This document shows positions 1-54,706 of a DNA stretch of 54,706 nt, piece after piece; within the stretch, counting starts at the first letter, position 1; the number at the start of each line of letters is the position of its first letter. Below the pieces are notes generated by a model. It was not told where the DNA came from and did no database searches. It saw nothing but the letters and a program-made list of their open reading frames with translations. Origin of the DNA: a virus (lineage: Duplodnaviria; Caudoviricetes); the IMG/VR virus record IMGVR_UViG_3300011269_000005, positions 1 through 54,706 of that record, one strand, 5' to 3'. A program made the translations under genes and the position numbers.

Positions 1-123
1 ATAACACTGCTACCGATCGTGTTTTCATCAGAATCCTATCGAACAGCCGCCCGCTCGAGCAGTGATGGTGGCTCCCGTTGTGACGTCTTGAATATCCAGC
101 ATGTCATTCGCCGCGGTCGTTAC
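1..123. repeat. Terminal direct repeat (circular overlap), left copy
   Basis: Identical to 54584-54706. The stop of 28..1140 overlaps the ATG of 53571..54611 across the join (TGATG), as expected for a circular assembly overlap. Confidence 0.95.
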
Positions 124-1140
124 AGTATGGCTCGTGTCAGAGCATGTAGTGCCGTTCGAGATTGTGCACGTAAGTCCGCTTGCCGGAGACGCGCCGTTGA
201 CCCGAAGTGTGAAGGCGTCCGATTTGGCGTTGCCTTCGGCTGCAGTCGTATGACAGAACATCTTTGTGATGGAGGCTGCTTTACCGATAGGCAACTGTAC
301 GAGCGCTTCTGTCGTGGCGGCCGTCCCGAGACCGATGGCCGGTACGAAATCGGTCACTGCCGATACCGGTAAGGCGCTCGACCCGCCCGTCCACCAATGA
401 TCGCTTGGGCCTGCAACTCCCGTACTTCCCGTAGACCCAGTTGCCCCAGTAGCCCCTGCGGCTCCACTTGAACCTGTTGCGCCGCTCGCCCCGGATGCAC
501 CCGATGCTCCAGTCGCCGCGGCCGGCCCTGTTGGCCCAGTAGAGCCCGTGGCACCGGTTGCGCCATTGGAACCATTGGAGCCCGCCGCACCTGAAGCACC
601 ACTTGCTCCGGTAGCGGCAGCCGGACCTGTAGGGCCGCTTGGGCCTGTCGCTCCGGCAGCACCAGCCGCACCTGACGTTCCGCTTGCTCCAGATGCACCG
701 GAGGCACCTGTGGAACCGGCTGCTCCGGAGGCTCCGGAAGCGCCGGTTGCGGCTGCTGGCCCGGTAGGACCCGTGGGGCCAGCAGCTCCGCTACTTCCAG
801 AAGCGCCCGAGGAACCGGCGGATCCGGATGCTCCAGATGGACCTGTCATGCCCGTCGATCCTACGGGACCTGATATGCCCGTGGCTCCAGTGGCTCCCGT
901 GGGACCGGTAGTGCCAACAGAGCCTGCCGCGCCGGTACTACCTGATGAGCCCTCAGGTCCAGTCATACCTCTTTGGCCCGTCATTCCGGTAGCGCCAGTC
1001 GCGCCCGGAGGACCTTGACCGGGTATGTCCGCTGTGGAACTTTGCGGCCCCGCTACTCCCCAGGGCCATTGCACCGCCCATACTGGCGAACTGGACAATG
1101 CCAGTAATAGCGAGACCAGAAGAGCGCGAGAGGCTATCAT
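28..1140 (-). CDS. Collagen-like (Gly-X-Y) fibre protein with N-terminal signal peptide and Cys-containing C-terminal beta domain
   Basis: [22 protein letters not shown] signal-like leader, about 200 aa of GAT/GPT/GAS repeats, located directly after tail tubular protein A. Confidence 0.85.
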
Positions 1141-1769
1141 CCGGGAAGCCTCGATATGAGCCAGGAATGATCGGGCAAAGGATCCGGCGGCAATTCGATC
1201 GCGTTCGCCCGGATCGCGGCCATGATAGCGGCCTTGTATTCCCCTTGGGCGAGTTGGCGTTTATTGGCGGTCTGGATCAGATCCTCCGCCATCTCCATTG
1301 CGAGACGGCAGGCCAGCGCCATCACGAAACACGAGTCGAACTGGTTCGGGTCGGTCACCTTGCGCATGTAGCGGATGCCCAGCGGTGCCGGAAAGTTCGT
1401 CACGATGGTCTGGCCCTCTATGCGGTAGTCGCTGCCATCTACGACCAGGCCGAGCACTCTCGTACTTCCAGGCGAGATCACGTCCCCCATGCCGCCCGGC
1501 GAGAAGCGCCCGGCCTGGATCAATTTCAAATAGTCGTCAGGAAGCTGGTAGGCGTGGCTGTAACCGAAGGCTGGAACGTCCAAGAGGGCTGGGAGCAATA
1601 CCCGCTTCATCGCGAATGACCACTGGTGCGCACGAATCTCGTTGTCACGCTCCATTGCGTAGATGGCGTTCAGTGAGCGCGCCGACTTGACGTTATCGGT
1701 GAAGCTGAGAATCCGCTGCTGGCCCAGCTTGGTCAGCGCGAGGTTCGCGATGTCAACATCCGAGGGCAT
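1137..1769 (-). CDS. Tail tubular protein A / adaptor (T7 gp11-like)
   Basis: [51 protein letters not shown] motifs and gene position. Confidence 0.85.
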
Positions 1770-2190
1770 TGCATTGCTCCCGTTGGAGTCGGCTTCTGTC
1801 TAAGGCGCACTGTCTGCAACGACCTCGACCTTTTCTTGGGCCGCCCGCATAGCGATTCGCAGGAGTTAATTCGTGGCCTCGTTTGCAATGCGTAGGACAT
1901 TTGAGCGGCGAACGTCCGATATTCTCGGCGTGGGTAACCGGCTCGACATGATATGGACTGGCGCATCCGCGATTGCGGCAGAGATGATCCATCTCCTTGC
2001 CCTCGGGGATCGGTCCTACGAAATGCTCATAAGCGACGCGATGCGCTGTGTACATCCGGTCGCCAAGGCGGAAGATTCCGTAGCCGCAGGTGTCCCGATA
2101 GGCCATCCATTCCCAACAGCCATCCGGTGAGATAATTACCTTGTCGAGAAATCGCGCTAACTGTTCTTCTGTCATCTTGTCGCTAGGCAT
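1753..2190 (-). CDS. HNH homing endonuclease
   Basis: GCWEW, AHRVAYE, DHLCRNRGC..P.HVEPVTHAEN, THCKRGHE. Confidence 0.9.
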   Translation of the reverse strand: MPSDKMTEEQLARFLDKVIISPDGCWEWMAYRDTCGYGIFRLGDRMYTAHRVAYEHFVGPIPEGKEMDHLCRNRGCASPYHVEPVTHAENIGRSPLKCPTHCKRGHELTPANRYAGGPRKGRGRCRQCALDRSRLQREQCNALGC

Positions 2191-2339
2191 TCGCGCTGCT
2201 CCAGCGCGCGCAAGAATTGTCGCGCTAGAATGGCTAGATCGTCATCGGGATCGGCATTGACTCGATCTAGGATCTTATTCGCAAGCACAATAGCTGCGAC
2301 TTTTTCCTCAAGCTGCGTGGGCGGTTTGGATGATGCCAT

Positions 2340-2612
2340 CTAACCGATGAGCGTATAGCCTTCTTCAAAGGCTTTCGCTGGTGAGATCGATTTGTAGCCG
2401 TCCTCGTAAACAACGTAATAGTCGCCCGGCATCGGCATGTACCTGCTCACAACAGCCTTGGCTACGATTACGGGCGCGTAGCCGGGGTCCAAGATCGGCA
2501 GGATTACGTCTCCATTCGGCAGAACCTTGAGACCTTCGCCAATCTTGAGTGCCCAGACTTCCTTGTGACACAGATATTTGGGCATCTGGCGCGATGCATT
2601 ACTTTCGCTCAT
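2340..2612 (-). CDS. Small conserved phage protein (GDYYVVYEDGYKSISP motif), candidate anti-defence protein
   Basis: GGAG SD before ATG 2612. PKYLCHKEVWALKI...GDYYVVYEDGYKSISPAKAFEEGY. Confidence 0.7.
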   Translation of the reverse strand: MSESNASRQMPKYLCHKEVWALKIGEGLKVLPNGDVILPILDPGYAPVIVAKAVVSRYMPMPGDYYVVYEDGYKSISPAKAFEEGYTLIG

Positions 2613-2632
2613 GGAGTCTCCCATAGAATCTC

Positions 2633-3073
2633 CTACGGATTCCCCGGCTTGTGCAGACAATGGGCGAATTCGGCCGTCGAGACGTTCAGAGTCCCCGAAT
2701 CCGACACGCATTGCCAACCCAACGATGGATCGCCAGTGACCGCGTTATCGACCACGCCAGCGCCGTGCTGGATGATGAGGCCGTGAGTTGCGGTTGGTGT
2801 ATCGACTGGAGCAGCGAGTTGTGGCGGGAATGCAAAGCAGCGCAGATTGCCGCCTTCCGTCCAGCTCCACACCCAGTTGCACCGCGGCCCCGAGGCCGGA
2901 TCCATCACGATGACCGGCGTGCTCGTACCTACCGCCACGGGGGAGCCTGTGGTGCCCTTGGCGTTGATTGCCCAACCATCCGCGGTCAGAGTCGGCGATG
3001 CCGCAAATGCCCATGCTGCAGCAACGAACGATGCGACGAATAGAACGATTACCATCCGTAAGTGCCGCATCAA
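2633..3073 (-). CDS. Secreted beta-rich protein with signal peptide
   Basis: MMRHLRMVIVLFVASFVAAAWAFA leader and four Cys in the mature part. Confidence 0.7.
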   Translation of the reverse strand: MMRHLRMVIVLFVASFVAAAWAFAASPTLTADGWAINAKGTTGSPVAVGTSTPVIVMDPASGPRCNWVWSWTEGGNLRCFAFPPQLAAPVDTPTATHGLIIQHGAGVVDNAVTGDPSLGWQCVSDSGTLNVSTAEFAHCLHKPGNP

Positions 3074-3264
3074 TTCACCGCTGCGATCTTACCGGAGAAG
3101 TAATTGATGAGCTCTTCAAGGAAAGTGATCACCTGAATGTTTCCGCCGGTGAGCTTCGTTAGATCGACACGGAACTCCATATCGCCCGCGCCCGGTGCCG
3201 AAGTGCCCGCGGTAATCTGAAATTCGGTCTGGCCGACCGTTTTGCTCGCGCTGATAGATGCCAT
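3070..3264 (-). CDS. Small virion-module hypothetical protein
   Basis: GAGG SD, coupled to the next gene. Confidence 0.6.
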   Translation of the reverse strand: MASISASKTVGQTEFQITAGTSAPGAGDMEFRVDLTKLTGGNIQVITFLEELINYFSGKIAAVN

Positions 3265-3282
3265 CGCTTACCTCGGAAGGAA

Positions 3283-3298
3283 GGGGGCCGAAGCCCCC
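3283..3298 (-). terminator. GC hairpin with UUCG loop after the capsid/decoration genes (weak terminator or RNA-stabilising hairpin)
   Basis: Minus strand GGGGGC-TTCG-GCCCCC followed by TTCCTT. Confidence 0.5.
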
Positions 3299-3304
3299 AT
3301 CCGG

Positions 3305-3847
3305 CTACTGCATCTTGTAGGAAATTTCCAGCAAGATTGTCCCACCCGCGACGATGGCCGCTTCCGCGACAACCACCACGTCATATTCGGTCTGCGGATC
3401 TGCGGCGAGGCCAAGAACCTGCCAGATCATCTGGTCGGCGTTGAGCAGTGTGTAGAAATTGGTATTCGCGAATATCTGCTCCGCCTTCGTCGCGGCATTG
3501 GTCATCGCGACCGCATCGCCAAAGAACTGATCGGCGCCGGTCACGCCACCTGCCAACGTCAGCCATCCCGTGGTCGAGCTGAATCCGCCACGCAATGGAG
3601 TCTCCCAGAGGCCGATATCGACCGTCGTAGAGGCCGACAACGCGGCATTCGACAATAGACAAGAGACTACAACGGCATTTGCCGGAAGCGTGAAGAACCC
3701 ATACATCGAGGCAATTGAGTCCGCGGTCACGGTCAGCACGCGCGCCCGCTTCATGAAGTTGCGGCCTGCGGTGCGCAGATCGGACGGTAGCGGCGGTGAA
3801 GCGTCGCGATTGGTTATCACTCCTGATTTACGAATGAATACAGCCAT
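3305..3847 (-). CDS. Putative capsid decoration/cement protein
   Basis: Beta-rich 180 aa (LPANAVV, TVDIGL) just downstream of the major capsid gene, as in BPP-1-like phages. Confidence 0.65.
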   Translation of the reverse strand: MAVFIRKSGVITNRDASPPLPSDLRTAGRNFMKRARVLTVTADSIASMYGFFTLPANAVVVSCLLSNAALSASTTVDIGLWETPLRGGFSSTTGWLTLAGGVTGADQFFGDAVAMTNAATKAEQIFANTNFYTLLNADQMIWQVLGLAADPQTEYDVVVVAEAAIVAGGTILLEISYKMQ

Positions 3848-3882
3848 TTGTCTTTACCTCCGTCCCCGCCAGGGCAACGGTG

Positions 3883-4119
3883 CTAAGGCAACGTGGTCCA
3901 TGCGCCCATCGTTGACGTTTGACGGCCTTGCACACCCGTCGTCTGCGCAGGCAGAGGCGGCGGGTCAGGGGCGACCACCACAAGGACGGCCGCCCCCAAA
4001 TCCGTGATAATCAAATCCAACTCGGCGAGTTGCGGACCTGTCAGGCTGGCCGTCAACACCAACGCAGCCAGATTCGCCCGAGCTGTCTTGAGCCGTGCGG
4101 AGAGCGTCTCCTGCGTCAC
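3883..4119 (-). CDS. Hypothetical protein
   Basis: ORF in the same-strand chain after the major capsid gene. Confidence 0.5.
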   Translation of the reverse strand: MTQETLSARLKTARANLAALVLTASLTGPQLAELDLIITDLGAAVLVVVAPDPPPLPAQTTGVQGRQTSTMGAWTTLP

Positions 4120-4267
4120 GGCTTTTTCACATCGGCCGGCTTCGCTATCGGAGCCGCCATTTTCTTCGGCGGGTCGTCCGCGCCCTTGGTGGCCGACTCC
4201 GGGCCAGCCACTCCGACACGATGGACGATTCGCTTTACTTCATCGGCCATTTGCTTACCTCACCTCT

Positions 4268-5173
4268 TTACTTGAGGCAGTTCACCAACATGACCTTCTT
4301 TTCCTGGAGTCGGCACGCACCGAAATACGCGTCGATGTAGATCTGCCACGGATGTCCGCGCAGGTCGAAGCGCTGCGTGATTTTCGTCTCGATGCCCTGC
4401 CAGGTGCCGAAGTGCATCCCACCGCCGGCGTACACCGGAACCTTCCGATAGGCCAGCGTCGAATCGAGCCCGAGTTGCTCGCTATGGATGAACTGGATAC
4501 CCAGGAAGCGTGTGATCTTGCCTTCCGCGAGTACCGGCGCATCTGGCTGGTTGAAGTCGCGGTTGATGACCTGCGCCTCAGCCAGCAGATTGTCGAGCTG
4601 AGTCGCCGATGCGACGCACCAGAGCTTCTCGACATCCAAATCGACTTCGTTCTGCAGGAGCAATCGCCGGGCTTCACGGAGTTTGGCGACGGTCAGGCCA
4701 GTATCGGCCGACGCCCCGAAGTTCGACGCGATGATATTGCCCGACGGGAACGCGGTCGTATCATTGCCGAGCTGGCCGGTCTTGCTCGTCTCATCGAATG
4801 CCCGAATGCACTCAGCGTCGTGCTGCCGATTCATGGCCGCCTGCAATGCCTCCGCGTAACTGGAGCGCGGGTCGGCCATCGTCTGGATTTCGTCCCACTT
4901 ATCAAAGGGGACTGCCCCATCGAACGGCTTCGGCGTGACCCACCGATCGTCATGCGGCACATCCATAAACGTGATCGGCTCCAACCGCACCGTCCGCTGC
5001 TGGACGCCCAAAATGCCGATCTGTTTTACGGCCTGGGCCTGCTGTGACCCGGTATGGACGCCCTGTTTGAAACTGCTTACTATACGCTCATAGCGCTGTT
5101 GAGCAAGCAATTCGAAGATTTGGGTAAACTTGTACTCAAAAAGTGCCACTACGCTCTGATCAATAGTAGCCAT
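4268..5173 (-). CDS. Major capsid protein (BPP-1 Bbp17-like)
   Basis: LAQQR, D..D.IQTMADPRSSYA, AAMNRQHD, GLTVAKLREARRLL, DFN...LAEGKITRFLGIQF, GACRLQEKKV. Confidence 0.9.
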   Translation of the reverse strand: MATIDQSVVALFEYKFTQIFELLAQQRYERIVSSFKQGVHTGSQQAQAVKQIGILGVQQRTVRLEPITFMDVPHDDRWVTPKPFDGAVPFDKWDEIQTMADPRSSYAEALQAAMNRQHDAECIRAFDETSKTGQLGNDTTAFPSGNIIASNFGASADTGLTVAKLREARRLLLQNEVDLDVEKLWCVASATQLDNLLAEAQVINRDFNQPDAPVLAEGKITRFLGIQFIHSEQLGLDSTLAYRKVPVYAGGGMHFGTWQGIETKITQRFDLRGHPWQIYIDAYFGACRLQEKKVMLVNCLK

Positions 5174-5175
5174 CG

Positions 5176-5718
5176 CTACTTAACCTCTTTAAGTATCACT
5201 TGAGTCAAGTGAGACTCAAGGTAAGAGGCTACTTTGCGAGCGATCTCAACGGAATCTCTCAGATGGCCAAGCGCAATATTGCAGTGGCGACAAAGCAGTG
5301 CACGCACCTTCCCCGTTGCGTGATCGTGATCGACGTGACGAGTTACTTCGTCGATGGAGTCGGCACAAATCGCGCACTGGAAAGATTGCGCAGCGAGCAT
5401 CGCCTGAAATTCAGCGAAGCTCATCCCATATTTGTGTCTCAGATCTCTGTCGTGGAAGTAGGAAGGATCCTGCGCACGTTTAGCGGCGTTCCATTGCCGA
5501 TTACGCACGCGTCCCTGTTCACGTAGCTCTTCGGGCCCTTCGCGGATTTTCTGGCGTTGAAGACAGGCAGCATTCTTCTGCCGATACGGGAACAGTTTAT
5601 ACTGCTCGCGCCGTTTCGCCTTGCGTCGTTCGTACCAAGATGGATCAGACTCCGTCTTGCGTAGTTCCCACGCTTTATAGGCTTCGGCTTTTTTGGCTTT
5701 GAGTTCTTCCGGAGTCAT
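5176..5718 (-). CDS. Endonuclease VII-like homing endonuclease
   Basis: KYGMS, QSFQCAIC, HVDHDHATGKVRALLCRHCNIALG. Confidence 0.9.
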   Translation of the reverse strand: MTPEELKAKKAEAYKAWELRKTESDPSWYERRKAKRREQYKLFPYRQKNAACLQRQKIREGPEELREQGRVRNRQWNAAKRAQDPSYFHDRDLRHKYGMSFAEFQAMLAAQSFQCAICADSIDEVTRHVDHDHATGKVRALLCRHCNIALGHLRDSVEIARKVASYLESHLTQVILKEVK

Positions 5719-5823
5719 CCGGTGCAGCCTCTAGTTAATCCCTCGATCAACGTCGACGCGGCCTACCCGGATAACCGGAACCTTGTCTAGCTCAAATAAC
5801 GCTTGAGCATACTGGCGGCAGTC

Positions 5824-7515
5824 TCATCCTGCTTCAGCGGACCTCCGTAGGCTACCCGCTACCGCGAGCATTAGCACAAACACTGTGCCAAGGGAAATAG
5901 CCTTACCAATGCGGCGGATCGGCGTTGGATGGGAAAGATAGTCGCGCGTCGCGGCATCTTCTGGCTCGTACTCGCCCCTAGTCGTGGTTTCCCAGCCGCT
6001 CGCAGCGATGTTCGCCGGCGTGAAGTAGGCATCATTCAGATTGATGTAACCCTTCGGCTGCGCATGGCTGAGATTCACCGCAATCAGGATCGCGATGGTC
6101 AGGATTATCAGAATGTGCCCATGTTTCACGTGGAACATTGCCTCGAAGGCCCACAGCGAGAGTAACGGCATAAAGAGCGCGGGAAGTGCGAGCGTACGCC
6201 AAGGGAACTGAAAGTATTGAAGGATCGAGATGTGATCCCAGACGGGCGTGCTGTAACCGGTCGCCAGGAAGGCGCCGATTATTGATGCGGCGGCGAACGC
6301 ACAAACAAGTGATATCCGTTCGGAATCGGAATCTCCTCGCCACAATCGGGACAGTGCCAGCCGAGCAGGACCTTGCCGTTCTCGGCTATTACTGTCACTG
6401 GGATCGCCTGGGGATGCTCGCAGTTGATCATGAAAGGCATAGATGACTCTCCTTAAGGAGGCGGCGGCAGCACAGGCTGCCAATGGGTGGGCTTGATTCC
6501 GAAGACGCCACGGGCTGTCCAGCAAGATAGATTGGCTGCCCATCTCATCACTACAAGTTGGTCTACCCATAGATAATTGCCGGGGGCGGGGACGTAGCCA
6601 ATTACCCAAGTTCCATCGTGTGGCGCGGTCTCTATGGTTTGCCACTCCATAAGCAAAGAATAGACCCGTTAGGGCCAACGCGATATGCGGCAGGCCGAGC
6701 GCATAGTCCATGCCGAGCGGCGAATAGCCGAATTGCCAGTGGCCCCAAACGAGTTGATTCAGCCAGATGAAATGGCGATGGTAATCGAAGAAGTCGGTGC
6801 GCAGCAATTCGGGCCGGACATACTGCATCTCGAAGAGGGCGGGAAGCCAGAAATAAGCGCTGAGACCTACAGCACCGGCCAGCGCCCTGGGGGAGCGCCA
6901 ACCGGTGCCTCGGCTGGAGGAGATTGCAATGAATGTTGGAAACATTAGCAGAGCGATGGCATTGTGCGCAAGTGGCAGCAGCGCGAGCGCGAAGGCCGCG
7001 AAATACCACGGCCACGCGAGCAGGACATAAAGGCCAAGCGGCGCGACGCAGAGGGCGGCCATTTCCGCCATACGGACGCTCACGTATAAGTCAATAGATT
7101 GATAGGGTGCCCACAACCAGGCGACGGAGGCTCCGAGTGATGCCCACTGAGAGAATCCCAAGTGCCGCCCTATTCCGTAAACTGACGCGGCGCCTACGGC
7201 AACTAGAAGTGCAAGCGCGAGCTGTAAGGAGACGGCTAGCCCGCATCCGAGCTTCCAAAACGGGAGTGCCACCGCGTAAATGAGCGGTGGACAGAATTCA
7301 AATAGTGGCTGGCCGCGACCGCTCGATAGATCTGGCGCCCATAAAGGCGGGAAGCCGGAGCGGCTGAATTCAACTAGCCGAGCGGGGTAGGCCATCGAGT
7401 CATGTCCGTCAATCAGAAGTGGCTGGAATAAAGGGAGTGTGAAGGTCAGATATGCCACGCTCGCGATTAAGGCTAGAATTAGCTTGTCGCGGTTATGTAA
7501 TACTTGATAACCCAA
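5824..7515 (-). CDS. Polytopic membrane GT-C-type glycosyltransferase (6-pyruvoyl-tetrahydropterin synthase-related membrane family) with an in-frame insertion of about 115 aa
   Basis: DGHD, P.WAPDL..G.G.PLF.F.PPL.Y, APY...DLYV, GLSAYFWLPAL.E, LQYFQFPWR, GEYEP motifs and many transmembrane segments. Confidence 0.8.
   Translation of the reverse strand: MGYQVLHNRDKLILALIASVAYLTFTLPLFQPLLIDGHDSMAYPARLVEFSRSGFPPLWAPDLSSGRGQPLFEFCPPLIYAVALPFWKLGCGLAVSLQLALALLVAVGAASVYGIGRHLGFSQWASLGASVAWLWAPYQSIDLYVSVRMAEMAALCVAPLGLYVLLAWPWYFAAFALALLPLAHNAIALLMFPTFIAISSSRGTGWRSPRALAGAVGLSAYFWLPALFEMQYVRPELLRTDFFDYHRHFIWLNQLVWGHWQFGYSPLGMDYALGLPHIALALTGLFFAYGVANHRDRATRWNLGNWLRPRPRQLSMGRPTCSDEMGSQSILLDSPWRLRNQAHPLAACAAAASLRRVIYAFHDQLRASPGDPSDSNSRERQGPARLALSRLWRGDSDSERISLVCAFAAASIIGAFLATGYSTPVWDHISILQYFQFPWRTLALPALFMPLLSLWAFEAMFHVKHGHILIILTIAILIAVNLSHAQPKGYINLNDAYFTPANIAASGWETTTRGEYEPEDAATRDYLSHPTPIRRIGKAISLGTVFVLMLAVAGSLRRSAEAG
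6279..6440 (-). CDS. 53-aa Zn-ribbon-like protein nested in the GT-C gene (not in the ORF track)
   Basis: TAAGGAG SD, then MPFMINCEHPQAIPVTVIAENGKVLLGWHCPDCGEEIPIPNGYHLFVRSPPHQ*. Confidence 0.65.
   Translation of the reverse strand: MPFMINCEHPQAIPVTVIAENGKVLLGWHCPDCGEEIPIPNGYHLFVRSPPHQ
6453..6650 (-). CDS. DUF551-like small phage protein nested in the +1 frame of the GT-C gene
   Basis: MEWQTIETAPHDGT...PTHWQPVLPPPP matches the WQPIETAPKDGT...PTHWMPLP.PP family signature. Confidence 0.75.
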   Translation of the reverse strand: MEWQTIETAPHDGTWVIGYVPAPGNYLWVDQLVVMRWAANLSCWTARGVFGIKPTHWQPVLPPPP

Positions 7516-7537
7516 GTGGGTTCGGTTATCTTGTTTC

Positions 7538-7943
7538 TGTGGAAAATCGCAATCCGATTGACGAAGCGTTCAAGATATTACATGCGGACATGGACGCAAC
7601 ATGCCCCGCAGCGCTCATTGAGCGTGGCCGCCGGATGTGGCGCGTACTTGGCTTAACTAACACAGATCTGGCAGCTATAGAAACTTGCATCGGTGCTCCT
7701 AAGCTAGAGCAACTCCTTTCGCTGGCCTCTTGTGATGCCCCCATGGTACAAGCCGTGACACGGCTCGCGCGTGAATTTAGTCATATGAGCTTGCGTGCAT
7801 TCAGTCGTAGTTGGCGTACAAGCAAAAAGGGCGGACTGGTACGTAGCCCGCGTAAGGCGGCTGCCGCTCGTGCTAATGGAAAGCTCGGAGGACGACCTGC
7901 CTTATCCAAGACCCGTAAGCGGAAGCCGCGCGCGCGTGAATAG
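7538..7943 (+). CDS. Hypothetical basic protein with KAAAARANGKLGGRP motif
   Basis: This motif is common in small phage DNA-binding-like proteins. The start codon is uncertain. Confidence 0.55.
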
Positions 7944-7980
7944 AAGATACGCGGCGCAGCCTGTACTGAGTAGGACAACT

Positions 7981-8292
7981 TTATTTCCAACACGGTACAG
8001 AAACGTTCCGCATTTCCTCGTGCATCGGCCATGTCCATCCATGGCGCGCGGCCCATCCTTCGGTGCGCGGACCCGGCACGTTAGCCCAATTATAGGTCTC
8101 GCACATTGCTACGTCGCCGTGCCGCACATAGCTGGTGATTGTCGCCCATTCTTCAAGACTGTGATACCAAGGATAGCCGTAAATTGGACGATCGCAGACC
8201 CAAGCCCCTGACTGATCGGGGCCGCTCCCCATCCACGTCCCGAGTGTGAATGAGAAGGCTAAGACAATGATGATAACCCTCGTGATCTCCAT
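7981..8292 (-). CDS. Small membrane-anchored or exported protein
   Basis: MEITRVIIIVLAFSFTLG hydrophobic N-terminus, coupled to the upstream gene. Confidence 0.55.
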   Translation of the reverse strand: MEITRVIIIVLAFSFTLGTWMGSGPDQSGAWVCDRPIYGYPWYHSLEEWATITSYVRHGDVAMCETYNWANVPGPRTEGWAARHGWTWPMHEEMRNVSVPCWK

Positions 8293-8293
8293 A

Positions 8294-9022
8294 CTAGCGA
8301 ACCGAACGTACACGCTGATCTACCGGCTTGCGGCGGCGGGCTCGTCGTGAATGCGGCGTCTCAATTAATGCTCGGCCTGTCCTATTATGTGCGAATCCAA
8401 GATATTGAGCCGGGAATACCTGCTGCCAACCATGCCCTGGATCCCAAGTCGCCTGATAGGCTCCAGGTAGCATCGCCGCCGGATTCCACGGCCCACTCAG
8501 TTTGCGCATCAGATCCCAGGGACCTTTACTTCCCGGCACAAAATACGCTGGCAATACGAAGTTGCTGAGCATCATCCCGTGCTTGATCTGCCCTTGAGTG
8601 TCGTCCTCGACTGGGTCGCATGCCTCGTAGGCCAGAAACAGCGCGTTCGGCAGATCCGACCATTGTGCGGTCTGGTCGATATATGGGTCGCCGAGCATTT
8701 CGAGAATCTCATGGCTGATGGTCACGGAGGGCTTCATCCCCGCATCAAGGGTCGTCTTGGCGAAGGCGAAACCGATAGGTCCGCCGCCTGAACCGGTCTC
8801 ATGAAAACCTGCTGCTCCGGCAACTGTGGAATCGTCCGCTATAACAAATTGCCATGACGCGGGATTCATCTTCTGGTCTTTCGAGACGAATTTAAATCCG
8901 ATGAGTTCCGTATCCCAATACCTTGCAAAATCTTGATTTGCTTGGGCCGCAACGGCGCTCATGACTGCTGCGACTTGCGCATCAGTCATCACGGTGGATA
9001 TGTTCTGGTACTGGATAATCAT
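8294..9022 (-). CDS. Putative zinc metallopeptidase-like protein
   Basis: AAGFHE, SVTISHEILEMLGDP (HExxE), YEACDPVE, LSNFVLP. Confidence 0.6.
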   Translation of the reverse strand: MIIQYQNISTVMTDAQVAAVMSAVAAQANQDFARYWDTELIGFKFVSKDQKMNPASWQFVIADDSTVAGAAGFHETGSGGGPIGFAFAKTTLDAGMKPSVTISHEILEMLGDPYIDQTAQWSDLPNALFLAYEACDPVEDDTQGQIKHGMMLSNFVLPAYFVPGSKGPWDLMRKLSGPWNPAAMLPGAYQATWDPGHGWQQVFPAQYLGFAHNRTGRALIETPHSRRARRRKPVDQRVRSVR

Positions 9023-9286
9023 TCAGTTCCCTCCGCCGCCTATGTAACATCCAGGCAAGACGATCAACGCGGGCACTGGCGTAGCGCCTGGGCTGGGACT
9101 CGCTACTGGAGTCGGTTGCGCTGCAAGAAGGGCGCTGCGAGCCTGTTGACATTCTCCTGGATTCAAGAACCCGCCTGGCGGTCCCTCGAAATAAACCCCG
9201 TCCACGTTGTTCAGGGGATTCTCGACGATAAAGAAGTATCCAGCCAGGATGATTCCGACTAAGAGTTTTGCCCAGTGCCGTTTCAT
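9023..9286 (-). CDS. Small exported Cys-containing protein
   Basis: ATGA overlap with the GT stop, MKRHWAKLLVGIILA leader. Confidence 0.55.
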   Translation of the reverse strand: MKRHWAKLLVGIILAGYFFIVENPLNNVDGVYFEGPPGGFLNPGECQQARSALLAAQPTPVASPSPGATPVPALIVLPGCYIGGGGN

Positions 9287-10365
9287 CGCATCTCCATCAG
9301 CGCGGTCGGCCATGCTCGCTTAGACTCCTCATCGAAGCGCTGTAGACCGTGGTAATTGTGATTGTGCAGGTGATCTTCCTGTCGCCGGCCCGACCAGGCA
9401 ATATTCATCTTGCTGATGATATCGACTGTGCTGGTGGGATCGGCCTGAAACATTCTGGCCACCCATGAGACTTCAGGCGATACAACGACGGGCACATTTG
9501 CAATCACGAAATCGGCGCTAACGATGTTGAAAGTCTCGCTGAAGGAGACCTGCATTCCAAGGTCCATCAGCCGGACTAAGGACATGAATTCGCTACGGTC
9601 CAGCCAGGGATGACCGACGAGCGTGTGCGGCGGTTTTACGTTCGCGAATAATGCGCGCAGATTCTTCAGTACCTGGGCTCCGTTCATCTCGATTCGATCC
9701 GAATTGATGTGGAATCGGATCGTGAAGCCCCGTGCGTTCGCCCAATCGATTGCGGCACAGGCCTGAGTGAGTTGGTTCTTCATAGGCCGGATCGCCCCGA
9801 AGCATCCAATGTCCACTACATCATCCGCCGGCAATCCCTTACGCGGTTCCAGCGGCGCGAGCGGGTAATAGTTCGGCGTGTAGGGGATATGAACACCAAA
9901 GATCCGTCGAAAATCGGTTTGTGCCCGCAAGGAATTAGCCGATACCGTGACATGGGCCAATTTCGAGTACGCGAATAGCCATTCCATCGCATTTCCCTCG
10001 TTCGCAAGGAAGGGCAATTCACTGTGCATGCGGACATTCCATCGGATATCAGGGTGCAATCGAGTCAGTAGGGCTAGCTTGGCCGGTCGGACCCATAGGG
10101 CCTCCAAGATAGCGTGTGTCGGTCTGGATGCCGTAACGGCGCGGTCTATCTCGTTGTCATCCTGTATACGCTCGAATGCCGCCTCGATGCCGAGGCTCTG
10201 GAGCATATCGGTAACGTAGTTGACCGAATTTCGCAGCCCGGTCCAATTGGTATTAGGCCAGCCTCGCGGCTGCGGGTGTGGTGGATGCGGAGGATGAGGG
10301 TGGTGGTGCGGGTCGTAGTAATCGCCACGTTTCTTGAGCAGAAACAGAACCTTAACAGGCTTCAA
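9283..10365 (-). CDS. GT-B (GT4-like) glycosyltransferase
   Basis: IGCFGAIRPMKNQL, DLGMQVSFSETFNIVSADF...VPVVVS (E-x7 motif region). Confidence 0.8.
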   Translation of the reverse strand: MKPVKVLFLLKKRGDYYDPHHHPHPPHPPHPQPRGWPNTNWTGLRNSVNYVTDMLQSLGIEAAFERIQDDNEIDRAVTASRPTHAILEALWVRPAKLALLTRLHPDIRWNVRMHSELPFLANEGNAMEWLFAYSKLAHVTVSANSLRAQTDFRRIFGVHIPYTPNYYPLAPLEPRKGLPADDVVDIGCFGAIRPMKNQLTQACAAIDWANARGFTIRFHINSDRIEMNGAQVLKNLRALFANVKPPHTLVGHPWLDRSEFMSLVRLMDLGMQVSFSETFNIVSADFVIANVPVVVSPEVSWVARMFQADPTSTVDIISKMNIAWSGRRQEDHLHNHNYHGLQRFDEESKRAWPTALMEMR

Positions 10366-10371
10366 CGGATT

Positions 10372-11292
10372 CTATGCTCCCTGCGCTCCGATGCGAATCA
10401 GCCGATCCCATTCCTGTCGTTCCGGGCCGCCTGGATTCGCGATGACCTTGCCGGACCATTCCTTATCGAGTTTGAGCATATCCAAACGGGCGCGCGCCGC
10501 CGCCGGGCTCATATCGAAACCGTTGCGCCCACCGTCCACGAATTTGTCCTCGACGCCGGCTTTTTCGCCGATCATCGCGAACAGTTTCATGAAGGCAGAG
10601 GTGCCGATAGCGTCTTCGACCTTGCCGAGAATTTCGCTGGCTTTCTCACCCGCAATCTTTTCGCCGACCAGGGGAACAACGAATTCGCGCACGGCGCGGC
10701 GCGCTAGCTCCTGTTTCTGATTGAAGACCTCGCCCGGCCATTCTTTGTGCAGGGTCTCCATGTCGAGCTGTTCCTGCTGTTCTTGCGCGCGGTCTTGCGC
10801 AGCCACGGCTTCATTCATATAGCTATTCCAGCCGTTGGCGATCACGTCGACTTGGCGCTGGTTGAGGCCGGCTATGTGGAGAAGCGGTGCCATCTTGCCC
10901 GCGAATTCTTCGCCGCCTTCGACTGTGGGGAGCTTGTAATCAGCCGCCGTCTTCGGTCGGCCGAGACGATCATATACAGCGGCAATCTCTTCGGGCTTGG
11001 CAACGCCGAAATCTTTGGGCACCCGGAGCAGGTCCTCCTTGGGTACACCAATGAGCTTCTGCGCCTCCCGAGCGTCACGCGCGGCGGCCTCGGGATCCTT
11101 CCAATGATTCAGCTCGGCATAGCCCTTAAGGTCCTTATCCGTAAACGTCGAGTACCAAGGCTCAGTGCCAGAGCTTGGTGCCGGCTGCTGCGTCGAGGAT
11201 GCTGCCGATGGTTGAGAAGCCTGCGACGGTGCTGGCGCTCCCGCTGCAGGATCCGTTATCGCTGCCGTGCCAGATGTTGGCGCTCCTGCCAT
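10372..11292 (-). CDS. Capsid scaffolding protein
   Basis: Low-complexity N-terminus, YDRLGRPKTAADYKLP, helical core, position between portal and major capsid genes. Confidence 0.8.
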   Translation of the reverse strand: MAGAPTSGTAAITDPAAGAPAPSQASQPSAASSTQQPAPSSGTEPWYSTFTDKDLKGYAELNHWKDPEAAARDAREAQKLIGVPKEDLLRVPKDFGVAKPEEIAAVYDRLGRPKTAADYKLPTVEGGEEFAGKMAPLLHIAGLNQRQVDVIANGWNSYMNEAVAAQDRAQEQQEQLDMETLHKEWPGEVFNQKQELARRAVREFVVPLVGEKIAGEKASEILGKVEDAIGTSAFMKLFAMIGEKAGVEDKFVDGGRNGFDMSPAAARARLDMLKLDKEWSGKVIANPGGPERQEWDRLIRIGAQGA

Positions 11293-11382
11293 TGTCTTTC
11301 TCCCATATTTTGCCGTCGCGAAATAGAATTAGCCAGCCCCATGTTTCGGGCCAAACGGCTTGTATGCCAAAGTCAACGAATC

Positions 11383-11796
11383 TCATTGAGTCGGGCCACC
11401 ACCGGCGGGCGTGTTGTATGCGGCCTTACCTGGATGAGTGCTCATAAAATGCGGGTCGCGGGCGTTCAGTAGGAATTGCTTATAGGCGTTGACTAAAGCT
11501 TCGTTGGCTACCCCGCCGGTCTTCAGCGCGAGGGCCTTGACCGTTGCGATATCGCTCGGAGCCCATGCGTCGCCTTCCGAGGTGCCGCCGCGTCCCTGAA
11601 GAATAGATTTCATATCGGCAAGCTGAGTCGGCAGTCCGATATCGACCCAAGGTTTCGCGGTCGCCGGATTGATATAATTCTGATCGCCTTTGGGATCTTT
11701 GATGAGCCATTGATCGCGTTTACTTTGATCCACCACCTTGAAATCAAAGCGCGGATCGTCCGTGTAGGGGAACGAGAGATTCGAGGATTGCGGCAT
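11383..11796 (-). CDS. Hypothetical protein
   Basis: 137 aa ORF in the same-strand chain. Confidence 0.6.
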   Translation of the reverse strand: MPQSSNLSFPYTDDPRFDFKVVDQSKRDQWLIKDPKGDQNYINPATAKPWVDIGLPTQLADMKSILQGRGGTSEGDAWAPSDIATVKALALKTGGVANEALVNAYKQFLLNARDPHFMSTHPGKAAYNTPAGGGPTQ

Positions 11797-11801
11797 GTTT
11801 G

Positions 11802-12149
11802 TTATGCGTCGAGCGGTTGTTGCATCCGCGATCTTAAATCCCGTTGGAATACGCGATCCGTTTCGATCAATTCGTCTTCGCTCACGTTAAGATAGAAATA
11901 GAATTGCTGCCACACTTCCTGACGTCCAGCGGCTGCCGCAGTCGCAAGCGCATCGACCTTACCCGCGCGATCAAATCGTAGAGTTGAAATATCAGCGCCA
12001 CAAAAAGCCCGCAAGTGACCAAGGACAAGAGCAGCATCCATACTTGGGCGTCCAGTGTCATCAAGTAGCAACCTCCGAAAAGCAATGCTCAATCCACGGT
12101 CGCGACGGACAACGCCTAGCCGATTCCAGAGATGCTCGATGATATTCAT
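11802..12149 (-). CDS. Bbp19-like small head-module protein
   Basis: AALVLGHLRAFC...D.LATA...GRQEVW motif, upstream of the scaffold gene. Confidence 0.7.
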   Translation of the reverse strand: MNIIEHLWNRLGVVRRDRGLSIAFRRLLLDDTGRPSMDAALVLGHLRAFCGADISTLRFDRAGKVDALATAAAAGRQEVWQQFYFYLNVSEDELIETDRVFQRDLRSRMQQPLDA

Positions 12150-12355
12150 CCCTTACTGTTCTGAGTGAGACACTTCTGAATCTCTCCCGCTACTCCCGGT
12201 GTTAGGCTAAGCTCGCCCTTAAGAATGCGCTCAATATGACGATTCGCTACGCCTAGATTCGTCCATTGGGTCGCACCGGCTTCATCACCTGCGGCCTCGG
12301 CCTTAAGTTGGATGGCGTTGCGTTCAGCGATGTAGTCGTCTATGGTTTTTCTCAT
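12146..12355 (-). CDS. Hypothetical protein
   Basis: Coupled ORF. Confidence 0.55.
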   Translation of the reverse strand: MRKTIDDYIAERNAIQLKAEAAGDEAGATQWTNLGVANRHIERILKGELSLTPGVAGEIQKCLTQNSKG

Positions 12356-12533
12356 CTGAGCCAGCCGAGCCCAATTGCGACTATCTGGACTACCAAGATG
12401 ACGAGGAGGGCTGTAAGGCAGATGTCGTAGAGCACGTACTTAATCGTTCGCACGCCTAATGATGTAAGCCCTTCGCACCCAGCGTTTCATACTTTCGTTA
12501 GCCCGCGCTTTCTGTTCGGGACTCGCATCGCTG

Positions 12534-12725
12534 TTAGCCATGATGAAGACCTTTGAGAAAGCGGGCGAAGACGGCGCGCTTCTTTGTCGTCGGATTGCTT
12601 GAATGCGCAGCCGCGGTTAGTTTCGCCGCTGGTATCTTCTGTCCTTCCGGCACGCCCAGGGATCGGTGGAGCGCCCCCTTGCTCCCAGGTTTGGATAGCG
12701 CTTCTTGGATAAAATGCTTTGCCAT
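12534..12725 (-). CDS. Conserved small basic phage protein
   Basis: FIQEA..KPG..GALHRSLGVPEGQKIPAAKL motif. Confidence 0.7.
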   Translation of the reverse strand: MAKHFIQEALSKPGSKGALHRSLGVPEGQKIPAAKLTAAAHSSNPTTKKRAVFARFLKGLHHG

Positions 12726-12741
12726 GCTAATATGTCATCCT

Positions 12742-13290
12742 ATGGAATGTGGATGTGGGTGCGGTCAACAGCCACTCTATCCCGGCGCTCGCTTCGTTCA
12801 TGGCCATCACCTGAGGCTTCCGCAGTATCAGCGCAAGCCGCTCGTACGCGAAGCGAAGAGCTGCGAGCAGTGCGGTCGCGCCTATATGCCCAAAAAGCGC
12901 AGTTCCTATCGACAAGCCAGATTCTGCTCGCGGCCCTGTGCCAAGGAATCGCAGATAATTCGCGCGAAGAATTGCCTGAACTGTGGAAAGCGTTTTCTGG
13001 ATAATAACGGACACAGCCTGAATTGTTCGCGCGAGTGCCGCGCGGAATGGGCGCTCAAGCAGCAGAAAGCTGGAAACTACCGGCACAACGCGTGGAGGGT
13101 TTTCGAACGCCGGTGTGCCGACTGCGGATTCGATCGTGTGCCAGAGATTGTCTTGATCCACCATATCGATGAGGATCGACAAAATGGCGCGATCTCCAAC
13201 CTCATTCCGGTTTGCCCAACTTGTCACGCAATCCGCCATTTTAATTCCAGCGGTAGCGCTAAGCTCCCATCCTATCGGTATGTTGGATGA
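12742..13290 (+). CDS. HNH endonuclease with Zn fingers, on the opposite strand to its neighbours
   Basis: CGCGCG, FCSRPC, CSREC, HHIDEDRQN...NLIPVCPTCH. Confidence 0.85.
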   Translation: MECGCGCGQQPLYPGARFVHGHHLRLPQYQRKPLVREAKSCEQCGRAYMPKKRSSYRQARFCSRPCAKESQIIRAKNCLNCGKRFLDNNGHSLNCSRECRAEWALKQQKAGNYRHNAWRVFERRCADCGFDRVPEIVLIHHIDEDRQNGAISNLIPVCPTCHAIRHFNSSGSAKLPSYRYVG

Positions 13291-13302
13291 ACTTCTCAGC
13301 CA

Positions 13303-15772
13303 TTAGCTTAGTTTATCCAGCCAGTCGGCTATCTGTTCGCGCGTCCAACGATGTGCATCATTGAGATGAGGCAGAACCGTGGCAATGGAGGCATCGCGCT
13401 GGCAATCGCATGGATAGGGAAGGGACACTTTCCAATCATCCGATTCTGCATGGTATCCACCAAGCATGGCTGCCCGGCCTACGCAGGCGGATCCGCCGCC
13501 GTAACTGTAGGTGTTGAAAGCTTGGGCTGGCGCTAACTCACAGCCGCGCCGTATCGCACTCGCTAGCCGTTGATATAGTGAGGTATCCGACTTGAGGATG
13601 ATCCATTCTTTGTCAGCTAGGAACATTCGACGCCTCCCTCAGTTTAGATGCTGCTTCGTTAGCTTGGGCCTCGCCTATACACACCGGGCATTCCAGCAGC
13701 CGCTTACCCGCGAGCATATGCGTCGTGTGCAATTGAAGTTCGAGCAGTCGGATAATGTTCGCGGCAAAGTCTCGCAGAGTCTTGTCGTAACCGTCCTGCC
13801 GTGCCTTCAGTGCGGCGACTTCAAGATTGGGCGGTGGTACATGCTGATGATGATTGCTCATTTCGGATCGCCCTCCCCCATCTCCATGCAGGCCATCTGA
13901 GCGACGCGGGCTTCAAGTTCCTTGATGCGAGCCTCGACCGGACGCCAGCCGGGACGCAAGTCGTCAAGCTCCTCGGCGTAGAAACCCTCATTCAAGATTC
14001 GATAATACTGATACTCTTCTGGACGATGGGCCTTTGCGTACGCGAGCCATGCCTCATCCCAGACCGCGCGGTCCACAGTTGCCCCAGGGGCACCACATAT
14101 AGGCACCCGCAACTTGGATCGCTCGATAACGGTAGCGCGCCAAGCCAATTCAGCGGCCTTACGTTTCGCTTGTTCAGATTCCCGTTGCTCTTGCGCCGCG
14201 CTCATTTCGTCCGGCCCTTGCGTTTTACCTTCAGGAACTTCGCCATTAGCTTCTTATCGTCGGCGTCATTGTCCGCATTCTTGAGACGGCTCATCAGGCT
14301 GCCCCGGTCATCCGCATCGGGCTCGGCATGAATCAGCTTTGCGCCCTTAGCCATTATTCAGCTTGTCCGCCTCCGTCCAGGCGCGCTTCCCGATCAATTC
14401 CATGAAATGCTTATTGCAGCAGAAGCGCACCTTGGTCTTCTCATCCTTGACATAGATGACCCGCCAAGACGGGGCAACCAGGCATCCGTATTTCTCGCAA
14501 TGTGCCGGATTAGCCATTCTTGTGCCCGCGGTTATATACGCTGGATTCCCCCATGGCCTTTGCGAATTTGGGATTGGAATTCACGGAACCGTAGAACACG
14601 TTCTTGCCTTTGGAGACCCCATACCGTTTCAGGAATTTACTCATTACCGTCTTGCCCGCAGCCGTCTGAGGCATCTCAGTTCCCTCCGATGATCGTCGGC
14701 ATGTCCAACCGCTTAATCGATGTCACCACTCCCGACTTATGGGATAGCATCGCGTCCTTGCGCTTGCGCAGCCAGCCATTGAAAACTGAGGTAAACGCGA
14801 AGGCGGTCTTTGCCGGCAGCTCGCCATCCTGCTCGATGCGTACCATCGTGTCGAGTATCACCGACGTGTAACAGTCTCGGCAGAGCGAGAAGCGCCGGTC
14901 AGGATGGTAGTAGTCCGCCTCGACCCGCGCCATCTTGTCGCAGCCCTTAATCGCGCATTGCGCCTGAACGATCATGAGATCTTCCGTACCGATTTCACTG
15001 CGCTCATCGGTATCTCATGGTAATGGTTCACGTTTCCACTGCTCCCATCGAGGGAACCGCCAATCGCGATCTTCGTCTTACTCCTCTTGAGCAGATAGCC
15101 AACCGAACGCATCACTGGCGCTTCTGCAAACATTTCGGCAACTTCATTTGCGGTACGCCAGCCACGGGCTGACATCGAATCCAGCCATTCGATTTCGACG
15201 ATCCGCTCTTTTCTTCTGCCCATTAGCACTTACACTGATCGGTGAGGTGCTTGCTCGCGTGTATCAGCATATCCGCGGCAGAGACCTTGCCCAGATTCGT
15301 CGACATCGAAAACTGCCCCGTCACGTCTGTGATGATCACTATAATGCCGTGCTGCGGATATTCATCCTTCACGGCTTCCATCGCGCTTTGGGAGGCTTGG
15401 GCTATTTCGGTAGGGTCCATTATTCGTCTTTTAGATCCTCGATAAATCCTATGCGCAATTCTATCCCCGCGTTCGGCACCCTAGACAATGGACTTCTTAT
15501 TAACCACGGCAACCCGGATTGAAGACGAATCGGACCGCAGAATTCCTCCGTCAACTTCATGACTGCTTCCTGATATTCGGGCCAGGTCATTGCTCTACCT
15601 TAAGACCGATCGCTCTTATCCGCACCTCTATACAATACTCGCGGCCTGCATGCTCGAATTTGCCGATTCCGATGCGTTCATTATCGTCGGCCGGGTCTTG
15701 CGCTGTTTCGAGTTGGATCCGCATCGATGCTAATAATGCGTCATCTAAGAGGCTCGCCCACTCTACGACCAT
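13303..15772 (-). other. Cluster of about 11 short coupled hypothetical genes between portal and scaffold (e.g. 13303-13626, 13613-13861, 13858-14205, 14676-14975, 14972-15229, 15223-15420, 15587-15772)
   Basis: Overlapping start/stop junctions and familiar phage motifs such as LND..RWTREQIADWL and VEIEWLDS...SVGYL. Confidence 0.65.
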
Positions 15773-17532
15773 TATTCTCCGACTCCAGGTTGCGGTTGCG
15801 GCGAATTCAGCACCGTCGAATGCGCTTGGGCCAGGTCCTTAGCTGCTGCCGCTGCCTGCGGTGCTGCCTGCACCATCATCTGCGCGTTCTGCGCCTGCTG
15901 CTTGTTCGCCTGCAATTCCGCCATCTGCTCGGGCGAATAAAGTAGCTTGGCCGGTACGCCATTAATCTCGGCAAGTTCACGGGCGGTCTTCTCCGGGTCG
16001 AAGATGTCGAAGACTTCAGGATGACCGGCTTCGGCGTAGGGCGCTAGCTGCTGAAAGGTCTGGAGTATCCCCACACCATCTTGAGCGCGCTGGAGACGGT
16101 TCAGCGGGGACGAATACTCAATCTTGATGATCCCACCGCGCTGGCGAAGCTTGTCGGGCATTGGTCCTAGCGAGTCGAGTTGTCCAGCGTGCGCCAAGAC
16201 ATCAAGCTCTCGATTGATGCAGTTGCCTAGAAATTCAGATTGCTGACGACCCATCCCGGGAGTGAGGAGGATGCCCCGCTCTTGAGCCAAGAGCAGGGCT
16301 TGCGTAGCAGTCATGTCGGGGTGCTCGAGCAGCATCTCGAACATATTCCCGTAGAACGCCGCCTTGATACTCTTGCGCCGCACCTCCATCTTCTCTTCGG
16401 CAATGTCTACCTTCGCGCCGGAGACGAAGGGATAGGCGAGTTGCTTGCCATCGTCGCTAACCATTCCGTAGTTAAGTGCCCCGGGTCGCAAGGAGAATGC
16501 TTGACCGACCTCTGGGAGAAGTACAGGAGGATTGGCAAGAAGCTGCGCAGCGTTGATGTCGGTCCTAGACATCTCATTGAGCATCTTGATGTCAGAGAGA
16601 GAAACAAATGCTGGCCCTCTCCCGTATACTTCACGCGGTCCCACCATAAATCTGCTTGTTGCATAAGGCATCACCCGATATCCCGATTCGCAGACCAGCT
16701 TGATCGGGTTCATGCAGAGGTAGAAAGACTCGTAGGCCATACCCTGTACGTCGGTCCGACCGAACGCGGGATTCTTGCGCGGCCGGACCACATGCAGCCA
16801 TTCGAAGTCGCGATGCATCTGGGAGGGGTTGGCGAGTGCCGCCTGGACACCATCCGGCAACGCTTTCACCCCCCACATGTCGGCCGCCTGAGTTGCCGAG
16901 AATGGAAACTTACGAAACACCCGATCTATAATCCCGACGTGGTTCTCGGCGAAGTAGAGGTCCTGCAGGGGGATAGCGCGATAGCGGAGGTTCTCGCCCA
17001 TCGCCTCGTCGATGAACATCGAGCCAGTGCCGAACGCGGTCAGCCCGAGCATATTCTCGTGTGCTTGGCTGGCAAAGTTTGCCTTTGGCGAATAGCGCGC
17101 GGCGAATAGGATGTCGTTTAAATCCTCGAGATAGGTGCGAACCTCGCGGTCATCCTTTAGGTCTGGATCGACTGGCGCTAGCATATGCCAACGCTGGGTG
17201 CGCGGAAACAACATCGACTCGAATAGGGCAGCGCAGTTCTCGAGGGCCTGCGGTGCAGTCGATTCGAAGATGTATTCCGTCCTACGTTCGGCCTGGGGAA
17301 CGCCAAGGACGCTGCGCTGAAAGACGTTCTGATGCGGCAACACTCGGCGGGCGATGTCGGCCCAATAAGGTTCCCAGTTGTAGCGGATGCCTTGAAGAGC
17401 CTGGAATTCGCGGATTAGTTCTTGCGCTGTAGCATCGCTGGTGGAGTTGACCTTGCCTAGCTCCCAGTCTTGAACCGGCGCGCGCCAGAAACGCGGGTCT
17501 TTGCGAGGTCGGGTACTGAATGCTGCGGCCAT
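15772..17532 (-). CDS. Portal protein (head-tail connector, T7 gp8/Bbp21-like)
   Basis: FGTGSMFIDE, IDRVFRKF, YGRGPA, MTATQA, IEYSSPLNRLQRA. Confidence 0.93.
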   Translation of the reverse strand: MAAAFSTRPRKDPRFWRAPVQDWELGKVNSTSDATAQELIREFQALQGIRYNWEPYWADIARRVLPHQNVFQRSVLGVPQAERRTEYIFESTAPQALENCAALFESMLFPRTQRWHMLAPVDPDLKDDREVRTYLEDLNDILFAARYSPKANFASQAHENMLGLTAFGTGSMFIDEAMGENLRYRAIPLQDLYFAENHVGIIDRVFRKFPFSATQAADMWGVKALPDGVQAALANPSQMHRDFEWLHVVRPRKNPAFGRTDVQGMAYESFYLCMNPIKLVCESGYRVMPYATSRFMVGPREVYGRGPAFVSLSDIKMLNEMSRTDINAAQLLANPPVLLPEVGQAFSLRPGALNYGMVSDDGKQLAYPFVSGAKVDIAEEKMEVRRKSIKAAFYGNMFEMLLEHPDMTATQALLLAQERGILLTPGMGRQQSEFLGNCINRELDVLAHAGQLDSLGPMPDKLRQRGGIIKIEYSSPLNRLQRAQDGVGILQTFQQLAPYAEAGHPEVFDIFDPEKTARELAEINGVPAKLLYSPEQMAELQANKQQAQNAQMMVQAAPQAAAAAKDLAQAHSTVLNSPQPQPGVGE

Positions 17533-17662
17533 GCTTTATCGACTCGCGAGAAACCACGAAGCAACCGCTGATATACAATCAGCGGGGCTCCAGCGATTAG
17601 ACCAATGGACAAGCGGGTGATTTAATGAAGAACCCAGCATTTGTCCGTGTGTTTGTCCGTCT

Positions 17663-17878
17663 TTATTGATTTGCGCCACTGCCAGAGCTACCTAGGACAG
17701 ACTTCGTGCCAAGGTTCGTCTGAGGCACGTTGCCTGGCTGCGTCAGCACGGTAGCCGCATAACCACGTCGGCGGCGAATCAAGTTAGCAGCGTCCGCCTG
17801 TTGCGCGGCGGTATCGATGGTCGGAGGTGGCGGCGGCGGAGGGGGCGGAGCTGGCGGTTTAGGTGCTGATGGGAACAT
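17663..17878 (-). CDS. Small Pro-rich virion-associated protein upstream of the portal
   Basis: PKPPAPPPPPP...RRRRGYAATVLT...KSVLG pattern typical of this position in podoviruses. Confidence 0.7.
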   Translation of the reverse strand: MFPSAPKPPAPPPPPPPPPTIDTAAQQADAANLIRRRRGYAATVLTQPGNVPQTNLGTKSVLGSSGSGANQ

Positions 17879-18016
17879 CTATTCCTCCTTGCCGACGAGC
17901 TTGAATGCACTTAGGCTCACGATCTGGCGACTTCCATTATCGCAAGTATTGCTGTCATGGCGAATATGAGCGTCGCGATGATAAGGGCAGCGGTCAATAG
18001 GTGCCCATTGAACGCA

Positions 18017-18529
18017 TCATTCCTCTTTCCCGACATGGATCGTGATCGCGAATGCTTGTTGCAGGCTAGGATTCTCTGCCTGGAACATCCCAAGATGGCG
18101 GGCGAGTCCTTCGAGCGCTGCAACCTTGGGCGCTAACCTAATCTTTTTGAGCCGGCCGATATGGGTACGTTCTTCGCCGCGACCTTCATATAAGTCTTCT
18201 TCTTCAAGTCCAGCGATAGCACGCGCTGCGTCTTCGGGCATCTCGCTGATGCTCAGCATGCGACCGTCTTTGTCATACATCGATTGCGGATTTAGGAAGG
18301 CAATTCGCGAGTATTCCTTGAGTACTCGGGCTGCTGACACATCGGCTTTATCGGCGATTTGTAAGGCTTTTGTTGATAGAGCATCCTTAACGTCAACTCG
18401 CTTCAACAGCCGAGACCCGATGGAATAAGCGGTCTTTGGAGAATAGCCGGCCCGGATGGCTGCTTGTGTGGCATTATCCTCTTTCAAGTATTCGTGTACA
18501 AAGAGCGCCTGACGTGTGTTGAGGGGCAC
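18017..18529 (-). CDS. terS: Terminase small subunit
   Basis: RQALFVHEYL..NATQAAIRAGYSPKTAYSIGSRLL, ALEGLARHLGMF. Confidence 0.92.
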   Translation of the reverse strand: MPLNTRQALFVHEYLKEDNATQAAIRAGYSPKTAYSIGSRLLKRVDVKDALSTKALQIADKADVSAARVLKEYSRIAFLNPQSMYDKDGRMLSISEMPEDAARAIAGLEEEDLYEGRGEERTHIGRLKKIRLAPKVAALEGLARHLGMFQAENPSLQQAFAITIHVGKEE

Positions 18530-18604
18530 ACTGGAGACTTAACAGATTTTGTTGAGAGTTGGCAATGCCTTGACCACACATTGAGTACATGCGACAATCA
18601 CTAC

Positions 18605-18979
18605 ATGCCTACAGATAACCATCACCACAGTGTTAAGATGGCGATTCAAAGCGGTGCTCTACCGAAACTTGATGGTTCAATCGCATGCGTGGACTGCGGC
18701 GAACCAGCCAGCGAATACGACCATCGAGACGAAACCGATCAAGTGAATGTCGAGCCTGTCTGCCACAGATGCAACATGAAGCGCGGGCCAGCGGCTGTAA
18801 AAGGCAATAGACGTATGATCCGAATCAACCTCACGCAACGCCAACATCAAGAGTTTCGCGCATGTGCGGTACTGGTCGGCCGATCAATTACCGGGATTCT
18901 TACCGAGGCAGCGCTTAGATTCATCAAGGAGAATCGCCCACTTCTCACAAATGTAAATAAATCTACAACACCCCCTTGA
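18605..18979 (+). CDS. HNH-like Zn domain fused to a ribbon-helix-helix-like C-terminus
   Basis: CVDCG...YDHRD...VEPVCHRCN, then IRINLT..QHQEFR..A...GRSIT.IL. Confidence 0.65.
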   Translation: MPTDNHHHSVKMAIQSGALPKLDGSIACVDCGEPASEYDHRDETDQVNVEPVCHRCNMKRGPAAVKGNRRMIRINLTQRQHQEFRACAVLVGRSITGILTEAALRFIKENRPLLTNVNKSTTPP

Positions 18980-19009
18980 CAGACATGTCTACAATGTATT
19001 AGATTGTAG
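18976..19009 (+). promoter_or_regulatory. Sigma70-type early promoter with operator-like palindromes
   Basis: TTGACA 18976-18981 and TAGATT 19000-19005. Perfect palindrome AGACATGTCT 18981-18990. Inverted pair CTACAAT 18989-18995 / ATTGTAG 19003-19009. Confidence 0.7.
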
Positions 19010-19035
19010 TTATCATGCTGACGGGGAGAAAAGAG

Positions 19036-19389
19036 ATGACTTATCGACGCATCAAGACGATTACGAGCCACACGGGATATTCACGCTTCTTGGCGGAATG
19101 TGAAGACCTACCAGCCGACAAGGCTTTCATCCCTACGCCACGTGACATCAAATCACCTTTTGCCCATAGCCCTTCAACGATCATATCGCTTCACGAAGGC
19201 AAGCACGTTTTCGTGAAAGAGACGAGCCACAAGCGATATGAGGTCTATGAACTAGGGATGGCGAATTACGACAACCTGATGAGCGATGATGAGGCGACCG
19301 CACGATATATCGAAGCTGGGCGATTGGGCGAGAGTCTCCACACTGGCCTACCTGCAAGCTCAATCGACCGCACACACTTTGTCCGCTAA
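19036..19389 (+). CDS. Early hypothetical protein
   Basis: First gene after the promoter and repeat 1. Confidence 0.7.
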   Translation: MTYRRIKTITSHTGYSRFLAECEDLPADKAFIPTPRDIKSPFAHSPSTIISLHEGKHVFVKETSHKRYEVYELGMANYDNLMSDDEATARYIEAGRLGESLHTGLPASSIDRTHFVR

Positions 19390-19416
19390 TCAACCACGCT
19401 GACGGAGGAATGAAAA

Positions 19417-19836
19417 ATGATGTTCGAGATAACCAATGTGCTAGGCGAGACGAGGCCAGTAACGCAACTGTACTCATGGAACGAGGACAGCAAAGACTAC
19501 GCAGCTTATAACTGCCCATTTTGCTGCTCGGCCGTCAGCACGCAGCGCAACGTGGTCGCATGCGAAAATCCGTGGTGCCTCGCTAACCCTATGATGCCAG
19601 TAGCGGAAGCCCAGAAGCTTCGCGACAAGGCCAGCACGCGTGAACGCGAAGAGATTGAACGCAAACGCAATCATGAGCTAGCGATGATTCGCATTCGCGA
19701 GGATAACGAGCGTAGGATCCACGGGTATCAGGAGTTCGCAATAAGGGTGCGTGCGGTTAATGGCTGTCTGCGCTGCTCGAATCAGTATCACGACAAGATT
19801 CGCAAGCATCGCGCGGAATGCCCAAAAGCAGCATGA
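19417..19836 (+). CDS. Early Zn-finger and coiled-coil hypothetical protein
   Basis: CPFC..CENPWC, CLRC...H..EC, follows repeat 2. Confidence 0.7.
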   Translation: MMFEITNVLGETRPVTQLYSWNEDSKDYAAYNCPFCCSAVSTQRNVVACENPWCLANPMMPVAEAQKLRDKASTREREEIERKRNHELAMIRIREDNERRIHGYQEFAIRVRAVNGCLRCSNQYHDKIRKHRAECPKAA

Positions 19837-20256
19837 GGCACACACCATCAATCTTTAAGCAGATGGATTCTTATATCAAACGCAACAAGCGACTTGAACA
19901 GAATTGCATCAGACGCCATGCCAAACGATGGTCGCCAAAATGTTTTCGCTGCCGTAGAGCTTGCGCCATGATGCTGCGGTCGCTCGGGATCGAGATTCTA
20001 TGAAGAGAAAAGATTTTGTCCGCGGACAATACGCTGGCCCAGTTGGCGGAATGGGTGTCGATAATACGGGCGTAGTTCCGGTCAGCCCAGAGCAGGAAGA
20101 AATCGATTTGCTGCGCGATTTCCTTGATGACGTTCGCGAACGAATCCTTACTGCTATACGCCAATGGCCGGAAGATGCGTTAATGCCACTGGCTGAATGG
20201 GTTGATAAATATGACGCAATCCGACTAACCAACCCACGCTGACGGGGAGAAAAGAG

Positions 20257-20385
20257 ATGACCCTTCTAATTACCGCATTAGCCTTCACCGCGTACATGAT
20301 CGTCGGCCAGATAACGCGCAATCGCCTGCAGGCCCGGCGCTACGAGCACATGCTCAATCGCATGATCGAACTAGAGCGCCGCTAA
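20257..20385 (+). CDS. 42-aa membrane peptide (not in the ORF track)
   Basis: MTLLITALAFTAYMIVGQITRNRLQARRYEHMLNRMIELERR*, flanked by repeats 3 and 4. Confidence 0.65.
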   Translation: MTLLITALAFTAYMIVGQITRNRLQARRYEHMLNRMIELERR

Positions 20386-20413
20386 CCAAACCACGCTGAC
20401 GGAGGGATGAAAG

Positions 20414-20563
20414 ATGTTCAACTTCGGGATTCGCACAGTCTGGGTAGAATGCAAAGGCCTCGTCGTCCATTTCACGATGATTTGCGGTTGTTTGCTGCGT
20501 TTAGACGCAAACGGCCATCACGCTGGGCAACATCTTTGCCGTAAGCACAGGCACCAAGCTTAG
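20414..20563 (+). CDS. 49-aa Cys/His-rich peptide (not in the ORF track)
   Basis: MFNFGIRTVWVECKGLVVHFTMICGC...LCRKHRHQA*, after repeat 4. Confidence 0.55.
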   Translation: MFNFGIRTVWVECKGLVVHFTMICGCLLRLDANGHHAGQHLCRKHRHQA

Positions 20564-20994
20564 GGAATGAACATATGGATAACCTCGATTTAATCACCCG
20601 TCTCGCGTACCGCTTGGCTCAATACCATATTTGCGATCATCCGAGCCTCAAGGAAGAAGGATGCGCGGTGTGTTTAGTTTTATGGGAAGTAGGGCAGATA
20701 AAGAAGGAGGAACGCCAATGACCACACTACTACTCACGTCCCTCAGTCCCTTCGCGGCATGGCTGCTCTGGGGCGGCCTGACGCTCGGCGTTGCTTGGCT
20801 GATGGTCCGGGGCTGCGCCATAATGGATTGGCTGCTCGGGGCGCAGGGATGAAGACCTACCAACGCGACGCTAAGCGCAAGCGCCTCTGCGAACAGCGCG
20901 GACTCTTCAGCCGGGCGCAGCGCCGCTTTGTACGTCACTGGCGCAAGGTCACCAAACGACGCCTCGACGAGCTAAAGGCATGGGGGTTCTAAAA

Positions 20995-21129
20995 ATGAAA
21001 TTCATACCATCAATCGCAATCGAATACGGTCTGTTCGCCTTGGCTCTTGCGACTATCGTAACCGTGGTCGGGCGCCAATACGCTGACATGCTTGTCGGCT
21101 TTATCCAGGGCGTGACGGTCGCGCTATGA
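20995..21129 (+). CDS. Flp (type IVb/Tad) pilin-like 44-aa protein lacking the prepilin Gly (not in the ORF track)
   Basis: MKFIPSIAIEYGLFALALATIVTVVGRQYADMLVGFIQGVTVAL*. The AIEYGL motif plus hydrophobic helix is the Flp signature. Confidence 0.65.
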   Translation: MKFIPSIAIEYGLFALALATIVTVVGRQYADMLVGFIQGVTVAL

Positions 21130-21484
21130 ACTCCGCAGAAGGAGCAACGGTTGAACGGCCTGTTAGTTAGCGGCCAACTAAACGAAGCGAAGTTCGCGAC
21201 AGGTCGTGATCCCGTGGCGAAGATTCAGTGCAGACTGCGCCGCTACGAAGAAGACAGCATCTGTGGAGTCGCACGATGAGAAGTGGACTGTGTCGTAAGC
21301 TCGTGTGGTGTATCGCTTGCAAACGGTGCTGGATCGGCTGCGGACTACCGAAAGGAACCTGCGTCGATAGCTTGGATCACTGGATAATCTGCGGACCCTG
21401 TAGTGATGAAGATCCAGGCTGTTGACCGGAGCAGCGAACCGGCGGAAGTCTTCGCGGAGACTCCGCCTGAAGGGAGGAAAGCGA

Positions 21485-21772
21485 ATGAACGAAGCTAAGC
21501 TAGCATTACTGGAGCGGTGCGCCAGAGAGGGCACGCTAGCGACCGCAATCGCCGAAGATGGAAGTCTCGGAGAGGAGATTATCCGCAACGTCCGCGAGAG
21601 CGCTTCGATGACTAACGTCGCAACCCGCTACACCCGCGCCTACGGATATTTGAGAAGCGCCGTGGATGGCGCGCTGGATCTGCTAACTAGAGGCGTGACT
21701 ACGCTGGAATGCGGAGCTTACGACCGCCTCAAAGATGCCGTCGAGCGAATCGACGAGGAACTAAATCAATGA
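21485..21772 (+). CDS. Hypothetical protein
   Basis: GGAGG SD before MNEAKLALL. Confidence 0.6.
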   Translation: MNEAKLALLERCAREGTLATAIAEDGSLGEEIIRNVRESASMTNVATRYTRAYGYLRSAVDGALDLLTRGVTTLECGAYDRLKDAVERIDEELNQ

Positions 21773-22036
21773 ACCGCCCAATGATCAACTTCGATCTGCG
21801 TGACTGCTACAAGCGGGCTAAGGGCGGATATATGGCTTGCTTCGACGAGAGCGGAATTCATGCAGTATTCCTCAAGCGCGGTAAGGTCTGGCGGGTTGCG
21901 CGGCTTGAACTCTGGTGGGCGATAAATCCCAAACCCAAGCTGCAAGGCTGAACAATCATGACGCCGCTCCTTACAACAACCCTCTAGAGATGGACCCGCG
22001 CGCCGACTGGGTGCAAATCCAATCGGAATTATATAT

Positions 22037-22065
22037 TTGACGAACCTACGGTCTACGGGTAGTAT
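22037..22065 (+). promoter_or_regulatory. Sigma70-type promoter directed across the tRNA (antisense) toward the Panacea gene
   Basis: TTGACG 22037-22042, 17-bp spacer, TAGTAT 22060-22065. Confidence 0.65.
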
Positions 22066-22143
22066 GGGGACCGGCATCGCGCCTTGCTAGCGCTGGCTAT
22101 TCCGGACCCGCCTCTTACCGGATGGCTGGCGCTTGTCTTAAGA

Positions 22144-22231
22144 CCGAGGGTGGGCGATTCGAACGCCCGAAGGCCCGGTGGACCTTTCCGGTTTTTGAGA
22201 CCGGTGCAATAAGCCACTCTGCCAACCCTCG
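22144..22231 (-). tRNA. 88-nt class II tRNA with a Ser-type body and anticodon CAA (Leu, UUG); no encoded CCA
   Basis: CGAGGGT TG GCAGAGTGGCTTATTGC A CCGGT CTCAAAA ACCGG A-AAGGTCC-ACC-GGGCCTT-C GGGCG TTCGAAT CGCCC ACCCTCG G. All stems pair. Confidence 0.85.
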
Positions 22232-22319
22232 GTTGTTACGGTCAGCGGGAGGGAGACGCAAGAGGCTGGGTGGCTCGTTTGGCAGACGCATCCTCGGCAA
22301 CCGCGAGCGGGGTTTCATC

Positions 22320-22748
22320 ATGGCTAGGGTTCATGACGTTGCGGCCTACATTTTAGGCGAGCGCGGGAGCATGACCACTTGGAAACTTCAGAAGTTGGTC
22401 TATTACTCTCAGGCGTGGTCGCTCGTTTGGGACGACAAGCCACTCTTTCAAGCTCGTATCGAGGCGTGGGCGAACGGACCAGTAGTTCCCGTCCTCTACA
22501 GCCATCATCGTGGTGCTTATCAGATCTCGCACTGGCCCAACGGCAGTCGAAGTGGGCTGACCACAAAGGAGCGCGAGACCGTAGATGCGGTGGTGAATTT
22601 CTACGGGCCTAAGACTTCTCAATGGCTCAGCGATCTGACCCATCTAGAAGCCCCGTGGATAAATGCTCGAAAAGGGCTTGCCCCTGGCGAGCGTGGCAAT
22701 GTGGAGATTACTCCCGCTGCGATGCTGGAATACTACAGCAGCCTGTAA
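22320..22748 (+). CDS. Panacea/SocA (DUF4065) antitoxin domain protein
   Basis: MTTWKLQKLVYYSQAW...PLF...IEAWANGPVVP...LSDLTHLEAPW. Confidence 0.9.
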   Translation: MARVHDVAAYILGERGSMTTWKLQKLVYYSQAWSLVWDDKPLFQARIEAWANGPVVPVLYSHHRGAYQISHWPNGSRSGLTTKERETVDAVVNFYGPKTSQWLSDLTHLEAPWINARKGLAPGERGNVEITPAAMLEYYSSL

Positions 22749-22983
22749 GATCCGTTGTCCAAAAAGCCAAATCCCATGGTGCCGTCGCAACCGAGGTCGA
22801 CAGCAGTTTAGTCGTAGTGTAAAAGGTGAAAGCGTACCGACCTTATTGGAACTGGCACGCACGAACATATAGGAGAGACGCTTATGCATGAAAGAGCTGG
22901 CCCGACGCGCCTTACGCCTTACCCCAAAGAGGTAATGACTAAGGGCTGAACTGGCCAATTCAGGTCGTCAGCAAGTGGAATTG

Positions 22984-23017
22984 CGGGCCATCCAACTCGG
23001 ATGGCCCGTTTTCATTT
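22984..23017 (+). terminator. Rho-independent terminator ending the rightward early block
   Basis: CGGGCCATCC-AACTC-GGATGGCCCG followed by TTTTCATTT. Confidence 0.8.
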
Positions 23018-23107
23018 CAGCGCAGCCAGATTTAAGCCGACATCAACCATAGATCCTCCAGAATTCAGGCCCTTAATGCCGAAAGAAGGCGCGGGCGTCG
23101 GTCAGGG

Positions 23108-23320
23108 TCATCGTGGTTGCTCCACGCACGGGAATAAATCTGGGTAATAGGGGTTCCACTTATCTACCTCCAACAGCGCCCAGTGTCGGCAGCGACGACA
23201 GATCCAAGCTCTACCCATTGGCTTGAGCAGGATAGCCGTCCCGCGTACCACGATGTCGGCCTCGATCTCCTGCCAGTCATGCGGATCTGGCGTTTTGTTA
23301 GCGGCAAGCCCTTCCTTCAC
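23108..23320 (-). CDS. Small CxxC hypothetical protein
   Basis: HDW...WICRRCRH, coupled to the upstream ORF. Confidence 0.5.
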   Translation of the reverse strand: MKEGLAANKTPDPHDWQEIEADIVVRGTAILLKPMGRAWICRRCRHWALLEVDKWNPYYPDLFPCVEQPR

Positions 23321-23653
23321 TGGCAGGCGTTTCCCTTCGTTAGTTTGTCGAGTTCCCGTTCCTCGCTCCGCAACGCGCGGTCGACCAAAACCCTCAGCTG
23401 CGCGCGGATGATGTGGTCGCAGACTCCAGCTCTCCTGAGCCGTTCAACCTCACGGTTCAGGTGCTGCTGAATCATCTCCGTGGCCTTCACGTGTGCTGTC
23501 AAATCCATCATTAACCTCCGATGCGTACACGTCCATAAACGTATTCTAGGTGTAGGGCGCAAAAAACCAGAGGAGATACAGCAAAACCTCTTTAGTTCAT
23601 TGCCTTATTCGCTTGCTGTTGCTGTATGGATCACTTAAGGTCTACAGCAAACA

Positions 23654-25687
23654 TCAATCTTGCGATTCCCCGCCAAACAGTTTATCGGTCGGCTTCGCCC
23701 CATCGTAAGGCAACCAATATCGGTAGCCCTTCCCTCTCTTGCTGCGCTCAAGCTGCTTGTTCTCGTAAAGCTGTTTTAAGGCGTTCTGTGCCTCCGGTCG
23801 GTTAATCTCCAATGCCTTCATCACTTCTGTGACCGAAAACTCCTTCCCTGGCTCATCACTCTCGATTAGCGCCATCACCCGCGGTGCATAGACGACCCAT
23901 TTCATCCAGTTCTTGAAGTCCCCTTTCGATGCCGCGATCCCATCGAGACCTACATTCACCACGGTCGGGCTAATCGGCACCCCGCGCGGATCCCGCGCCA
24001 TCGTGCTTTCGACTGTGAAGAGATTATCCGCCCATTTACGAGCCAATATGATCGGGCTGAACCTAGCCGCGATCCCTTGACTACCCAACGCCGCCACCGC
24101 CGCTGTCGCGATATCGGGCAGGTGCTTCGGTGAATGATGGCTCGCCTCGACGTGGCTTTCAGTCTGGGATGCCAATGTCTGCATCATTCCGACGGCTTCC
24201 CGAGTGCCTGCATAGCTCATTTCGTCCTTGATTCCCACGAAATCAAACAGCATATCGCAGGCGATAAAGGCCGTTTTATGACGGATTGCCTGTTCCGCGA
24301 TTGCGTCCAAAACGGCTCTCGGTTCAGCAGCCGCACCTTGCTCCGTATTGACGTGTACCAGCGCCAACGGGTCTTCTCGCGCATTCCAGCCCATCCTCAG
24401 CAACTCCATGCGAGCCGTCATCACTTCGTCCTCAGAGGCAGCATAGATAACATGGCCCTGTAGGGTCTGCCGCCCCAAGAACGGCAGGCCCTTGGCTATC
24501 GCCAGCGCAAGACTGCGCAAAATCGTGCTCTTCCCGTGATGCTTCCCGCCAACGATCAGAGAAATCGCGCTCGAATAAAGCAGGCTCTCTACAACCGGTT
24601 GGCGCTTCAAGTAGGCTTCGTTGGCGATGACCGCTTGATCGCGGTCTTCCCAAATGATGAGTGAACGCGCTGGAACAATTCCGTTGGCGTTGCGGTTCTG
24701 AACAGTCGGGAGCCTGAAGGTATCCTGTAGCTGCGTCGCCAGCCATTGCAGTTCCTCATCTATCTCGACTGGCGTCAGTGCCGGATCGCGCGTCAGCCCG
24801 TCTTGGGGCAAGTTCCGGTGCTTGTTCAGCGAGGCTACCCAGTTATCCAAGGTCGAGCTGGCTAACATCCCCCGTGTCAACTCGCGCTCAGGTCCAAGCG
24901 GCGCCTTATTGAGCATCCCCTCGCTCTCGCCCTTCACCCGGTCATAGAGATTCAACTTCCACGACGTAACGTCAGGAGTCCGCAATGCGGGCACCTCAGA
25001 GCCGTTCTGCGTCCCGTTCTGCCCTGAGGCTAGCTGTCGTCCCGTCCCCCGCTTGACGCCGCCCTCTGCGGGTGCTACTCGTGAATTCTCCTCCGAGTGT
25101 GAAGAAGCTACGTTCGCCGCCCCGGATGCTCGTTCCCCCGACGCCGGGGCGGTCGCGTCTTCGACTCCTATAGTCCAAGCCGCCCCGTTATGTTGGCGTT
25201 CGGTATTTCGCCTTGAGGCCGATCCCCCTGGGCGATCTGATTGAGGCGATATGCCAACTCGCCGAGTTCCTTCCGTGTCAGCATCTGCCGCCCCCCTAGA
25301 TCTATTTCGTAGGCGTCCATCGGCCGTCCCTCGAACGTCCGCAATCGCCGAATCTTGATCTTCCGTGCCCTCATCGCGTCCTCCTGACTGGTTAGCCAAA
25401 TTGGCACGGGCGGCGGGAGTCGAACCTTGCGGAGCATGGCTAGCACTCTCCGCATTTTGCGCCACCTCCGGGTTAACGACCCGGTGCTCTCCCTCGAGAG
25501 CTTCGCCCGTAAACTCCGCCTCTGTCAGCGTCCGCTCGATATCGCACGACAGATAGATGTTCCGCGTGAATTGATGCGCCCTCGCTCGGCATGGCGGCCC
25601 GTGCTTCTTGCACGCCGTCGTGAACGTTCTGGCGTCCTGCCAGGTCACGTCTTCCAGGTCGGCGGCAAGGTCAGAGAGCGTCATCAT
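23654..25687 (-). CDS. RepA-like AAA (AAA_25) helicase/replication protein with long disordered linker and C-terminal winged helix
   Basis: Walker A GGKHHGKST, FLGRQT..GHVIYAASED, Walker B IACD, SHHSPK. Probable start at the ATGA overlap 25687. Confidence 0.8.
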   Translation of the reverse strand: MMTLSDLAADLEDVTWQDARTFTTACKKHGPPCRARAHQFTRNIYLSCDIERTLTEAEFTGEALEGEHRVVNPEVAQNAESASHAPQGSTPAARANLANQSGGRDEGTEDQDSAIADVRGTADGRLRNRSRGAADADTEGTRRVGISPQSDRPGGSASRRNTERQHNGAAWTIGVEDATAPASGERASGAANVASSHSEENSRVAPAEGGVKRGTGRQLASGQNGTQNGSEVPALRTPDVTSWKLNLYDRVKGESEGMLNKAPLGPERELTRGMLASSTLDNWVASLNKHRNLPQDGLTRDPALTPVEIDEELQWLATQLQDTFRLPTVQNRNANGIVPARSLIIWEDRDQAVIANEAYLKRQPVVESLLYSSAISLIVGGKHHGKSTILRSLALAIAKGLPFLGRQTLQGHVIYAASEDEVMTARMELLRMGWNAREDPLALVHVNTEQGAAAEPRAVLDAIAEQAIRHKTAFIACDMLFDFVGIKDEMSYAGTREAVGMMQTLASQTESHVEASHHSPKHLPDIATAAVAALGSQGIAARFSPIILARKWADNLFTVESTMARDPRGVPISPTVVNVGLDGIAASKGDFKNWMKWVVYAPRVMALIESDEPGKEFSVTEVMKALEINRPEAQNALKQLYENKQLERSKRGKGYRYWLPYDGAKPTDKLFGGESQD
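25168..25374 (-). CDS. 68-aa gene nested in the +1 frame of the Rep linker
   Basis: AGGAGG-N5-ATG, then MRARKIKIRRLRTFEGRPMDAYEIDLGGRQMLTRKELGELAYRLNQIA... Confidence 0.55.
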   Translation of the reverse strand: MRARKIKIRRLRTFEGRPMDAYEIDLGGRQMLTRKELGELAYRLNQIAQGDRPQGEIPNANITGRLGL

Positions 25688-25923
25688 TCTGGATGCCCAG
25701 GGCAACCAGTCTTCGGATCGAAACCTTCGCATGGCCCAGTCGGCAGTAGTTCATGTCCCTTTGCTAACTCGTCCATCAAAGCCTCGCGCAATTCTATCGG
25801 CGAGCGGAAATGACCGCCGTCATCTTTCGTGACCCACTGTAGCGCGCGACGTAAGTCGCGGTCCGAGTAGTGAAGTAGGCCACGCACCGATTGAGCCAGA
25901 TGGATTACGCGGTACGGTTTCAT
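25684..25923 (-). CDS. Conserved small phage protein
   Basis: SVRGLL...GHELLP.GPCEGFD.KTGCPGH motif, with ATGA overlaps at both ends. Confidence 0.65.
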   Translation of the reverse strand: MKPYRVIHLAQSVRGLLHYSDRDLRRALQWVTKDDGGHFRSPIELREALMDELAKGHELLPTGPCEGFDPKTGCPGHPE

Positions 25924-26267
25924 CTGCACTGCTCCATCAATCTTTCGACCAGCCGCGCGAACTGGGGATTCTGCCGCATCCGCCGCGCCACGACGTTGCA
26001 GGAGTGAATGACCGTGGCGTGGTTGCGCCTGAAACTCATGCCGATGCGCGGGAAGGACCAGCCGCACAACTCCCGCACTAGATAGGCCGCTACATGCCGT
26101 GCGGCAGAGACGTGCGCGCGGCGAGTCTCCGTGGCAAAATCGAACTCGGGCGATAGCCGGAACTCGCTACGCACGACATCGCGAATTCGGTCGAGCAGAT
26201 CAATCCGAGGTTGCGACAGCGCTACTAGCCACTCAGGGTCGAACTGGCCAATTAGTTCAGGTTCCAT
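25920..26267 (-). CDS. Stand-alone DnaA C-terminal (domain IV) HTH protein
   Basis: RRAHVSAARHVAAYLVREL..WSFPRIG..F.RNHATVIHS. Confidence 0.85.
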   Translation of the reverse strand: MEPELIGQFDPEWLVALSQPRIDLLDRIRDVVRSEFRLSPEFDFATETRRAHVSAARHVAAYLVRELCGWSFPRIGMSFRRNHATVIHSCNVVARRMRQNPQFARLVERLMEQCR

Positions 26268-26699
26268 CTTTCCCCTTCTTCGGAAACGCACAGGCAAAAC
26301 ACAACCCGCCGTTGCTACGGTATTCGCTGATTATTTCTTTCGTCATGGCGTTGTACCGGACGATAGCGATCTCTCGTCCGCAAGCCTCGCAGATCGCCGT
26401 CACGTCGCGGTGCGCGGGCAGCTCCGCCGCCCCGAATAACTCGCCCTGTCTGACGCTCACGGCATCGTGCCCAATGCATCTTCGAGAGTCCGAATTAGTC
26501 GACGGATGTCACCTTTGCGTAAGTGTATCCCAGCATCGCTTTCTCGGTAGTCAGGTTCATGGTTCTTTGCTGTAAGCCACATGAACTTTCCGAGTGGATC
26601 GGCGGAACTTTCATGAATCTCTATTTCGGAACCTCGCGAATCCTTAATAATCGGCCAGCGTCGAAATCCGCGGTTGTCTCGTCTAGGTTTCATCGGCAT
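26257..26699 (-). other. Two small hypothetical genes (26257-26460 with CxxC pairs; 26457-26699)
   Basis: Coupled ORFs, with an SD upstream of 26699. Confidence 0.55.
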
Positions 26700-26800
26700 T
26701 CTCCTCCGCTCGGAAGGTGGGCGTAACTCCGTGATGTAATCCGTCGCGTGCGCAGCGTCAACGGCGCGGCCTTTGTAGTGGACCGTGGTCCAGACTGCTA

Positions 26801-26995
26801 CTAACTGTCAGCCGCTACCTTGCCGTTTCTGGGAACCCGAACCACTGGCTGCTGCTGTGTCAGGAATTTACGCGCCAGAAGCGCCCACAAATCGGCAACG
26901 TCCTGCTGGCGCCGCATTGCCGCTAATTTAAACTGAAGATATTCCGCGCGAGTCAAACGAACGCGAGTGAGTATATCCGAAGCTGATGTGGCCAA
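26801..26995 (-). CDS. Ribbon-helix-helix-like regulator
   Basis: TRVRLTRAEYLQFKLAAMRRQQDVADL, first gene of the leftward operon. Confidence 0.55.
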   Translation of the reverse strand: MATSASDILTRVRLTRAEYLQFKLAAMRRQQDVADLWALLARKFLTQQQPVVRVPRNGKVAADS

Positions 26996-27024
26996 TGTCT
27001 AGCCTCTATCCGAAAGGTATTGCA

Positions 27025-27165
27025 AAGTTGAATGGACCATCGAAGTTGAATAGACCATCGAATGTTGCATATGTCACGCGTAACTGTCAAGCCAAGCGCC
27101 AAGACGAAACCTATCAACAGCCCCCACTTGACGCCATCATGTTATGCGTGTTACATCTGTTGCAT
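27025..27165. promoter_or_regulatory. Divergent control region with tandem 18-bp repeats and TGTTRCAT boxes
   Basis: AAGTTGAATRGACCATCG at 27025-27042 and 27043-27060. TGTTRCAT at 27063, 27149 and 27158. Back-to-back -35 hexamers TTGACA (minus, 27090-27085) and TTGACG (plus, 27128-27133). Confidence 0.6.
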
Positions 27166-27190
27166 GTTTAGGGTAAGGAGAGAACAAGCT

Positions 27191-27850
27191 ATGGAATCCC
27201 CCGTTGACCTAACGGACGAGTCCCGTGTCGACCGCGCGCCCGCCCAAACTCGCCAGGCGCGTAAGTTATCCCCACAGGAACGCGCGACCCTCCGGCACTG
27301 TGAAAATGCCGTTACCAAGGGTCTGAAGACGTTCTACGAGGTGGGCGACGCACTTAAAACGATCCGCAACCAGCGGCTCTATCGTGAGACCTTCGCATCA
27401 TTTAGGGCCTACTGCCGCGCCCGTTGGGGCTTCGAAGCCGCGAGGGCGAGGCAGTTTATCGCCGCGGCCGATGTTTTCAAGGATGTCGCCGAGGTGAGCG
27501 ATATTCAGCCAGCCAACGAAGCCCAGATGCGCTCGCTTAGTCATCTGGATACCGAGCATCGTCAGCAGGTATGGAAGCTCGCAACCGAACGAGCAGCACA
27601 ACCAACGGAGGCGCTGATTAAAGAGACTATCCGCGAAGTCGTGCCGCAAGAAACCGAAGAACGAAGCATAGCCGTGGCCGACACCGCTGTACTGGTCGAG
27701 CAGATGATTGTAAATGCCGAAACGATGCTGACGACGGTGCTCAATTGGGATGTTCGGCAAGGTCTAGGTTCCGACCAGCGCGACGAACTCCGTCGGCTGA
27801 TTCAGAAAGTGCGGATCGCGATGCGCGATGTGGAAATCCAACTCCGCTAG
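27191..27850 (+). CDS. Helical DNA-binding-like protein (FYEVG.AL..IR..RLYR...F..YC..RW family, often fused to methylases)
   Basis: TAAGGAG SD, the motif above, and P.NEAQ.R.L. Confidence 0.7.
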   Translation: MESPVDLTDESRVDRAPAQTRQARKLSPQERATLRHCENAVTKGLKTFYEVGDALKTIRNQRLYRETFASFRAYCRARWGFEAARARQFIAAADVFKDVAEVSDIQPANEAQMRSLSHLDTEHRQQVWKLATERAAQPTEALIKETIREVVPQETEERSIAVADTAVLVEQMIVNAETMLTTVLNWDVRQGLGSDQRDELRRLIQKVRIAMRDVEIQLR

Positions 27851-28087
27851 GGACGACAGCATGGACGCACTGACGATTTTGTTACACGCAGTATGGATTG
27901 AAGCAAACTGGCAAACTTACTTGTATCGCCGCAATCTTTATCGACTAGCCTGCAATTTTCCATTAGACCAAGACAGCCTTTGCGGCCGTAATCTGTTTTG
28001 GATGAGCATGCGCCAAATATAAAATCGGGCCGTTTCGTGCGTTAGAGTGCTTGACAGTGCCTCGCGCTTTTGCAAATATCGTGAGGC

Positions 28088-28246
28088 GTGAAATCCCAAA
28101 AACAAACCAGTTTTAAAAAAATCCGCTGCGTGGTCTACCTGCCGCCCGCGAGCCATAAACTCTTACGAACGCTCGCTTCTCGGGATTCTCTTAAGACCAG
28201 CCAGAAGGGCGCGCAACTCATTATTGAGGGACTTCGCAATGCATGA
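28088..28246 (+). CDS. 52-aa ribbon-helix-helix-like protein (not in the ORF track)
   Basis: MKSQKQTSFKKIRCVVYLPPASHKLLRTLASRDSLKTSQKGAQLIIEGLRNA*, with TTGACA at 28052 upstream. Confidence 0.5.
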   Translation: MKSQKQTSFKKIRCVVYLPPASHKLLRTLASRDSLKTSQKGAQLIIEGLRNA

Positions 28247-28287
28247 GGCGCGGGAGCGGGGTACGAGCATCGCACAGGACCGTCGAG

Positions 28288-28518
28288 ATGGCTGAGCAAT
28301 CCATTTGCAAGGGTTGCGGCGCGCCGATTACTTGGGCGGTCACCGAGCACGGCAAACGCATCCCGCTCAACAAGCCGGAGAAGCGGTTCATCCTGGTGCT
28401 TGTCCAGACTCCAACTTATGATCGCGGCGATTTCTATGAGGCACGCATGCGGGAGACATACGCTTCCCACTTCTCATCGTGCCCGAAGGCGGACGAATTC
28501 AGGAAGGAGAACGGCTGA
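28288..28518 (+). CDS. Small Zn-binding phage protein
   Basis: CKGCGAPITW..T..GKRIPL...SHFSSCP.A..FR. Confidence 0.7.
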   Translation: MAEQSICKGCGAPITWAVTEHGKRIPLNKPEKRFILVLVQTPTYDRGDFYEARMRETYASHFSSCPKADEFRKENG

Positions 28519-28644
28519 TGGCGGAACTAACTCGCGCCGAATTGAAGGCCGCAGTCGAAAAGGAGCCTTGTCACTGCGACTCGGGACTTATCTGCGACCG
28601 CTGCGACTGGCTTGAGGAGATGAGCCAGGAGGAACACGAACACA

Positions 28645-29520
28645 ATGGCTAACGTCGTCCGACTGTCCGCCACGCAGGTTGGGATGTTCCTACGCTGCCC
28701 GCGTCAATGGGCATTCAGATATAAAGAATTCCTGAAGATTCCGCCATCCGGTGCGATGAAACAGTCAGGCGTCTTCCATAGCACGGCCGAGCGGAATTAT
28801 CGGCAGAAGGCGACGACACTAACGGATCTCCCGCTCGACGAGCAGACCGATTTCTTCGCCGAGACCTGGGAGAAGGAATTGACGCGCGAGGAGGTTGTGT
28901 TCGATCAACAGAAGGGCGAGACGGCAACGGTGCTCAAGGATCAAGGCGTCATGATCGTGAAAGAGCATCACGCCAGAATATCGCCCTTCGTTACTCCGGC
29001 ATCGGCCGACTCGGTCGAGGAAAAGATTACGCTCTCGTTGGCAACCGACAAGGGTGCTGGCGTCAATTACGAACTGGTTGCCGTGATCGACGTGACCGAC
29101 ACCAACGGAGTTATCCGGGACAACAAGGCGCTCGGCAAGACGCCCAATCAGAAGGACGTTGACCGCGACATCCAACTCTCGACCTACGCGCTCGCTAAGC
29201 GCTTCCAAACTCAGAAGGCGGAACATGGGTTGGCGCTCGACATCGTGGTCAAGAACAAAACGCCCAAAGCGGTCACGCTGACGACGAAACGAACACGTGA
29301 GACCTTGCAGATTCATCTCCGTGACACTATCGGTCATGTCGCCAAGGCCATAGCCGCTGAAGCATTTCCCGCGAATCCCACTGGCTGGTGGTGCGATCCG
29401 CGGTGGTGCGGATATTGGTCTCGTTGCATGGGGCGCGGACTTAAGACCGTCGATATGGGTCAGAACCTCGAACCGCAACTGAAGGAGAGCATCGACAATG
29501 CCGAACGAACAAAACAATAG
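28645..29520 (+). CDS. PD-(D/E)XK nuclease (Cas4/RecB-like, Fe-S cysteines)
   Basis: LSATQ...CPRQW, IDV.D, DNK, QLSTY, WWCDPRWCGYWSRC. Confidence 0.85.
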   Translation: MANVVRLSATQVGMFLRCPRQWAFRYKEFLKIPPSGAMKQSGVFHSTAERNYRQKATTLTDLPLDEQTDFFAETWEKELTREEVVFDQQKGETATVLKDQGVMIVKEHHARISPFVTPASADSVEEKITLSLATDKGAGVNYELVAVIDVTDTNGVIRDNKALGKTPNQKDVDRDIQLSTYALAKRFQTQKAEHGLALDIVVKNKTPKAVTLTTKRTRETLQIHLRDTIGHVAKAIAAEAFPANPTGWWCDPRWCGYWSRCMGRGLKTVDMGQNLEPQLKESIDNAERTKQ

Positions 29521-30625
29521 CCAAGAGCCTGAAGTCGAAGTCGATTCCGGCCAGCTGATCGCCTCGCTCGATAAGGCAACTATCGACATCCAAATCTCGA
29601 CGGCCCGTGCTTATCCACGCTCGCTCGACAAGGTGCGCAAAGATGCTCTCGCCCTTGCGACCGCCGACGAAGCAACGGCCCGCTCGATGTTCTATGTGCT
29701 TCCCCGCGCCAACAGCAAAATCGAAGGTGCCACCATCCGCTTCGCCGAAGTTATCGGCTCTTGCTGGGGCAATATCCGATATGGCGCCCGCGTCGTTAAC
29801 ACGGACGAAACCTTCATCACCGCCCAAGGAATGGCCTTCGACCTCGAAAAGAATATCGCGATCACGATGGAGGTCCGCCGTCGCATTCGTGACAAATACA
29901 ACCGGCGTTACAACGACGACATGATCCAGGTGACTGGCAACGCCGCTTGCTCCATCGCTCTCCGTAACGCCATTCTCCGCATCGTTCCTGGCTGGAAGTC
30001 CATTTACGAGCAGGCCAAGGCAGCCTCGACCGGCAAAGGCCAGACAATGGACGTGCGCGTAGCCAATGCGATCAAGGCGTTTAACCAGATGGGTGCAAAG
30101 ACCGTCGATATTCTTCGCGTCCTCAAACGCCGAGGCATCCCTGATATCACCCTCGACGATTTGATCATGCTCAATGGCATCCGCACCGCGATTCAGGACG
30201 GAGAGACCACGTGGGGCCAAATTCTCGATGACCTGCCCAAGTCCGAAGAAGAAATGGCAGAACAACTCAAGCGCGACTTCAAAGGTCCATTTGAGACCAC
30301 CGCCGAGGCCATCATCCCAGATCGGCCCGAAGCGTCTGCCGCCGGTAGCGAGAGCGCTGATGCTAGTTCTCCGCCCCCCCGGAGCAGCACTACGCCTCGC
30401 GCCGGCGGCAGCTCAGAAGACCGGCTGCTCAACAAGCAGGAACTGAGTGACCTGGACGAGATGTGCGTCTCGCTAGGCATCGAAGACGACGACGTTAGCC
30501 AAGCCCTATTCGAGTACACAGGCGGGAAGATCACCAGTCGACGAAAATTGCCAGTCTCTCAGTTGGCCGGATTCATCAAGCAATTACAAGGCGCATCGTC
30601 AGCGCCAGCCCGGCCAATGAATTGA
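29498..30625 (+). CDS. Putative single-strand annealing/recombination protein
   Basis: IDIQISTARAYPRS...YVLPR...IEG.TIRFAE...WGN, paired with the exonuclease gene. Confidence 0.6.
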   Translation: MPNEQNNSQEPEVEVDSGQLIASLDKATIDIQISTARAYPRSLDKVRKDALALATADEATARSMFYVLPRANSKIEGATIRFAEVIGSCWGNIRYGARVVNTDETFITAQGMAFDLEKNIAITMEVRRRIRDKYNRRYNDDMIQVTGNAACSIALRNAILRIVPGWKSIYEQAKAASTGKGQTMDVRVANAIKAFNQMGAKTVDILRVLKRRGIPDITLDDLIMLNGIRTAIQDGETTWGQILDDLPKSEEEMAEQLKRDFKGPFETTAEAIIPDRPEASAAGSESADASSPPPRSSTTPRAGGSSEDRLLNKQELSDLDEMCVSLGIEDDDVSQALFEYTGGKITSRRKLPVSQLAGFIKQLQGASSAPARPMN

Positions 30626-30915
30626 ATCGGGGGGCAGCCGAACAAATGCACACAAGAACTTTGGAAGAGAAGCGTGTCATGCAGGCCAGCTCGCCCGTAA
30701 TGACCGTCAACCAACTCGCCGACTATTTGCAAATTCACACGAGCACGGTCTATCGGATGCTGAAGCGGGGCGACCTAGCTATCTGCGTGTTCCGCGTCGG
30801 TTCCGACTACCGCTTCATCCGATCTGGTGTGGATGCATGGATTGCGGCCAGCCTCCCGTCCCTTGACACGCTGGATAGACGGCTTACGCAAATGGGGAGA
30901 AAAAAGATCCCATGA
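30622..30915 (+). CDS. HTH_17 (excisionase-like) DNA-binding protein
   Basis: MTVNQLADYLQIHTSTVYRMLKRG...FRVG.DYRF.R..VDAWI. Confidence 0.85.
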   Translation: MNRGAAEQMHTRTLEEKRVMQASSPVMTVNQLADYLQIHTSTVYRMLKRGDLAICVFRVGSDYRFIRSGVDAWIAASLPSLDTLDRRLTQMGRKKIP

Positions 30916-30970
30916 GCGCGCACAATCGCAGCGCCAAGCTGTCGCGATACGCTAATCCGGGAGAGACAAG

Positions 30971-32758
30971 ATGAAGAAGTGGACTATCACCCCGTTAGCC
31001 GTTTCACTATTCCTGATGCTAGCGACACTATCTTGGGCGCAAGGAATATCATATCCTTCGTGTCGATCTGACGGTGGCCAAGGTACGACCGCCGCCGATT
31101 CAATTAGCGCAACTCTATCATCTCCGTTAGGCGCTACCCGGCAGATGGGGCCGTTGGGCGTTTATTTAAGCAGTGGTATACCATCTTATTATGCAGGCTT
31201 CGCCTTCTTCGGATTAGGCGGTTTAGTATATGATGGAGGAGTATCGTCTAGCGGTACTACATCAATGTTTGTATTGCGGCATCAATTTGAGGGAATATTC
31301 TTAGATGACGCAGCCCTGCCCACCGATTGCACGCCCTCTTTAATATCGGGTGCATTTGTAGGTAATCCATGTCCTAAGAAACTGGTAGTTACCGATGGCT
31401 GCGGCGCTTGGAGTACTGAGTATGGCTATAGAACGGTAGGATTAGGCGGAACGGCGATTTACGCGCCTCTTCCATATCGTCAACAATATATAGGCGACTC
31501 ACTTCATCCCGGTATTGATGCTGCTCTCGTGCCTCTACTAACGCCCGCGTATGATATAAATGGAGGGCATCAATCGGGCGGTATTTTTTCGGCAGGTGCT
31601 TACGACTCTCACATACCGAATATAAGCGTTTATCCATGGAACGGTCCCATTCGGCCGGGTACTGAAGTAGTGATTGATGATATAACGCATGGTATTATGG
31701 TAGGAAAGGTAGGGGCGCTGGTCCGCTCAATGCGAGTAGACTATAGTAGCGGTGGCTATCAAGGCGATCCTAACTATAAAGCATTTAGTCCGATATTACG
31801 AGGCAATCTACAATCATATCTAACCGTTGAAGGGATGGGCTTTCAAATTAGCTTAGGAGATATGGGGAGCCCGGTTTATACATTTAGCCCAGACTGCCCT
31901 CAAGTAATAGGTCATATGGTGGCATTAGATAGCCCCGATAATATTGTTACTATTGAATTAGACAACGGAGCCGTGTTGCCCGGTCTTATTGCATCGAGCA
32001 ATGGCCAAATAGCGCAATTGAACGAAGCAGGCAATTCCGTGTGTAGAAAAGATAATACTCCCACACCACCAATGCTAGGAGAAAATTGGCTTCCTAATAT
32101 TACCATGAGCGCATATTTAACAGGACGCTATAAGTTAATGGATGATTTTCTATCATCTAAGTGCGTATATCCCGATGGACGCAATTGCGGCGCTACAACG
32201 TGGGGAGATTTTATAGCGAGCGTCGATTCGCGTATTCAAGCGGTGGGCGCGAAGGACAATTCTGATGCGACGGGCACGAATACCCAAGGCGATGTTTACT
32301 GGAACGTCCACCTATATACCACTACTACCGTGAGCCCCAACGACATCTACAACAGGATTCTCATTGCCGTTATGCCGGGTACTGGAAAAACTGGGTATTA
32401 TGGTTCGGTCCTTGGCGCAATGGTAAATTGGGGGCTAGCGATTCCACCCATCATCGATCCCTACACACTTCAATACGACGACTACATACCAAATGTTGTT
32501 CAGGGCGGTGTCGGTGTAGAGACGGTTGTACTAGCTAAAGGCCGTAATACTTCTAATAATCTCGAAGCACAACAAGGTAATACTATTGTTATCGGTGGTG
32601 TAATGTTCAACGCACAACCGAATCCCCCCGGTACACCGCCAGCTCCACCTGCCCTCTCACCAACTCCAGATGGAGGTACGATCCCCGCTGGAGACTTCAA
32701 CGGCGCGTCACCAATAGCCCCAGGTGGGGATGCGCCGAATGGAGCGCCGATCCTCTGA
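30971..32758 (+). CDS. Secreted trypsin-like (S1) protease homologue, probably inactive, AT-rich moron
   Basis: Signal MKKWTITPLAVSLFLMLATLSWA, VLRHQF (His), IDAALV (Asp), GDMGSPV in place of GDSGS. Visibly more AT-rich than the flanks. Confidence 0.6.
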   Translation: MKKWTITPLAVSLFLMLATLSWAQGISYPSCRSDGGQGTTAADSISATLSSPLGATRQMGPLGVYLSSGIPSYYAGFAFFGLGGLVYDGGVSSSGTTSMFVLRHQFEGIFLDDAALPTDCTPSLISGAFVGNPCPKKLVVTDGCGAWSTEYGYRTVGLGGTAIYAPLPYRQQYIGDSLHPGIDAALVPLLTPAYDINGGHQSGGIFSAGAYDSHIPNISVYPWNGPIRPGTEVVIDDITHGIMVGKVGALVRSMRVDYSSGGYQGDPNYKAFSPILRGNLQSYLTVEGMGFQISLGDMGSPVYTFSPDCPQVIGHMVALDSPDNIVTIELDNGAVLPGLIASSNGQIAQLNEAGNSVCRKDNTPTPPMLGENWLPNITMSAYLTGRYKLMDDFLSSKCVYPDGRNCGATTWGDFIASVDSRIQAVGAKDNSDATGTNTQGDVYWNVHLYTTTTVSPNDIYNRILIAVMPGTGKTGYYGSVLGAMVNWGLAIPPIIDPYTLQYDDYIPNVVQGGVGVETVVLAKGRNTSNNLEAQQGNTIVIGGVMFNAQPNPPGTPPAPPALSPTPDGGTIPAGDFNGASPIAPGGDAPNGAPIL

Positions 32759-32766
32759 GGGGCTAG

Positions 32767-33255
32767 ATGGGCGCACCGATCCACATAACGATTCTTGGCC
32801 CAGTGGCCCCGTTCCAGAAAAAGGTGGCGACTTGGCACAGCAATGATGGTCGCTCCGGCACTCGCGCTTACGATGCAGGGTCGTACGCGAAGTGGCGAGA
32901 TTACGCCCGTATGGTCGCTGCGCAGGCGGTTGGGGATCGCGCCCCCTTTCAGGGTCCGGTGGAAGTGGAGATACGCATCTATCGTGAGATCCCCGCCAGC
33001 ATCTCGAAGCGGAATCGGGAGCGGGCCCTGGCGGGAACATTGCGGCCGATCACTACGCCCGACCTCGACAACAACATGAAGGCTATTGCCGATTCGGTTC
33101 TGACTGGCGTAGTAATTCGCGACGACAAATTCATCGTGAGTGCCCAACTGGGCAAGTGGTACTCGGACAAGCCTCGCGTCGAGATCACCGTCACAGAATG
33201 GGCAGCCGGACAGACCGGTGTACCGACGCAAGATGGCTTATTCCGGTGGGGGTGA
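32767..33255 (+). CDS. rusA: RusA Holliday junction resolvase
   Basis: GPVEVEI, PDLDNNMKAIADSVLTG....DDKFIV, KWYSDKPRVEI. Confidence 0.9.
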   Translation: MGAPIHITILGPVAPFQKKVATWHSNDGRSGTRAYDAGSYAKWRDYARMVAAQAVGDRAPFQGPVEVEIRIYREIPASISKRNRERALAGTLRPITTPDLDNNMKAIADSVLTGVVIRDDKFIVSAQLGKWYSDKPRVEITVTEWAAGQTGVPTQDGLFRWG

Positions 33256-33259
33256 CACC

Positions 33260-34835
33260 ATGATCGATCTCGCCGAGTTGAAGCGGTTGGAGCAGGCGCG
33301 CACGCACCATCATGAGCTAATATCCTGTGCCTACCATCAGGTCGTTCATGTGGGTGGTTGCGCTGGTCCGCAAGCTACTTGGACCGATTCGGAATATGTC
33401 GCTGCCATCGCCAACGCCGGCCCTGACATCCTCGCGCTGCTCGAAGAGGCGCGGGAAATTGTTGACTACCTTGCGGACTACGTAACGGAATACGGACTCG
33501 CTTATGCTCCCGCCGACGCGTTTCTCGCGAAATTCGGAGAGGGGAAGCAGTGATGGAGTTCACGCCGGACAAATTCCAATTGCCGATGCTCTATGCGCGA
33601 CGTGACGAAATGATTCGGTGGCTGATCGAGGAGAAGAAGTTTAACCCGAAAGCCGCGCCTAAATGTGTAGACGCTTTTCTTAAGAGCATGAAATACGTGC
33701 TCCAAGAAAACAAGGAGACCGGATGAAGAAATCACAATTCCCGTTTCAAGCACAGATAGGTGCGCTCACCGCTAGCTGGGCCGAGCACGAAAGACGTATC
33801 CGTGCTGATGAACGCGAGAAGGTGCTCGCCAAGATGTTCGCGCTCAACAAGCGCATCAAGGCCCTGTTGCTCGACATTTTGAAATCGACCGCTAAGCAAG
33901 CTGGTCGCGATGGCGATGCCGAGGTGCATATCGCGGGTATAGGGAAGGTCTACCCCGCCCCGAAGCGCAAGGCGGTAACCGCGAATGCCAGTCAGGTGGC
34001 CACGGTTTACGACGCGCTCTATCAACTCGTTGGCAAGTCTGTAACCGCGAAGGCACTCAAGGGGTCAACTGGCTTGGGACTCAAGTTCATCGGTTCGGCA
34101 TTGCGTTCACTAGTCGAGTCCGGGTTGGCCGTTGAGGCGAAGCGCGGGTTTTTCCAAGCGAAACCTGCTGAGACAAAAGAAGATGGAGATGAATGGCCAC
34201 CTGGATTCAACTGACGCGGCCGGCCGAGGGCGGCACGTACGTTCAGTTCTCTGATGGTAAGGACGCCCGCATCTACCAAGAGTCGCCCAGCGAAGTGAAA
34301 CGGCTGATTAAAGCCAGTGACAAAGCATTACAAGCCTAAGCATTCCGACGATCCACTGTCCAGCGACCCGCAGTGGCTGCTGGAGACGTTCAACCGGGTC
34401 GCTGCTGAGTTGGTGTTCGACGTGGCGTATCCGCGCGTCAAGTTGCGGGATGACCTCGGGGCGCGTAATGCCGAATTATGCTGATTGAGCGGGGTGACCA
34501 TGAAACCAAAATGGCAGCGGGCGCGAATCGTCTCGGCTTGTAAATACAAGGGTTTGGAATTCTGGGTGAGAGTGGGGCCGCCAGCCGCGATACAGTCAAC
34601 CAGGAACCCTAAAAATGCAGGCGGTGCCATTTTCAATCGACCGATTGTATGCTTCGAGACGAACATCGAAACCGACGATCACGCAGATGATCGGCGTCGC
34701 AAAGATGGCGTATGTGTCGTCGCACAGTCGGATGTAGAGTTACTCGCCCGCGACGACAAGGACTTCGCAGAGGATGTGGATTTAGTCTCTTGGGAAGTAT
34801 GGAATGTTCTGTCTCAGGCTCGGCGGTCGGCTTAA
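33260..34835 (+). other. Cluster of small hypothetical genes (33260-33553, 33723-34214 with winged-helix-like C-terminus, 34500-34835 and shorter ORFs)
   Basis: Coupled same-strand ORFs with SD-like motifs. Confidence 0.6.
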
Positions 34836-34917
34836 GGCACGGGATTGAGAATATTGGTCTCGTAGAATTCCGTCCCTAGAGCGTTCCAGCAGGCATCGGA
34901 AATTCCGCGTATTGTCG

Positions 34918-35463
34918 TCATGGTCCGCCTTTCGACCCTTCCGTATTCGGGAGAGCGCCGATCGATAAACACTCATCGCTCAGCCGTTCGCAAGTTCTCT
35001 TCGAGTATGGCCCCGCTAACGCCAGCGTACCGTCCGCGTTGACGACAACGAAATAGTAGCCCCTGACGTAGCCTTCCGACACGCAATCGATCGAGCACAG
35101 GTCAGTGCACATGCCGGTCGTGAGACATGCGGGATAATTAATGATGTCGCCAAAGACGCCGAAGCCGGGGCCTGTCGGCGCGCAGTTTGCACCTACGGGA
35201 TGCGGTAAGCACTTCGGCCCATGTTCATAATGGCAACTCCCAAGATCGTCCCTGCAAATCCGCTGCGACGGGAACGGCCCGATCTTGAGGTTGCCGAGGA
35301 AGTAGAACCAGGGGAGCCCATTACCAGCCTGACAGACGCCCACGCCCGCCGCTACCGACAATAGACCAAGGCTCACAACCACTGAGAGCCAAGCAGCAAG
35401 TCGTCTACTTGCCAATGACGGGCGTCGTAACGACGGGTAATTTATGGGTCTCGTGGGCACCAT
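34918..35463 (-). CDS. Cys-rich exported protein
   Basis: Hydrophobic leader ending GVCQA, about 10 Cys, two GP(F/Y)..S...C motifs. Confidence 0.6.
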   Translation of the reverse strand: MVPTRPINYPSLRRPSLASRRLAAWLSVVVSLGLLSVAAGVGVCQAGNGLPWFYFLGNLKIGPFPSQRICRDDLGSCHYEHGPKCLPHPVGANCAPTGPGFGVFGDIINYPACLTTGMCTDLCSIDCVSEGYVRGYYFVVVNADGTLALAGPYSKRTCERLSDECLSIGALPNTEGSKGGP

Positions 35464-35475
35464 TTCCCGTTCCCT

Positions 35476-35661
35476 TCACGGCACTTCCACACTCTTCATC
35501 TCGTCCCTTATTTCAAGTAGCGGGAACGTCATCTTATGCTCGAACGGTCTCGCCGTCACGATCTCCACGGTGCCGTTATCGTTTACGGCGAGCACGCGAA
35601 AATGTACGGACCGCATGATGCCCTCTTGCCCCTTGTACCATTTGTCTATTTTGAGGTCCAT
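35476..35661 (-). CDS. Hypothetical protein
   Basis: ORF in the same-strand chain. Confidence 0.55.
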   Translation of the reverse strand: MDLKIDKWYKGQEGIMRSVHFRVLAVNDNGTVEIVTARPFEHKMTFPLLEIRDEMKSVEVP

Positions 35662-35667
35662 ATGCTT

Positions 35668-35991
35668 CTATGCCGCTTTCTTGAGCCAGCGGTAAAACGT
35701 ATATCTGCTTACACCTAGAGCCAAGGCTGCGTCGGCTGCCTTACCGTATCGCGCCTTAGCATCCATCGCCAGCTGATGCTTGAGAATCCTGACGGCCTTG
35801 ACACTCTTGGCACCCTTGGCCCGTACGGGCTCGACAATCATTGCTAGTATCTCCATAGGCGGCAATGCGGTCTCATCGGCGCTCCGCCTGTCGTCCTCCC
35901 GTAACCGAAGCCACGCCTGCTTAAGTCGTGTCGCGCCAGGCTCTGGTGTGTGCAAGATCATTTCCATTAGGTCCGCCGTCGTCGCAATCAC
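35668..35991 (-). CDS. Fis-type HTH protein
   Basis: AADAALALGVSRYTFYRWLKK. Confidence 0.7.
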   Translation of the reverse strand: MIATTADLMEMILHTPEPGATRLKQAWLRLREDDRRSADETALPPMEILAMIVEPVRAKGAKSVKAVRILKHQLAMDAKARYGKAADAALALGVSRYTFYRWLKKAA

Positions 35992-36088
35992 GCCACCAGG
36001 TATAGCAAAGTCCCTAGAATCCCGCCGATCACGCAGCTGCAGGCCGTCACGATCAGTGCCATCCAGAGTTCATCCCAAGTGTCGCCGG

Positions 36089-36400
36089 TCAATGTCCGCC
36101 CTCCGGTCCCTTGTAATGACCTAGCAGGATGCTGCGCAGTTCTTTTATGTCGTCTCGCAACTCAGCCAAACGACCGGTATTTTCAGAGTGCTCCCTTTCC
36201 GCACGAACACTGATCTCCAAATGGAATCGCTCATCAGCCTTAACATGATCCGCAAATTCCTGTTGCATTCGCTCGAAAGCCTGTTGAAATTGTCTGCGTG
36301 TGCGAAAGAAAGTCGTGATCCACGTAATTAGAATACCGAGTCCGAAACTCACGGGTCCCCACCACCACGTAAACGACCATGAATCTGATTGCCGATCCAC
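36089..36400 (-). CDS. Single-TM plus coiled-coil protein (holin-like position)
   Basis: GPVSFGLGILITWITTFF followed by a coiled coil, at the end of the tail module. Confidence 0.5.
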   Translation of the reverse strand: MDRQSDSWSFTWWWGPVSFGLGILITWITTFFRTRRQFQQAFERMQQEFADHVKADERFHLEISVRAEREHSENTGRLAELRDDIKELRSILLGHYKGPEGGH

Positions 36401-36488
36401 TAACTCTATCTCCTGCTAGCTCCCGCTTACTTATTAGAACTGCTGGAAGTTAACAAGATCGGCCTGCGCTATATTAGGCCAAGGGGTG

Positions 36489-37925
36489 TCACGGTGCCCC
36501 CACTCCTAACCCGCAGTTCCCGCAACTAGGCGGCGGTTCTGGCGCACCGAAGGGCGCAAGTGTGATTAACCCGAGCTGCTCAACTCGCTGATTCGCCGTG
36601 GTGCGCGTCGGTGTCGCGGATGATTGAAGACCAAGGGACATGCCGAGTGCCCCATCGGCTACAGGCACATTATTCCCTAAATACAGCGACGCATTGAGCG
36701 TTGGATCATCGTATACTACCTCAAGATCCGCTTGACCTTGATTCAGTCCTGTGATGCGTGTCACGCCAGCTGGTGCCGACGTGAATGTTCCAGCCCCAGG
36801 CAATGCGCCCACACGCAGCAGAAGTTCGTCGCTCGCCGTCGGGTTGAGCGCGGGTATCGGCATATTCTTGTTCGCCTGATTCACTGAGAGCGTCTGGCTA
36901 ACATCAATCGGCGTCGTCGTATTCAAATTGCCCACGCTGACAATCACACAGATATTGCCGTTCGTCGTCGCGTTGGTGAAATTCCACGATGCCGCGTCGC
37001 CCCCTGCCTTGGTGTGAGTGTAGATTGTTAGCGAAGCCGCATTCGGATTAGCATTCGCGTTCGTAATCTGCGGCCCTAGTGTCCAACCCGCAGGCGGAGT
37101 AATTGCCGGCGTCGCGCTGCCGATGTCCATGATTGTAAATTCGACATCACCGTTCTGTGTTTCCGAACTTGGCGTTAGCGCGCTACAATTCCCGGCGCCC
37201 GAAATAAAGGCTCCACCCGAGACGAGAACCGCCCCCGCACTGCTGCCGTTCGAGGTCTGGAGCTCGATCGCCGCTGCCATCCAATTGCCCGATGCGCCAT
37301 TGCTGATACTGGCCATCGGCGAGGGGAAGGTCGTGCCGGACACTCCGAAAAAGCCCGTCGCGGTCCCACCGATTAGAAACCCGCCAAACACGGGATCTAT
37401 TACACCAGCGTCGAAGCCCACCGTGATATTCTGGTTCTCGCGAGCAACAAGCAGGATAGCCGATCCAGATTTGGTTGGCGCGTTCGTGCTCGCGAACGTG
37501 ACAGAGCTGACACCCGTTGCTGTCGAGAAGTTGGTCGCCCCAACCTGTGGGGCGGCTCCATCGGTCGAATAGAAGACACGCACACGGATGACGATGTCCG
37601 CACCGGCCGAAGTCGTGCAATTTACCGTCGCGCCGGCATCCGCACCCACCGCCGTTTTGGTGAAATGATAAAATCGTTCGGTGCTATTGGACTGGTTACC
37701 GCCAGTGATAAGCGTGAATCCCGTCGGCGTATTTGGGTTCTGGCTGTTATCGGTAAAACAGCCGAGGTAGATCAAATCATTCGCCTGGATATTGCTGGGA
37801 AGCACAACAGAAGCGGTTGTTGCTGGGCTCCCAGCGCTGCCAACCGCCTTCCCGCGCTGAACGATCGACGCTTGCGCGGGGATGGTCCATAGAAACGCGA
37901 GCAGACATAGGAACTTCTTTACCAT
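36489..37925 (-). CDS. Signal-peptide-bearing beta-sandwich (tail/adhesin-like) protein with two tandem domains
   Basis: MVKKFLCLLAFLWTIPAQA leader, repeated (Q)xxDL/V...PxG(F/W)TL...K.A motif. Confidence 0.75.
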   Translation of the reverse strand: MVKKFLCLLAFLWTIPAQASIVQRGKAVGSAGSPATTASVVLPSNIQANDLIYLGCFTDNSQNPNTPTGFTLITGGNQSNSTERFYHFTKTAVGADAGATVNCTTSAGADIVIRVRVFYSTDGAAPQVGATNFSTATGVSSVTFASTNAPTKSGSAILLVARENQNITVGFDAGVIDPVFGGFLIGGTATGFFGVSGTTFPSPMASISNGASGNWMAAAIELQTSNGSSAGAVLVSGGAFISGAGNCSALTPSSETQNGDVEFTIMDIGSATPAITPPAGWTLGPQITNANANPNAASLTIYTHTKAGGDAASWNFTNATTNGNICVIVSVGNLNTTTPIDVSQTLSVNQANKNMPIPALNPTASDELLLRVGALPGAGTFTSAPAGVTRITGLNQGQADLEVVYDDPTLNASLYLGNNVPVADGALGMSLGLQSSATPTRTTANQRVEQLGLITLAPFGAPEPPPSCGNCGLGVGAP

Positions 37926-39124
37926 CCAAGTTCTAATCCTATCTTCGTTGGCATCGATGTATTCGAGTAGAAGCTTTCGCAGAATGGTCGCGCGCTACTG
38001 ATCAGCGCGCACTGATTACCGAGGGTCGTCACGCCGCCAGGGCCAACGGTCAGGTCGGTGCCCAGCCGCACCGCCGTCCCATCACTCACCTGAAAGCTCA
38101 CAAGCGCTTGTTCCGTGATCGTGCCGAAGTTGTGCGGGACATTCGCGCTATATTCATCGCGGTTGCCCTGCGTCGCGGTCGAGACATACTTGGTCGAATC
38201 TAAGGGAACATTGCTTACTGCCTGCCAATGATGCGTCACGCCCGTTACCGCATACTGCAATGGCGTCGAATCGCCCGAAGGCGAGGTATACGCACTGCGC
38301 TGCGGACCCACGAACGCAGCGATTCCGTTCGTTCCTGGATTGATGACCCAAGTCAGACCGAAATCCTCTACGATACTATCGTCAAATTCGGCATCGTAGG
38401 CGATCTGATCGATGAGAAGGCTATTATTGTTGGCGTTAGTCGCGCAATTGTTACACCCAAAGGAGTCTATCCTGAGACCGTTTGATTTATAGACATTGAT
38501 CGTTATGCTGCCCTGTGCCCAAGCGGTCTGCGAATTCACTCCCACCGTGGTGATGGTCTCGAACAAAAACCAGTTAGTAAGGCCGCTGCCGAAGGTCAAC
38601 TTAAAGGCGCCGCTGTTGCCGAGATTGGTATTGGCAGAATTCTTAAGCTGTAATTTGCCACTGGATTGAAGAACTAAGTAGGTTTGATCGGTTCCGCGCG
38701 CCCCCTGTGGGTTGCTGCTATCACACCAGAGGAATATGGCCGGGCTGCCGGCCGGCGCGACCTCGGCTCGGAACCACGCATATGTAATTAACGTCTGCGC
38801 GGGATTGCCGAGCTGACTAGCCCTCGTAGCGACGGTCGGCCCTGGATTCTCGCCGCTATGACCGTTCGGAACAATCTTGAGATAGGAGCCAGTCACATTG
38901 CTGCCTGGGAGTGTCCAAGGTACCGTCTGGCCGGACACGATGCTGGATGTGGAAGGATCGATTAGGACGTAAGGAGCAATAGCTGGGACGGTACTCTGCG
39001 TACCGTACTCGTCCCACGTCTCGAGAAAGGTGAAGGATGCACCAGCCGGAAGTGCCCATGCGCTCCAACACCAGAGCAGTGCGCCAATAATTACGCCCAC
39101 GGCGACGATTGAACGTAATCGCAT
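37919..39124 (-). CDS. Signal-peptide-bearing lectin/LamG-like beta protein
   Basis: [24 protein letters not shown] leader, LVLQSSGKLQL, W.L.E, beta-rich. Confidence 0.7.
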   Translation of the reverse strand: MRLRSIVAVGVIIGALLWCWSAWALPAGASFTFLETWDEYGTQSTVPAIAPYVLIDPSTSSIVSGQTVPWTLPGSNVTGSYLKIVPNGHSGENPGPTVATRASQLGNPAQTLITYAWFRAEVAPAGSPAIFLWCDSSNPQGARGTDQTYLVLQSSGKLQLKNSANTNLGNSGAFKLTFGSGLTNWFLFETITTVGVNSQTAWAQGSITINVYKSNGLRIDSFGCNNCATNANNNSLLIDQIAYDAEFDDSIVEDFGLTWVINPGTNGIAAFVGPQRSAYTSPSGDSTPLQYAVTGVTHHWQAVSNVPLDSTKYVSTATQGNRDEYSANVPHNFGTITEQALVSFQVSDGTAVRLGTDLTVGPGGVTTLGNQCALISSARPFCESFYSNTSMPTKIGLELGW

Positions 39125-40638
39125 CAGTTTATCCGGTGCTCAAGCTTCACGGTCAAATCTAAGGCAGTGCAGGTGCCCGCCGTGATTTGCATACAGATAT
39201 AATCGCCCGCCGTCAGGGTCGCACTACTGACTGTGACATCAGCTGCACCCACAGCGGTGGGCGTGCTGGATACCAACGTTGTCGGTGAGCCACAGGCGTT
39301 CACCGTCGCCCCACAGTCCTGAATCTTGAGGGTCGGATTCCCCGCGCAGGTGAACAGACCTGCGGTGATAACGCCATTTTCAACGGTGCCCGCCTTGACC
39401 ACTTTGTGGCAGTCGAATAGCACCGTCGTGCCCGGTAGCGCGGTAAGATTCCCGGTATCGAACGTCATGAACCCCCGCGCCATATTCGCCGCAGAAACGT
39501 CGGAGCCGATGGTCAATGTCGCTACGGGGCAGTTGCCGTTCTGAGCACACGCCGCCGGTTGCGCAGGCACTGTCGCCTCCGATACGATATTCCAGTTTGT
39601 GCCGTCAAAACGCGCGTAGATTATTAAGATATTGCCGTTCGATGCGCCGATCTGAAGCTGCGCGCCCCCTACTGCCGCATAGTTAATCGTCCCCGTCGAT
39701 GCCGTGAAATTGTTAACAAGAACGGCACTCGCGCCTTGAGTCGCTTTATAGATAATCGTCTGGCCGACCGTACATGTAGCCGTGTCGAGATTTGGTGTGA
39801 CATTGCTCGCCGCGAGGGTTTGATCCCATTCATCTTGGGTATTGCCCGACGTGCAGGTTAGATCGGGCGTCGTACCCGATGCCGTATGCACTGATAGGAA
39901 TCCGCCGCCAGCCACACCCGTGGCCCCAGTTGGCCCTGTAGGTCCAGTTGGACCCGTAGGACCGGTCGGTCCCGTCGCCCCAGTAGCTCCGGTAACACCC
40001 GTCGCACCTGTAGGTCCAGACGGGCCTGTAGGTCCAGTAGGGCCTACGGCGCCGGTCGATCCCGCTCCGCCTGGTCCTGTAGCTCCCGTAACCCCGGTAG
40101 CTCCGGTCGCCCCCGTCGGGCCTGTAGCTCCCGTCGCGCCCACTCCGCTGGGTCCAGTCGGGCCAGTCGCCCCCGTGGGGCCTGATGGACCGGTGGCACC
40201 AGTCGCCCCCGCGCCTGAAGGTCCGGTTGCCCCGGTGACGCCAGTAGCTCCGGTAGGGCCGCTAGGTCCAGTAGGGCCGCTTGGACCACTCGGACCTGTG
40301 GAACCCGTTGCTCCGGTGGCTCCTGTCGGGCCGGTTGGACCAGACGATCCGATGGGACCGACGCCGCCACCTATATTGCAACTCCAGACGCCAGCCACCC
40401 GAATGGCTTCTACTCCTGTGCCGCCGCCTACGCATACCGGCGTCGCTTTGCAATCGTTACAAAAGACCTTCGTCGCATCGACCTGAGGAACTAGAGTACC
40501 GTTCGTCAAATCTACAAAGTTGACTGGCGCATAGGTGAGGGAGGTTCCGTTCAGTCGAATGGGCGGCGTGGCCAATGCCCACGCTGCGATCAATAGGAGC
40601 ACCAGCATGGGGAATAGAATTATCGGCATTCGTTTCAT
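39124..40638 (-). CDS. Collagen-like fibre protein with signal peptide and Cys-rich terminal domains
   Basis: [23 protein letters not shown] leader, about 150 aa of GPT/GAT repeats, follows the fibre adaptor. Confidence 0.85.
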
Positions 40639-40646
40639 GATTGTGC

Positions 40647-41195
40647 CTATGGTATCGGGAGCAACGAGATTTGCCCCCAGCCCGCCCATGTTCCTGGCGT
40701 TCCACCGACGACGCAGACAATCGCGCGCGGTCCCCCGAGCACTGGCGGCTGAATCCAGAACCAGTCCCCTATGGCGAACGTCCCACTAGTCGGCTTTCCC
40801 TGTGCGACCCCCTGAAACCCAGCGAGCATTTCCTGGATGATGAGGATAGCGTTATCGAGCGCTGCCTCGTGTGAACCTGCTGGGAATGGATCTTGCGGAT
40901 TATAGACAGCGGTCTGCGCCCGTGGCGTATGCCGCGTGATAAGTATCTGGCCGGCTGTTGCCGGAGCTACGCCAAAGGTAACCGTGCCACCTTCGCTATA
41001 AACGTTCAGCTTCGCGTCGAGGGCACCGCTCACGGTGTAATCGGTATTGAGGATTTTCGTCGTCACTACTCCGAGGGAATCCGTGAACTGAACGATCAGG
41101 TCAGGGATCGCCCTGAAATAGAAAGGATAGGGGAAGGCCGTGGCGATCCCGTCCGTCAAGTAGATTATGGTGAGAGTCTCGTCTTCGACTGCCAT
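40647..41195 (-). CDS. T7 gp17-type tail fibre adaptor (N-terminal domain only, plus a short tail motif)
   Basis: [40 protein letters not shown]...I.QE. Confidence 0.85.
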
Positions 41196-41201
41196 GAGCT
41201 G

Positions 41202-42737
41202 CTAGCCCTCCCTATCAAATGGCGAGAAATTCATATCCGCGAACTTTGGTCGATTCATGTAGGTTTCCGGGTTAGCTCGCAGCACCGTCCTCGCCTCGCC
41301 CGCACCTAAGAGCATATATTGCGCAGCCTCTGCGACGTGAGAATCCATAGACTTCACGGCTTCATCGTGGTACCGCTCCTCGCCCACAACTTGCACTCGC
41401 TTGTAATGATAGCCACCAGCCAACGCCTTCCGAAGCTTCTGGCAATTCGGATGGACCATCATGCCGGGACTGCCATCGATTAGTTTGTTCAGGAAGTAGG
41501 CGAAAGTCTCACGACGCTTGATAGGATCGTTCGTGTGCGCCGGATGCGCGTCAATCCCGGCAGCGCGGAGCACGGTGAACGGCGTACTATCGTCGGTCTG
41601 CGCCCGCGCCTCGCCCGCTGGATCGCCCGTGATGGCAGCAAACGAACATCCCTGGTAACGCTCGCGCATTATCTGGGCTAGGAGGCCACCGAATTCGAGC
41701 GCCCCCATATCCTCCGTAACCACCTCCGAATGAATCCGCCACGCACCCATTGCTGTCCGTTGACCAAAAGTTGCTGCGGGAGTTCGTCCAAAGTCAATTC
41801 CAACGTATAGCGGAATGCCCCGGATAAGGGGGAACTCTTTGCAGTGAACTGAATCCTTATACTCCGGATAAACCGGTTTGCCTTCCTGGACAAAGCCGTA
41901 GTCTCCGTCGACATAGACCTTGATCCAGTCATCCGACTTGCCGGCCATAAGGCGCTCATAGTAACCGGGAGGTAGATTTTTGATGTTCTCAGCGGCGGTC
42001 GACCGTCCGCTAGGCTGGGCAAAGAATTCTTGGAGCTTTTGCCGATCTGTCTGAAGCGTTCCGAGTTCCCGGAGCCGCTGGGCGATTTCCTCATTGCGCA
42101 TCACCATCTCCGGGTCTGGGAAATCCGCCATCTTCGCCCACCAGTGATCGGTGTCGGGCGAGTTGGTATCCATGACGATTTGGGGCATCGCGCAGGTATG
42201 GGTAACGTTCCCTTCTCCATCGCGGATGGTGCGCGGGAAACGACCGACCCGGCCGGTGAGTCCGTCGAGGATCGCCTTGGGCAATTCGCGCGCCTCGTTG
42301 ATCCAGGCATCGCTGAGGTCCATCGAAAGCAGTTTGCGGATATCGTCGGGCGTATCGAGCGCGAGGAAGATGATTTCCCAATCGACCTTCGGATTATCGG
42401 CTGTAATGTGGTGTGTCGGCGGTCCTTTATCACGCCAGTTACCAACCGTCGGCGGCACCCAGACATGCCAAGTCTTGATGGTCGTGGTCGCAAGTTCAGG
42501 GTAGGAGTTACGCACGATGGCTGTGCGGCGGCGTATCACGCCATCTGGTCCTGACTTCTGGCGCGTGAAATTATATAGCAGCTTTGCGATGCATGCCGTC
42601 GATTTTCCACTGCCGAAAGGTCCTCTGACGCCGCAGATAAGCGCGTTGCTGACAACAAACTGTTCCGCTACCGGCCCCGGCGGAAACCAATCGAACTTGA
42701 GCAAGGGCGGTGGCGGGATTCCGATCCGAGTTTTCAT
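41202..42737 (-). CDS. terL: Terminase large subunit
   Basis: GPFGSGKS, RNSYPEL, WINEAREL, DTNSPD..HW, AENIKNLPPGYY, GIDFGRTPAA, SHVAEA.QY. Confidence 0.93.
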   Translation of the reverse strand: MKTRIGIPPPPLLKFDWFPPGPVAEQFVVSNALICGVRGPFGSGKSTACIAKLLYNFTRQKSGPDGVIRRRTAIVRNSYPELATTTIKTWHVWVPPTVGNWRDKGPPTHHITADNPKVDWEIIFLALDTPDDIRKLLSMDLSDAWINEARELPKAILDGLTGRVGRFPRTIRDGEGNVTHTCAMPQIVMDTNSPDTDHWWAKMADFPDPEMVMRNEEIAQRLRELGTLQTDRQKLQEFFAQPSGRSTAAENIKNLPPGYYERLMAGKSDDWIKVYVDGDYGFVQEGKPVYPEYKDSVHCKEFPLIRGIPLYVGIDFGRTPAATFGQRTAMGAWRIHSEVVTEDMGALEFGGLLAQIMRERYQGCSFAAITGDPAGEARAQTDDSTPFTVLRAAGIDAHPAHTNDPIKRRETFAYFLNKLIDGSPGMMVHPNCQKLRKALAGGYHYKRVQVVGEERYHDEAVKSMDSHVAEAAQYMLLGAGEARTVLRANPETYMNRPKFADMNFSPFDREG

Positions 42738-42843
42738 TTCACAATGTCGCCATCTGTGATAACATCGTTGTTAGCGGTGCCAGGTCTATACCGGGAGTAC
42801 GAGATCATTCGGAATCCTAGAGAGCAGGCCTGGCATCTTGCTT

Positions 42844-45800
42844 TCATTGTAGCCTCGGGACTATGGCATTAGACGGACCTGCCACGCCGAACTCATTAGC
42901 GACCGGGGGTGAACCACTCAGAGCCTGTATGGCATCGGGCGAGAGGCCACGGAGCGCTTCTTTATGATTCTCCACCATATCGGCGATCTTCGGGTCATCG
43001 AGCATTCCCACGTTCGCGATATGGGATGCTCGCGCTAGAATATTCTCGATGGTTACCTTCTTTAGTTGGTCGGGATCGGTCGGATAATCCTTGTCGTTGA
43101 TGTAGCTTTCGAGATCTTCCCGCAGCCCGTCCGCCCTATCGGCGTTCCATTTCTCGGTTGCGCCTGGGAACTTATCGAGAAATTGTGGCGGATGCTGTGC
43201 ATTCACGTTCAAGCGTGCCAATTCGTTCACGACGTTATCATGGCTTACCTTTGTCACGTTGACCGGATAGAGCAACCGTGCGGGTAGCCCCATCGTCGGA
43301 TTTGGCGCTGGCTTGTTGAAGATGTCCACCTTCGGCTGAACGTTCTGTGCCAATCCCGCAGTTGGCGAGAATGGCAACCCAGCCTCGGTTAGTGGGTCCA
43401 ACTTATGAATCCCCGGAATGCCGGTTTCGAGTTCCTGCGCAACCGTCTGGGGGTTGCGTGCCAGCGTATCCGTCCCCATCGCGACGCCTCTCAACAACGC
43501 CGACCAAGGAACGAGACCGGATGCTTCTGAGCCGACAAATTGCTTAAGCGCTTTCGGTTCACCGTCTGCGATGTCGGTCCAGAGCTTCTTGATGTTGACT
43601 AAGCCCTGCACGATAGAATCGTTCGCCATCGAATTGCCGATTGCGCGCGCTGCGGCGCCCGCCTTATCGAGCGCATCGGGATCGCTCATAGCATCGCGAT
43701 TCTGTAGATAGTTCCCGATAATGCCGAATGGCGTATCGAGCGGCGGAGGCAGTGCTACTAGCGAATCGCCGAACCTCGCTTTCGGTGAGCCGTACTTATC
43801 GAGCACGAGGTTCCCCTGATGGAATTCGTGGGCAATAGCCACGCTCATCATCGCGCCAAATGCCTGCTTCGCGAGCGCGGCGCTGCGTTGCTGAGCGGTC
43901 CCGTAGGCGATGTCGGACGCTTGAGTGAGCGCGCCCAGCCCCGGCGTGTAATCAAGGCCCATCTTCTTGACGTTATACGCAATGCGGAAAAACGGCATCA
44001 ATTGTTTGAGCACGGGGTACTGGAATACATCCGAGACGCTTTTCGCGAATGTGCCCTGTTCAAGTTGATTCACGAAGGTCATCGAATCGGCTTCTTTACT
44101 GGCGTTCAGCCGCATCTCGGCAGGCATGTCATTGATGGTGCCGTGATACAGTTCGGTGGCACGATTGTAGCCTTTGATACCGTCAAGCCCTTCCGCGGCG
44201 GCCTGGTCGACCGCGTCGCGCCACGCCAACATGTGCCCGGCCATCGAGGTCCCGGCAGAATGCACGAATTGATGGACGCCCGTCAGGACGTTCCCGCCAA
44301 GGCGCAGCACATTGCCGAGATAATCCACACCCTTCCCGATTCCGCTACTCTCCCAGTCGGCGGTGTCAGGATTGTATGCACCGAGCCCGAAAGCCTGTCC
44401 CGAGATTGCGCGGTGCGCACCGTAGCCGAAAGGATTGTCAGCCTCGATACTGCCGCCTTCCATTTGCGACAGCCGCTTGCCCGTCTTGCCGCTCTCCAAG
44501 CCGATGTCGGCAGAATGCCAGAAACCATTCACTATACCTTGGATACCTGCTAGCGGCTCGCCGAGCTTGACGCCCGATCCCGGCATCATCCCCTGAATCA
44601 GCCGCGTCGGGAGGGTCATCAGCCCAGATACCGTGCTCGAAGTGGCGATCCGGCTGGAGGTCCGGCCAGCGTTACTTAGCAGATTGTTGAAGTAATACTC
44701 GTTGAATGCGTTGTAGAGAGATCGCCCCAGTCCCACATCCTCAGACATTTGCCGTGCGACGCGGGCGAACTTATCGGGACCACCAAGCTGATGAAGCAAG
44801 TCGGACAATCTCTGTGCGTTGTCACCCTCGCCAAGTTGCTGGGCGATCTTGGCCGTCGCTGCCACAAACGCATTCCCCGGCTTATTGGGGTCAAGAATTT
44901 GGAGGCTACGGCCAACATCTGAGCGCGTACCGGCCAAGACGGAATAGTTTTCGGCGAATGCGGCGAAGCGATTGCCGAGTTGCTGAAGGCCAGTACTCAC
45001 ATCCTCGCCCTTCGCTGCGCGCGCCCAGAGGTCTTCATTGAAGGAATGGATACCTTTATTTTCTTCATGGTAAGTGCTGGCCAACGCCTGAACATGCGCG
45101 GCCAATTGAGGCTTCTCTGCACCTTGGGCATAATAAGATTCGAGGTCCTGCCGGAGTGACTTCGATTCGTCCATCGTGAGCGATTCAGGGACGGTAGTTG
45201 CGATCTCGGGCTTGCCGAATTCGGTTGCGGTCTGCTCGCCGACGCGGACGGCCTTGAGGTTGTCGAGTTGCTTCTGAGCGAGGGTTGAGGCTGCTGCCGC
45301 CGGCGTCGCGTGCTCGGGCGGAATTACGGGAGCCGGCGCGGCGGATGCGGGGGTTGCCGCACTACCCGCTACAGCGCCGGTCCCTTCAGCGGTCGCCGGA
45401 GGAGGAGATGCCGGAGTAGCCGCCGATTTTATCGGATTGCCCTGAGTATCGAGAATTGTGCCCTTCGGGAATTCTGTTACGCCCTCTGTTGTCGCCTCTG
45501 CACCCTTTGCAGCTTTGACCGCCGTGCCTGCTTCTTCTGTGGCATCAACGGCTTCGCCAGCTTTCCCGATTCCCAACGGCAGTGTAGCCACCTGCGTTCC
45601 GAGGCTAGCTATCTTGCCTATGGTATCGGGATCGATAGGTGAATTCGGATAGACGCGCTTCGCGATACTGCTGGCAGCCTCGGCCACTATATCACTAGAC
45701 TGTAAGGCTTCCTGTTGAGCCGTGGGAACTCCGGCAGGTGGTCTAGCGGGAGTCATCGGCGGCGCTAGCTCGGCATTCGCAGTGACAGGTTGTGCCGTCT

Positions 45801-46302
45801 CGGGATGTATCAGCCTCAGCAATTCGGGATGTTCAGCCAGCAGCGTGCGGCCATTCGCCACGTCCTGATTATCTGCCTGGCGTGCTGCGTACTGCTGATC
45901 GACGGATGCGGGACCGTTCGCGCCGTGAGACGCGCGGTCAGCATAGTTGGCGGCAATCCCACTAGGCGATCCACCGGATGGTCCGGCTATCTTGAGCACA
46001 CTGTCCGCGTATTCGTCCGATGTCGGGAATCCTGGGCCAGGGTCGCCTCGCCCGTAGTAAGACTTCAGCCCTTCTCGTTCGTTGCCATTGTGCTGATCCA
46101 CCAACGATCCGAGGATCGTTGTCCCGGCCATCCGATTGTATGCGGGATCGCGTAGACGGCTAGGATCGAAACCATAAGCCTTTGCCGTCTCTGGTTCGAT
46201 CTGCATCAACCCGACCGCACCAGCGCCGGCATCCTGTGGATTGGCCCTGCCACCAGTTTCCTGCTGAATTACAGCATTCACCAATTCTGGGCGGGCTGGC
46301 AT
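42844..46302 (-). CDS. Large internal virion (ejection) protein with N-terminal lytic transglycosylase (T7 gp16-like)
   Basis: AVIQQETGG, GAVGLMQI.PETA, DP..N...G, then a helical 1152-aa body. Confidence 0.85.
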   Translation of the reverse strand: MPARPELVNAVIQQETGGRANPQDAGAGAVGLMQIEPETAKAYGFDPSRLRDPAYNRMAGTTILGSLVDQHNGNEREGLKSYYGRGDPGPGFPTSDEYADSVLKIAGPSGGSPSGIAANYADRASHGANGPASVDQQYAARQADNQDVANGRTLLAEHPELLRLIHPETAQPVTANAELAPPMTPARPPAGVPTAQQEALQSSDIVAEAASSIAKRVYPNSPIDPDTIGKIASLGTQVATLPLGIGKAGEAVDATEEAGTAVKAAKGAEATTEGVTEFPKGTILDTQGNPIKSAATPASPPPATAEGTGAVAGSAATPASAAPAPVIPPEHATPAAAASTLAQKQLDNLKAVRVGEQTATEFGKPEIATTVPESLTMDESKSLRQDLESYYAQGAEKPQLAAHVQALASTYHEENKGIHSFNEDLWARAAKGEDVSTGLQQLGNRFAAFAENYSVLAGTRSDVGRSLQILDPNKPGNAFVAATAKIAQQLGEGDNAQRLSDLLHQLGGPDKFARVARQMSEDVGLGRSLYNAFNEYYFNNLLSNAGRTSSRIATSSTVSGLMTLPTRLIQGMMPGSGVKLGEPLAGIQGIVNGFWHSADIGLESGKTGKRLSQMEGGSIEADNPFGYGAHRAISGQAFGLGAYNPDTADWESSGIGKGVDYLGNVLRLGGNVLTGVHQFVHSAGTSMAGHMLAWRDAVDQAAAEGLDGIKGYNRATELYHGTINDMPAEMRLNASKEADSMTFVNQLEQGTFAKSVSDVFQYPVLKQLMPFFRIAYNVKKMGLDYTPGLGALTQASDIAYGTAQQRSAALAKQAFGAMMSVAIAHEFHQGNLVLDKYGSPKARFGDSLVALPPPLDTPFGIIGNYLQNRDAMSDPDALDKAGAAARAIGNSMANDSIVQGLVNIKKLWTDIADGEPKALKQFVGSEASGLVPWSALLRGVAMGTDTLARNPQTVAQELETGIPGIHKLDPLTEAGLPFSPTAGLAQNVQPKVDIFNKPAPNPTMGLPARLLYPVNVTKVSHDNVVNELARLNVNAQHPPQFLDKFPGATEKWNADRADGLREDLESYINDKDYPTDPDQLKKVTIENILARASHIANVGMLDDPKIADMVENHKEALRGLSPDAIQALSGSPPVANEFGVAGPSNAIVPRLQ

Positions 46303-47807
46303 TAGTGGGGCATCGCCTCCGGATGGGCCTTCATGTAGGCCGCTATTTTCCGCGCATCATCGTCGGTGATAGCAGGTGTTGGTCCGGGGGCTAGTGGCGG
46401 CCTAGCGGCAGGCGTCCCGCCGCGCGACGGTCTCGGGTTCGCCTTGACGGCATCCTCCATCGCTTTCTGATAAAAACTCGGAGCTTCCGCCGGATGCCCG
46501 TAAATCGCGGCTTCGTAAGCCATCGTCGCCTGCTGCCGGGCGCGCGCGAATGCTCCAGGCTGGCGCATCTCCATAATGCGATCTTGCCGGGTCTCGGGAT
46601 AATAATTCGAGTCGATGGCAGCGCGTGCGCGGATATTCGCTTGCCCCGCGGGCGTCTTGATGCCTGTGAGATGCTGATGTAGTTCGAGATTCAATTCGCT
46701 GGCACTGCGACCATCAAGTTGCCGAGTCGCCCCCGCAAGCCCTATATCGCGTTGAATCCCGTTGATCTCATCCTCGGAACTGGCACTCGCTATCCGTTGA
46801 TGCCAGCCGTCGAGCACGTCCGGCGCGGTAGCGACCGTATAGTCATAGCCTGTGAAGCCACGAAAATCCTTATCATCGATCACGCGATGGGCAGCATCGT
46901 TGTTGAGCCGATCCATGTCGGGCTGCCCATTCTGCTTGATGTAGTTCTGCTGATATTGAATCGCAGCCATCCGCGCCGCGCCCGCGTTCGCTTCCATCGC
47001 ACGCACTGGCGCACCTATCGCGGTGGTCTGCGCTGATAACAATGACGATTCCTGCTGAGGCGTGAACTTACCGGGGTTGGCCTTGATGAAGTCTTGGAGC
47101 AGTGTGGGATGCGCCGCATCGGGACTGCGCGCAAGTGCCTGCGCACGCTCGAGAGTGGCCTGATCCTCGAATTGTTGCTTGTAGAATGCGGCCGCCTGGG
47201 GATTCTTCGGCCACATCTGATCGACCATTCCCGCATATTTCGTGCGTGCTGCCACTGATGCGGGGCCTTCGGTGATCGAACCATCCTGCGCTATTCCGAA
47301 ATCACCGCCAGCGGCACCCGCCAGTTTTGTGCCGAGCGCTTTTAGTTGGGTATCCTGTTCTCGCGCAGTCTGTGCCGTGCCCGCCATGAGCGCATCGCGA
47401 TAGATAGATCCCTGAATCGCGGGCAAGCGCTGTTGTAAATAACCGGAGATGTGAGCATTGGCCGGATCTCCGATCATCTTCTGGGAGATTTCATTACCCT
47501 GCTGCTGGACGGTCGAAGCCCATTGGTCACCGGGAAGCTGTTTCGCATCGGCGTAGACCTTGGCGATCTGGTCTTTGTACCGTTCTTCGGCCGCATCAGC
47601 ATCGAGTATATTTTTGTGGCGTGCCTGTACCGCTAGGATGTCGCCTATCCGATTTAACGATTCCCCTGCTCTGACAGCACCGCGCAATCCCTCCGCAATT
47701 GGATTAACAATCTCTGGTACATTGAGCAGAGGAGGTCGTGGCCGATTCGGGATCGTCGGCGTTGGAACTGTCTCGCCAATCTGCGGTATTTGCGCGAAGC
47801 CCCCCAT
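46302..47807 (-). CDS. Internal virion protein (gp15-like)
   Basis: Helical Ala/Gln-rich sequence and position. Confidence 0.65.
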   Translation of the reverse strand: MGGFAQIPQIGETVPTPTIPNRPRPPLLNVPEIVNPIAEGLRGAVRAGESLNRIGDILAVQARHKNILDADAAEERYKDQIAKVYADAKQLPGDQWASTVQQQGNEISQKMIGDPANAHISGYLQQRLPAIQGSIYRDALMAGTAQTAREQDTQLKALGTKLAGAAGGDFGIAQDGSITEGPASVAARTKYAGMVDQMWPKNPQAAAFYKQQFEDQATLERAQALARSPDAAHPTLLQDFIKANPGKFTPQQESSLLSAQTTAIGAPVRAMEANAGAARMAAIQYQQNYIKQNGQPDMDRLNNDAAHRVIDDKDFRGFTGYDYTVATAPDVLDGWHQRIASASSEDEINGIQRDIGLAGATRQLDGRSASELNLELHQHLTGIKTPAGQANIRARAAIDSNYYPETRQDRIMEMRQPGAFARARQQATMAYEAAIYGHPAEAPSFYQKAMEDAVKANPRPSRGGTPAARPPLAPGPTPAITDDDARKIAAYMKAHPEAMPH

Positions 47808-48290
47808 CTATGGCCCCTTCTTCCCCGGCACATATCCACCATAGCCGCCTGAGACCCCGGTGAGCAGCGATGTCCCAATGCCGCCATAGAGCGCGTCTTC
47901 TGCATTGGAACGATAAATACGACTTTGATATCTCTCCACCGCTGCCGCATCAAATGCCTGATGGCGTTCGAGTTCTCCACCGTACCAGATATTGAGAGCG
48001 TCCATGCGGGCATTCGTAGCGCTCTGCTTCTCAACGGTCTGCACGCTGCCGCCAGTTCCGATGTTGGCCTGTCCAAAGGCTGCCGCCTGTTCGCCGAGCG
48101 CCGCCGCCGATCTACGTTGCGACTGCGCCATATTCGCTGCCGCCGTATTGCTTTCGGACACGCCTTGCTGCGTCAGAACTGCGGCATTATAGTCCGCCGC
48201 TTTGGCCTGAGCTGAGAACTGATTGCTCCTCTGGATAGCCCCGAACACACCAGCGGTGGTTCCTACAATGGCCATCGTCACCGGGTCCAT
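47808..48290 (-). CDS. Internal virion protein (gp14-like)
   Basis: MDPVT..., G.Q.AAFG..NI..GGS, Gly-rich C-terminus. Confidence 0.75.
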   Translation of the reverse strand: MDPVTMAIVGTTAGVFGAIQRSNQFSAQAKAADYNAAVLTQQGVSESNTAAANMAQSQRRSAAALGEQAAAFGQANIGTGGSVQTVEKQSATNARMDALNIWYGGELERHQAFDAAAVERYQSRIYRSNAEDALYGGIGTSLLTGVSGGYGGYVPGKKGP

Positions 48291-48707
48291 TCAACTAATC
48301 CTCGAATAGAGCATGGCGTCGCCACCGTCGCCAAATTTCCGCATAATGCCTTCGGTCTCGAATCCTAGGATCTCAGTCACCCAGCGGTGGCCTCTCAGAT
48401 TGCCCATATATACGACTGTTTCGATTCGCCGTGCGTCGAATTGACGGAGCCACGCCCGCATCAATTTGCAGATCTGCAGGAAATATCGGCTCGCCAATTT
48501 ATCATCGGTAAATGCCCAGCAACGAAAATTGCCAGGATTCTGCTCACACACACCCATACAGGCCACTACGCCTTCATCTACGATGCCCGCGAAGCCGTTG
48601 ATCGCCAGAGTCTCGACGTAATCCGCACGCTCTAGCAACGGCTCGACGGTAACCCCGCGTTTTAGCATCGCCTCCAGATGCCAGCGCTCTAGTTTCTCCA
48701 CTCGCAT
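48291..48707 (-). CDS. GNAT-fold virion assembly protein (gp13-like)
   Basis: RRIETVV, HRW...LGF..EG.MRKFG, located after the nozzle. Confidence 0.7.
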   Translation of the reverse strand: MRVEKLERWHLEAMLKRGVTVEPLLERADYVETLAINGFAGIVDEGVVACMGVCEQNPGNFRCWAFTDDKLASRYFLQICKLMRAWLRQFDARRIETVVYMGNLRGHRWVTEILGFETEGIMRKFGDGGDAMLYSRIS

Positions 48708-50950
48708 CAGTCTTCAGTCTCGAGATTCGGATACATTCCGACAATCGTCACAGGATAGGGTTCGTCGTTAACATAGGTCATCCGGCCCTCGACCTCAGAG
48801 CCGCCTGGCCAATTCATCGCGTAGGTCTCCTCAGGCCACATGCCATTATAGACCTTCAGCCGTTCATCCATCGGATCGTCGGGATCGCGAAATTCCAGCC
48901 CATCCATTACGGTCTCAGGCGGGTCGCTCAATTCGGCATCTGGGTCTTCGCGGCCTGCGCGGCCGCCAAGCGTATTCAGAAACCGGAAAGTTACATCCAC
49001 GATGCGCTTAACCTTGGCCTGCGCAGTCCCATTCGGCGCGCTCGCCTCGATCGGCATCGTGGTAAGACGGCAGCTCTGTGGCAGTCCCCACTGAACGATG
49101 CTCGCTACCCATTCCAGCGTAATCTGGCCGCCAGTCACGACGCGATCCGGATGTCTGGCCCCATCCGTCAAGACTTTTACGGTCTGGCCTTCGAGACGAT
49201 CCATGCCTGTAATCACTTTTGTCGGCGGACCATTGTAAGTGCCGCCGGAATCCGAATATAGCGACTGGGTTGCCAAATCGTCGCCGGTGAGAAAATGCGG
49301 CGCCATGAATTCGATATAACGTCGCGTAACTCCGTTGATCGTGCGATTCACCACCATCCACAATTCATCCTGCGATCCTGTGGGCGATGGGATGCAGGCA
49401 ATCGTCTCCAGCGCTCCGATCATCGGATGGCGGTGCCACGCAATTACCTGCTGTTCCTCGTTGAAGGTGAGACCCACCAAGTTGCCATCACGCATCCCCC
49501 CAGGGAATGGCTGCGGCGGCACTGGGGGCACAACCCCGCAAGATTTCCCGACAACACTTACATTCTTGATCAGGAAACTGTAGGCAAACCAAGCTGTTCT
49601 ATACCGCACCACTCCGAATTGGAGGATTTGCTGCGCTTCCGTATAGGCAAACTCATCTGGGATCGGATTGCAGGAATCCGGAGTGCCCAGATATCCCACC
49701 TGAAAGTCGCTCTGGTTTCCATAGAACGCTAATAACTGATAGCCCGATGGAGCATTCGGAACGGTGGGAGGCCAAATGCCCGTACCCGTACCAGGCGGGT
49801 CTACCGCTGCAAAGAGCAGGAGCGACACATCGTTACGCCAGTCTGGCGTTAATCCCGGTGCCTTGGGACTCCCGTCGTATCCTGTCGCAGTTTGGAATCC
49901 ATTAAAGAGATGCGCCGGATCCTCGTGAACGAAAGCGTAGACGAGTACCGTCCATATATTCAGCGTGGGGCGGGGCAATAGCCACGTATAACTGGGGATA
50001 TCCGATTCCGTATCTGTCGCGACCTTATAGAAGAGCCATGAAGCAGATGGCGGATTTACGGCGTGATTTTCCAAATATGAACCTGACAGAAGTGTCCAAC
50101 CGACAGGGATGACCTGGAAGGGATTCATTCCAGGAGCTGTGCCATTCGACCATATGTGAGCGATCAGGAGGTCGCCCTTCTGCACTCCTGTCGGTCTAGG
50201 CGGATTCAGTTGCGCCCCTGTGAAAAATGGAAACGCGGTATCATGGCTACTGCTACGAAATACAATGTCGCTATCCGCGGTTGCGGATGGCGTGAATATC
50301 GCATCATCAGTCAATAGGGGCGGCTGTGCCTCATTGACGAGGCTCGAAAACAGTGCAAACGTGCCGGAGCCCCAGAAATGAGGATTAGAATCGTCCGCAT
50401 TGGGCTCAGTCCACGTGTCGGAGACGATACCGGCCGTTACATACTCGTAGCCGCCTGCGCCTCCGCCTTGCGGGCCATTCTGCGCTGGCGTGAAAGGACT
50501 GGATAGTGGTGACAGAAGCTTATTGACGAATTCGATGAAATCGACGAGGACCAGCGCATTTTGACTTGGTGTGATCGGATCGCTGGTTTTCGTCTGGACC
50601 GAGTTGGCCGAGGACATAACGGCCGCCCCGAAGCTAATCGTGCCTCCACCGATGCTATAGAAGCTGTACTGATTGAAGACGTAAGCCTGGTTGCTGCCAT
50701 CCCAGGTGAATGTCCACGTCGGAGTACCGCCCTCGAATATATGCCAGAATGCTTGATAACCCGCGATTAGGCCATTTATCCTGTGCCACGTGCCATCTGG
50801 CGGATTGATCTGATGGCCGGTGCCGACGTTACCGGTTACGATAATTAGGTCTCCAGCATGCGTGGTGGTGGAACCGAAAGATGCACTGGACCCGCCGCCA
50901 GTGGACAGCCGGTTAAACGCCGCACGGAGAGTGGGATCGTAGATCGGCAT
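48707..50950 (-). CDS. Fusion of tandem beta-sandwich adhesin-like domains (aa 1-485) to the C-terminal part of tail tubular protein B (from about 49495)
   Basis: MRDGNLVGLTFNEEQQVIAWHRH...DELWMVVNRTING.TRRYIE...LEGQTV.VL.DG.HP...GTAQAK.KRI is the distal nozzle sequence. Confidence 0.8.
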   Translation of the reverse strand: MPIYDPTLRAAFNRLSTGGGSSASFGSTTTHAGDLIIVTGNVGTGHQINPPDGTWHRINGLIAGYQAFWHIFEGGTPTWTFTWDGSNQAYVFNQYSFYSIGGGTISFGAAVMSSANSVQTKTSDPITPSQNALVLVDFIEFVNKLLSPLSSPFTPAQNGPQGGGAGGYEYVTAGIVSDTWTEPNADDSNPHFWGSGTFALFSSLVNEAQPPLLTDDAIFTPSATADSDIVFRSSSHDTAFPFFTGAQLNPPRPTGVQKGDLLIAHIWSNGTAPGMNPFQVIPVGWTLLSGSYLENHAVNPPSASWLFYKVATDTESDIPSYTWLLPRPTLNIWTVLVYAFVHEDPAHLFNGFQTATGYDGSPKAPGLTPDWRNDVSLLLFAAVDPPGTGTGIWPPTVPNAPSGYQLLAFYGNQSDFQVGYLGTPDSCNPIPDEFAYTEAQQILQFGVVRYRTAWFAYSFLIKNVSVVGKSCGVVPPVPPQPFPGGMRDGNLVGLTFNEEQQVIAWHRHPMIGALETIACIPSPTGSQDELWMVVNRTINGVTRRYIEFMAPHFLTGDDLATQSLYSDSGGTYNGPPTKVITGMDRLEGQTVKVLTDGARHPDRVVTGGQITLEWVASIVQWGLPQSCRLTTMPIEASAPNGTAQAKVKRIVDVTFRFLNTLGGRAGREDPDAELSDPPETVMDGLEFRDPDDPMDERLKVYNGMWPEETYAMNWPGGSEVEGRMTYVNDEPYPVTIVGMYPNLETED

Positions 50951-50953
50951 AAG

Positions 50954-51364
50954 TTAGATTCTGAAGATGCCGCTTCCGTTCCAGACGACCGGGATATTCG
51001 CGCCACTCGTGGCGAGCGGGAAGCCCAAAATCGTGTCAAAGAGCATGAGTAGCGGGGACGTCACATCGGCGGGGCTGCCATCGCCTACCAATTTGTAGAG
51101 GGCTATGAATTTCGCTAGAGAGCCGCCTGGGACTGCGGGGAATGTCGCCGTTGCCGCGTTCAATGTCCCGGCTGTTGTCGTGATAGAACCGAGCGTCTGA
51201 TCTGTTCCGACCCGATTGGCCCCGAGGTCATTTAAGTGGACGTGCGCCGCCAAGTTTGGGGTATACGTATCCTTGAGCAGGCATACTTTGATGGTATCTA
51301 CTGCTGGGTCCAGTTGTGAATCCAGCACGTATTTCCGTCCGCTATCGAACCAGTTATTTGCCAT
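50954..51364 (-). CDS. Small tail/fibre-associated beta protein inserted within the split nozzle locus
   Basis: DTIKVCLL..TYTPN...H..L.D, SPLL...D, GANI.V.WN.SGIF.I motif family. Confidence 0.75.
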   Translation of the reverse strand: MANNWFDSGRKYVLDSQLDPAVDTIKVCLLKDTYTPNLAAHVHLNDLGANRVGTDQTLGSITTTAGTLNAATATFPAVPGGSLAKFIALYKLVGDGSPADVTSPLLMLFDTILGFPLATSGANIPVVWNGSGIFRI

Positions 51365-51365
51365 G

Positions 51366-53564
51366 CTATTTCAGGTTCCCATTGCGGATCATCCAGATTA
51401 CTGCGTCCGGTTCCTGCTGGAATGCGAGCGTCAGGGGACCATTTTTCTCAAAGATATGGTTGGCGAGCGCCGCCAAATCCTCGCTCTGATATTGGTCGGT
51501 GAAAAACTGATACTTCATAATGCGCATCTTCTGACCGCTGGTTTGTGACCAGATGAGCGAATAGCCGATTAAGGTGGGTTTGATGGCGCGCGAGCCGTGG
51601 CGCATCTGTGCCTTACTCGCGATATTTGCCGGGCCGAGCGGTTGCGAAGGATTTGTCTCCTGAATGATATGCTCGCCGCTCGCAGTCCCGACTACGAGCA
51701 CACGACCCTCGACCAGCCACTGAATCGCGTCCTGCGTCGGTAGCGTTATGTTGATGGCCATGTCGGCGGTCACTAATCCGCCTGGGGTTAGTGCCGAGAA
51801 GTTCTCAAAGTCGGCAGATACCGAGAGAAATACCTGCCCGTGGCGCCCGAATACTAGCCGACCGCGAAAGAATGAGACCGTCTGAGGAAAGCCGTCACGA
51901 TTATTGAAGGCCCCGACCGCCCAGTTGGAGGTGGCGTTCGATGCGAATACGACGGCTTGCGGAAGCCGATTGATGGTTCCCGCCTGTGGCTGCTCGATCA
52001 CATCCGCGGTTGCCGTCCAGAGCCGATTATCGACCGTGCCGCCGGAGACATACGGCGTCCATAGCGTCCCATCTACATTGGGACCAGTACCGTCACCATC
52101 CGTATCGTCCTGATGCAACTGAAAAGTATTTCCCGATATGCCGGCCGCCCGATAGAACGTATCGTTCACCTCGACCATGCCAACGACATCCTTGATGAAT
52201 ACGAGATCGCCGTTGGCAAACACCGGGCTGGTAGAAAGCGTCACGACTGGCGGATTTGCGGCCGTGATGCCCGTGATCGTGGCGGCGACGCCCACAGGAT
52301 CTATGCCACGTGCGATTAGCTGAACGAAGCCGAACCCAGGGTCACGGTAAGCCCACCGTATACCCGCAGTATCGCCATTATCCCAGGCCTCGCCGCTGAT
52401 ATGCGTAGGCGGGATCGTGCCAGTGGTTCCCCCGTTCATAGCCTCGTAGGTAATCCCATTGAACCGTCGTCGCTTTCCCTTGGCGACTGCTTTCGTCGAT
52501 TCCCACGGCCTGATGGTCCGCACATTCTGCTCAGTGAGCTGAAAGAGTGCGCCCATGATGCCGGGATCGAAGATATCGGCCGAGGCTGTCAGCGTGATTC
52601 CATTGCCATCCTCGGCAGAGGCGAACACGATTGGATTGGTCCCTGGATTGGCATCGCCGAATGGCCCGCCAGTGAACTGTGACAGACGGTCTAATCTCCA
52701 ATTGGCTGTGCCGAAGTGCAGCAGTTTATAGACGGGAAACTTGGTGCTGCGGTGGGTGATATAGATAACGTCCGCGCTCGGCACATAATCGAGTTGCGCA
52801 AATCCGTTGGCGTCATATAGATCCGTGAAGGCGTAGGGTGTTGGAATTTCATAGACTACCGATGACGGTGACGAGGACGTACCGCTTCCGCTAAAGCCTC
52901 CTCCTCCGGCGGTCACTTGCTGAATACCCACGCCTGAGTAGATTATGGCCCCTGTCGCGAAGACCGTCAGCGGTGCCCATTGCGGCACGCCGAGATTTAC
53001 CCATTGAACGGGATTGGGATCGCCCGCATCAAAATCATAGGTGGTACGCCCGACAGCGGTTTGCCAGATTGGCGGCAGGCCGCTCTTTGAGGTTCCGGCA
53101 TGCCTGCAGCCCTGGATATTGCCATTGCTGTCGACGATGATGTCCCCAAGACTGCGCACGACGCCGGGTGCCCAATAAGTAAATCCGAGATTCGTCCAGG
53201 TCAGGGCGCCATCTATGGTCGTTCCGCCCACCGTGGGATTCCAATTCGGGCCTAGTACTGGGCCGATGGTCAGGCTGGTGACTGGCGCGTGATTCTGGTG
53301 GAACCGCAGATAGTGGTCGCCCCACTCCAACATGAAGGATTCGGTGACGTTGAAGACGAAGGGCATCAGGAACACAAGCCCAGAGTTCTTGGTTTCAGCT
53401 TCAAAGCGCGTGCCTGGGCGACGCCGCACCGGGCCTTGCACCATCGGGATGAAATTCTCGAGCCTGAAACAGCCGGAGCCGTACTGTTTGATATCGGTGC
53501 GGCTCTCGCAGGCGGGGGACAGCTCCCCGCTATTGAAGGCGACTAATCCGGGCGAGGCTTTCAT
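51366..53564 (-). CDS. Tail tubular protein B / nozzle (T7 gp12/Bbp13-like), N-terminal part
   Basis: FNSGELSP...R.D...Y...C..LENF.P..QGPVRRRPGT, P..VSFF..RL.F, SVSADFENF. It ends at FQQEPDAVIWMIRNGNLK. Confidence 0.88.
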   Translation of the reverse strand: MKASPGLVAFNSGELSPACESRTDIKQYGSGCFRLENFIPMVQGPVRRRPGTRFEAETKNSGLVFLMPFVFNVTESFMLEWGDHYLRFHQNHAPVTSLTIGPVLGPNWNPTVGGTTIDGALTWTNLGFTYWAPGVVRSLGDIIVDSNGNIQGCRHAGTSKSGLPPIWQTAVGRTTYDFDAGDPNPVQWVNLGVPQWAPLTVFATGAIIYSGVGIQQVTAGGGGFSGSGTSSSPSSVVYEIPTPYAFTDLYDANGFAQLDYVPSADVIYITHRSTKFPVYKLLHFGTANWRLDRLSQFTGGPFGDANPGTNPIVFASAEDGNGITLTASADIFDPGIMGALFQLTEQNVRTIRPWESTKAVAKGKRRRFNGITYEAMNGGTTGTIPPTHISGEAWDNGDTAGIRWAYRDPGFGFVQLIARGIDPVGVAATITGITAANPPVVTLSTSPVFANGDLVFIKDVVGMVEVNDTFYRAAGISGNTFQLHQDDTDGDGTGPNVDGTLWTPYVSGGTVDNRLWTATADVIEQPQAGTINRLPQAVVFASNATSNWAVGAFNNRDGFPQTVSFFRGRLVFGRHGQVFLSVSADFENFSALTPGGLVTADMAINITLPTQDAIQWLVEGRVLVVGTASGEHIIQETNPSQPLGPANIASKAQMRHGSRAIKPTLIGYSLIWSQTSGQKMRIMKYQFFTDQYQSEDLAALANHIFEKNGPLTLAFQQEPDAVIWMIRNGNLK

Positions 53565-53570
53565 GCAGGC

Positions 53571-54706
<1,136 letters not shown>

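Follow-up and report, generated by a model that had tools for sequence, protein, structure and literature searches.

How can a phage gene for a membrane enzyme hold two complete small genes in another frame without its own frame being broken? The question is raised by a locus in the window, the whole stretch of 54,706 nt that was analysed (IMG/VR record IMGVR_UViG_3300011269_000005), which, taken as a whole, is probably best explained as the complete genome of a soil phage with a functional glycosyltransferase gene of the GT-C type. The enclosing GT-C open reading frame occupies 5824..7515 on the minus strand (563 codons); its true start is uncertain because the longest ORF begins at TTG. Wholly within host codons 289–412, on the same strand and in the +1 frame, lie n1 (6453..6650, within an ORF of 6453..6656), which encodes a DUF551-like protein of 65 aa from a family-consistent ATG at 6650, and n2 (6279..6440), which encodes a Cys/His zinc-ribbon-like protein of 53 aa. 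Over 6279–6656 the third frame contains ten stop codons, the nested frame only the two that belong to n1 and n2 and the host frame none, as the original prediction had described. Standard gene calling returned only the outer ORF, truncated, and missed both n1 and n2.

The enclosing gene encodes, according to its AF2 model (pLDDT 83, pTM 0.83), a multi-pass membrane protein of GT-C fold; transfer of a sugar from a lipid-linked donor is only predicted. Foldseek places AftD as the best match to the model (E 1.3e-4), followed by STT3, AglB, ArnT, EmbB and PMT. No Pfam model recognizes the ORF at E ≤ 1, and its homologues (E down to 1e-119) carry PF10131 (PTPS_related) and/or PF09586 (YfhO). The conserved acidic motif of the loop that follows TM1 is D-G-H-D (residues 36–39), in which D39, presumably the catalytic residue as in other GT-C enzymes, is nearly invariant among the 35 sequences of alignment A6. 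Both halves of the gene are under purifying selection. The dN/dS ratio is 0.06–0.13 upstream of the insert and 0.10–0.24 downstream for all six pairs, and substitutions concentrate at host codon position 3 (53:37:124, for example). The five GT-C proteins that bear an insert form one clade with support of 100/100, star-like inside. A blastn search with 5700–7600 and tblastn searches with GT-C, n1 and n2 gave no match among 50,697 phage records, and a scan of genome contigs for GT-C gave five distant cellular homologues, at most 48% identical, none of which falls in the insert-bearing clade.

The nested genes lie where the enzyme departs from its cellular homologues. Host-frame sequence without a counterpart in these extends over ~6304..6636 on the minus strand (~host residues 294–404, alignment A1), so that the loop at this site is ~105–111 residues long in the window against ~8 in the cellular homologues, close to the ~115 aa of non-family sequence first noted. 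The location is thus in a loop that cellular GT-C proteins lack. The AF2 pLDDT falls in the insert only, to means of 32–52 over host residues 311–390, and the loop is probably disordered; we infer that it lies on the cytoplasmic side of the membrane. A fourth relative, P0003, which is known as a protein only, has a similar loop.

Judged by its homologues, n1 is an intact and real member of a DUF551-like family, whose other members are mostly free-standing phage genes. A word-indexed search with n1 gave no candidate, and the family came up later by exhaustive phmmer comparison with 1.84 billion representatives. This gave 207 matches at E ≤ 1e-3, aligning over their full length to proteins of ~65–75 aa, the best with an E value of 1.2e-14 and 55% identity. 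The Pfam model of DUF551 (PF04448) scores n1 below threshold (11.5 bits, E 0.58, cut-off 22). It is matched by 15 of 20 aligned sequences (n1 and 19 relatives; best E 1.8e-8), and the n1 of the window is among the five without a match at E ≤ 0.01. The DUF551 likeness that had been seen originally is borne out. All of the family motifs are present and the full length is kept: W3, I6, A9, P10, D12 and P65 are invariant in the alignment, and Q4, E7, T8, G13, P54, H56, W57, P59, L61 and P62 are nearly so. Among viral loci of relatives, 65 of the 67 analysed are not covered by a longer ORF in another frame. No Shine-Dalgarno motif is found upstream of n1. A peptide-pattern scan of viral contigs with n1 gave three candidate stretches, none confirmed, and when the complete genome of the window and the 6-kb record behind the relative L001 were searched for further copies, the known one alone turned up.

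Purifying selection acts on the inner gene n2 in the frame that it occupies, the dNN/dNS being 0.41 (bootstrap 0.24–0.68) in the zinc-ribbon core. Orthologues are nested in the +1 frame in all three distinct relatives for which there is DNA, namely L001/L004 (51 aa), L002 (61 aa) and L003 (46 aa), with start, ribosome-binding site and stop alike. C7, H9 and the run G-W-H-C-P-D-C-G-E-E are invariant in all four variants. The two knuckles, C7-x-H9 and C30-P-D-C33, are putative metal ligands and are held invariant despite indels between them. The ribosome-binding site TAAGGAG that had been ascribed to n2 is indeed present at 6455–6449 (AAGGAG at 6454–6449), 8 nt before the ATG at 6440, and the site is kept in the relatives; TAGGAGGA stands ~7 nt ahead of the ATG in all of them, giving AAGGAG or TAGGAGGA at 7–8 nt in four of four variants. 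The last eight codons and the stop of n2 overlap conserved GT-C sequence. All zinc-ribbon models fall below their thresholds (Zn_ribbon_HMPTM, 17.1 bits against 27; zf-dskA_traR, 16.7 against 24.9), and phrog_9089 is matched weakly and repeatedly by all four variants (E 4e-4 to 8e-3). The AF2 model of n2 is weak (pLDDT 62.7) and has three strands. A profile search yielded a single protein among 47 candidates, identical to the nested ORF of L001, and no free-standing homologue; candidates were found through shared words of five residues only, so that distant relatives of a 53-aa protein may have escaped. None of 17 candidate stretches from a peptide-pattern scan of viral contigs with n2 was confirmed. 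The proteins in the Atlas that look like n2 (score 0.94) are small and hypothetical, which we take as a lead only. The idea that n2 is a diverged DUF551 protein was dropped, the hhalign probability against the DUF551-like set being 0.8%. An E-T near the N-terminus and an L-P-P near the C-terminus occur in both n1 and n2, and were put down to coincidence or microhomology.

The DNA alignments separate the two genes. A 216-nt in-frame insertion at 6454..6669 (minus strand), consisting of a 19-nt leader and n1 as far as the second stop-codon base, is specific to the window and absent from L001/L004, L002 and L003. The blastn break points are at 6670/6453, and the flanks are otherwise collinear. 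A junction lacking n1 is also found on a 151-nt contig from soil run X10, net 216 nt shorter. The original prediction saw a single two-gene cassette, and this cannot be maintained: n2 occurs in three of three relatives with DNA and is common to the whole phage clade, and n1, found in the window only among the five insert-bearing GT-C sequences, is by the pattern of these alignments the product of a separate event. By parsimony only, gain of n1 is favoured over its repeated loss.

A segment that is single in the relatives is present as an imperfect duplicate around n1. Copy A (6645..6672, minus strand) is the end of a transmembrane helix, behind which n1 now follows, and matches the single copy in L003 at 18 of 28 positions (manual count, alignment A7). 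Copy B (6429..6456, minus strand) carries the stop of n1 and the ribosome-binding site and start of n2, and includes an exact run of 15 nt common to L001 and L003. By virtue of the duplication both the helix end and the start signals of n2 survive. At the other end of n2, where the sequence re-enters conserved GT-C (6282..6303, minus strand), there is 73% likeness to the 3′ end of n1 (6453–6474), a GC-rich microhomology. No terminal inverted repeats flank 6454–6669. The host-frame G-V-A-N that follows the helix end resembles R-x-A-N of the cellular homologues; we treated this as coincidence, because G-V-A-N is dictated by the conserved M-x-W-Q start of n1. Other window-specific insertions occur in the neighbourhood. 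A weak hairpin is present at the left junction (6676–6663), from which nothing is drawn, and a scan for promoters and terminators counted about as many as expected by chance (2 against 1.8 and 4 against 3.0). Of the 12 runs listed with this DNA none is on record as RNA, which speaks neither for nor against expression.

The host frame through the insert could be open by chance or by selection. Codon shuffling and synonymous resampling give the probability of a stop-free host frame, given the nested proteins, as 0.13–0.14 for n1 and 0.10–0.18 for n2. In 17 long genes of the same phage 2.4% of 124-codon windows are open in that frame, and that the length of the insert is divisible by three contributes another factor of 1/3. 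Each of the other three n2 variants, which have diverged, has an open host frame as well (P = 0.07, 0.11 and 0.21). The chance per variant is thus modest, 7–21%, and the probabilities are not simply multipliable because the four n2 variants share ancestry. The host-frame dN/dS within the insert is 0.85–1.34, i.e. about 1, with dNN/dSN of 1.34 (bootstrap 0.67–3.2) in the zinc-ribbon core; these estimates, and that for n2, come from four sequences and ~35 codons, with pairs that are not independent. The codon log-likelihood ratio (LLR) of the nested frame is +0.15 in n1 and +0.19 in n2, compared with +0.23 (SD 0.09) as the mean of true frames, and that of the host frame is −0.12 and −0.23, like an off-frame; in the GT-C cores the relation is reversed. 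The amino acid sequence of the host in the insert is therefore unconstrained, and selection appears to act on the frame solely to hold it open. The proposal that both frames are under selection thus holds for n2, and for the host frame within the insert it reduces to the absence of stops.

It is quite improbable that the insert in effect breaks the GT-C gene, or splits it, and that the host frame is open by luck. The odds for any single variant (~2% over 124 codons or 7–21% per nested gene) are not forbidding, and spurious ORFs of some length are frequent in this genome of 56.5% G+C; against this, purifying selection on the downstream half (0.10–0.24) is found in six of six pairs, that half has no start signal of its own and its first in-frame Met past the insert falls within a membrane helix, and four of four diverged variants keep the host frame in phase and free of stops, as is the case again after the separate n1 event. 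With strong constraint on both halves and an insert free of stops in every variant, the gene is most likely read through. Removal of the insert from the mRNA, or its bypassing, had been raised at the outset as skipping or splicing, and phage genes in general can carry introns and inteins. Nothing over the insert was found in an Rfam search of 5000–8500 at E ≤ 1 (a single chance miRNA match lies elsewhere), so there is no intron match, and the host ORF is without any Pfam domain and hence without an intein or endonuclease domain. Moreover the insert holds the coding sequences and signals of two proteins, and an intron would not require every variant to keep the host frame open and in phase; we find an intron, an intein or translational bypassing hardly credible. 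The same can be said of an assembly chimera in which n1 was joined in by the assembler, despite its being unique to the genome of the window among the relatives. The inserted length is exactly 216 nt with edges in otherwise collinear sequence, and contigs from soil runs X1 and X5 (3184 nt) and X9 (2381 nt) span the insert with no differences at depths of 12–20, these being per-run contigs of three studies that may include the source sample of the window.

Two further explanations accept the enclosing gene as it stands and question the inner ones, and we consider each of them possible but rather doubtful. According to one, n2 originated in place, when a GT-C loop that had expanded was overprinted, and was not inserted ready-made. 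Its start and ribosome-binding site lie within codons that belonged to the ancestral helix end, the final eight codons and the stop lie within conserved GT-C sequence, no free-standing homologue was found either by the profile search or by tblastn of the 50,697 phage records, and it is unrelated to the DUF551-like set by hhalign. Yet in the overlap it is the n2 frame that has genome-like codon statistics and constraint, and the host frame looks like the newcomer, which by the criteria quoted in PMC8227390 marks n2 as the older frame. Furthermore all four variants match phrog_9089 weakly, and a search by 5-residue words could miss distant relatives. According to the other explanation n1, and less likely n2, is silent cargo, an intact ORF that was inserted recently and is untranslated, so that only the open host frame matters to the phage. 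The lack of a Shine-Dalgarno motif and the occurrence of n1 in one genome only would fit with that; but n1 keeps every family-conserved residue and its full length, and most genes of this phage have weak or absent Shine-Dalgarno motifs. For n2 both the purifying selection and the conservation of the ribosome-binding site contradict such silence.

We therefore consider it likely that a functional GT-C gene carries two genuine small +1-frame genes in the stretch that encodes its loop, n1 having come later than n2. In this history n2 would already have been nested in the common ancestor of the phage GT-C clade, and a 216-nt piece carrying n1 would then have entered in the lineage of the window, exactly between the codons of the helix end and the ribosome-binding site of n2. 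Ribosomes starting at the GT-C start would traverse both nested genes and make a full-length enzyme whose ~110-residue loop is a by-product of the other frame, and n2 would be made by internal initiation at AAGGAG-N8-ATG. Because the family of n1 is a large one whose genes are free-standing, n1 predates the overlap, so that for n1 at least the enclosed gene is the older one and the enclosing frame the newcomer.

The closest known arrangement is that of the lambda spanins, where Rz1 lies in the +1 frame of Rz. There too a small gene on the same strand is contained wholly within a larger gene for a phage membrane protein and has its own start signals, as n2 has and n1 has not; and embedded spanins of this type, like n1 and n2, are overlooked by gene callers. 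PMC6139136 lists 182 embedded systems among 677 phages, and argues that embedded architectures may derive from once-separate genes, the enclosing protein having diverged in the part encoded by the overlap. The present locus differs in having two unrelated embedded genes with different times of arrival, in the position of the overlap in an internal loop between membrane helices and not in a soluble or terminal domain, and in the origin of n1 from a widespread family of free-standing genes. Spanin partners are also functionally linked, whereas nothing here ties the DUF551-like or the zinc-ribbon protein to the glycosyltransferase.

Viral overprinting likewise involves same-strand internal +1 overlaps in which one frame is constrained and the other free (PMC8227390). 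In the usual case the enclosed ORF is new and without homologues; here the enclosed n1 is old, with 207 homologues, and the enclosing loop is new. Rickettsia palindromic elements and other MITEs in protein-coding genes are also foreign DNA in frame that adds a tolerated peptide (PMC10969869). What was inserted here is instead a gene for a protein, present once and read in a different frame; it is no repeated palindromic element and is flanked by no terminal inverted repeats. Morons are small accessory genes added to mosaic regions of phage genomes, where they sit between genes. The gain of n1 resembles this, and its family is common in early and accessory regions of phages, but n1 lies inside a gene without breaking the GT-C frame.

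Embedded phage genes are already known and are usually explained as born in place, and n1 clearly predates its overlap. The locus is thus a dated example, at the level of sequence, of an overlap formed by insertion without destruction of the recipient gene, and it makes concrete the question of whether ~110 residues of 'other-frame' sequence can be accommodated in a loop of a membrane enzyme. The missed inner genes bear on counts of small phage genes. A more general reading, which we think unlikely, is that the loop-coding stretch acts as a parking place for ready-made accessory genes inserted out of frame. A foreign gene would be read in the other frame as a disordered cytoplasmic linker, so that the enzyme survives and an older gene, through its alternate frame, supplies the outer one with de novo protein sequence, a kind of 'reverse overprinting'. 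In this reading the nested proteins might even work jointly with the glycosyltransferase, in the manner of embedded spanin partners. With insertion at least twice at one site this could be a recurrent route for adding genes; if so, gene gain of this kind would recur in compact phage genomes and would be systematically missed by gene callers.

The virus record is complete (54,706 bases with direct terminal repeats; estimated completeness 100%), with a G+C content of 56.5%. Downstream of the GT-C ORF (5824..7515, minus strand, 563 codons) come an endonuclease VII gene (5176..5718; PF02945, E 5.4e-21) and a major capsid gene (4268..5173; PF19821, E 5.8e-62). Within the GT-C ORF, in its +1 frame on the same strand, are two further ORFs. 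The DUF551-like n1 extends over 6453..6656 at its longest, and the start consistent with its family (ATG at 6650) gives a protein of 65 aa. The zinc-ribbon-like n2 (6279..6440, 53 aa) is preceded by TAAGGAG at 6455-6449, the TAA of which is the stop codon of n1. Across 6279-6656 the host (GT-C) frame contains no stop, the nested frame only its own two and the third frame ten; these counts, the ORF coordinates and the TAAGGAG bear out the original prediction that two complete ORFs are nested in an unbroken GT-C frame. Elsewhere long ORFs run antisense to, or overlap, clear genes, at 4004-5047 (+), 16240-17109 (+) and other places, for example one of 347 aa opposite the capsid gene. These are probably spurious in a G+C-rich genome, and illustrate how easily long frames stay open here.

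No Pfam model matches the GT-C ORF at E<=1. Scoring of 8000 candidates gave 57 homologues at E<=1e-3, many of which contain PF10131 and/or PF09586. An AF2 model based on a 35-sequence alignment (pLDDT 83.1, pTM 0.83) has as its closest structures GT-C enzymes (AftD, STT3, AglB, ArnT, EmbB and PMT), and the enclosing gene is predicted from this model to be a GT-C glycosyltransferase that carries an added loop. Alignment of homologues delimits the non-family stretch noted originally: ~105-111 residues in the window against ~8 in cellular homologues (R-x-R-R-L-D and neighbours). The loop is the sole long low-confidence part of the model (10-residue block means 32-52, residues 311-390), flanked by confident helices at 275-306 and 397-417. 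We infer that it is cytoplasmic from the Arg-rich character of the ancestral loop and a backward count of helices starting at the C-terminus, which is Arg-rich too. A public protein record of this GT-C (P0001, 415 aa) begins at Met149, and therefore lacks the first 148 codons, including the conserved D-G-H-D loop; under its gene call the protein collection contains neither nested ORF of the window.

Scans with GT-C found four relatives, one viral contig (L001) and three metagenome contigs (L002, L003 and L004; 3 confirmed from 197 candidate stretches). Over the GT-C gene L004 and L001 do not differ. All four are collinear with the window at ~70-87% nucleotide identity, and each has a counterpart of n2 (51, 61 or 46 aa) in the +1 frame of its GT-C. 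Every counterpart starts M-P-F, with TAGGAGGA ~7 nt 5′ of the start, and ends at the same stop position inside a conserved GT-C segment. C7, H9 and G-W-H-C-P-D-C-G-E-E are invariant, with in-frame indels between them. As to the identity of n2, phrog_9089 matches all four distinct n2 variants, the window's among them (E 4e-4 to 8e-3, a weak family assignment); zinc-ribbon Pfam models fall below threshold, the searches for homologues returned no free-standing ones, and the AF2 model (pLDDT 62.7, three strands) defines the fold weakly. Throughout a phage clade n2 is kept as a nested gene, and its own frame is under selection.

Selection over the zinc-ribbon core of n2 was estimated by an in-house OLGenie-style count. 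Substitutions non-synonymous in both frames occur less often there than those non-synonymous in the host frame only (dNN/dNS 0.41, bootstrap 0.24-0.68), and the host-frame dNN/dSN is 1.34 (0.67-3.2). The pattern is reversed in the last eight codons of n2, which lie over conserved GT-C sequence (host 0.46, n2 1.25). Codon-frame log-likelihoods, with 17 long genes from this phage as training set, agree with this count. The nested frame scores +0.15 in n1 and +0.19 in n2 (true-frame mean +0.23, SD 0.09), and the host frame -0.12 and -0.23 respectively (off-frame mean ~-0.30), with +0.11 and +0.18 in the GT-C cores. For GT-C, pairwise comparison of the four sequences gives a dN/dS of 0.06-0.13 before the insert and 0.10-0.24 after it, and substitutions in the cores cluster at host codon position 3 (e.g. 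53:37:124), suggesting that GT-C is functional on both sides of the insert. The proposal that both frames are under selection thus holds for the n2 core and the GT-C flanks, but not at the amino-acid level for the GT-C frame inside the insert, where the same pairwise comparison gives 0.85-1.34.

The Pfam DUF551 model scores n1 at 11.5 bits, below its cut-off of 22, and a word-indexed search gave no relatives. When 1.84 billion representatives were searched exhaustively with phmmer, 207 matches had E<=1e-3, among them four with E<=1e-10, the best with E 1.2e-14 and 55% identity; most span the full length of proteins of ~65-75 aa. In an alignment with 19 relatives n1 keeps all the invariant and nearly invariant residues of the family; PF04448 matches 15 of the 20 sequences (best E 1.8e-8), the window's n1 being outside the 15. 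Taken together the alignments indicate that n1 is genuine and intact and belongs to a large family. Relatives of n1 were found at 69 loci in a scan of viral contigs; the gene was located by motif in 67 of these, the other two being left out. In 65 of the 67 no longer ORF in another frame of the same strand covers it, and in the remaining two the covering ORFs are of 117 and 220 aa. The family is therefore normally free-standing and its nested position in the window exceptional.

The two genes had been proposed to arrive as one cassette. The genes 3′ of n1 relatives are varied and none is n2-like, which argues against a pre-formed n1-n2 cassette. In a GT-C tree built with the insert columns removed, the five insert-bearing GT-Cs (the window, L001, L002, L003 and the protein-only record P0003) form one clade on a long branch with 100/100 support and star-like inner branching. 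Among these n1 is present in the window only, as a 216-nt segment (6454-6669, from DNA alignments and blastn) comprising a 19-nt leader and n1 through the second base of its stop. Two separate events, and not one cassette, are thus indicated by the distribution of the genes. One event suffices for a gain of n1 in the window lineage, and a loss would take at least two; this does not apply if the window branches first, which the star-like tree permits. The helix-end segment carrying the ribosome-binding site and ATG of n2 is single in the relatives and occurs twice in the window, before n1 (6672-6645, matching the single copy of L003 at 18/28 positions by manual count) and before n2 (6456-6429, with a 15-nt exact run found in the relatives too). 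Over 22 nt the 3′ ends of the two nested genes are 73% similar. Insertion may have occurred by microhomology-mediated illegitimate recombination. A weak 5-bp hairpin with a T-rich run (6663-6676, minus strand) coincides with the left boundary of the inserted n1 segment; such sites occur at chance number in the region.

Misassembly is opposed by single-run contigs from soil metagenomes (three runs, three studies; the runs may include the source sample), which span the insert junctions with no differences (3184 nt in X1 and X5; 2381 nt in X9, covering 5800-7240). A fourth run, X10, holds fragments of the window's own type and also a 151-nt contig, at low depth, from a variant that lacks n1 (window 6446-6686), in which 239 nt are skipped and 23 other letters present, a net 216 nt shorter. 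The two forms may co-occur in one habitat. The suggestion that the insert is skipped or spliced found no backing in an Rfam scan of the region, which gave no family match, or in a domain search of the host frame, which gave no intein or other domain. The GT-C half downstream of the insert lacks its own start signal, and therefore continuous translation through the insert would be the simplest reading. The frame could also be open by chance. When the nested protein was fixed and synonymous codons were redrawn from phage usage, the probability of a stop-free host frame was 0.13 for n1 and 0.18, 0.07, 0.11 and 0.21 for the four n2 variants, which are related so that the values cannot be multiplied; codon shuffles gave similar values, and 2.4% of 124-codon windows in real genes are open in the corresponding frame. 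Together with the in-phase lengths these values make it likelier that selection keeps the GT-C frame unbroken. The observation itself stands, with the nested genes and open frame, and its interpretation is supported in part, the single cassette and splicing finding no support.

The region around GT-C is generally mosaic, and the relatives differ there by kilobase-scale pieces. Within the 5′ end of its GT-C gene the window carries ~506 bases (7416-7921) that L002 lacks, a piece occupied by an opposite-strand ORF of 163 aa (7452..7943, +). A 46-aa ORF (7902..8042, minus strand) matches the N-terminus of the L002/P0002 GT-C, and therefore the older GT-C start and first helix survive as an upstream remnant; the present N-terminus resembles those of L003 and P0003. 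The endonuclease VII gene (5176-5718, minus strand), next to GT-C on its downstream side, is absent from L001 and L004, where 38 nt correspond to window 5231-5714, and looks like a mobile free-standing endonuclease gene. L001 has ~2.4 kb (950-3384) between GT-C and the capsid module that is missing in the window, and L003 has ~200 nt (337-540) in place of ~2.9 kb (7467-10370).

A narrow literature search found no case of a gene with family members elsewhere being inserted, out of frame, into an enzyme gene that stays intact. The closest architecture is that of embedded spanin genes, and in the study describing them (PMC6139136) embedded and overlapped arrangements are considered to derive from once-separate genes. 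Rickettsia palindromic elements are likewise tolerated in-frame insertions, but are multi-copy repeats (PMC10969869). Most overlaps are viewed in the overlapping-gene literature (PMC8227390) as one ancestral and one de novo frame, the ancestral being that with wider phylogenetic distribution and genome-like codon usage. Since n1 has both, on those criteria n1 is the ancestral frame and the GT-C loop the new reading.

Follow-up and report, generated by a model that had tools for sequence, protein, structure and literature searches.

A single tRNA gene of a soil phage (88 nt, positions 22144..22231, minus strand) encodes what is, to judge from its sequence, a derivative of a serine tRNA that carries the leucine anticodon CAA. 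The gene lies in the window, which is the whole stretch of DNA that was analysed and also the whole of its record: a single contig of 54,706 bases with a G+C content of 56.5%. When established identity rules are applied, this tRNA would be charged with serine and would read UUG, making it a natural Leu-to-Ser missense suppressor, a reading to which we give an even chance of being right. Few natural bacterial tRNAs are known that depart deliberately from the code at a sense codon. An initial annotation of this DNA had drawn attention to the same gene; its observation is confirmed by the analysis described here, and the interpretation that it offered is partly supported.

The genome is that of a podovirus-like phage from soil, and all of the sequencing runs that hold the window stretch carry the label soil metagenome. 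It encodes a T7-type head-to-tail connector (phrog_332, 1.8e-123) alongside further structural genes for tail tubular proteins, tail fibres and an internal virion protein with a transglycosylase end, and it also includes genes for a large terminase, a PD-(D/E)XK exonuclease, an endonuclease VII and a DnaB-like helicase. Its portal shares at most 40% identity with those of cultured phages, a megablast search of 6 kb of the window against cultured phages returned no match, and no relatives of the helicase-primase were found among viral contigs. A reading of the tRNA as an attP or integration site was set aside, as no integrase was found among the 40 ORFs scanned in the window and the tRNA is full length.

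The tRNA gene was recognized by ARAGORN, by Rfam family RF00005 and in the comparison of Ser and Leu covariance models, and it is found in contigs of three runs. Across the window ARAGORN reports one tRNA only (22142-22232, minus strand, Leu anticodon caa), and the sole Rfam family hit is the RF00005 match to 22144-22231 on the minus strand, which reaches 52.2 bits against a gathering score of 29 (E 5.8e-10, local search) and was retained by Rfam as the best family within its clan. Where a tRNA-Sec is defined by an 8/5 branch, a 6-bp D stem and a UCA anticodon, the anticodon is CAA and the D stem is of 4 bp. The cloverleaf is a canonical 7/5 structure, in which the acceptor stem (C1-G72, G2-C71, A3-U70, G4-C69, G5-C68, G6-C67, U7-A66) is followed by U8 and G9, the D stem consists of G10-C25, C11-G24, A12-U23 and G13.U22, and the D loop has nine nucleotides (A14 G15 U16 G18 G19 C20 U20a U20b A21). 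The 5-bp anticodon stem (CCGGU/ACCGG, with G30-C40 included) closes a 7-nt loop, CU-CAA-AA, in which U33 is present; the run A36-A37-A38 is the context of tRNAs that read UNN codons. The variable stem is of 6-7 bp, AAGGUC(C)/(G)GGCCUU, preceded by a single unpaired base (A44) and joined directly to C48, and is followed by a 5-bp T stem (GGGCG/CGCCC) and the T loop UUCGAAU. All 21 stem pairs are intact (21/21). The positions singled out by the initial annotation (G73, G2-C71, A3-U70, C11-G24, G15, C48, CU-CAA-AA and C1-G72) all read as it stated, and the variable stem does run straight into C48 as described.

The tRNA ends in G73 (22144, minus strand) with no encoded CCA, and the next bases are UCU. 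The leader bases C-1 and A-2 are able to pair with G73 and U74, respectively, and for this reason ARAGORN draws an 8-bp acceptor stem; in two relatives (L218 and L247, see below) CCA is encoded right after G73, which supports the 7-bp acceptor stem with a free G73. The pairing of C-1 and A-2 may mean that the precursor is cut elsewhere. A search for a promoter and a terminator of the tRNA gene gave nothing convincing. A structured RNA directly 3' of the tRNA was also considered and rejected, with a fold z of 0.2 and a weak sX4 match of 22.7 bits against a gathering score of 70.

The anticodon, C34 A35 A36 in the loop CUCAAAA, is located at 22195..22197 on the minus strand (TTG on the plus strand), where the initial annotation had placed it. 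It is not an assembly slip, a possibility ruled out by contigs from three soil runs belonging to three studies: the independent contigs X1 (22069-23200), X3 (21200-23200) and X5 (22069-23200), with depths of about 10-17, contain the tRNA with 0 differences, and none of the three has alternative letters listed between 22101 and 22394, although rare variants are lost in contigs and one of the runs may itself have given rise to this record. The initial annotation had asked for read support at the anticodon, and the assemblies of the three runs agree on CAA.

The serine determinants of bacterial tRNAs have been given as G73, C72, G2-C71, R4-Y69, C11-G24, a large variable region and G30-C40, and those for leucine as A73 along with the tertiary elements A15-U48, G18 G19 and A20a, with G73 acting as an antideterminant against both LeuRS and TyrRS (PMC9976931, Tables 1 and 3 and accompanying extracts). 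Six of the seven serine determinants are found in the window tRNA, the exception being C72 (the pair is C1-G72). The leucine determinants A73, A15-U48 and A20a are absent, their places being taken by G73, G15, C48 and U20a; G18 G19 and the UUCGAAU T loop are present, and the spacing of the D loop is Ser-type. A variable arm laid out with a single N48, as here, is found in 39 of the 47 Ser tRNAs of the comparison set parsed by ARAGORN. Canonical tRNA-Leu, in contrast, has A73 (47 of the 47 Leu-anticodon tRNAs in the Leu model), an A14 A15 D loop with G18 G19 one base later and a 3-bp D stem, none of which the window tRNA shares, and its variable stem is set apart from the T stem by unpaired bases, which the window tRNA lacks.

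Isotype models point in the same direction. With anticodon-masked HMMs, which were home-made from class II tRNAs found by ARAGORN in fetched loci, the window tRNA scored 39.6 bits for Ser, 11.5 for Leu and 17.0 for Tyr, and when Ser tRNAs sharing the window D arm were dropped (leaving 43 of 78) the Ser score was 32.8 bits versus 11.5 for Leu. In five-fold cross-validation, Ser minus Leu was above zero for 39 of 43 true Ser tRNAs (median +21.1) and for one of 43 true Leu tRNAs (median -31.0). Covariance models trained on 47 Ser and 47 Leu tRNAs, with anticodons left unmasked, which favours Leu, gave 72.4 bits for Ser versus 51.5 for Leu, a margin of about 21 bits. For both kinds of model the training tRNAs were not drawn from a curated reference collection: most are phage-borne, and the others come from two MAGs and one archaeon. 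Control tRNA-Leu(CAA) genes, which are themselves members of the training set, scored 64.8/93.8, 68.0/93.5 and 61.2/86.6 bits with the Ser/Leu covariance models.

Sequence comparison of the separate arms refines this picture. The exact 18-nt D arm has at least 116 occurrences in the loci scanned, and among the matches listed 114 have Ser anticodons (by ARAGORN), the remaining two being one with an odd loop and the window tRNA itself. The closest sequence neighbour is a tRNA-Ser(UGA) at 75% identity, Ser tRNAs make up 36 of the 40 closest canonical comparators, and annotated hits in cultured phages are tRNA-Ser in every case. The anticodon arm by itself is not Ser-specific: the 17-mer CCGGUCUCAAAAACCGG is also found in 10 canonical tRNA-Leu(CAA) genes among 14 viral stretches, so that with canonical tRNA-Leu(CAA) the window tRNA shares the anticodon and often the whole anticodon arm, and this arm also occurs in a Chloroflexota tRNA-Leu. 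A blastn search of the tRNA against E. coli genomes gave no match, the exact D arm and anticodon arm combined had 0 matches in genome contigs, and a Ser-type D loop together with the window's anticodon arm had 0 matches in viral contigs. The determinants (six of seven for Ser, with A73, A15-U48 and A20a missing), the Ser lead of some 21 bits and the D-arm matches bear out the claim of a Ser-type body joined to a Leu anticodon.

The one 'true Leu' tRNA misplaced by the isotype models is itself informative. This tRNA (L155), from the Chloroflexota genome G002, has the same anticodon arm on a body near to G002's own tRNA-Ser(UGA) and tRNA-Ser(CGA). The 3' end of L155 reads A73-CCA and an additional unpaired base precedes its T stem; G002 also holds a canonical tRNA-Leu(CAA). 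By its sequence L155 looks like a Ser-derived tRNA that has shifted towards Leu identity, and it is a possible snapshot of a Ser-to-Leu identity switch.

The meaning of TTG in the phage's own genes was examined through codon usage and conservation. TTG accounts for 158 of 1060 Leu codons in 40 ORFs (15%, or 12.1 per 1000 codons). At the seven TTG columns of the portal gene, compared with 118 homologues of at most 74% identity, the homologue residues are Leu in 512 of 823 cases, one of L/I/V/M/F in 652 of 823 and Ser in 0 of 823; at the 18 TTG columns of the helicase gene, compared with eight homologues, Leu makes up 63 of 121 residues and Ser one of 121. Recoding of TTG to Ser by the phage was rejected on the basis of these conserved Leu positions. 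Since TTG stands for Leu in the phage's own genes, Ser insertion at UUG would be mistranslation for the phage too, and if efficient it would damage the phage also, which argues both against recoding and against selective sabotage of the host. The proposal in the initial annotation that the tRNA serves host sabotage is thus not upheld: no selectivity is apparent, given phage TTG codons at 12.1 per 1000 and at conserved Leu positions (Ser 0/823 and 1/121).

The same usage bears on whether the gene encodes a working leucine tRNA, accepted by the host LeuRS and supplementing UUG decoding in a phage whose TTG use exceeds that of its host. As phage TTG codons mean Leu, a Leu-charged tRNA would be the one to benefit the phage; C72, a Ser determinant, is missing, and L155 implies that Ser-to-Leu identity shifts on Ser-derived bodies do occur. 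Set against this are the G73 antideterminant against LeuRS, the lack of A73, A15-U48 and A20a in a tRNA whose canonical Leu counterparts have A73 in 47 of 47 cases, the Leu model score 21 bits below Ser, and the adherence of the regular Leu and Ser tRNAs of G002 and of the Gemmatimonadales genome G001, all of which follow the rule of A73 for Leu and G73 for Ser. We regard a leucine function as decidedly unlikely.

Acting as a missense suppressor, the tRNA would be made as a minus-strand transcript whose ends RNase P and RNase Z trim, and CCA would be added after transcription because none is encoded. The host SerRS, which reads the long variable arm, G73 and pairs of the acceptor and D stems and ignores the anticodon, would then charge it, and LeuRS would be expected to reject it because G73 is present and A15-U48 and A20a are missing. 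The resulting Ser-tRNA(CAA) would compete with host Leu-tRNAs at UUG, so that Ser would replace Leu at some of the UUG codons, whether the protein is the host's or the phage's.

The tRNA is located in an accessory cassette (21760..22817) composed of a doubtful 103-aa ORF, the tRNA and a gene for a SocA/Panacea (PanA) antitoxin-domain protein, with flanks common to L262, the closest relative contig. The PanA protein (142 aa, 22320..22748, plus strand) matches PF13274 at 8.9e-18 (65.7 bits against a cut-off of 25.7) and phrog_1281 at 1.5e-32. Its gene is divergent from the tRNA, with 88 nt between the tRNA 5' end and the PanA ATG. The 103-aa ORF (21766..22077, minus strand), downstream of the tRNA, is a doubtful gene with no Pfam or PHROG match. 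L262, whose portal has 97% amino acid identity, is syntenic on both sides of the cassette and has in its place an unrelated 707 nt with a 146-aa ORF, and identity with L262 resumes 69 nt past the PanA stop. The metagenome contigs X1, X3 and X5 diverge at the same left boundary, 21759, and the stretch just 3' of the tRNA (22026..22137) is about 94% identical to other contigs of the same soils, which leave at 22137; within this stretch there are divergent promoter-like sites at 22055-22028 (minus strand) and 22037-22065 (plus strand). A tRNA is present in 0 of 80 loci from portal relatives. The tRNA and PanA thus occupy a swappable accessory slot of the phage. Searches for flanking repeats of the cassette gave short matches only, which are probably due to chance.

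Ten further Ser-bodied tRNAs with G73 and CAA came to light on phage contigs, on one metagenome contig and in two Gemmatimonadota genomes, so the suggestion that homologues be checked for retention of CAA has been met with a positive answer. The first, on the phage contig L002 (2655-2742, minus strand), emerged from the PanA protein search and has G73 and all seven Ser determinants. The pattern scans yielded a tRNA on a metagenome contig (L153, Rfam 55.9 bits), one in the Gemmatimonadales genome G001 (L154, Rfam 52.0 bits), six on viral contigs (L184, L196, L199, L208, L218 and L247) and one in another Gemmatimonadota genome (L258). Eight of the ten come from patterns that required CAA, seven of those eight also requiring G73 (the L002 search was free of both), and the counts of relatives are consequently a lower bound and uninformative on frequency. 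In the Gemmatimonadota sample the pattern matched in four of 401 genomes, and two of these four matches are convincing tRNAs.

The Ser model scored above the Leu model in all of the relatives, with margins of +2.2 to +21.5 bits for the HMM (without L258) and +6.3 to +24.5 for the covariance model; the weakest belongs to L218, which has an A15/U48-like core. All ten have G1-C72, in keeping with the earlier remark that the C1-G72 of the window tRNA is unusual but paired. Variable regions of 26-39 nt are seen in six members. G001 contains regular Ser tRNAs and its odd tRNA resembles its own tRNA-Ser(UGA); since a canonical A73 tRNA-Leu(CAA) is present as well in both G001 and G002, the Ser-bodied CAA tRNAs are extras. 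Transposases adjoin L153 (DDE_Tnp_1, 1.1e-18), L258 (IS1595 type, 2e-37) and L154 (a weak match), an HNH endonuclease adjoins L247, and phage structural genes adjoin L218 and L002. These transposase, homing endonuclease and phage neighbours suggest a dispersed accessory class.

The arrangement of the window recurs in L002, where a PanA homologue (64% identical, 3001-3429, plus strand) is again divergent from a Ser-bodied tRNA(CAA). The tRNA and PanA are the only genes common to the window and L002: the spacer between them is not conserved, and the 103-aa ORF has no counterpart in L002. Compared with the window tRNA, nine stem pairs of the L002 tRNA are changed on both sides and are still paired, with the anticodon loop and the T loop identical.

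These relatives, together with the mosaic setting, bear on the view that the gene is a neutral or decaying anticodon mutant, in which one G35-to-A transition in a phage tRNA-Ser(CGA) has been hitch-hiking in a mosaic region and CAA is unselected. CGA is indeed one transition away, the region swaps frequently, the tRNA is absent from 80 of the 80 portal-relative loci and C1-G72 is atypical. Decay is hard to square with 21 intact stem pairs out of 21, and drift with a sequence that is identical in the assemblies of three runs from three studies (which may include the source of this DNA), with an L002 tRNA that keeps both CAA and its PanA partner despite nine double-sided stem changes, and with nine other G73 members across phages and two bacterial genomes. 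We consider a neutral origin very unlikely.

PanA antitoxins have been described as neutralizing many toxins, several of which hit translation, and these include enzymes that pyrophosphorylate the CCA end of tRNAs as well as RNases (PMC8832971, in the extracts covered). No protein toxin gene was found in the cassette, and the ORFs at 21766-22077 and 23183-23470 are without a family match. Downstream of PanA in L002, and overlapping it, lies an ORF that extends past the contig end and is without a match in Pfam. The PanA linkage as a general rule was rejected, as a tRNA was found in one of 24 viral PanA-homologue loci (one of them without upstream DNA), and PanA is absent beside the other nine G73 members.

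The PanA linkage in two otherwise unrelated phage contigs and the accessory slot would also suit a non-decoding, tRNA-shaped RNA that works alongside PanA as a decoy or stand-in substrate for a host toxin attacking tRNAs, or that regulates the PanA gene. Such a role is in line with the frequent targeting of translation, including the tRNA CCA end, by PanA-neutralized toxins (PMC8832971, same extracts) and with the proposal that some translation-inactive relatives of allo-tRNAs are partners of toxin-antitoxin systems or transposons (PMC5389517, in part), and the plus-strand promoter-like site at 22037-22065 would give an antisense transcript of the tRNA running into PanA. The full decoding apparatus has, however, been retained (the 7-nt loop, U33, A36-A37-A38, 5-bp anticodon and T stems, G18 G19 and UUCGAAU); CAA is found in 11 of 11 G73 members, partly by design as eight came from CAA-requiring patterns; and a toxin that attacks every tRNA would be poorly titrated by a single tRNA species. 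We view a non-decoding role as unlikely.

For a serylated tRNA, a function in conflict is suggested by three observations: PanA accompanies the tRNA in two phages, the slot is swappable and the relatives lie beside mobile-element genes. Speculatively, the tRNA-PanA cassette may provide a growth-arresting or translation-perturbing effector, or a counter-defence, and would not serve recoding. It is a long shot that the tRNA and PanA form one module moving between unrelated soil phages as a cassette, either as a mistranslating toxic or effector RNA that is restrained by PanA or as a pair acting jointly against tRNA-targeting defence. Equally remote is the further idea that this module would be part of a wider, undescribed class on mobile elements with a canonical shape, a Ser body, CAA and, in many members, variable arms of 26-39 nt.

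The nearest known systems are the allo-tRNAs, which are set apart by an acceptor branch of the 8/4 or 9/3 type, by a D stem that is long and capped by a tetraloop and by a lengthened anticodon stem, and which insert Ser at Leu codons and arrest the growth of E. coli (Mukai et al. 2017; PMC5389517, as far as the extracts extend). The window tRNA is like them in joining Ser identity elements (a long variable arm and G73) to a non-Ser anticodon, those of allo-tRNAs including anticodons for the Leu codons UUA/UUG/CUA/CUG, and in its soil origin, and allo-tRNAs are likewise found near toxin-antitoxin and transposon-related genes. In structure it differs: its branch is 7/5, its D stem has 4 bp, its D loop 9 nt and its anticodon stem 5 bp; even the alternative fold drawn by ARAGORN is 8/5 and still not 8/4. 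It is, moreover, phage-encoded and paired with PanA. Of the earlier description of an allo-tRNA-type suppressor, the Ser identity with a non-Ser anticodon therefore stands, and the allo-tRNA type as a structural class does not, as the branch is 7/5 and not 8/4 or 9/3. With ordinary tRNA-Ser (CGA, UGA) the window tRNA shares its body, D arm, variable-arm geometry and G73, the nearest neighbours being 70-75% identical, and it differs from them in the CAA anticodon and in having C1-G72 instead of G1-C72. It is best filed, on sequence grounds, as a canonical-shape tRNA-Ser derivative with a Leu anticodon: phage-borne, allo-tRNA-like in its predicted action and outside the allo-tRNA structure.

In the partial accounts covered, the tRNA-Ser(CAG) of CTG-clade yeasts and human tRNA-Ser anticodon variants similarly join a Ser body to a Leu or Phe anticodon and give natural mistranslation at sense codons; these are eukaryotic chromosomal genes, and in the yeasts the codon has been reassigned genome-wide, whereas TTG in the phage is still Leu. 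PanA-PanT pairs offer a likeness in the Panacea-domain neighbour, and the L002 PanA with its overlapping ORF resembles such a two-gene pair; in the window there is no adjacent co-oriented protein toxin gene, and the extracts covered of PMC8832971 make no mention of a tRNA partner for PanA. No description of a natural tRNA-Ser(CAA) was found in the part of the literature searched, where names of the tRNASerCAA type occurred only in a paper on a synthetic in-vitro code and no phage case was found. Figures S2, S5 and S6 of PMC5389517 may list irregular 7/5 tRNAs.

If the tRNA is serylated, the virus would carry a ready-made Leu-to-Ser mistranslator, and this would be a simple system in which to ask what controlled mistranslation is for, be it to shut off the host, to keep out rival phages or to form, with PanA, a toxin-antitoxin-like switch. 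The finding also touches on how such genes are catalogued: very long variable arms hide relatives from ARAGORN, which misses four of the 11 G73 members, and naming tRNAs by their anticodon mislabels genes of this kind as tRNA-Leu.

Ser-bodied tRNA(CAA) genes with a long variable region were found on a metagenome contig (L153:2126-2230), in the Gemmatimonadales genome G001 (L154:64-171) and on four viral contigs (L184:10130-10226, L208:8013-8115, L196:11959-12054 and L199:9227-9321). The variable region of these tRNAs measures 26-39 nt, the usual length being much shorter, and ARAGORN fails on four of the six genes, which are detected by Rfam or by our own models. Elsewhere on the G001 chromosome, ARAGORN places 18 tRNAs in an array packed into ~3.6 kb (L157, G001:C1:3671300-3675100), which holds the majority of the Ser tRNAs of this genome together with two of its Leu tRNAs.

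The Chloroflexota genome G002 encodes a further tRNA with anticodon CAA and a Ser-derived body (L155:597-683, minus strand, contig C16), which may represent a Ser-to-Leu identity switch under way. Despite the origin of its body this tRNA ends in A73-CCA, and it carries one additional unpaired base ahead of the T stem. A canonical tRNA-Leu(CAA) is also encoded by G002, and the neighbour of the L155 gene is a 'tRNA-Ser(gga)' of only 72 nt, in which the long variable arm is missing. On contig C8 of the same genome, L249:25-113 is labelled tRNA-SeC(tca) by ARAGORN, but the structure drawn for it has 7 bp in the acceptor stem, a long variable arm and a G73-CCA end; this tRNA could be either a genuine tRNA-Sec or an opal suppressor with a Ser body.

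In the closest relative phage, the slot that holds the tRNA and the Panacea-domain gene panA in the window is filled by a 146-aa ORF of unknown family (L262:3289-3729), and this slot seems to be a hot spot for cargo. Two repeats were noted around the window pair. The arms of an inverted repeat (15 nt, 87% complementary; 22227-22241 and 22782-22796) flank panA, running from the tRNA 5' end to shortly after the panA stop codon. A 15-nt direct repeat (13/15 identical; 22211-22225 and 22437-22451) makes the D-arm region of the tRNA complementary to a segment within the PanA mRNA, a complementarity that is probably due to chance. Among the PanA homologues, that of viral contig L016 lies ~1.2 kb downstream of adjacent isrK (61.3 bits) and C4 antisense RNA (57.2 bits) matches (L016:1668-1848). 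On viral contig L002, panA overlaps at its stop codon with a further ORF (3429-3866), which is truncated by the contig end; this ORF has no match in Pfam and is a candidate for a PanT toxin of unknown family.

Two other ORFs of the window deserve comment. The 692-aa ORF at 23654-25732 (minus strand) is probably too long; the protein recorded for this DNA is a DnaB-like helicase (PF13481) of 433 aa, whose start is a TTG codon at residue 260 or 261 of the longer ORF. The 595-aa ORF at 30971-32758 (plus strand), which has no family match in Pfam or PHROG, has a third-position G+C of 0.41, compared with 0.6-0.7 for neighbouring ORFs, and may be a recently acquired foreign gene.

Follow-up and report, generated by a model that had tools for sequence, protein, structure and literature searches.

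The tail nozzle of Xanthomonas phage PhiXacm4-11, a CP2-like phage, is made from two adjacent gene products and consists, according to a bioRxiv preprint (10.64898/2026.02.16.706137), of six gp30:gp31 heterodimers with the canonical domain topology of platform, propeller, fibre-dock and tip, from which extra β-sandwich domains protrude radially. In Pseudomonas phage A1002 (Kochitakasuvirus), the published account (PLoS Biol 2026, PMC13730344) describes gp42 as the nozzle-base, gp41 and gp40 as fibre dimers and gp39 as the nozzle-rope, with gp42 and gp39 complementing each other's propeller and platform strands. The same article names Carin-1 gp44, in the legend to its figure S10, as the protein in PDB entry 8CK1. 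Carin-1 gp44, T7 gp12 and gp12 of Burkholderia phage BcepC6B are each a single polypeptide; in T7 the C-terminal platform is described as binding the adaptor (PMC6702177).

The window, by which we mean the whole stretch of DNA analysed here (54,706 nt), is a complete record with direct terminal repeats. It carries a nozzle locus in which the two parts of the nozzle are encoded by separate ORFs rather than as a single polypeptide (Table 1). ORF1 ends with the sequence ...AFQQEPDAVIWMIRNGNLK and a TAG stop codon at 51366-51368. ORF2, the 136-aa gene that the sequence-only reading had placed between the halves, is present there, and ORF3 follows. The ORF1 stop and the ORF2 start are separated by a gap of 1 nt and the ORF2 stop and the ORF3 start by a gap of 3 nt. 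Such close packing points to coupled translation, with the products made in similar quantities. The junction region of ORF3 reads ...PQPFPGGMRDGNLVGLTFNEEQQVIAWHRH and includes an internal methionine, Met 486 (49493-49495), that lies 1871 nt past the ORF1 stop.

Table 1. Features of the split nozzle locus and its immediate neighbours in the window.
Feature	Coordinates	Strand	Basis or remark
ORF1, nozzle N chain, 732 aa	51366-53564	minus	family profile positions 1-488
ORF1 extra domain, about residues 96-235	52860-53279	minus	not in L005-L009 or BcepC6B gp12
ORF1 small beta-barrel insert, residues 437-511, resembles E1_FCCH	52032-52256	minus	
Junction motif, N-side copy IRNGNL	51372-51389	minus	last strand and turn of the cut hairpin
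ORF2, 136 aa, homologue of Bxb1 gp31 'tail wing arm'	50954-51364	minus	PDB 9D93_Ra, phrog_644
ORF3, nozzle C chain, 747 aa (module, proline-rich linker, nozzle C part)	48707-50950	minus	
ORF3 N-terminal module, residues 1-486	49493-50950	minus	no Pfam/PHROG/NCBIfam match; AlphaFold2 model
ORF3 proline-rich linker VVPPVPPQPFPGG, residues 473-485	49496-49534	minus	joins module to nozzle C part
Junction motif, C-side copy MRDGNL, includes Met486	49478-49495	minus	
Nozzle C part, ORF3 residues 487-747	48710-49492	minus	profile positions 489-735
138-aa gene after the nozzle gene	48291-48707	minus	phrog_4177
Collagen-like, glycine-rich fibre gene directly upstream of ORF1	53571-54611	minus	Pfam

The gene context is that expected for a podovirus nozzle, between the adaptor (tubular A) and internal virion protein genes. 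Tubular A (phrog_394) is encoded at 1137-1769, which is upstream of the nozzle once the record ends are joined, and two collagen-like fibre genes separate them; the one at 53571-54611 matches Pfam Collagen with an E-value of 8e-11 and Gly_rich_2 with 5.8e-9. The 138-aa gene is an acetyltransferase according to annotations in related phages and follows the C chain in all related loci, and gp14-like, 501-aa and transglycosylase-bearing 1152-aa genes lie downstream of the nozzle genes. Unsplit nozzle genes occupy the same place and are likewise followed by acetyltransferase-like and internal virion protein genes. The window also encodes a T7 gp17-like adaptor and collagen-like fibres, and because it has these other fibre genes the nozzle module may be dispensable for adsorption. 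A nucleotide search with the whole locus against the phage collection gave no match, and a prophage and host search in which ORF1 was scanned against 185,579 species genomes gave no relative.

The two halves are homologous to the nozzle family and, as judged by sequence alignment, exactly complementary. ORF1 is matched by phrog_376, a tail protein family in PHROG with 712 positions, the best stretch being positions 2-264 (E = 3.5e-106), and residues 487-747 of ORF3 match positions 468-711 (E = 3.5e-61). On our own profile, A3, built from 43 unsplit nozzles and spanning 736 positions, ORF1 covers positions 1-488 (E = 8e-160) and the ORF3 C part positions 489-735 (E = 1.7e-103), with neither gap nor overlap. 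The earlier description of a nozzle gene split around an inserted cassette is thereby borne out, with the features where they had been placed. Alignment to intact homologues gave the same picture, since both halves fit the single gp12 gene of BcepC6B, with matches 3 nt apart. BcepC6B gp12, Carin-1 gp44 and T7 gp12 are full-length homologues of ORF1 and the ORF3 C part combined, but have no module at the hairpin. PDB chain 8CK1_A, annotated 'Tail Nozzle', matches ORF1 (E = 6e-49, residues 530-729 on chain residues 305-503) as well as the ORF3 C part (E = 7e-25, chain residues 502-586 and 668-822). This match and that to phrog_376 argue against the possibility, raised with the original description, that the C-terminal segment is not nozzle-homologous. 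In total 9691 library proteins match the nozzle C part at E≤0.001.

Between the nozzle halves lie the 136-aa gene and 486 aa of unrelated sequence. The cut falls inside a β-hairpin and not at a domain border. Unsplit family members read ..VW.xR-xDGx-LIGxTY.. at this hairpin, and in the alignment both IRNGNL at the end of ORF1 and MRDGNL in ORF3 map there. The duplicated junction motif of the sequence-only reading thus stands at the protein level but does not amount to a DNA repeat, as the two 18-mers at the motif copies share 13 of 18 bases and the repeat finder reported neither these copies as a repeat nor any longer direct repeats flanking the cassette. Its C-side copy lies at 49478-49495 and the first DNA copy, in a correction of that reading, at 51372-51389. 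The motif overlap is retained in contig L004, has shrunk to GD in L005 and is missing in L010. By analogy with T7 gp12, the cut probably maps to the last propeller blades, near the upper end of the propeller beside the platform and fibre dock, and not to the tip domain, so that the 'tail tip' location proposed at first is probably wrong; these domain positions come from what the T7 paper (PMC6702177) describes and from extrapolation.

ORF1 contains two further elements. Its extra domain is skipped by tblastn matches in L005-L009 (ORF1 residues 96-235) and in BcepC6B (residues 93-238), and is found in L010 and in the unsplit protein P0012. The small β-barrel insert resembles E1_FCCH with a Pfam PF16190 E-value of 8.9e-5 and a score of 22.9 bits, which is under the 29.5-bit cut-off, and residues 425-490 are matched by phrog_584.

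The nozzle of PhiXacm4-11 belongs to the same protein family as that of the window. In phage CP2, ORF19 and ORF20 match A3 with E-values of 2.7e-82 and 4.6e-99 and are 26-30% identical to ORF1, but the cut lies at about profile position 300 (ORF19 covers 7-309 and ORF20 292-732) instead of 488/489, and ORF20 is continuous through the window's cut site. In PhiXacm4-11 the two halves follow each other directly, and its second chain lacks a large module of the kind present in the window. The gene order described for A1002 is as in the window, with an N chain, small virion proteins and a C chain. The appendages hang on an N-terminal extension of that C chain, whose C-terminal part provides the propeller and platform strands by which the N chain is completed. 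KPP25, a genus-mate of A1002, has four genes on the minus strand, of 398, 171, 147 and 620 aa, in agreement with the sizes given in the published account. Neither blastp nor three profile searches found similarity between ORF1, ORF2 or ORF3 and KPP25 ORF005-ORF008, the lowest E-value being 0.011 against a database of five proteins. The A1002 extension is described as a rope of approximately 300 Å with 11 fibre dimers, whereas that of the window is modelled as globular β-sandwich domains, and the nozzle C part comprises about 150 aa in A1002 as published and 261 aa in the window.

All nine of the related viral contigs that were found are cut at the same hairpin. Among the IMG/VR loci found with ORF1, 7/7 carry the N and C parts in separate ORFs, the N part of L008 being truncated by the contig end. 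A second scan with the C part as query kept 80 loci, comprising 69 single ORFs, four cut at profile positions 488-490 (two of them new contigs, L053 and L055), six cut by contig ends and one broken elsewhere. The nine contigs correspond to about four lineages besides that of the window, because L005-L009 are identical at the locus as judged by their equal coordinates and identities. Single genes make up 109 of the 134 family representatives with a complete C part. Values of dN/dS were 0.02-0.16 across ORF1 (0.06-0.16 against L004, L005 and L010), ORF2 (0.12), the ORF3 module and the ORF3 C part (0.02-0.16), and are rough because dS exceeds 1. In two runs, each from a different study, a 13,662-nt Logan contig covers 47800-54600 with three differences; these runs may be source samples of the record. 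The runs that hold the locus are soil metagenome DNA only, available as contigs.

The C part serves as an anchor on which the module has been exchanged. At least four module types occur on C-chain anchors that are 65-93% identical, namely those of the window and L004, of L005, of L010 and of L053 and L055. The L010 and L053/L055 modules are 30% identical, while other pairs of types have no match at E = 1e-3. Library proteins P0002 and P0003 are 63-65% identical to the window in the module and 92-93% in the anchor. A Pro-rich stretch before the C part is also present in P0001-P0003, P0017, P0075, L004 and L010; in L005 this position holds only a short TTPTPAGD stretch. In the tree of C parts the split clade has a support of 0.995. 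Its sister (support 0.83) is P0010, in which an in-frame insertion of approximately 308 aa with an NHL repeat match occupies the same hairpin. The unsplit protein P0012 (984 aa) forms the next outgroup (support 0.997). The ORF3 module type is also borne on other C-terminal anchors (P0004-P0007). For the distant C parts lacking an N part (P0014, P0017, P0075 and P0116) we assume an N-chain gene upstream. Locus scans with P0116 and P0075 returned no locus, and that with P0017 returned 7 viral and 31 metagenome loci, of which 37/38 had tblastn matches, through the module only, with no nozzle or ORF2 gene nearby.

The AlphaFold2 model of the ORF3 module has a mean pLDDT of 62, with blocks of about 70-86 at residues 7-140 and 230-342, and features two β-sandwich domains followed by a low-confidence region. 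Searches of the module against Pfam, NCBIfam and PHROGs gave no match, nor did tblastn against the phage collection, and the ESM Atlas placed it in unnamed viral clusters only. Foldseek of the model against the PDB gave nothing at E≤0.001. With VIA-align the closest folds were those of a protease propeptide domain, a TNF-like lectin and carbohydrate-binding modules, with a best Z-score of 6.9, which is within background, as Z-scores of 7-8 are typical even of unrelated models. The label 'adhesin-like' that had been attached to this segment is not established. We regard binding of the host surface (glycans), or an accessory part in adsorption, as its most likely role, a guess prompted by where it sits, how fast it changes and how it is swapped among relatives.

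ORF2 matches PDB chain 9D93_Ra with an E-value of 2.2e-5 as a single sequence and 2.4e-13 with a 19-row profile, in an alignment that spans residues 5-105 of the 106 in the chain, and matches phrog_644 with an E-value of 1.7e-22. Entry 9D93 is described as the Bxb1 tail tip (bioRxiv 10.64898/2025.12.12.693979), and Bxb1 gp31 is reported to be on the virion, where it contacts the wing base gp30 (PMC12646305). The two proteins are sequence homologues, both small virion proteins whose genes lie among those for tail appendages. However, Bxb1 is a siphovirus whose wing is hung on the tail spike through gp30, whereas ORF2 has a podovirus nozzle context and about 30 extra conserved N-terminal residues. 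From its distribution among sequenced loci, ORF2 is linked to the module type. Members of its family lie ahead of modules of the ORF3 type in the window, L004 and L012, and it is missing from L005, L010, L053 and L055. Wing arms of this family would bind a base protein anchored to the tail and be placed next to a distal 'brush'; for ORF2 the evidence on partners is this genetic linkage. L012 is an unrelated phage in which a 49% identical ORF2 homologue lies directly upstream of P0007, a protein that shares just the first 230 or so residues of the ORF3 module. Membership of ORF2 in the GP4 gp80 fibre-dimer family (PF23140), the sole lead for which was an ESM Atlas feature score of 0.87, is not supported by sequence, as the window had no match at E≤10 and 0/19 members of the ORF2 alignment A1 matched. 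A single-sequence AlphaFold2 model of ORF2 had a mean pLDDT of 41, too low for use, and a predicted complex of ORF3 residues 1-235 with ORF2 scored 0.02 against a mark of 0.32, which gives no answer either way.

We propose, with a probability of roughly 0.8, that these genes would encode a hexameric nozzle of the T7 gp12, BcepC6B gp12 and Carin-1 gp44 family, with a β-propeller core that would close the DNA channel, made from two polypeptides, the second of which bears an exchangeable outer module. ORF1 would supply the first two thirds, with the N-terminal platform strands, most of the β-propeller, the tip and the extra domains, and ORF3 the last third, which by extrapolation comprises the last strands of the propeller together with the fibre dock and the C-terminal platform. 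Because the cut falls within a single β-hairpin, at its turn, the chains should co-fold by strand complementation. The 486-aa module would then sit on the outside of the nozzle in six copies per virion as its fast-evolving, exchangeable part, and ORF2, which would have arrived together with this type of module, probably decorates or braces the module. That the chains co-assemble, where the module lies on the virion and what it and ORF2 do is what we infer from these comparisons. A two-chain nozzle with extra domains had been among the possibilities offered by the sequence-only reading, and it is well supported by the conserved cut, the purifying selection on both halves, the exchangeable modules and the published two-protein nozzles.

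Another of those possibilities was an internal start, which at Met 486 (ATG 49495) would add a bare 262-aa C part and give mixed decorated and undecorated subunits. Met 486 is conserved in the window's subclade (P0001-P0003 and L004) and directly preceded by a GGGGGG run, but the methionine is lacking at that position in L005, L010, P0017 and P0075, and the G run has no spacer to the ATG, which is unusual for a ribosome-binding site. The library does contain stand-alone C-part proteins, P0105 and P0118, although these may be mis-called starts or cut ORFs, and the scan for promoters and terminators was at chance in the region (5 vs 3.4 expected and 3 vs 5.4 expected). We regard internal initiation as unlikely. 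ORF3 could alternatively be a fibre or spike that re-uses the nozzle C part to dock outside a nozzle made of ORF1 only, and its layout of conserved anchor plus variable module is indeed that of a receptor-binding protein, with the same module type on the other anchors of P0004-P0007. ORF1, however, ends at profile position 488 and by itself would therefore be without the end of the propeller and without the C-terminal platform, the part that in T7 is described as binding the adaptor; the genome holds no second C part, ORF1 being matched once in the search of its own genome, and a cut within a hairpin rather than at a domain border also speaks against such re-use, which we consider very unlikely.

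It is scarcely probable that a single nozzle is restored by DNA excision, an intron or intein, a frameshift or translational bypass, of which excision and bypass had been suggested before. The short duplicated motif on either side of the cassette and the abutting of ORF1, ORF2 and ORF3 would suit such a mechanism. Against it, the 18-mers with their 13 identical bases went unreported as a repeat and are joined by no longer flanking direct repeat, there is no Rfam family, and hence no intron match, at E≤0.1, the 1.87 kb between the halves codes for protein under purifying selection, readthrough of the ORF1 stop adds just three codons before the next stop, and relatives carry other cassettes at the same place without the duplicated motif. 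Nor did contigs lacking the cassette, which the sequence-only reading had proposed to look for, turn up, since none from the four runs joins across it, although rare variants are invisible in contigs. The probability that the locus is a non-functional, disrupted nozzle gene in a defective or mis-assembled genome is close to nil. Most family members are indeed single genes, in the proportions given above for representatives and loci, but the record is complete with direct terminal repeats, both halves have dN/dS values of at most 0.16, and two-protein nozzles are proven in infectious phages in the published accounts. The chimeric assembly that had been named as a caveat is contradicted by independently assembled contigs that span the locus, an independent assembler having yielded the same contig, and by the nine relatives that share the cut.

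The first reports of two-protein nozzles date from 2026 and concern one phage each; the window adds a third, independent cut site in the same fold. It also provides a natural series that runs from an unsplit nozzle through an in-frame domain insertion to a split gene, in which one conserved anchor bears at least four different modules. The locus reveals where insertions and complementation between fragments are tolerated in the nozzle, and it hints at a possible route for podoviruses to alter binding without changing their fibres. Both aspects help in understanding the evolution of host range and in annotation, because the halves now receive the labels 'hypothetical' or 'tail protein' from gene callers. 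Podovirus tails are moreover connected with a 'wing arm' protein known from a mycobacteriophage. Tentatively, and with somewhat less than even confidence, we suggest that the hairpin in the last propeller blades may be a general plug-in socket in which host-recognition modules have repeatedly been placed, that the nozzle itself would be a modular, exchangeable receptor-binding organ, and that accessories of the wing-arm type may move with the modules between siphoviruses and podoviruses. Such a socket would account for the in-frame placement in P0010 and for the gene cuts in the window clade, P0014/P0017, P0075 and P0116, which would have arisen on three or four distinct branches of the C-part tree, the chain with the module completing the propeller.

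The record is a complete viral sequence of 54,706 bp with direct terminal repeats, in which three closely packed genes on the minus strand form the nozzle locus. On re-reading of the window, the coordinates and sequences of the sequence-only reading proved to be correct: ORF1, the N chain, ends in ...FQQEPDAVIWMIRNGNLK, and the internal junction of ORF3, the C chain, reads ...PQPFPGG-M486-RDGNLVGLTFNEEQQVIAWHRH..., with residues 1–486 referred to here as the module and residues 487–747 as the C part or anchor.

Coordinates of the nozzle genes and of other genes in the window
Feature	Position	Strand	Length	Remarks
ORF1, nozzle N chain	51366–53564	minus	732 aa	
ORF2, small gene	50954–51364	minus	136 aa	starts 1 nt past ORF1 stop
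ORF3, nozzle C chain	48707–50950	minus	747 aa	starts 3 nt past ORF2 stop
Collagen-like, glycine-rich fibre gene	28–1140	minus		
Collagen-like, glycine-rich fibre gene	53571–54611	minus		
Tubular A (adaptor) gene	1137–1769			
HNH endonuclease gene	1753–2190	minus		phrog_826, E 1e-43; overlaps tubular A gene start
Large terminase gene	41202–42737	minus		
Fibre/spike-like gene	40647–41195	minus	182 aa	overlaps start of the next gene
Collagen-like fibre gene	39124–40689	minus	521 aa	

Across the record ends, the two glycine-rich fibre genes separate the tubular A gene from the nozzle N chain; L010, a related contig, also has a collagen-like gene, but upstream of its tubular A-like gene. The HNH endonuclease gene lies within the structural module, and the large terminase gene stands between the internal virion protein genes, upstream of it, and the fibre genes, downstream of it, an unusual position compared with Burkholderia phage BcepC6B. 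The match of the 182-aa gene product to long tail fibre/spike families (phrog_1640 and others) is confined to their N-terminal ~125 residues, and the tail fibre, too, may consist of an adaptor chain and a separate distal chain. The C-chain gene abuts an acetyltransferase-like gene in the window, unlike in L004, the closest relative, where ~700 extra bases separate the two (L004:8036–8746).

The tail protein family phrog_376 (712 positions) matches ORF1 with an E-value of 3.5e-106, and its positions 468–711 match ORF3 residues 487–747 with an E-value of 3.5e-61. In BcepC6B both matches fall within the single gene gp12, where that of ORF1 ends at 10118 and that of ORF3 starts at 10122. On the solved nozzle 8CK1_A (named Carin-1 gp44 in the S10 legend of PMC13730344), ORF1 530–729 aligned with chain residues 305–503, and ORF3 487–575 and 574–741 with 502–586 and 668–822. 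Our own profile A3, built from 43 unsplit homologues (736 positions), is shared out in the same way, with positions 1–488 in ORF1 and 489–735 in the C part of ORF3. The observation of a split nozzle gene is confirmed by these comparisons with intact homologues, which indicate that the split is real and exact. In the family alignment the unsplit proteins read ..QQEPDSVVWxxR-xDGx-LIGxTY.. at the junction, which places the cut in the turn of a single β-hairpin. Each half bears a copy of this turn, IRNGNL in ORF1 and MRDGNL in ORF3, an overlap that is kept in L004, reduced to GD in the related locus L005 and absent in L010. The duplicated junction motif noticed earlier thus stands at the protein level but not as a DNA repeat: by our own reading the DNA copies have 13 of 18 bases in common, and they are not among the repeats reported by the repeat search.

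A3 aligns T7 gp12 only as far as profile position 446, equivalent to residue 473. Where T7 gp12 is described in PMC6702177, residues D478, C504 and C554 are placed in blades 6, 7 and 1, respectively, and the propeller is followed by the fibre dock, on the outer surface, and then by the platform. Extrapolation by about 42 positions would put the cut near T7 residue 515, within the last propeller blades, which would leave the closing strands, fibre dock and C-terminal platform to the C chain.

Library representatives matching the C part numbered 150, and the 134 in which it is complete were retained (the other 16 were dropped). The great majority (109) are unsplit, 16 have a partial N part only and are probably cut ORFs, six begin with 60 aa or more of non-nozzle sequence (P0001, P0008, P0014, P0017, P0075 and P0116), and two (P0105 and P0118) comprise the C part alone. 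The last, P0010 (1150 aa), is unsplit, and an in-frame insert of ~308 aa, which matches the NHL repeat family, sits exactly at the hairpin cut in the window gene. In a FastTree tree of the C parts, the split-form clade of the window has a support of 0.995, P0010 is its sister (0.83), and the next outgroup (0.997) is the unsplit 984-aa P0012, which already has the extra domains of ORF1. Elsewhere on the tree P0014 and P0017 adjoin unsplit P0013 (0.985), P0075 adjoins unsplit P0141 (1.0), and P0116 is basal. The phrog_376 match starts at position 469 in P0014, P0017 and P0075, as it does at 468 in ORF3, which suggests that one site was used repeatedly; these three and P0116 are known here from protein sequences alone.

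The search with ORF1 yielded seven IMG/VR loci, each with its nozzle parts on separate ORFs (L005–L009 are alike at this locus, and the N part of L008 is cut by the contig end). Of 599 stretches from a scan with a C-part alignment, 582 proved to be relatives; among the best 80 of the 582, four are cut at profile positions 488–490 (L052 and L054, contigs already seen, and L053 and L055, which are new), 69 are single ORFs, six are cut by contig ends and one is broken elsewhere. In the latter (L128:1690–3724) one ORF covers profile positions 2–106 and the next starts at 270, a break that may reflect a frameshift or an error, or else a third kind of split. Against L004, L005 and L010, dN/dS was 0.06–0.16 for ORF1, 0.12 for both ORF2 and the module, and 0.02–0.16 for the C part, figures that are rough because dS was above 1. 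At least 98% of the stretch's sampled words are present in nine soil-metagenome runs. A chimeric assembly is contradicted by a single 13,662-nt Logan contig that spans 47800–54600 with 3 differences in two of these runs, which come from two studies and may be the source samples. The split is neither an artefact nor a dead gene.

The locus had been read either as a two-chain nozzle or as a source of alternative products through an internal start, excision or bypass. For the alternative products no evidence came from repeats, contig joints, selection, or promoter/terminator and Rfam scans, and the predicted reads lacking the cassette, the DNA between the nozzle halves, had no counterpart in a joint removing it among the contigs of the four runs compared with the window. 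Runs X1 and X2 contain a divergent contig of low depth (about 3x) that skips 82 nt at 51069–51152, inside ORF2; its source is probably a relative whose ORF2 has an indel or is a different one. The two-chain nozzle is supported by the complementary halves, the conserved cut and dN/dS of 0.02–0.16; physical co-assembly of the chains and the position and function of the module on the virion are predicted.

Among clade members the anchor is 65–93% identical, and the sequence ahead of it is of at least four types: window/L004 (486–491 aa), L005 (402 aa), L010 (373 aa, with sub-threshold Sortilin-Vps10 and BNR matches and five motifs that we take to be Asp-box-like) and L053/L055 (401 aa), the last being 30% identical to the L010 type; the remaining pairs of types have no match at E 1e-3. 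P0002 and P0003, which have the window's own module type, share 63–65% identity with ORF3 in the module and 92–93% in the anchor; identity steps up around residue 490–500. Most fusion proteins have a proline-rich linker ahead of the anchor, L005 a short stretch only. The window-type module is also joined to other C-terminal domains, in P0005–P0007 and P0178 (376–427 aa) and in P0004 (677 aa), where the full module and proline-rich linker precede a different ~190-aa domain replacing the nozzle C part, so the module moves between anchors. In P0017 a remote relative of the module (23% identity) stands in front of another nozzle C part. These comparisons indicate that the module is exchangeable. 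An AlphaFold2 model of it from a 12-row alignment (mean pLDDT 62) features two β-sandwich domains, at about residues 7–140 and 230–342, with block pLDDT of roughly 70–86 and the remainder poorly predicted. Foldseek returned nothing at E<=0.001, and the best VIA-align Z of 6.9, for a protease propeptide domain, a TNF-like lectin and carbohydrate-binding modules, is within the background of such searches. We infer a binding role for the module not from its fold but from where it is placed, how fast it changes and its exchange.

ORF2 is homologous to gp31, the 'Tail wing arm' of PDB 9D93 (chain Ra): its 19-row profile covers residues 5–105 of 106 with an E-value of 2.4e-13, and the single sequence gives 2.2e-5. 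9D93 is described as the mycobacteriophage Bxb1 tail tip (bioRxiv 10.64898/2025.12.12.693979), in which, according to PMC12646305, gp31 and gp33 (wing brush) have the wing base gp30 as their only direct contact among the tail proteins. Homologues of ORF2 were found in mycobacteriophages and Pseudomonas phages, e.g. Hollowayvirus PA8. ORF2 is present in L004 and absent in L005, L010, L053 and L055, and in L012, an unrelated locus, a homologue of 49% identity lies immediately ahead of P0007, whose similarity to the ORF3 module is confined to the first ~230 aa; ORF2 therefore follows the module type, not the split. In L012 (2988–7269) the pair comes directly after an 806-aa protein with no nozzle match and a weak head-decoration match only.

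Two-protein nozzles were described in 2026 for PhiXacm4-11 (bioRxiv 10.64898/2026.02.16.706137) and A1002 (PMC13730344), and a text search of the literature gave no relevant precedent beyond these. The nozzle of PhiXacm4-11, which has 92% nucleotide identity to CP2, is described as six gp30:gp31 heterodimers of canonical topology with four extra β-sandwich domains (bioRxiv 10.64898/2026.02.16.706137). CP2 ORF19 and ORF20 are homologous to the window nozzle, but the cut is at profile position about 300 and ORF20 continues through the window's cut site. In A1002, as described in PMC13730344, gp42 'nozzle-base' (398 aa) and gp39 'nozzle-rope' (620 aa) complete each other's propeller and platform strands, and the N-terminal rope of gp39 carries dimers of gp40 (147 aa) and gp41 (171 aa). 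The genus-mate KPP25 has four minus-strand genes in the order 398, 171, 147 and 620 aa, which is that of the window: N chain, small protein, C chain with N-terminal extension. No sequence similarity was found between the A1002/KPP25 components and the window proteins, so the resemblance is one of design, probably of independent origin. Two-protein nozzles were thus already known; what is new here is that the cut is at a third site, that the second nozzle chain bears a large exchangeable module, that an in-frame intermediate (P0010) exists, and that one module type is accompanied by a Bxb1-type wing-arm gene.
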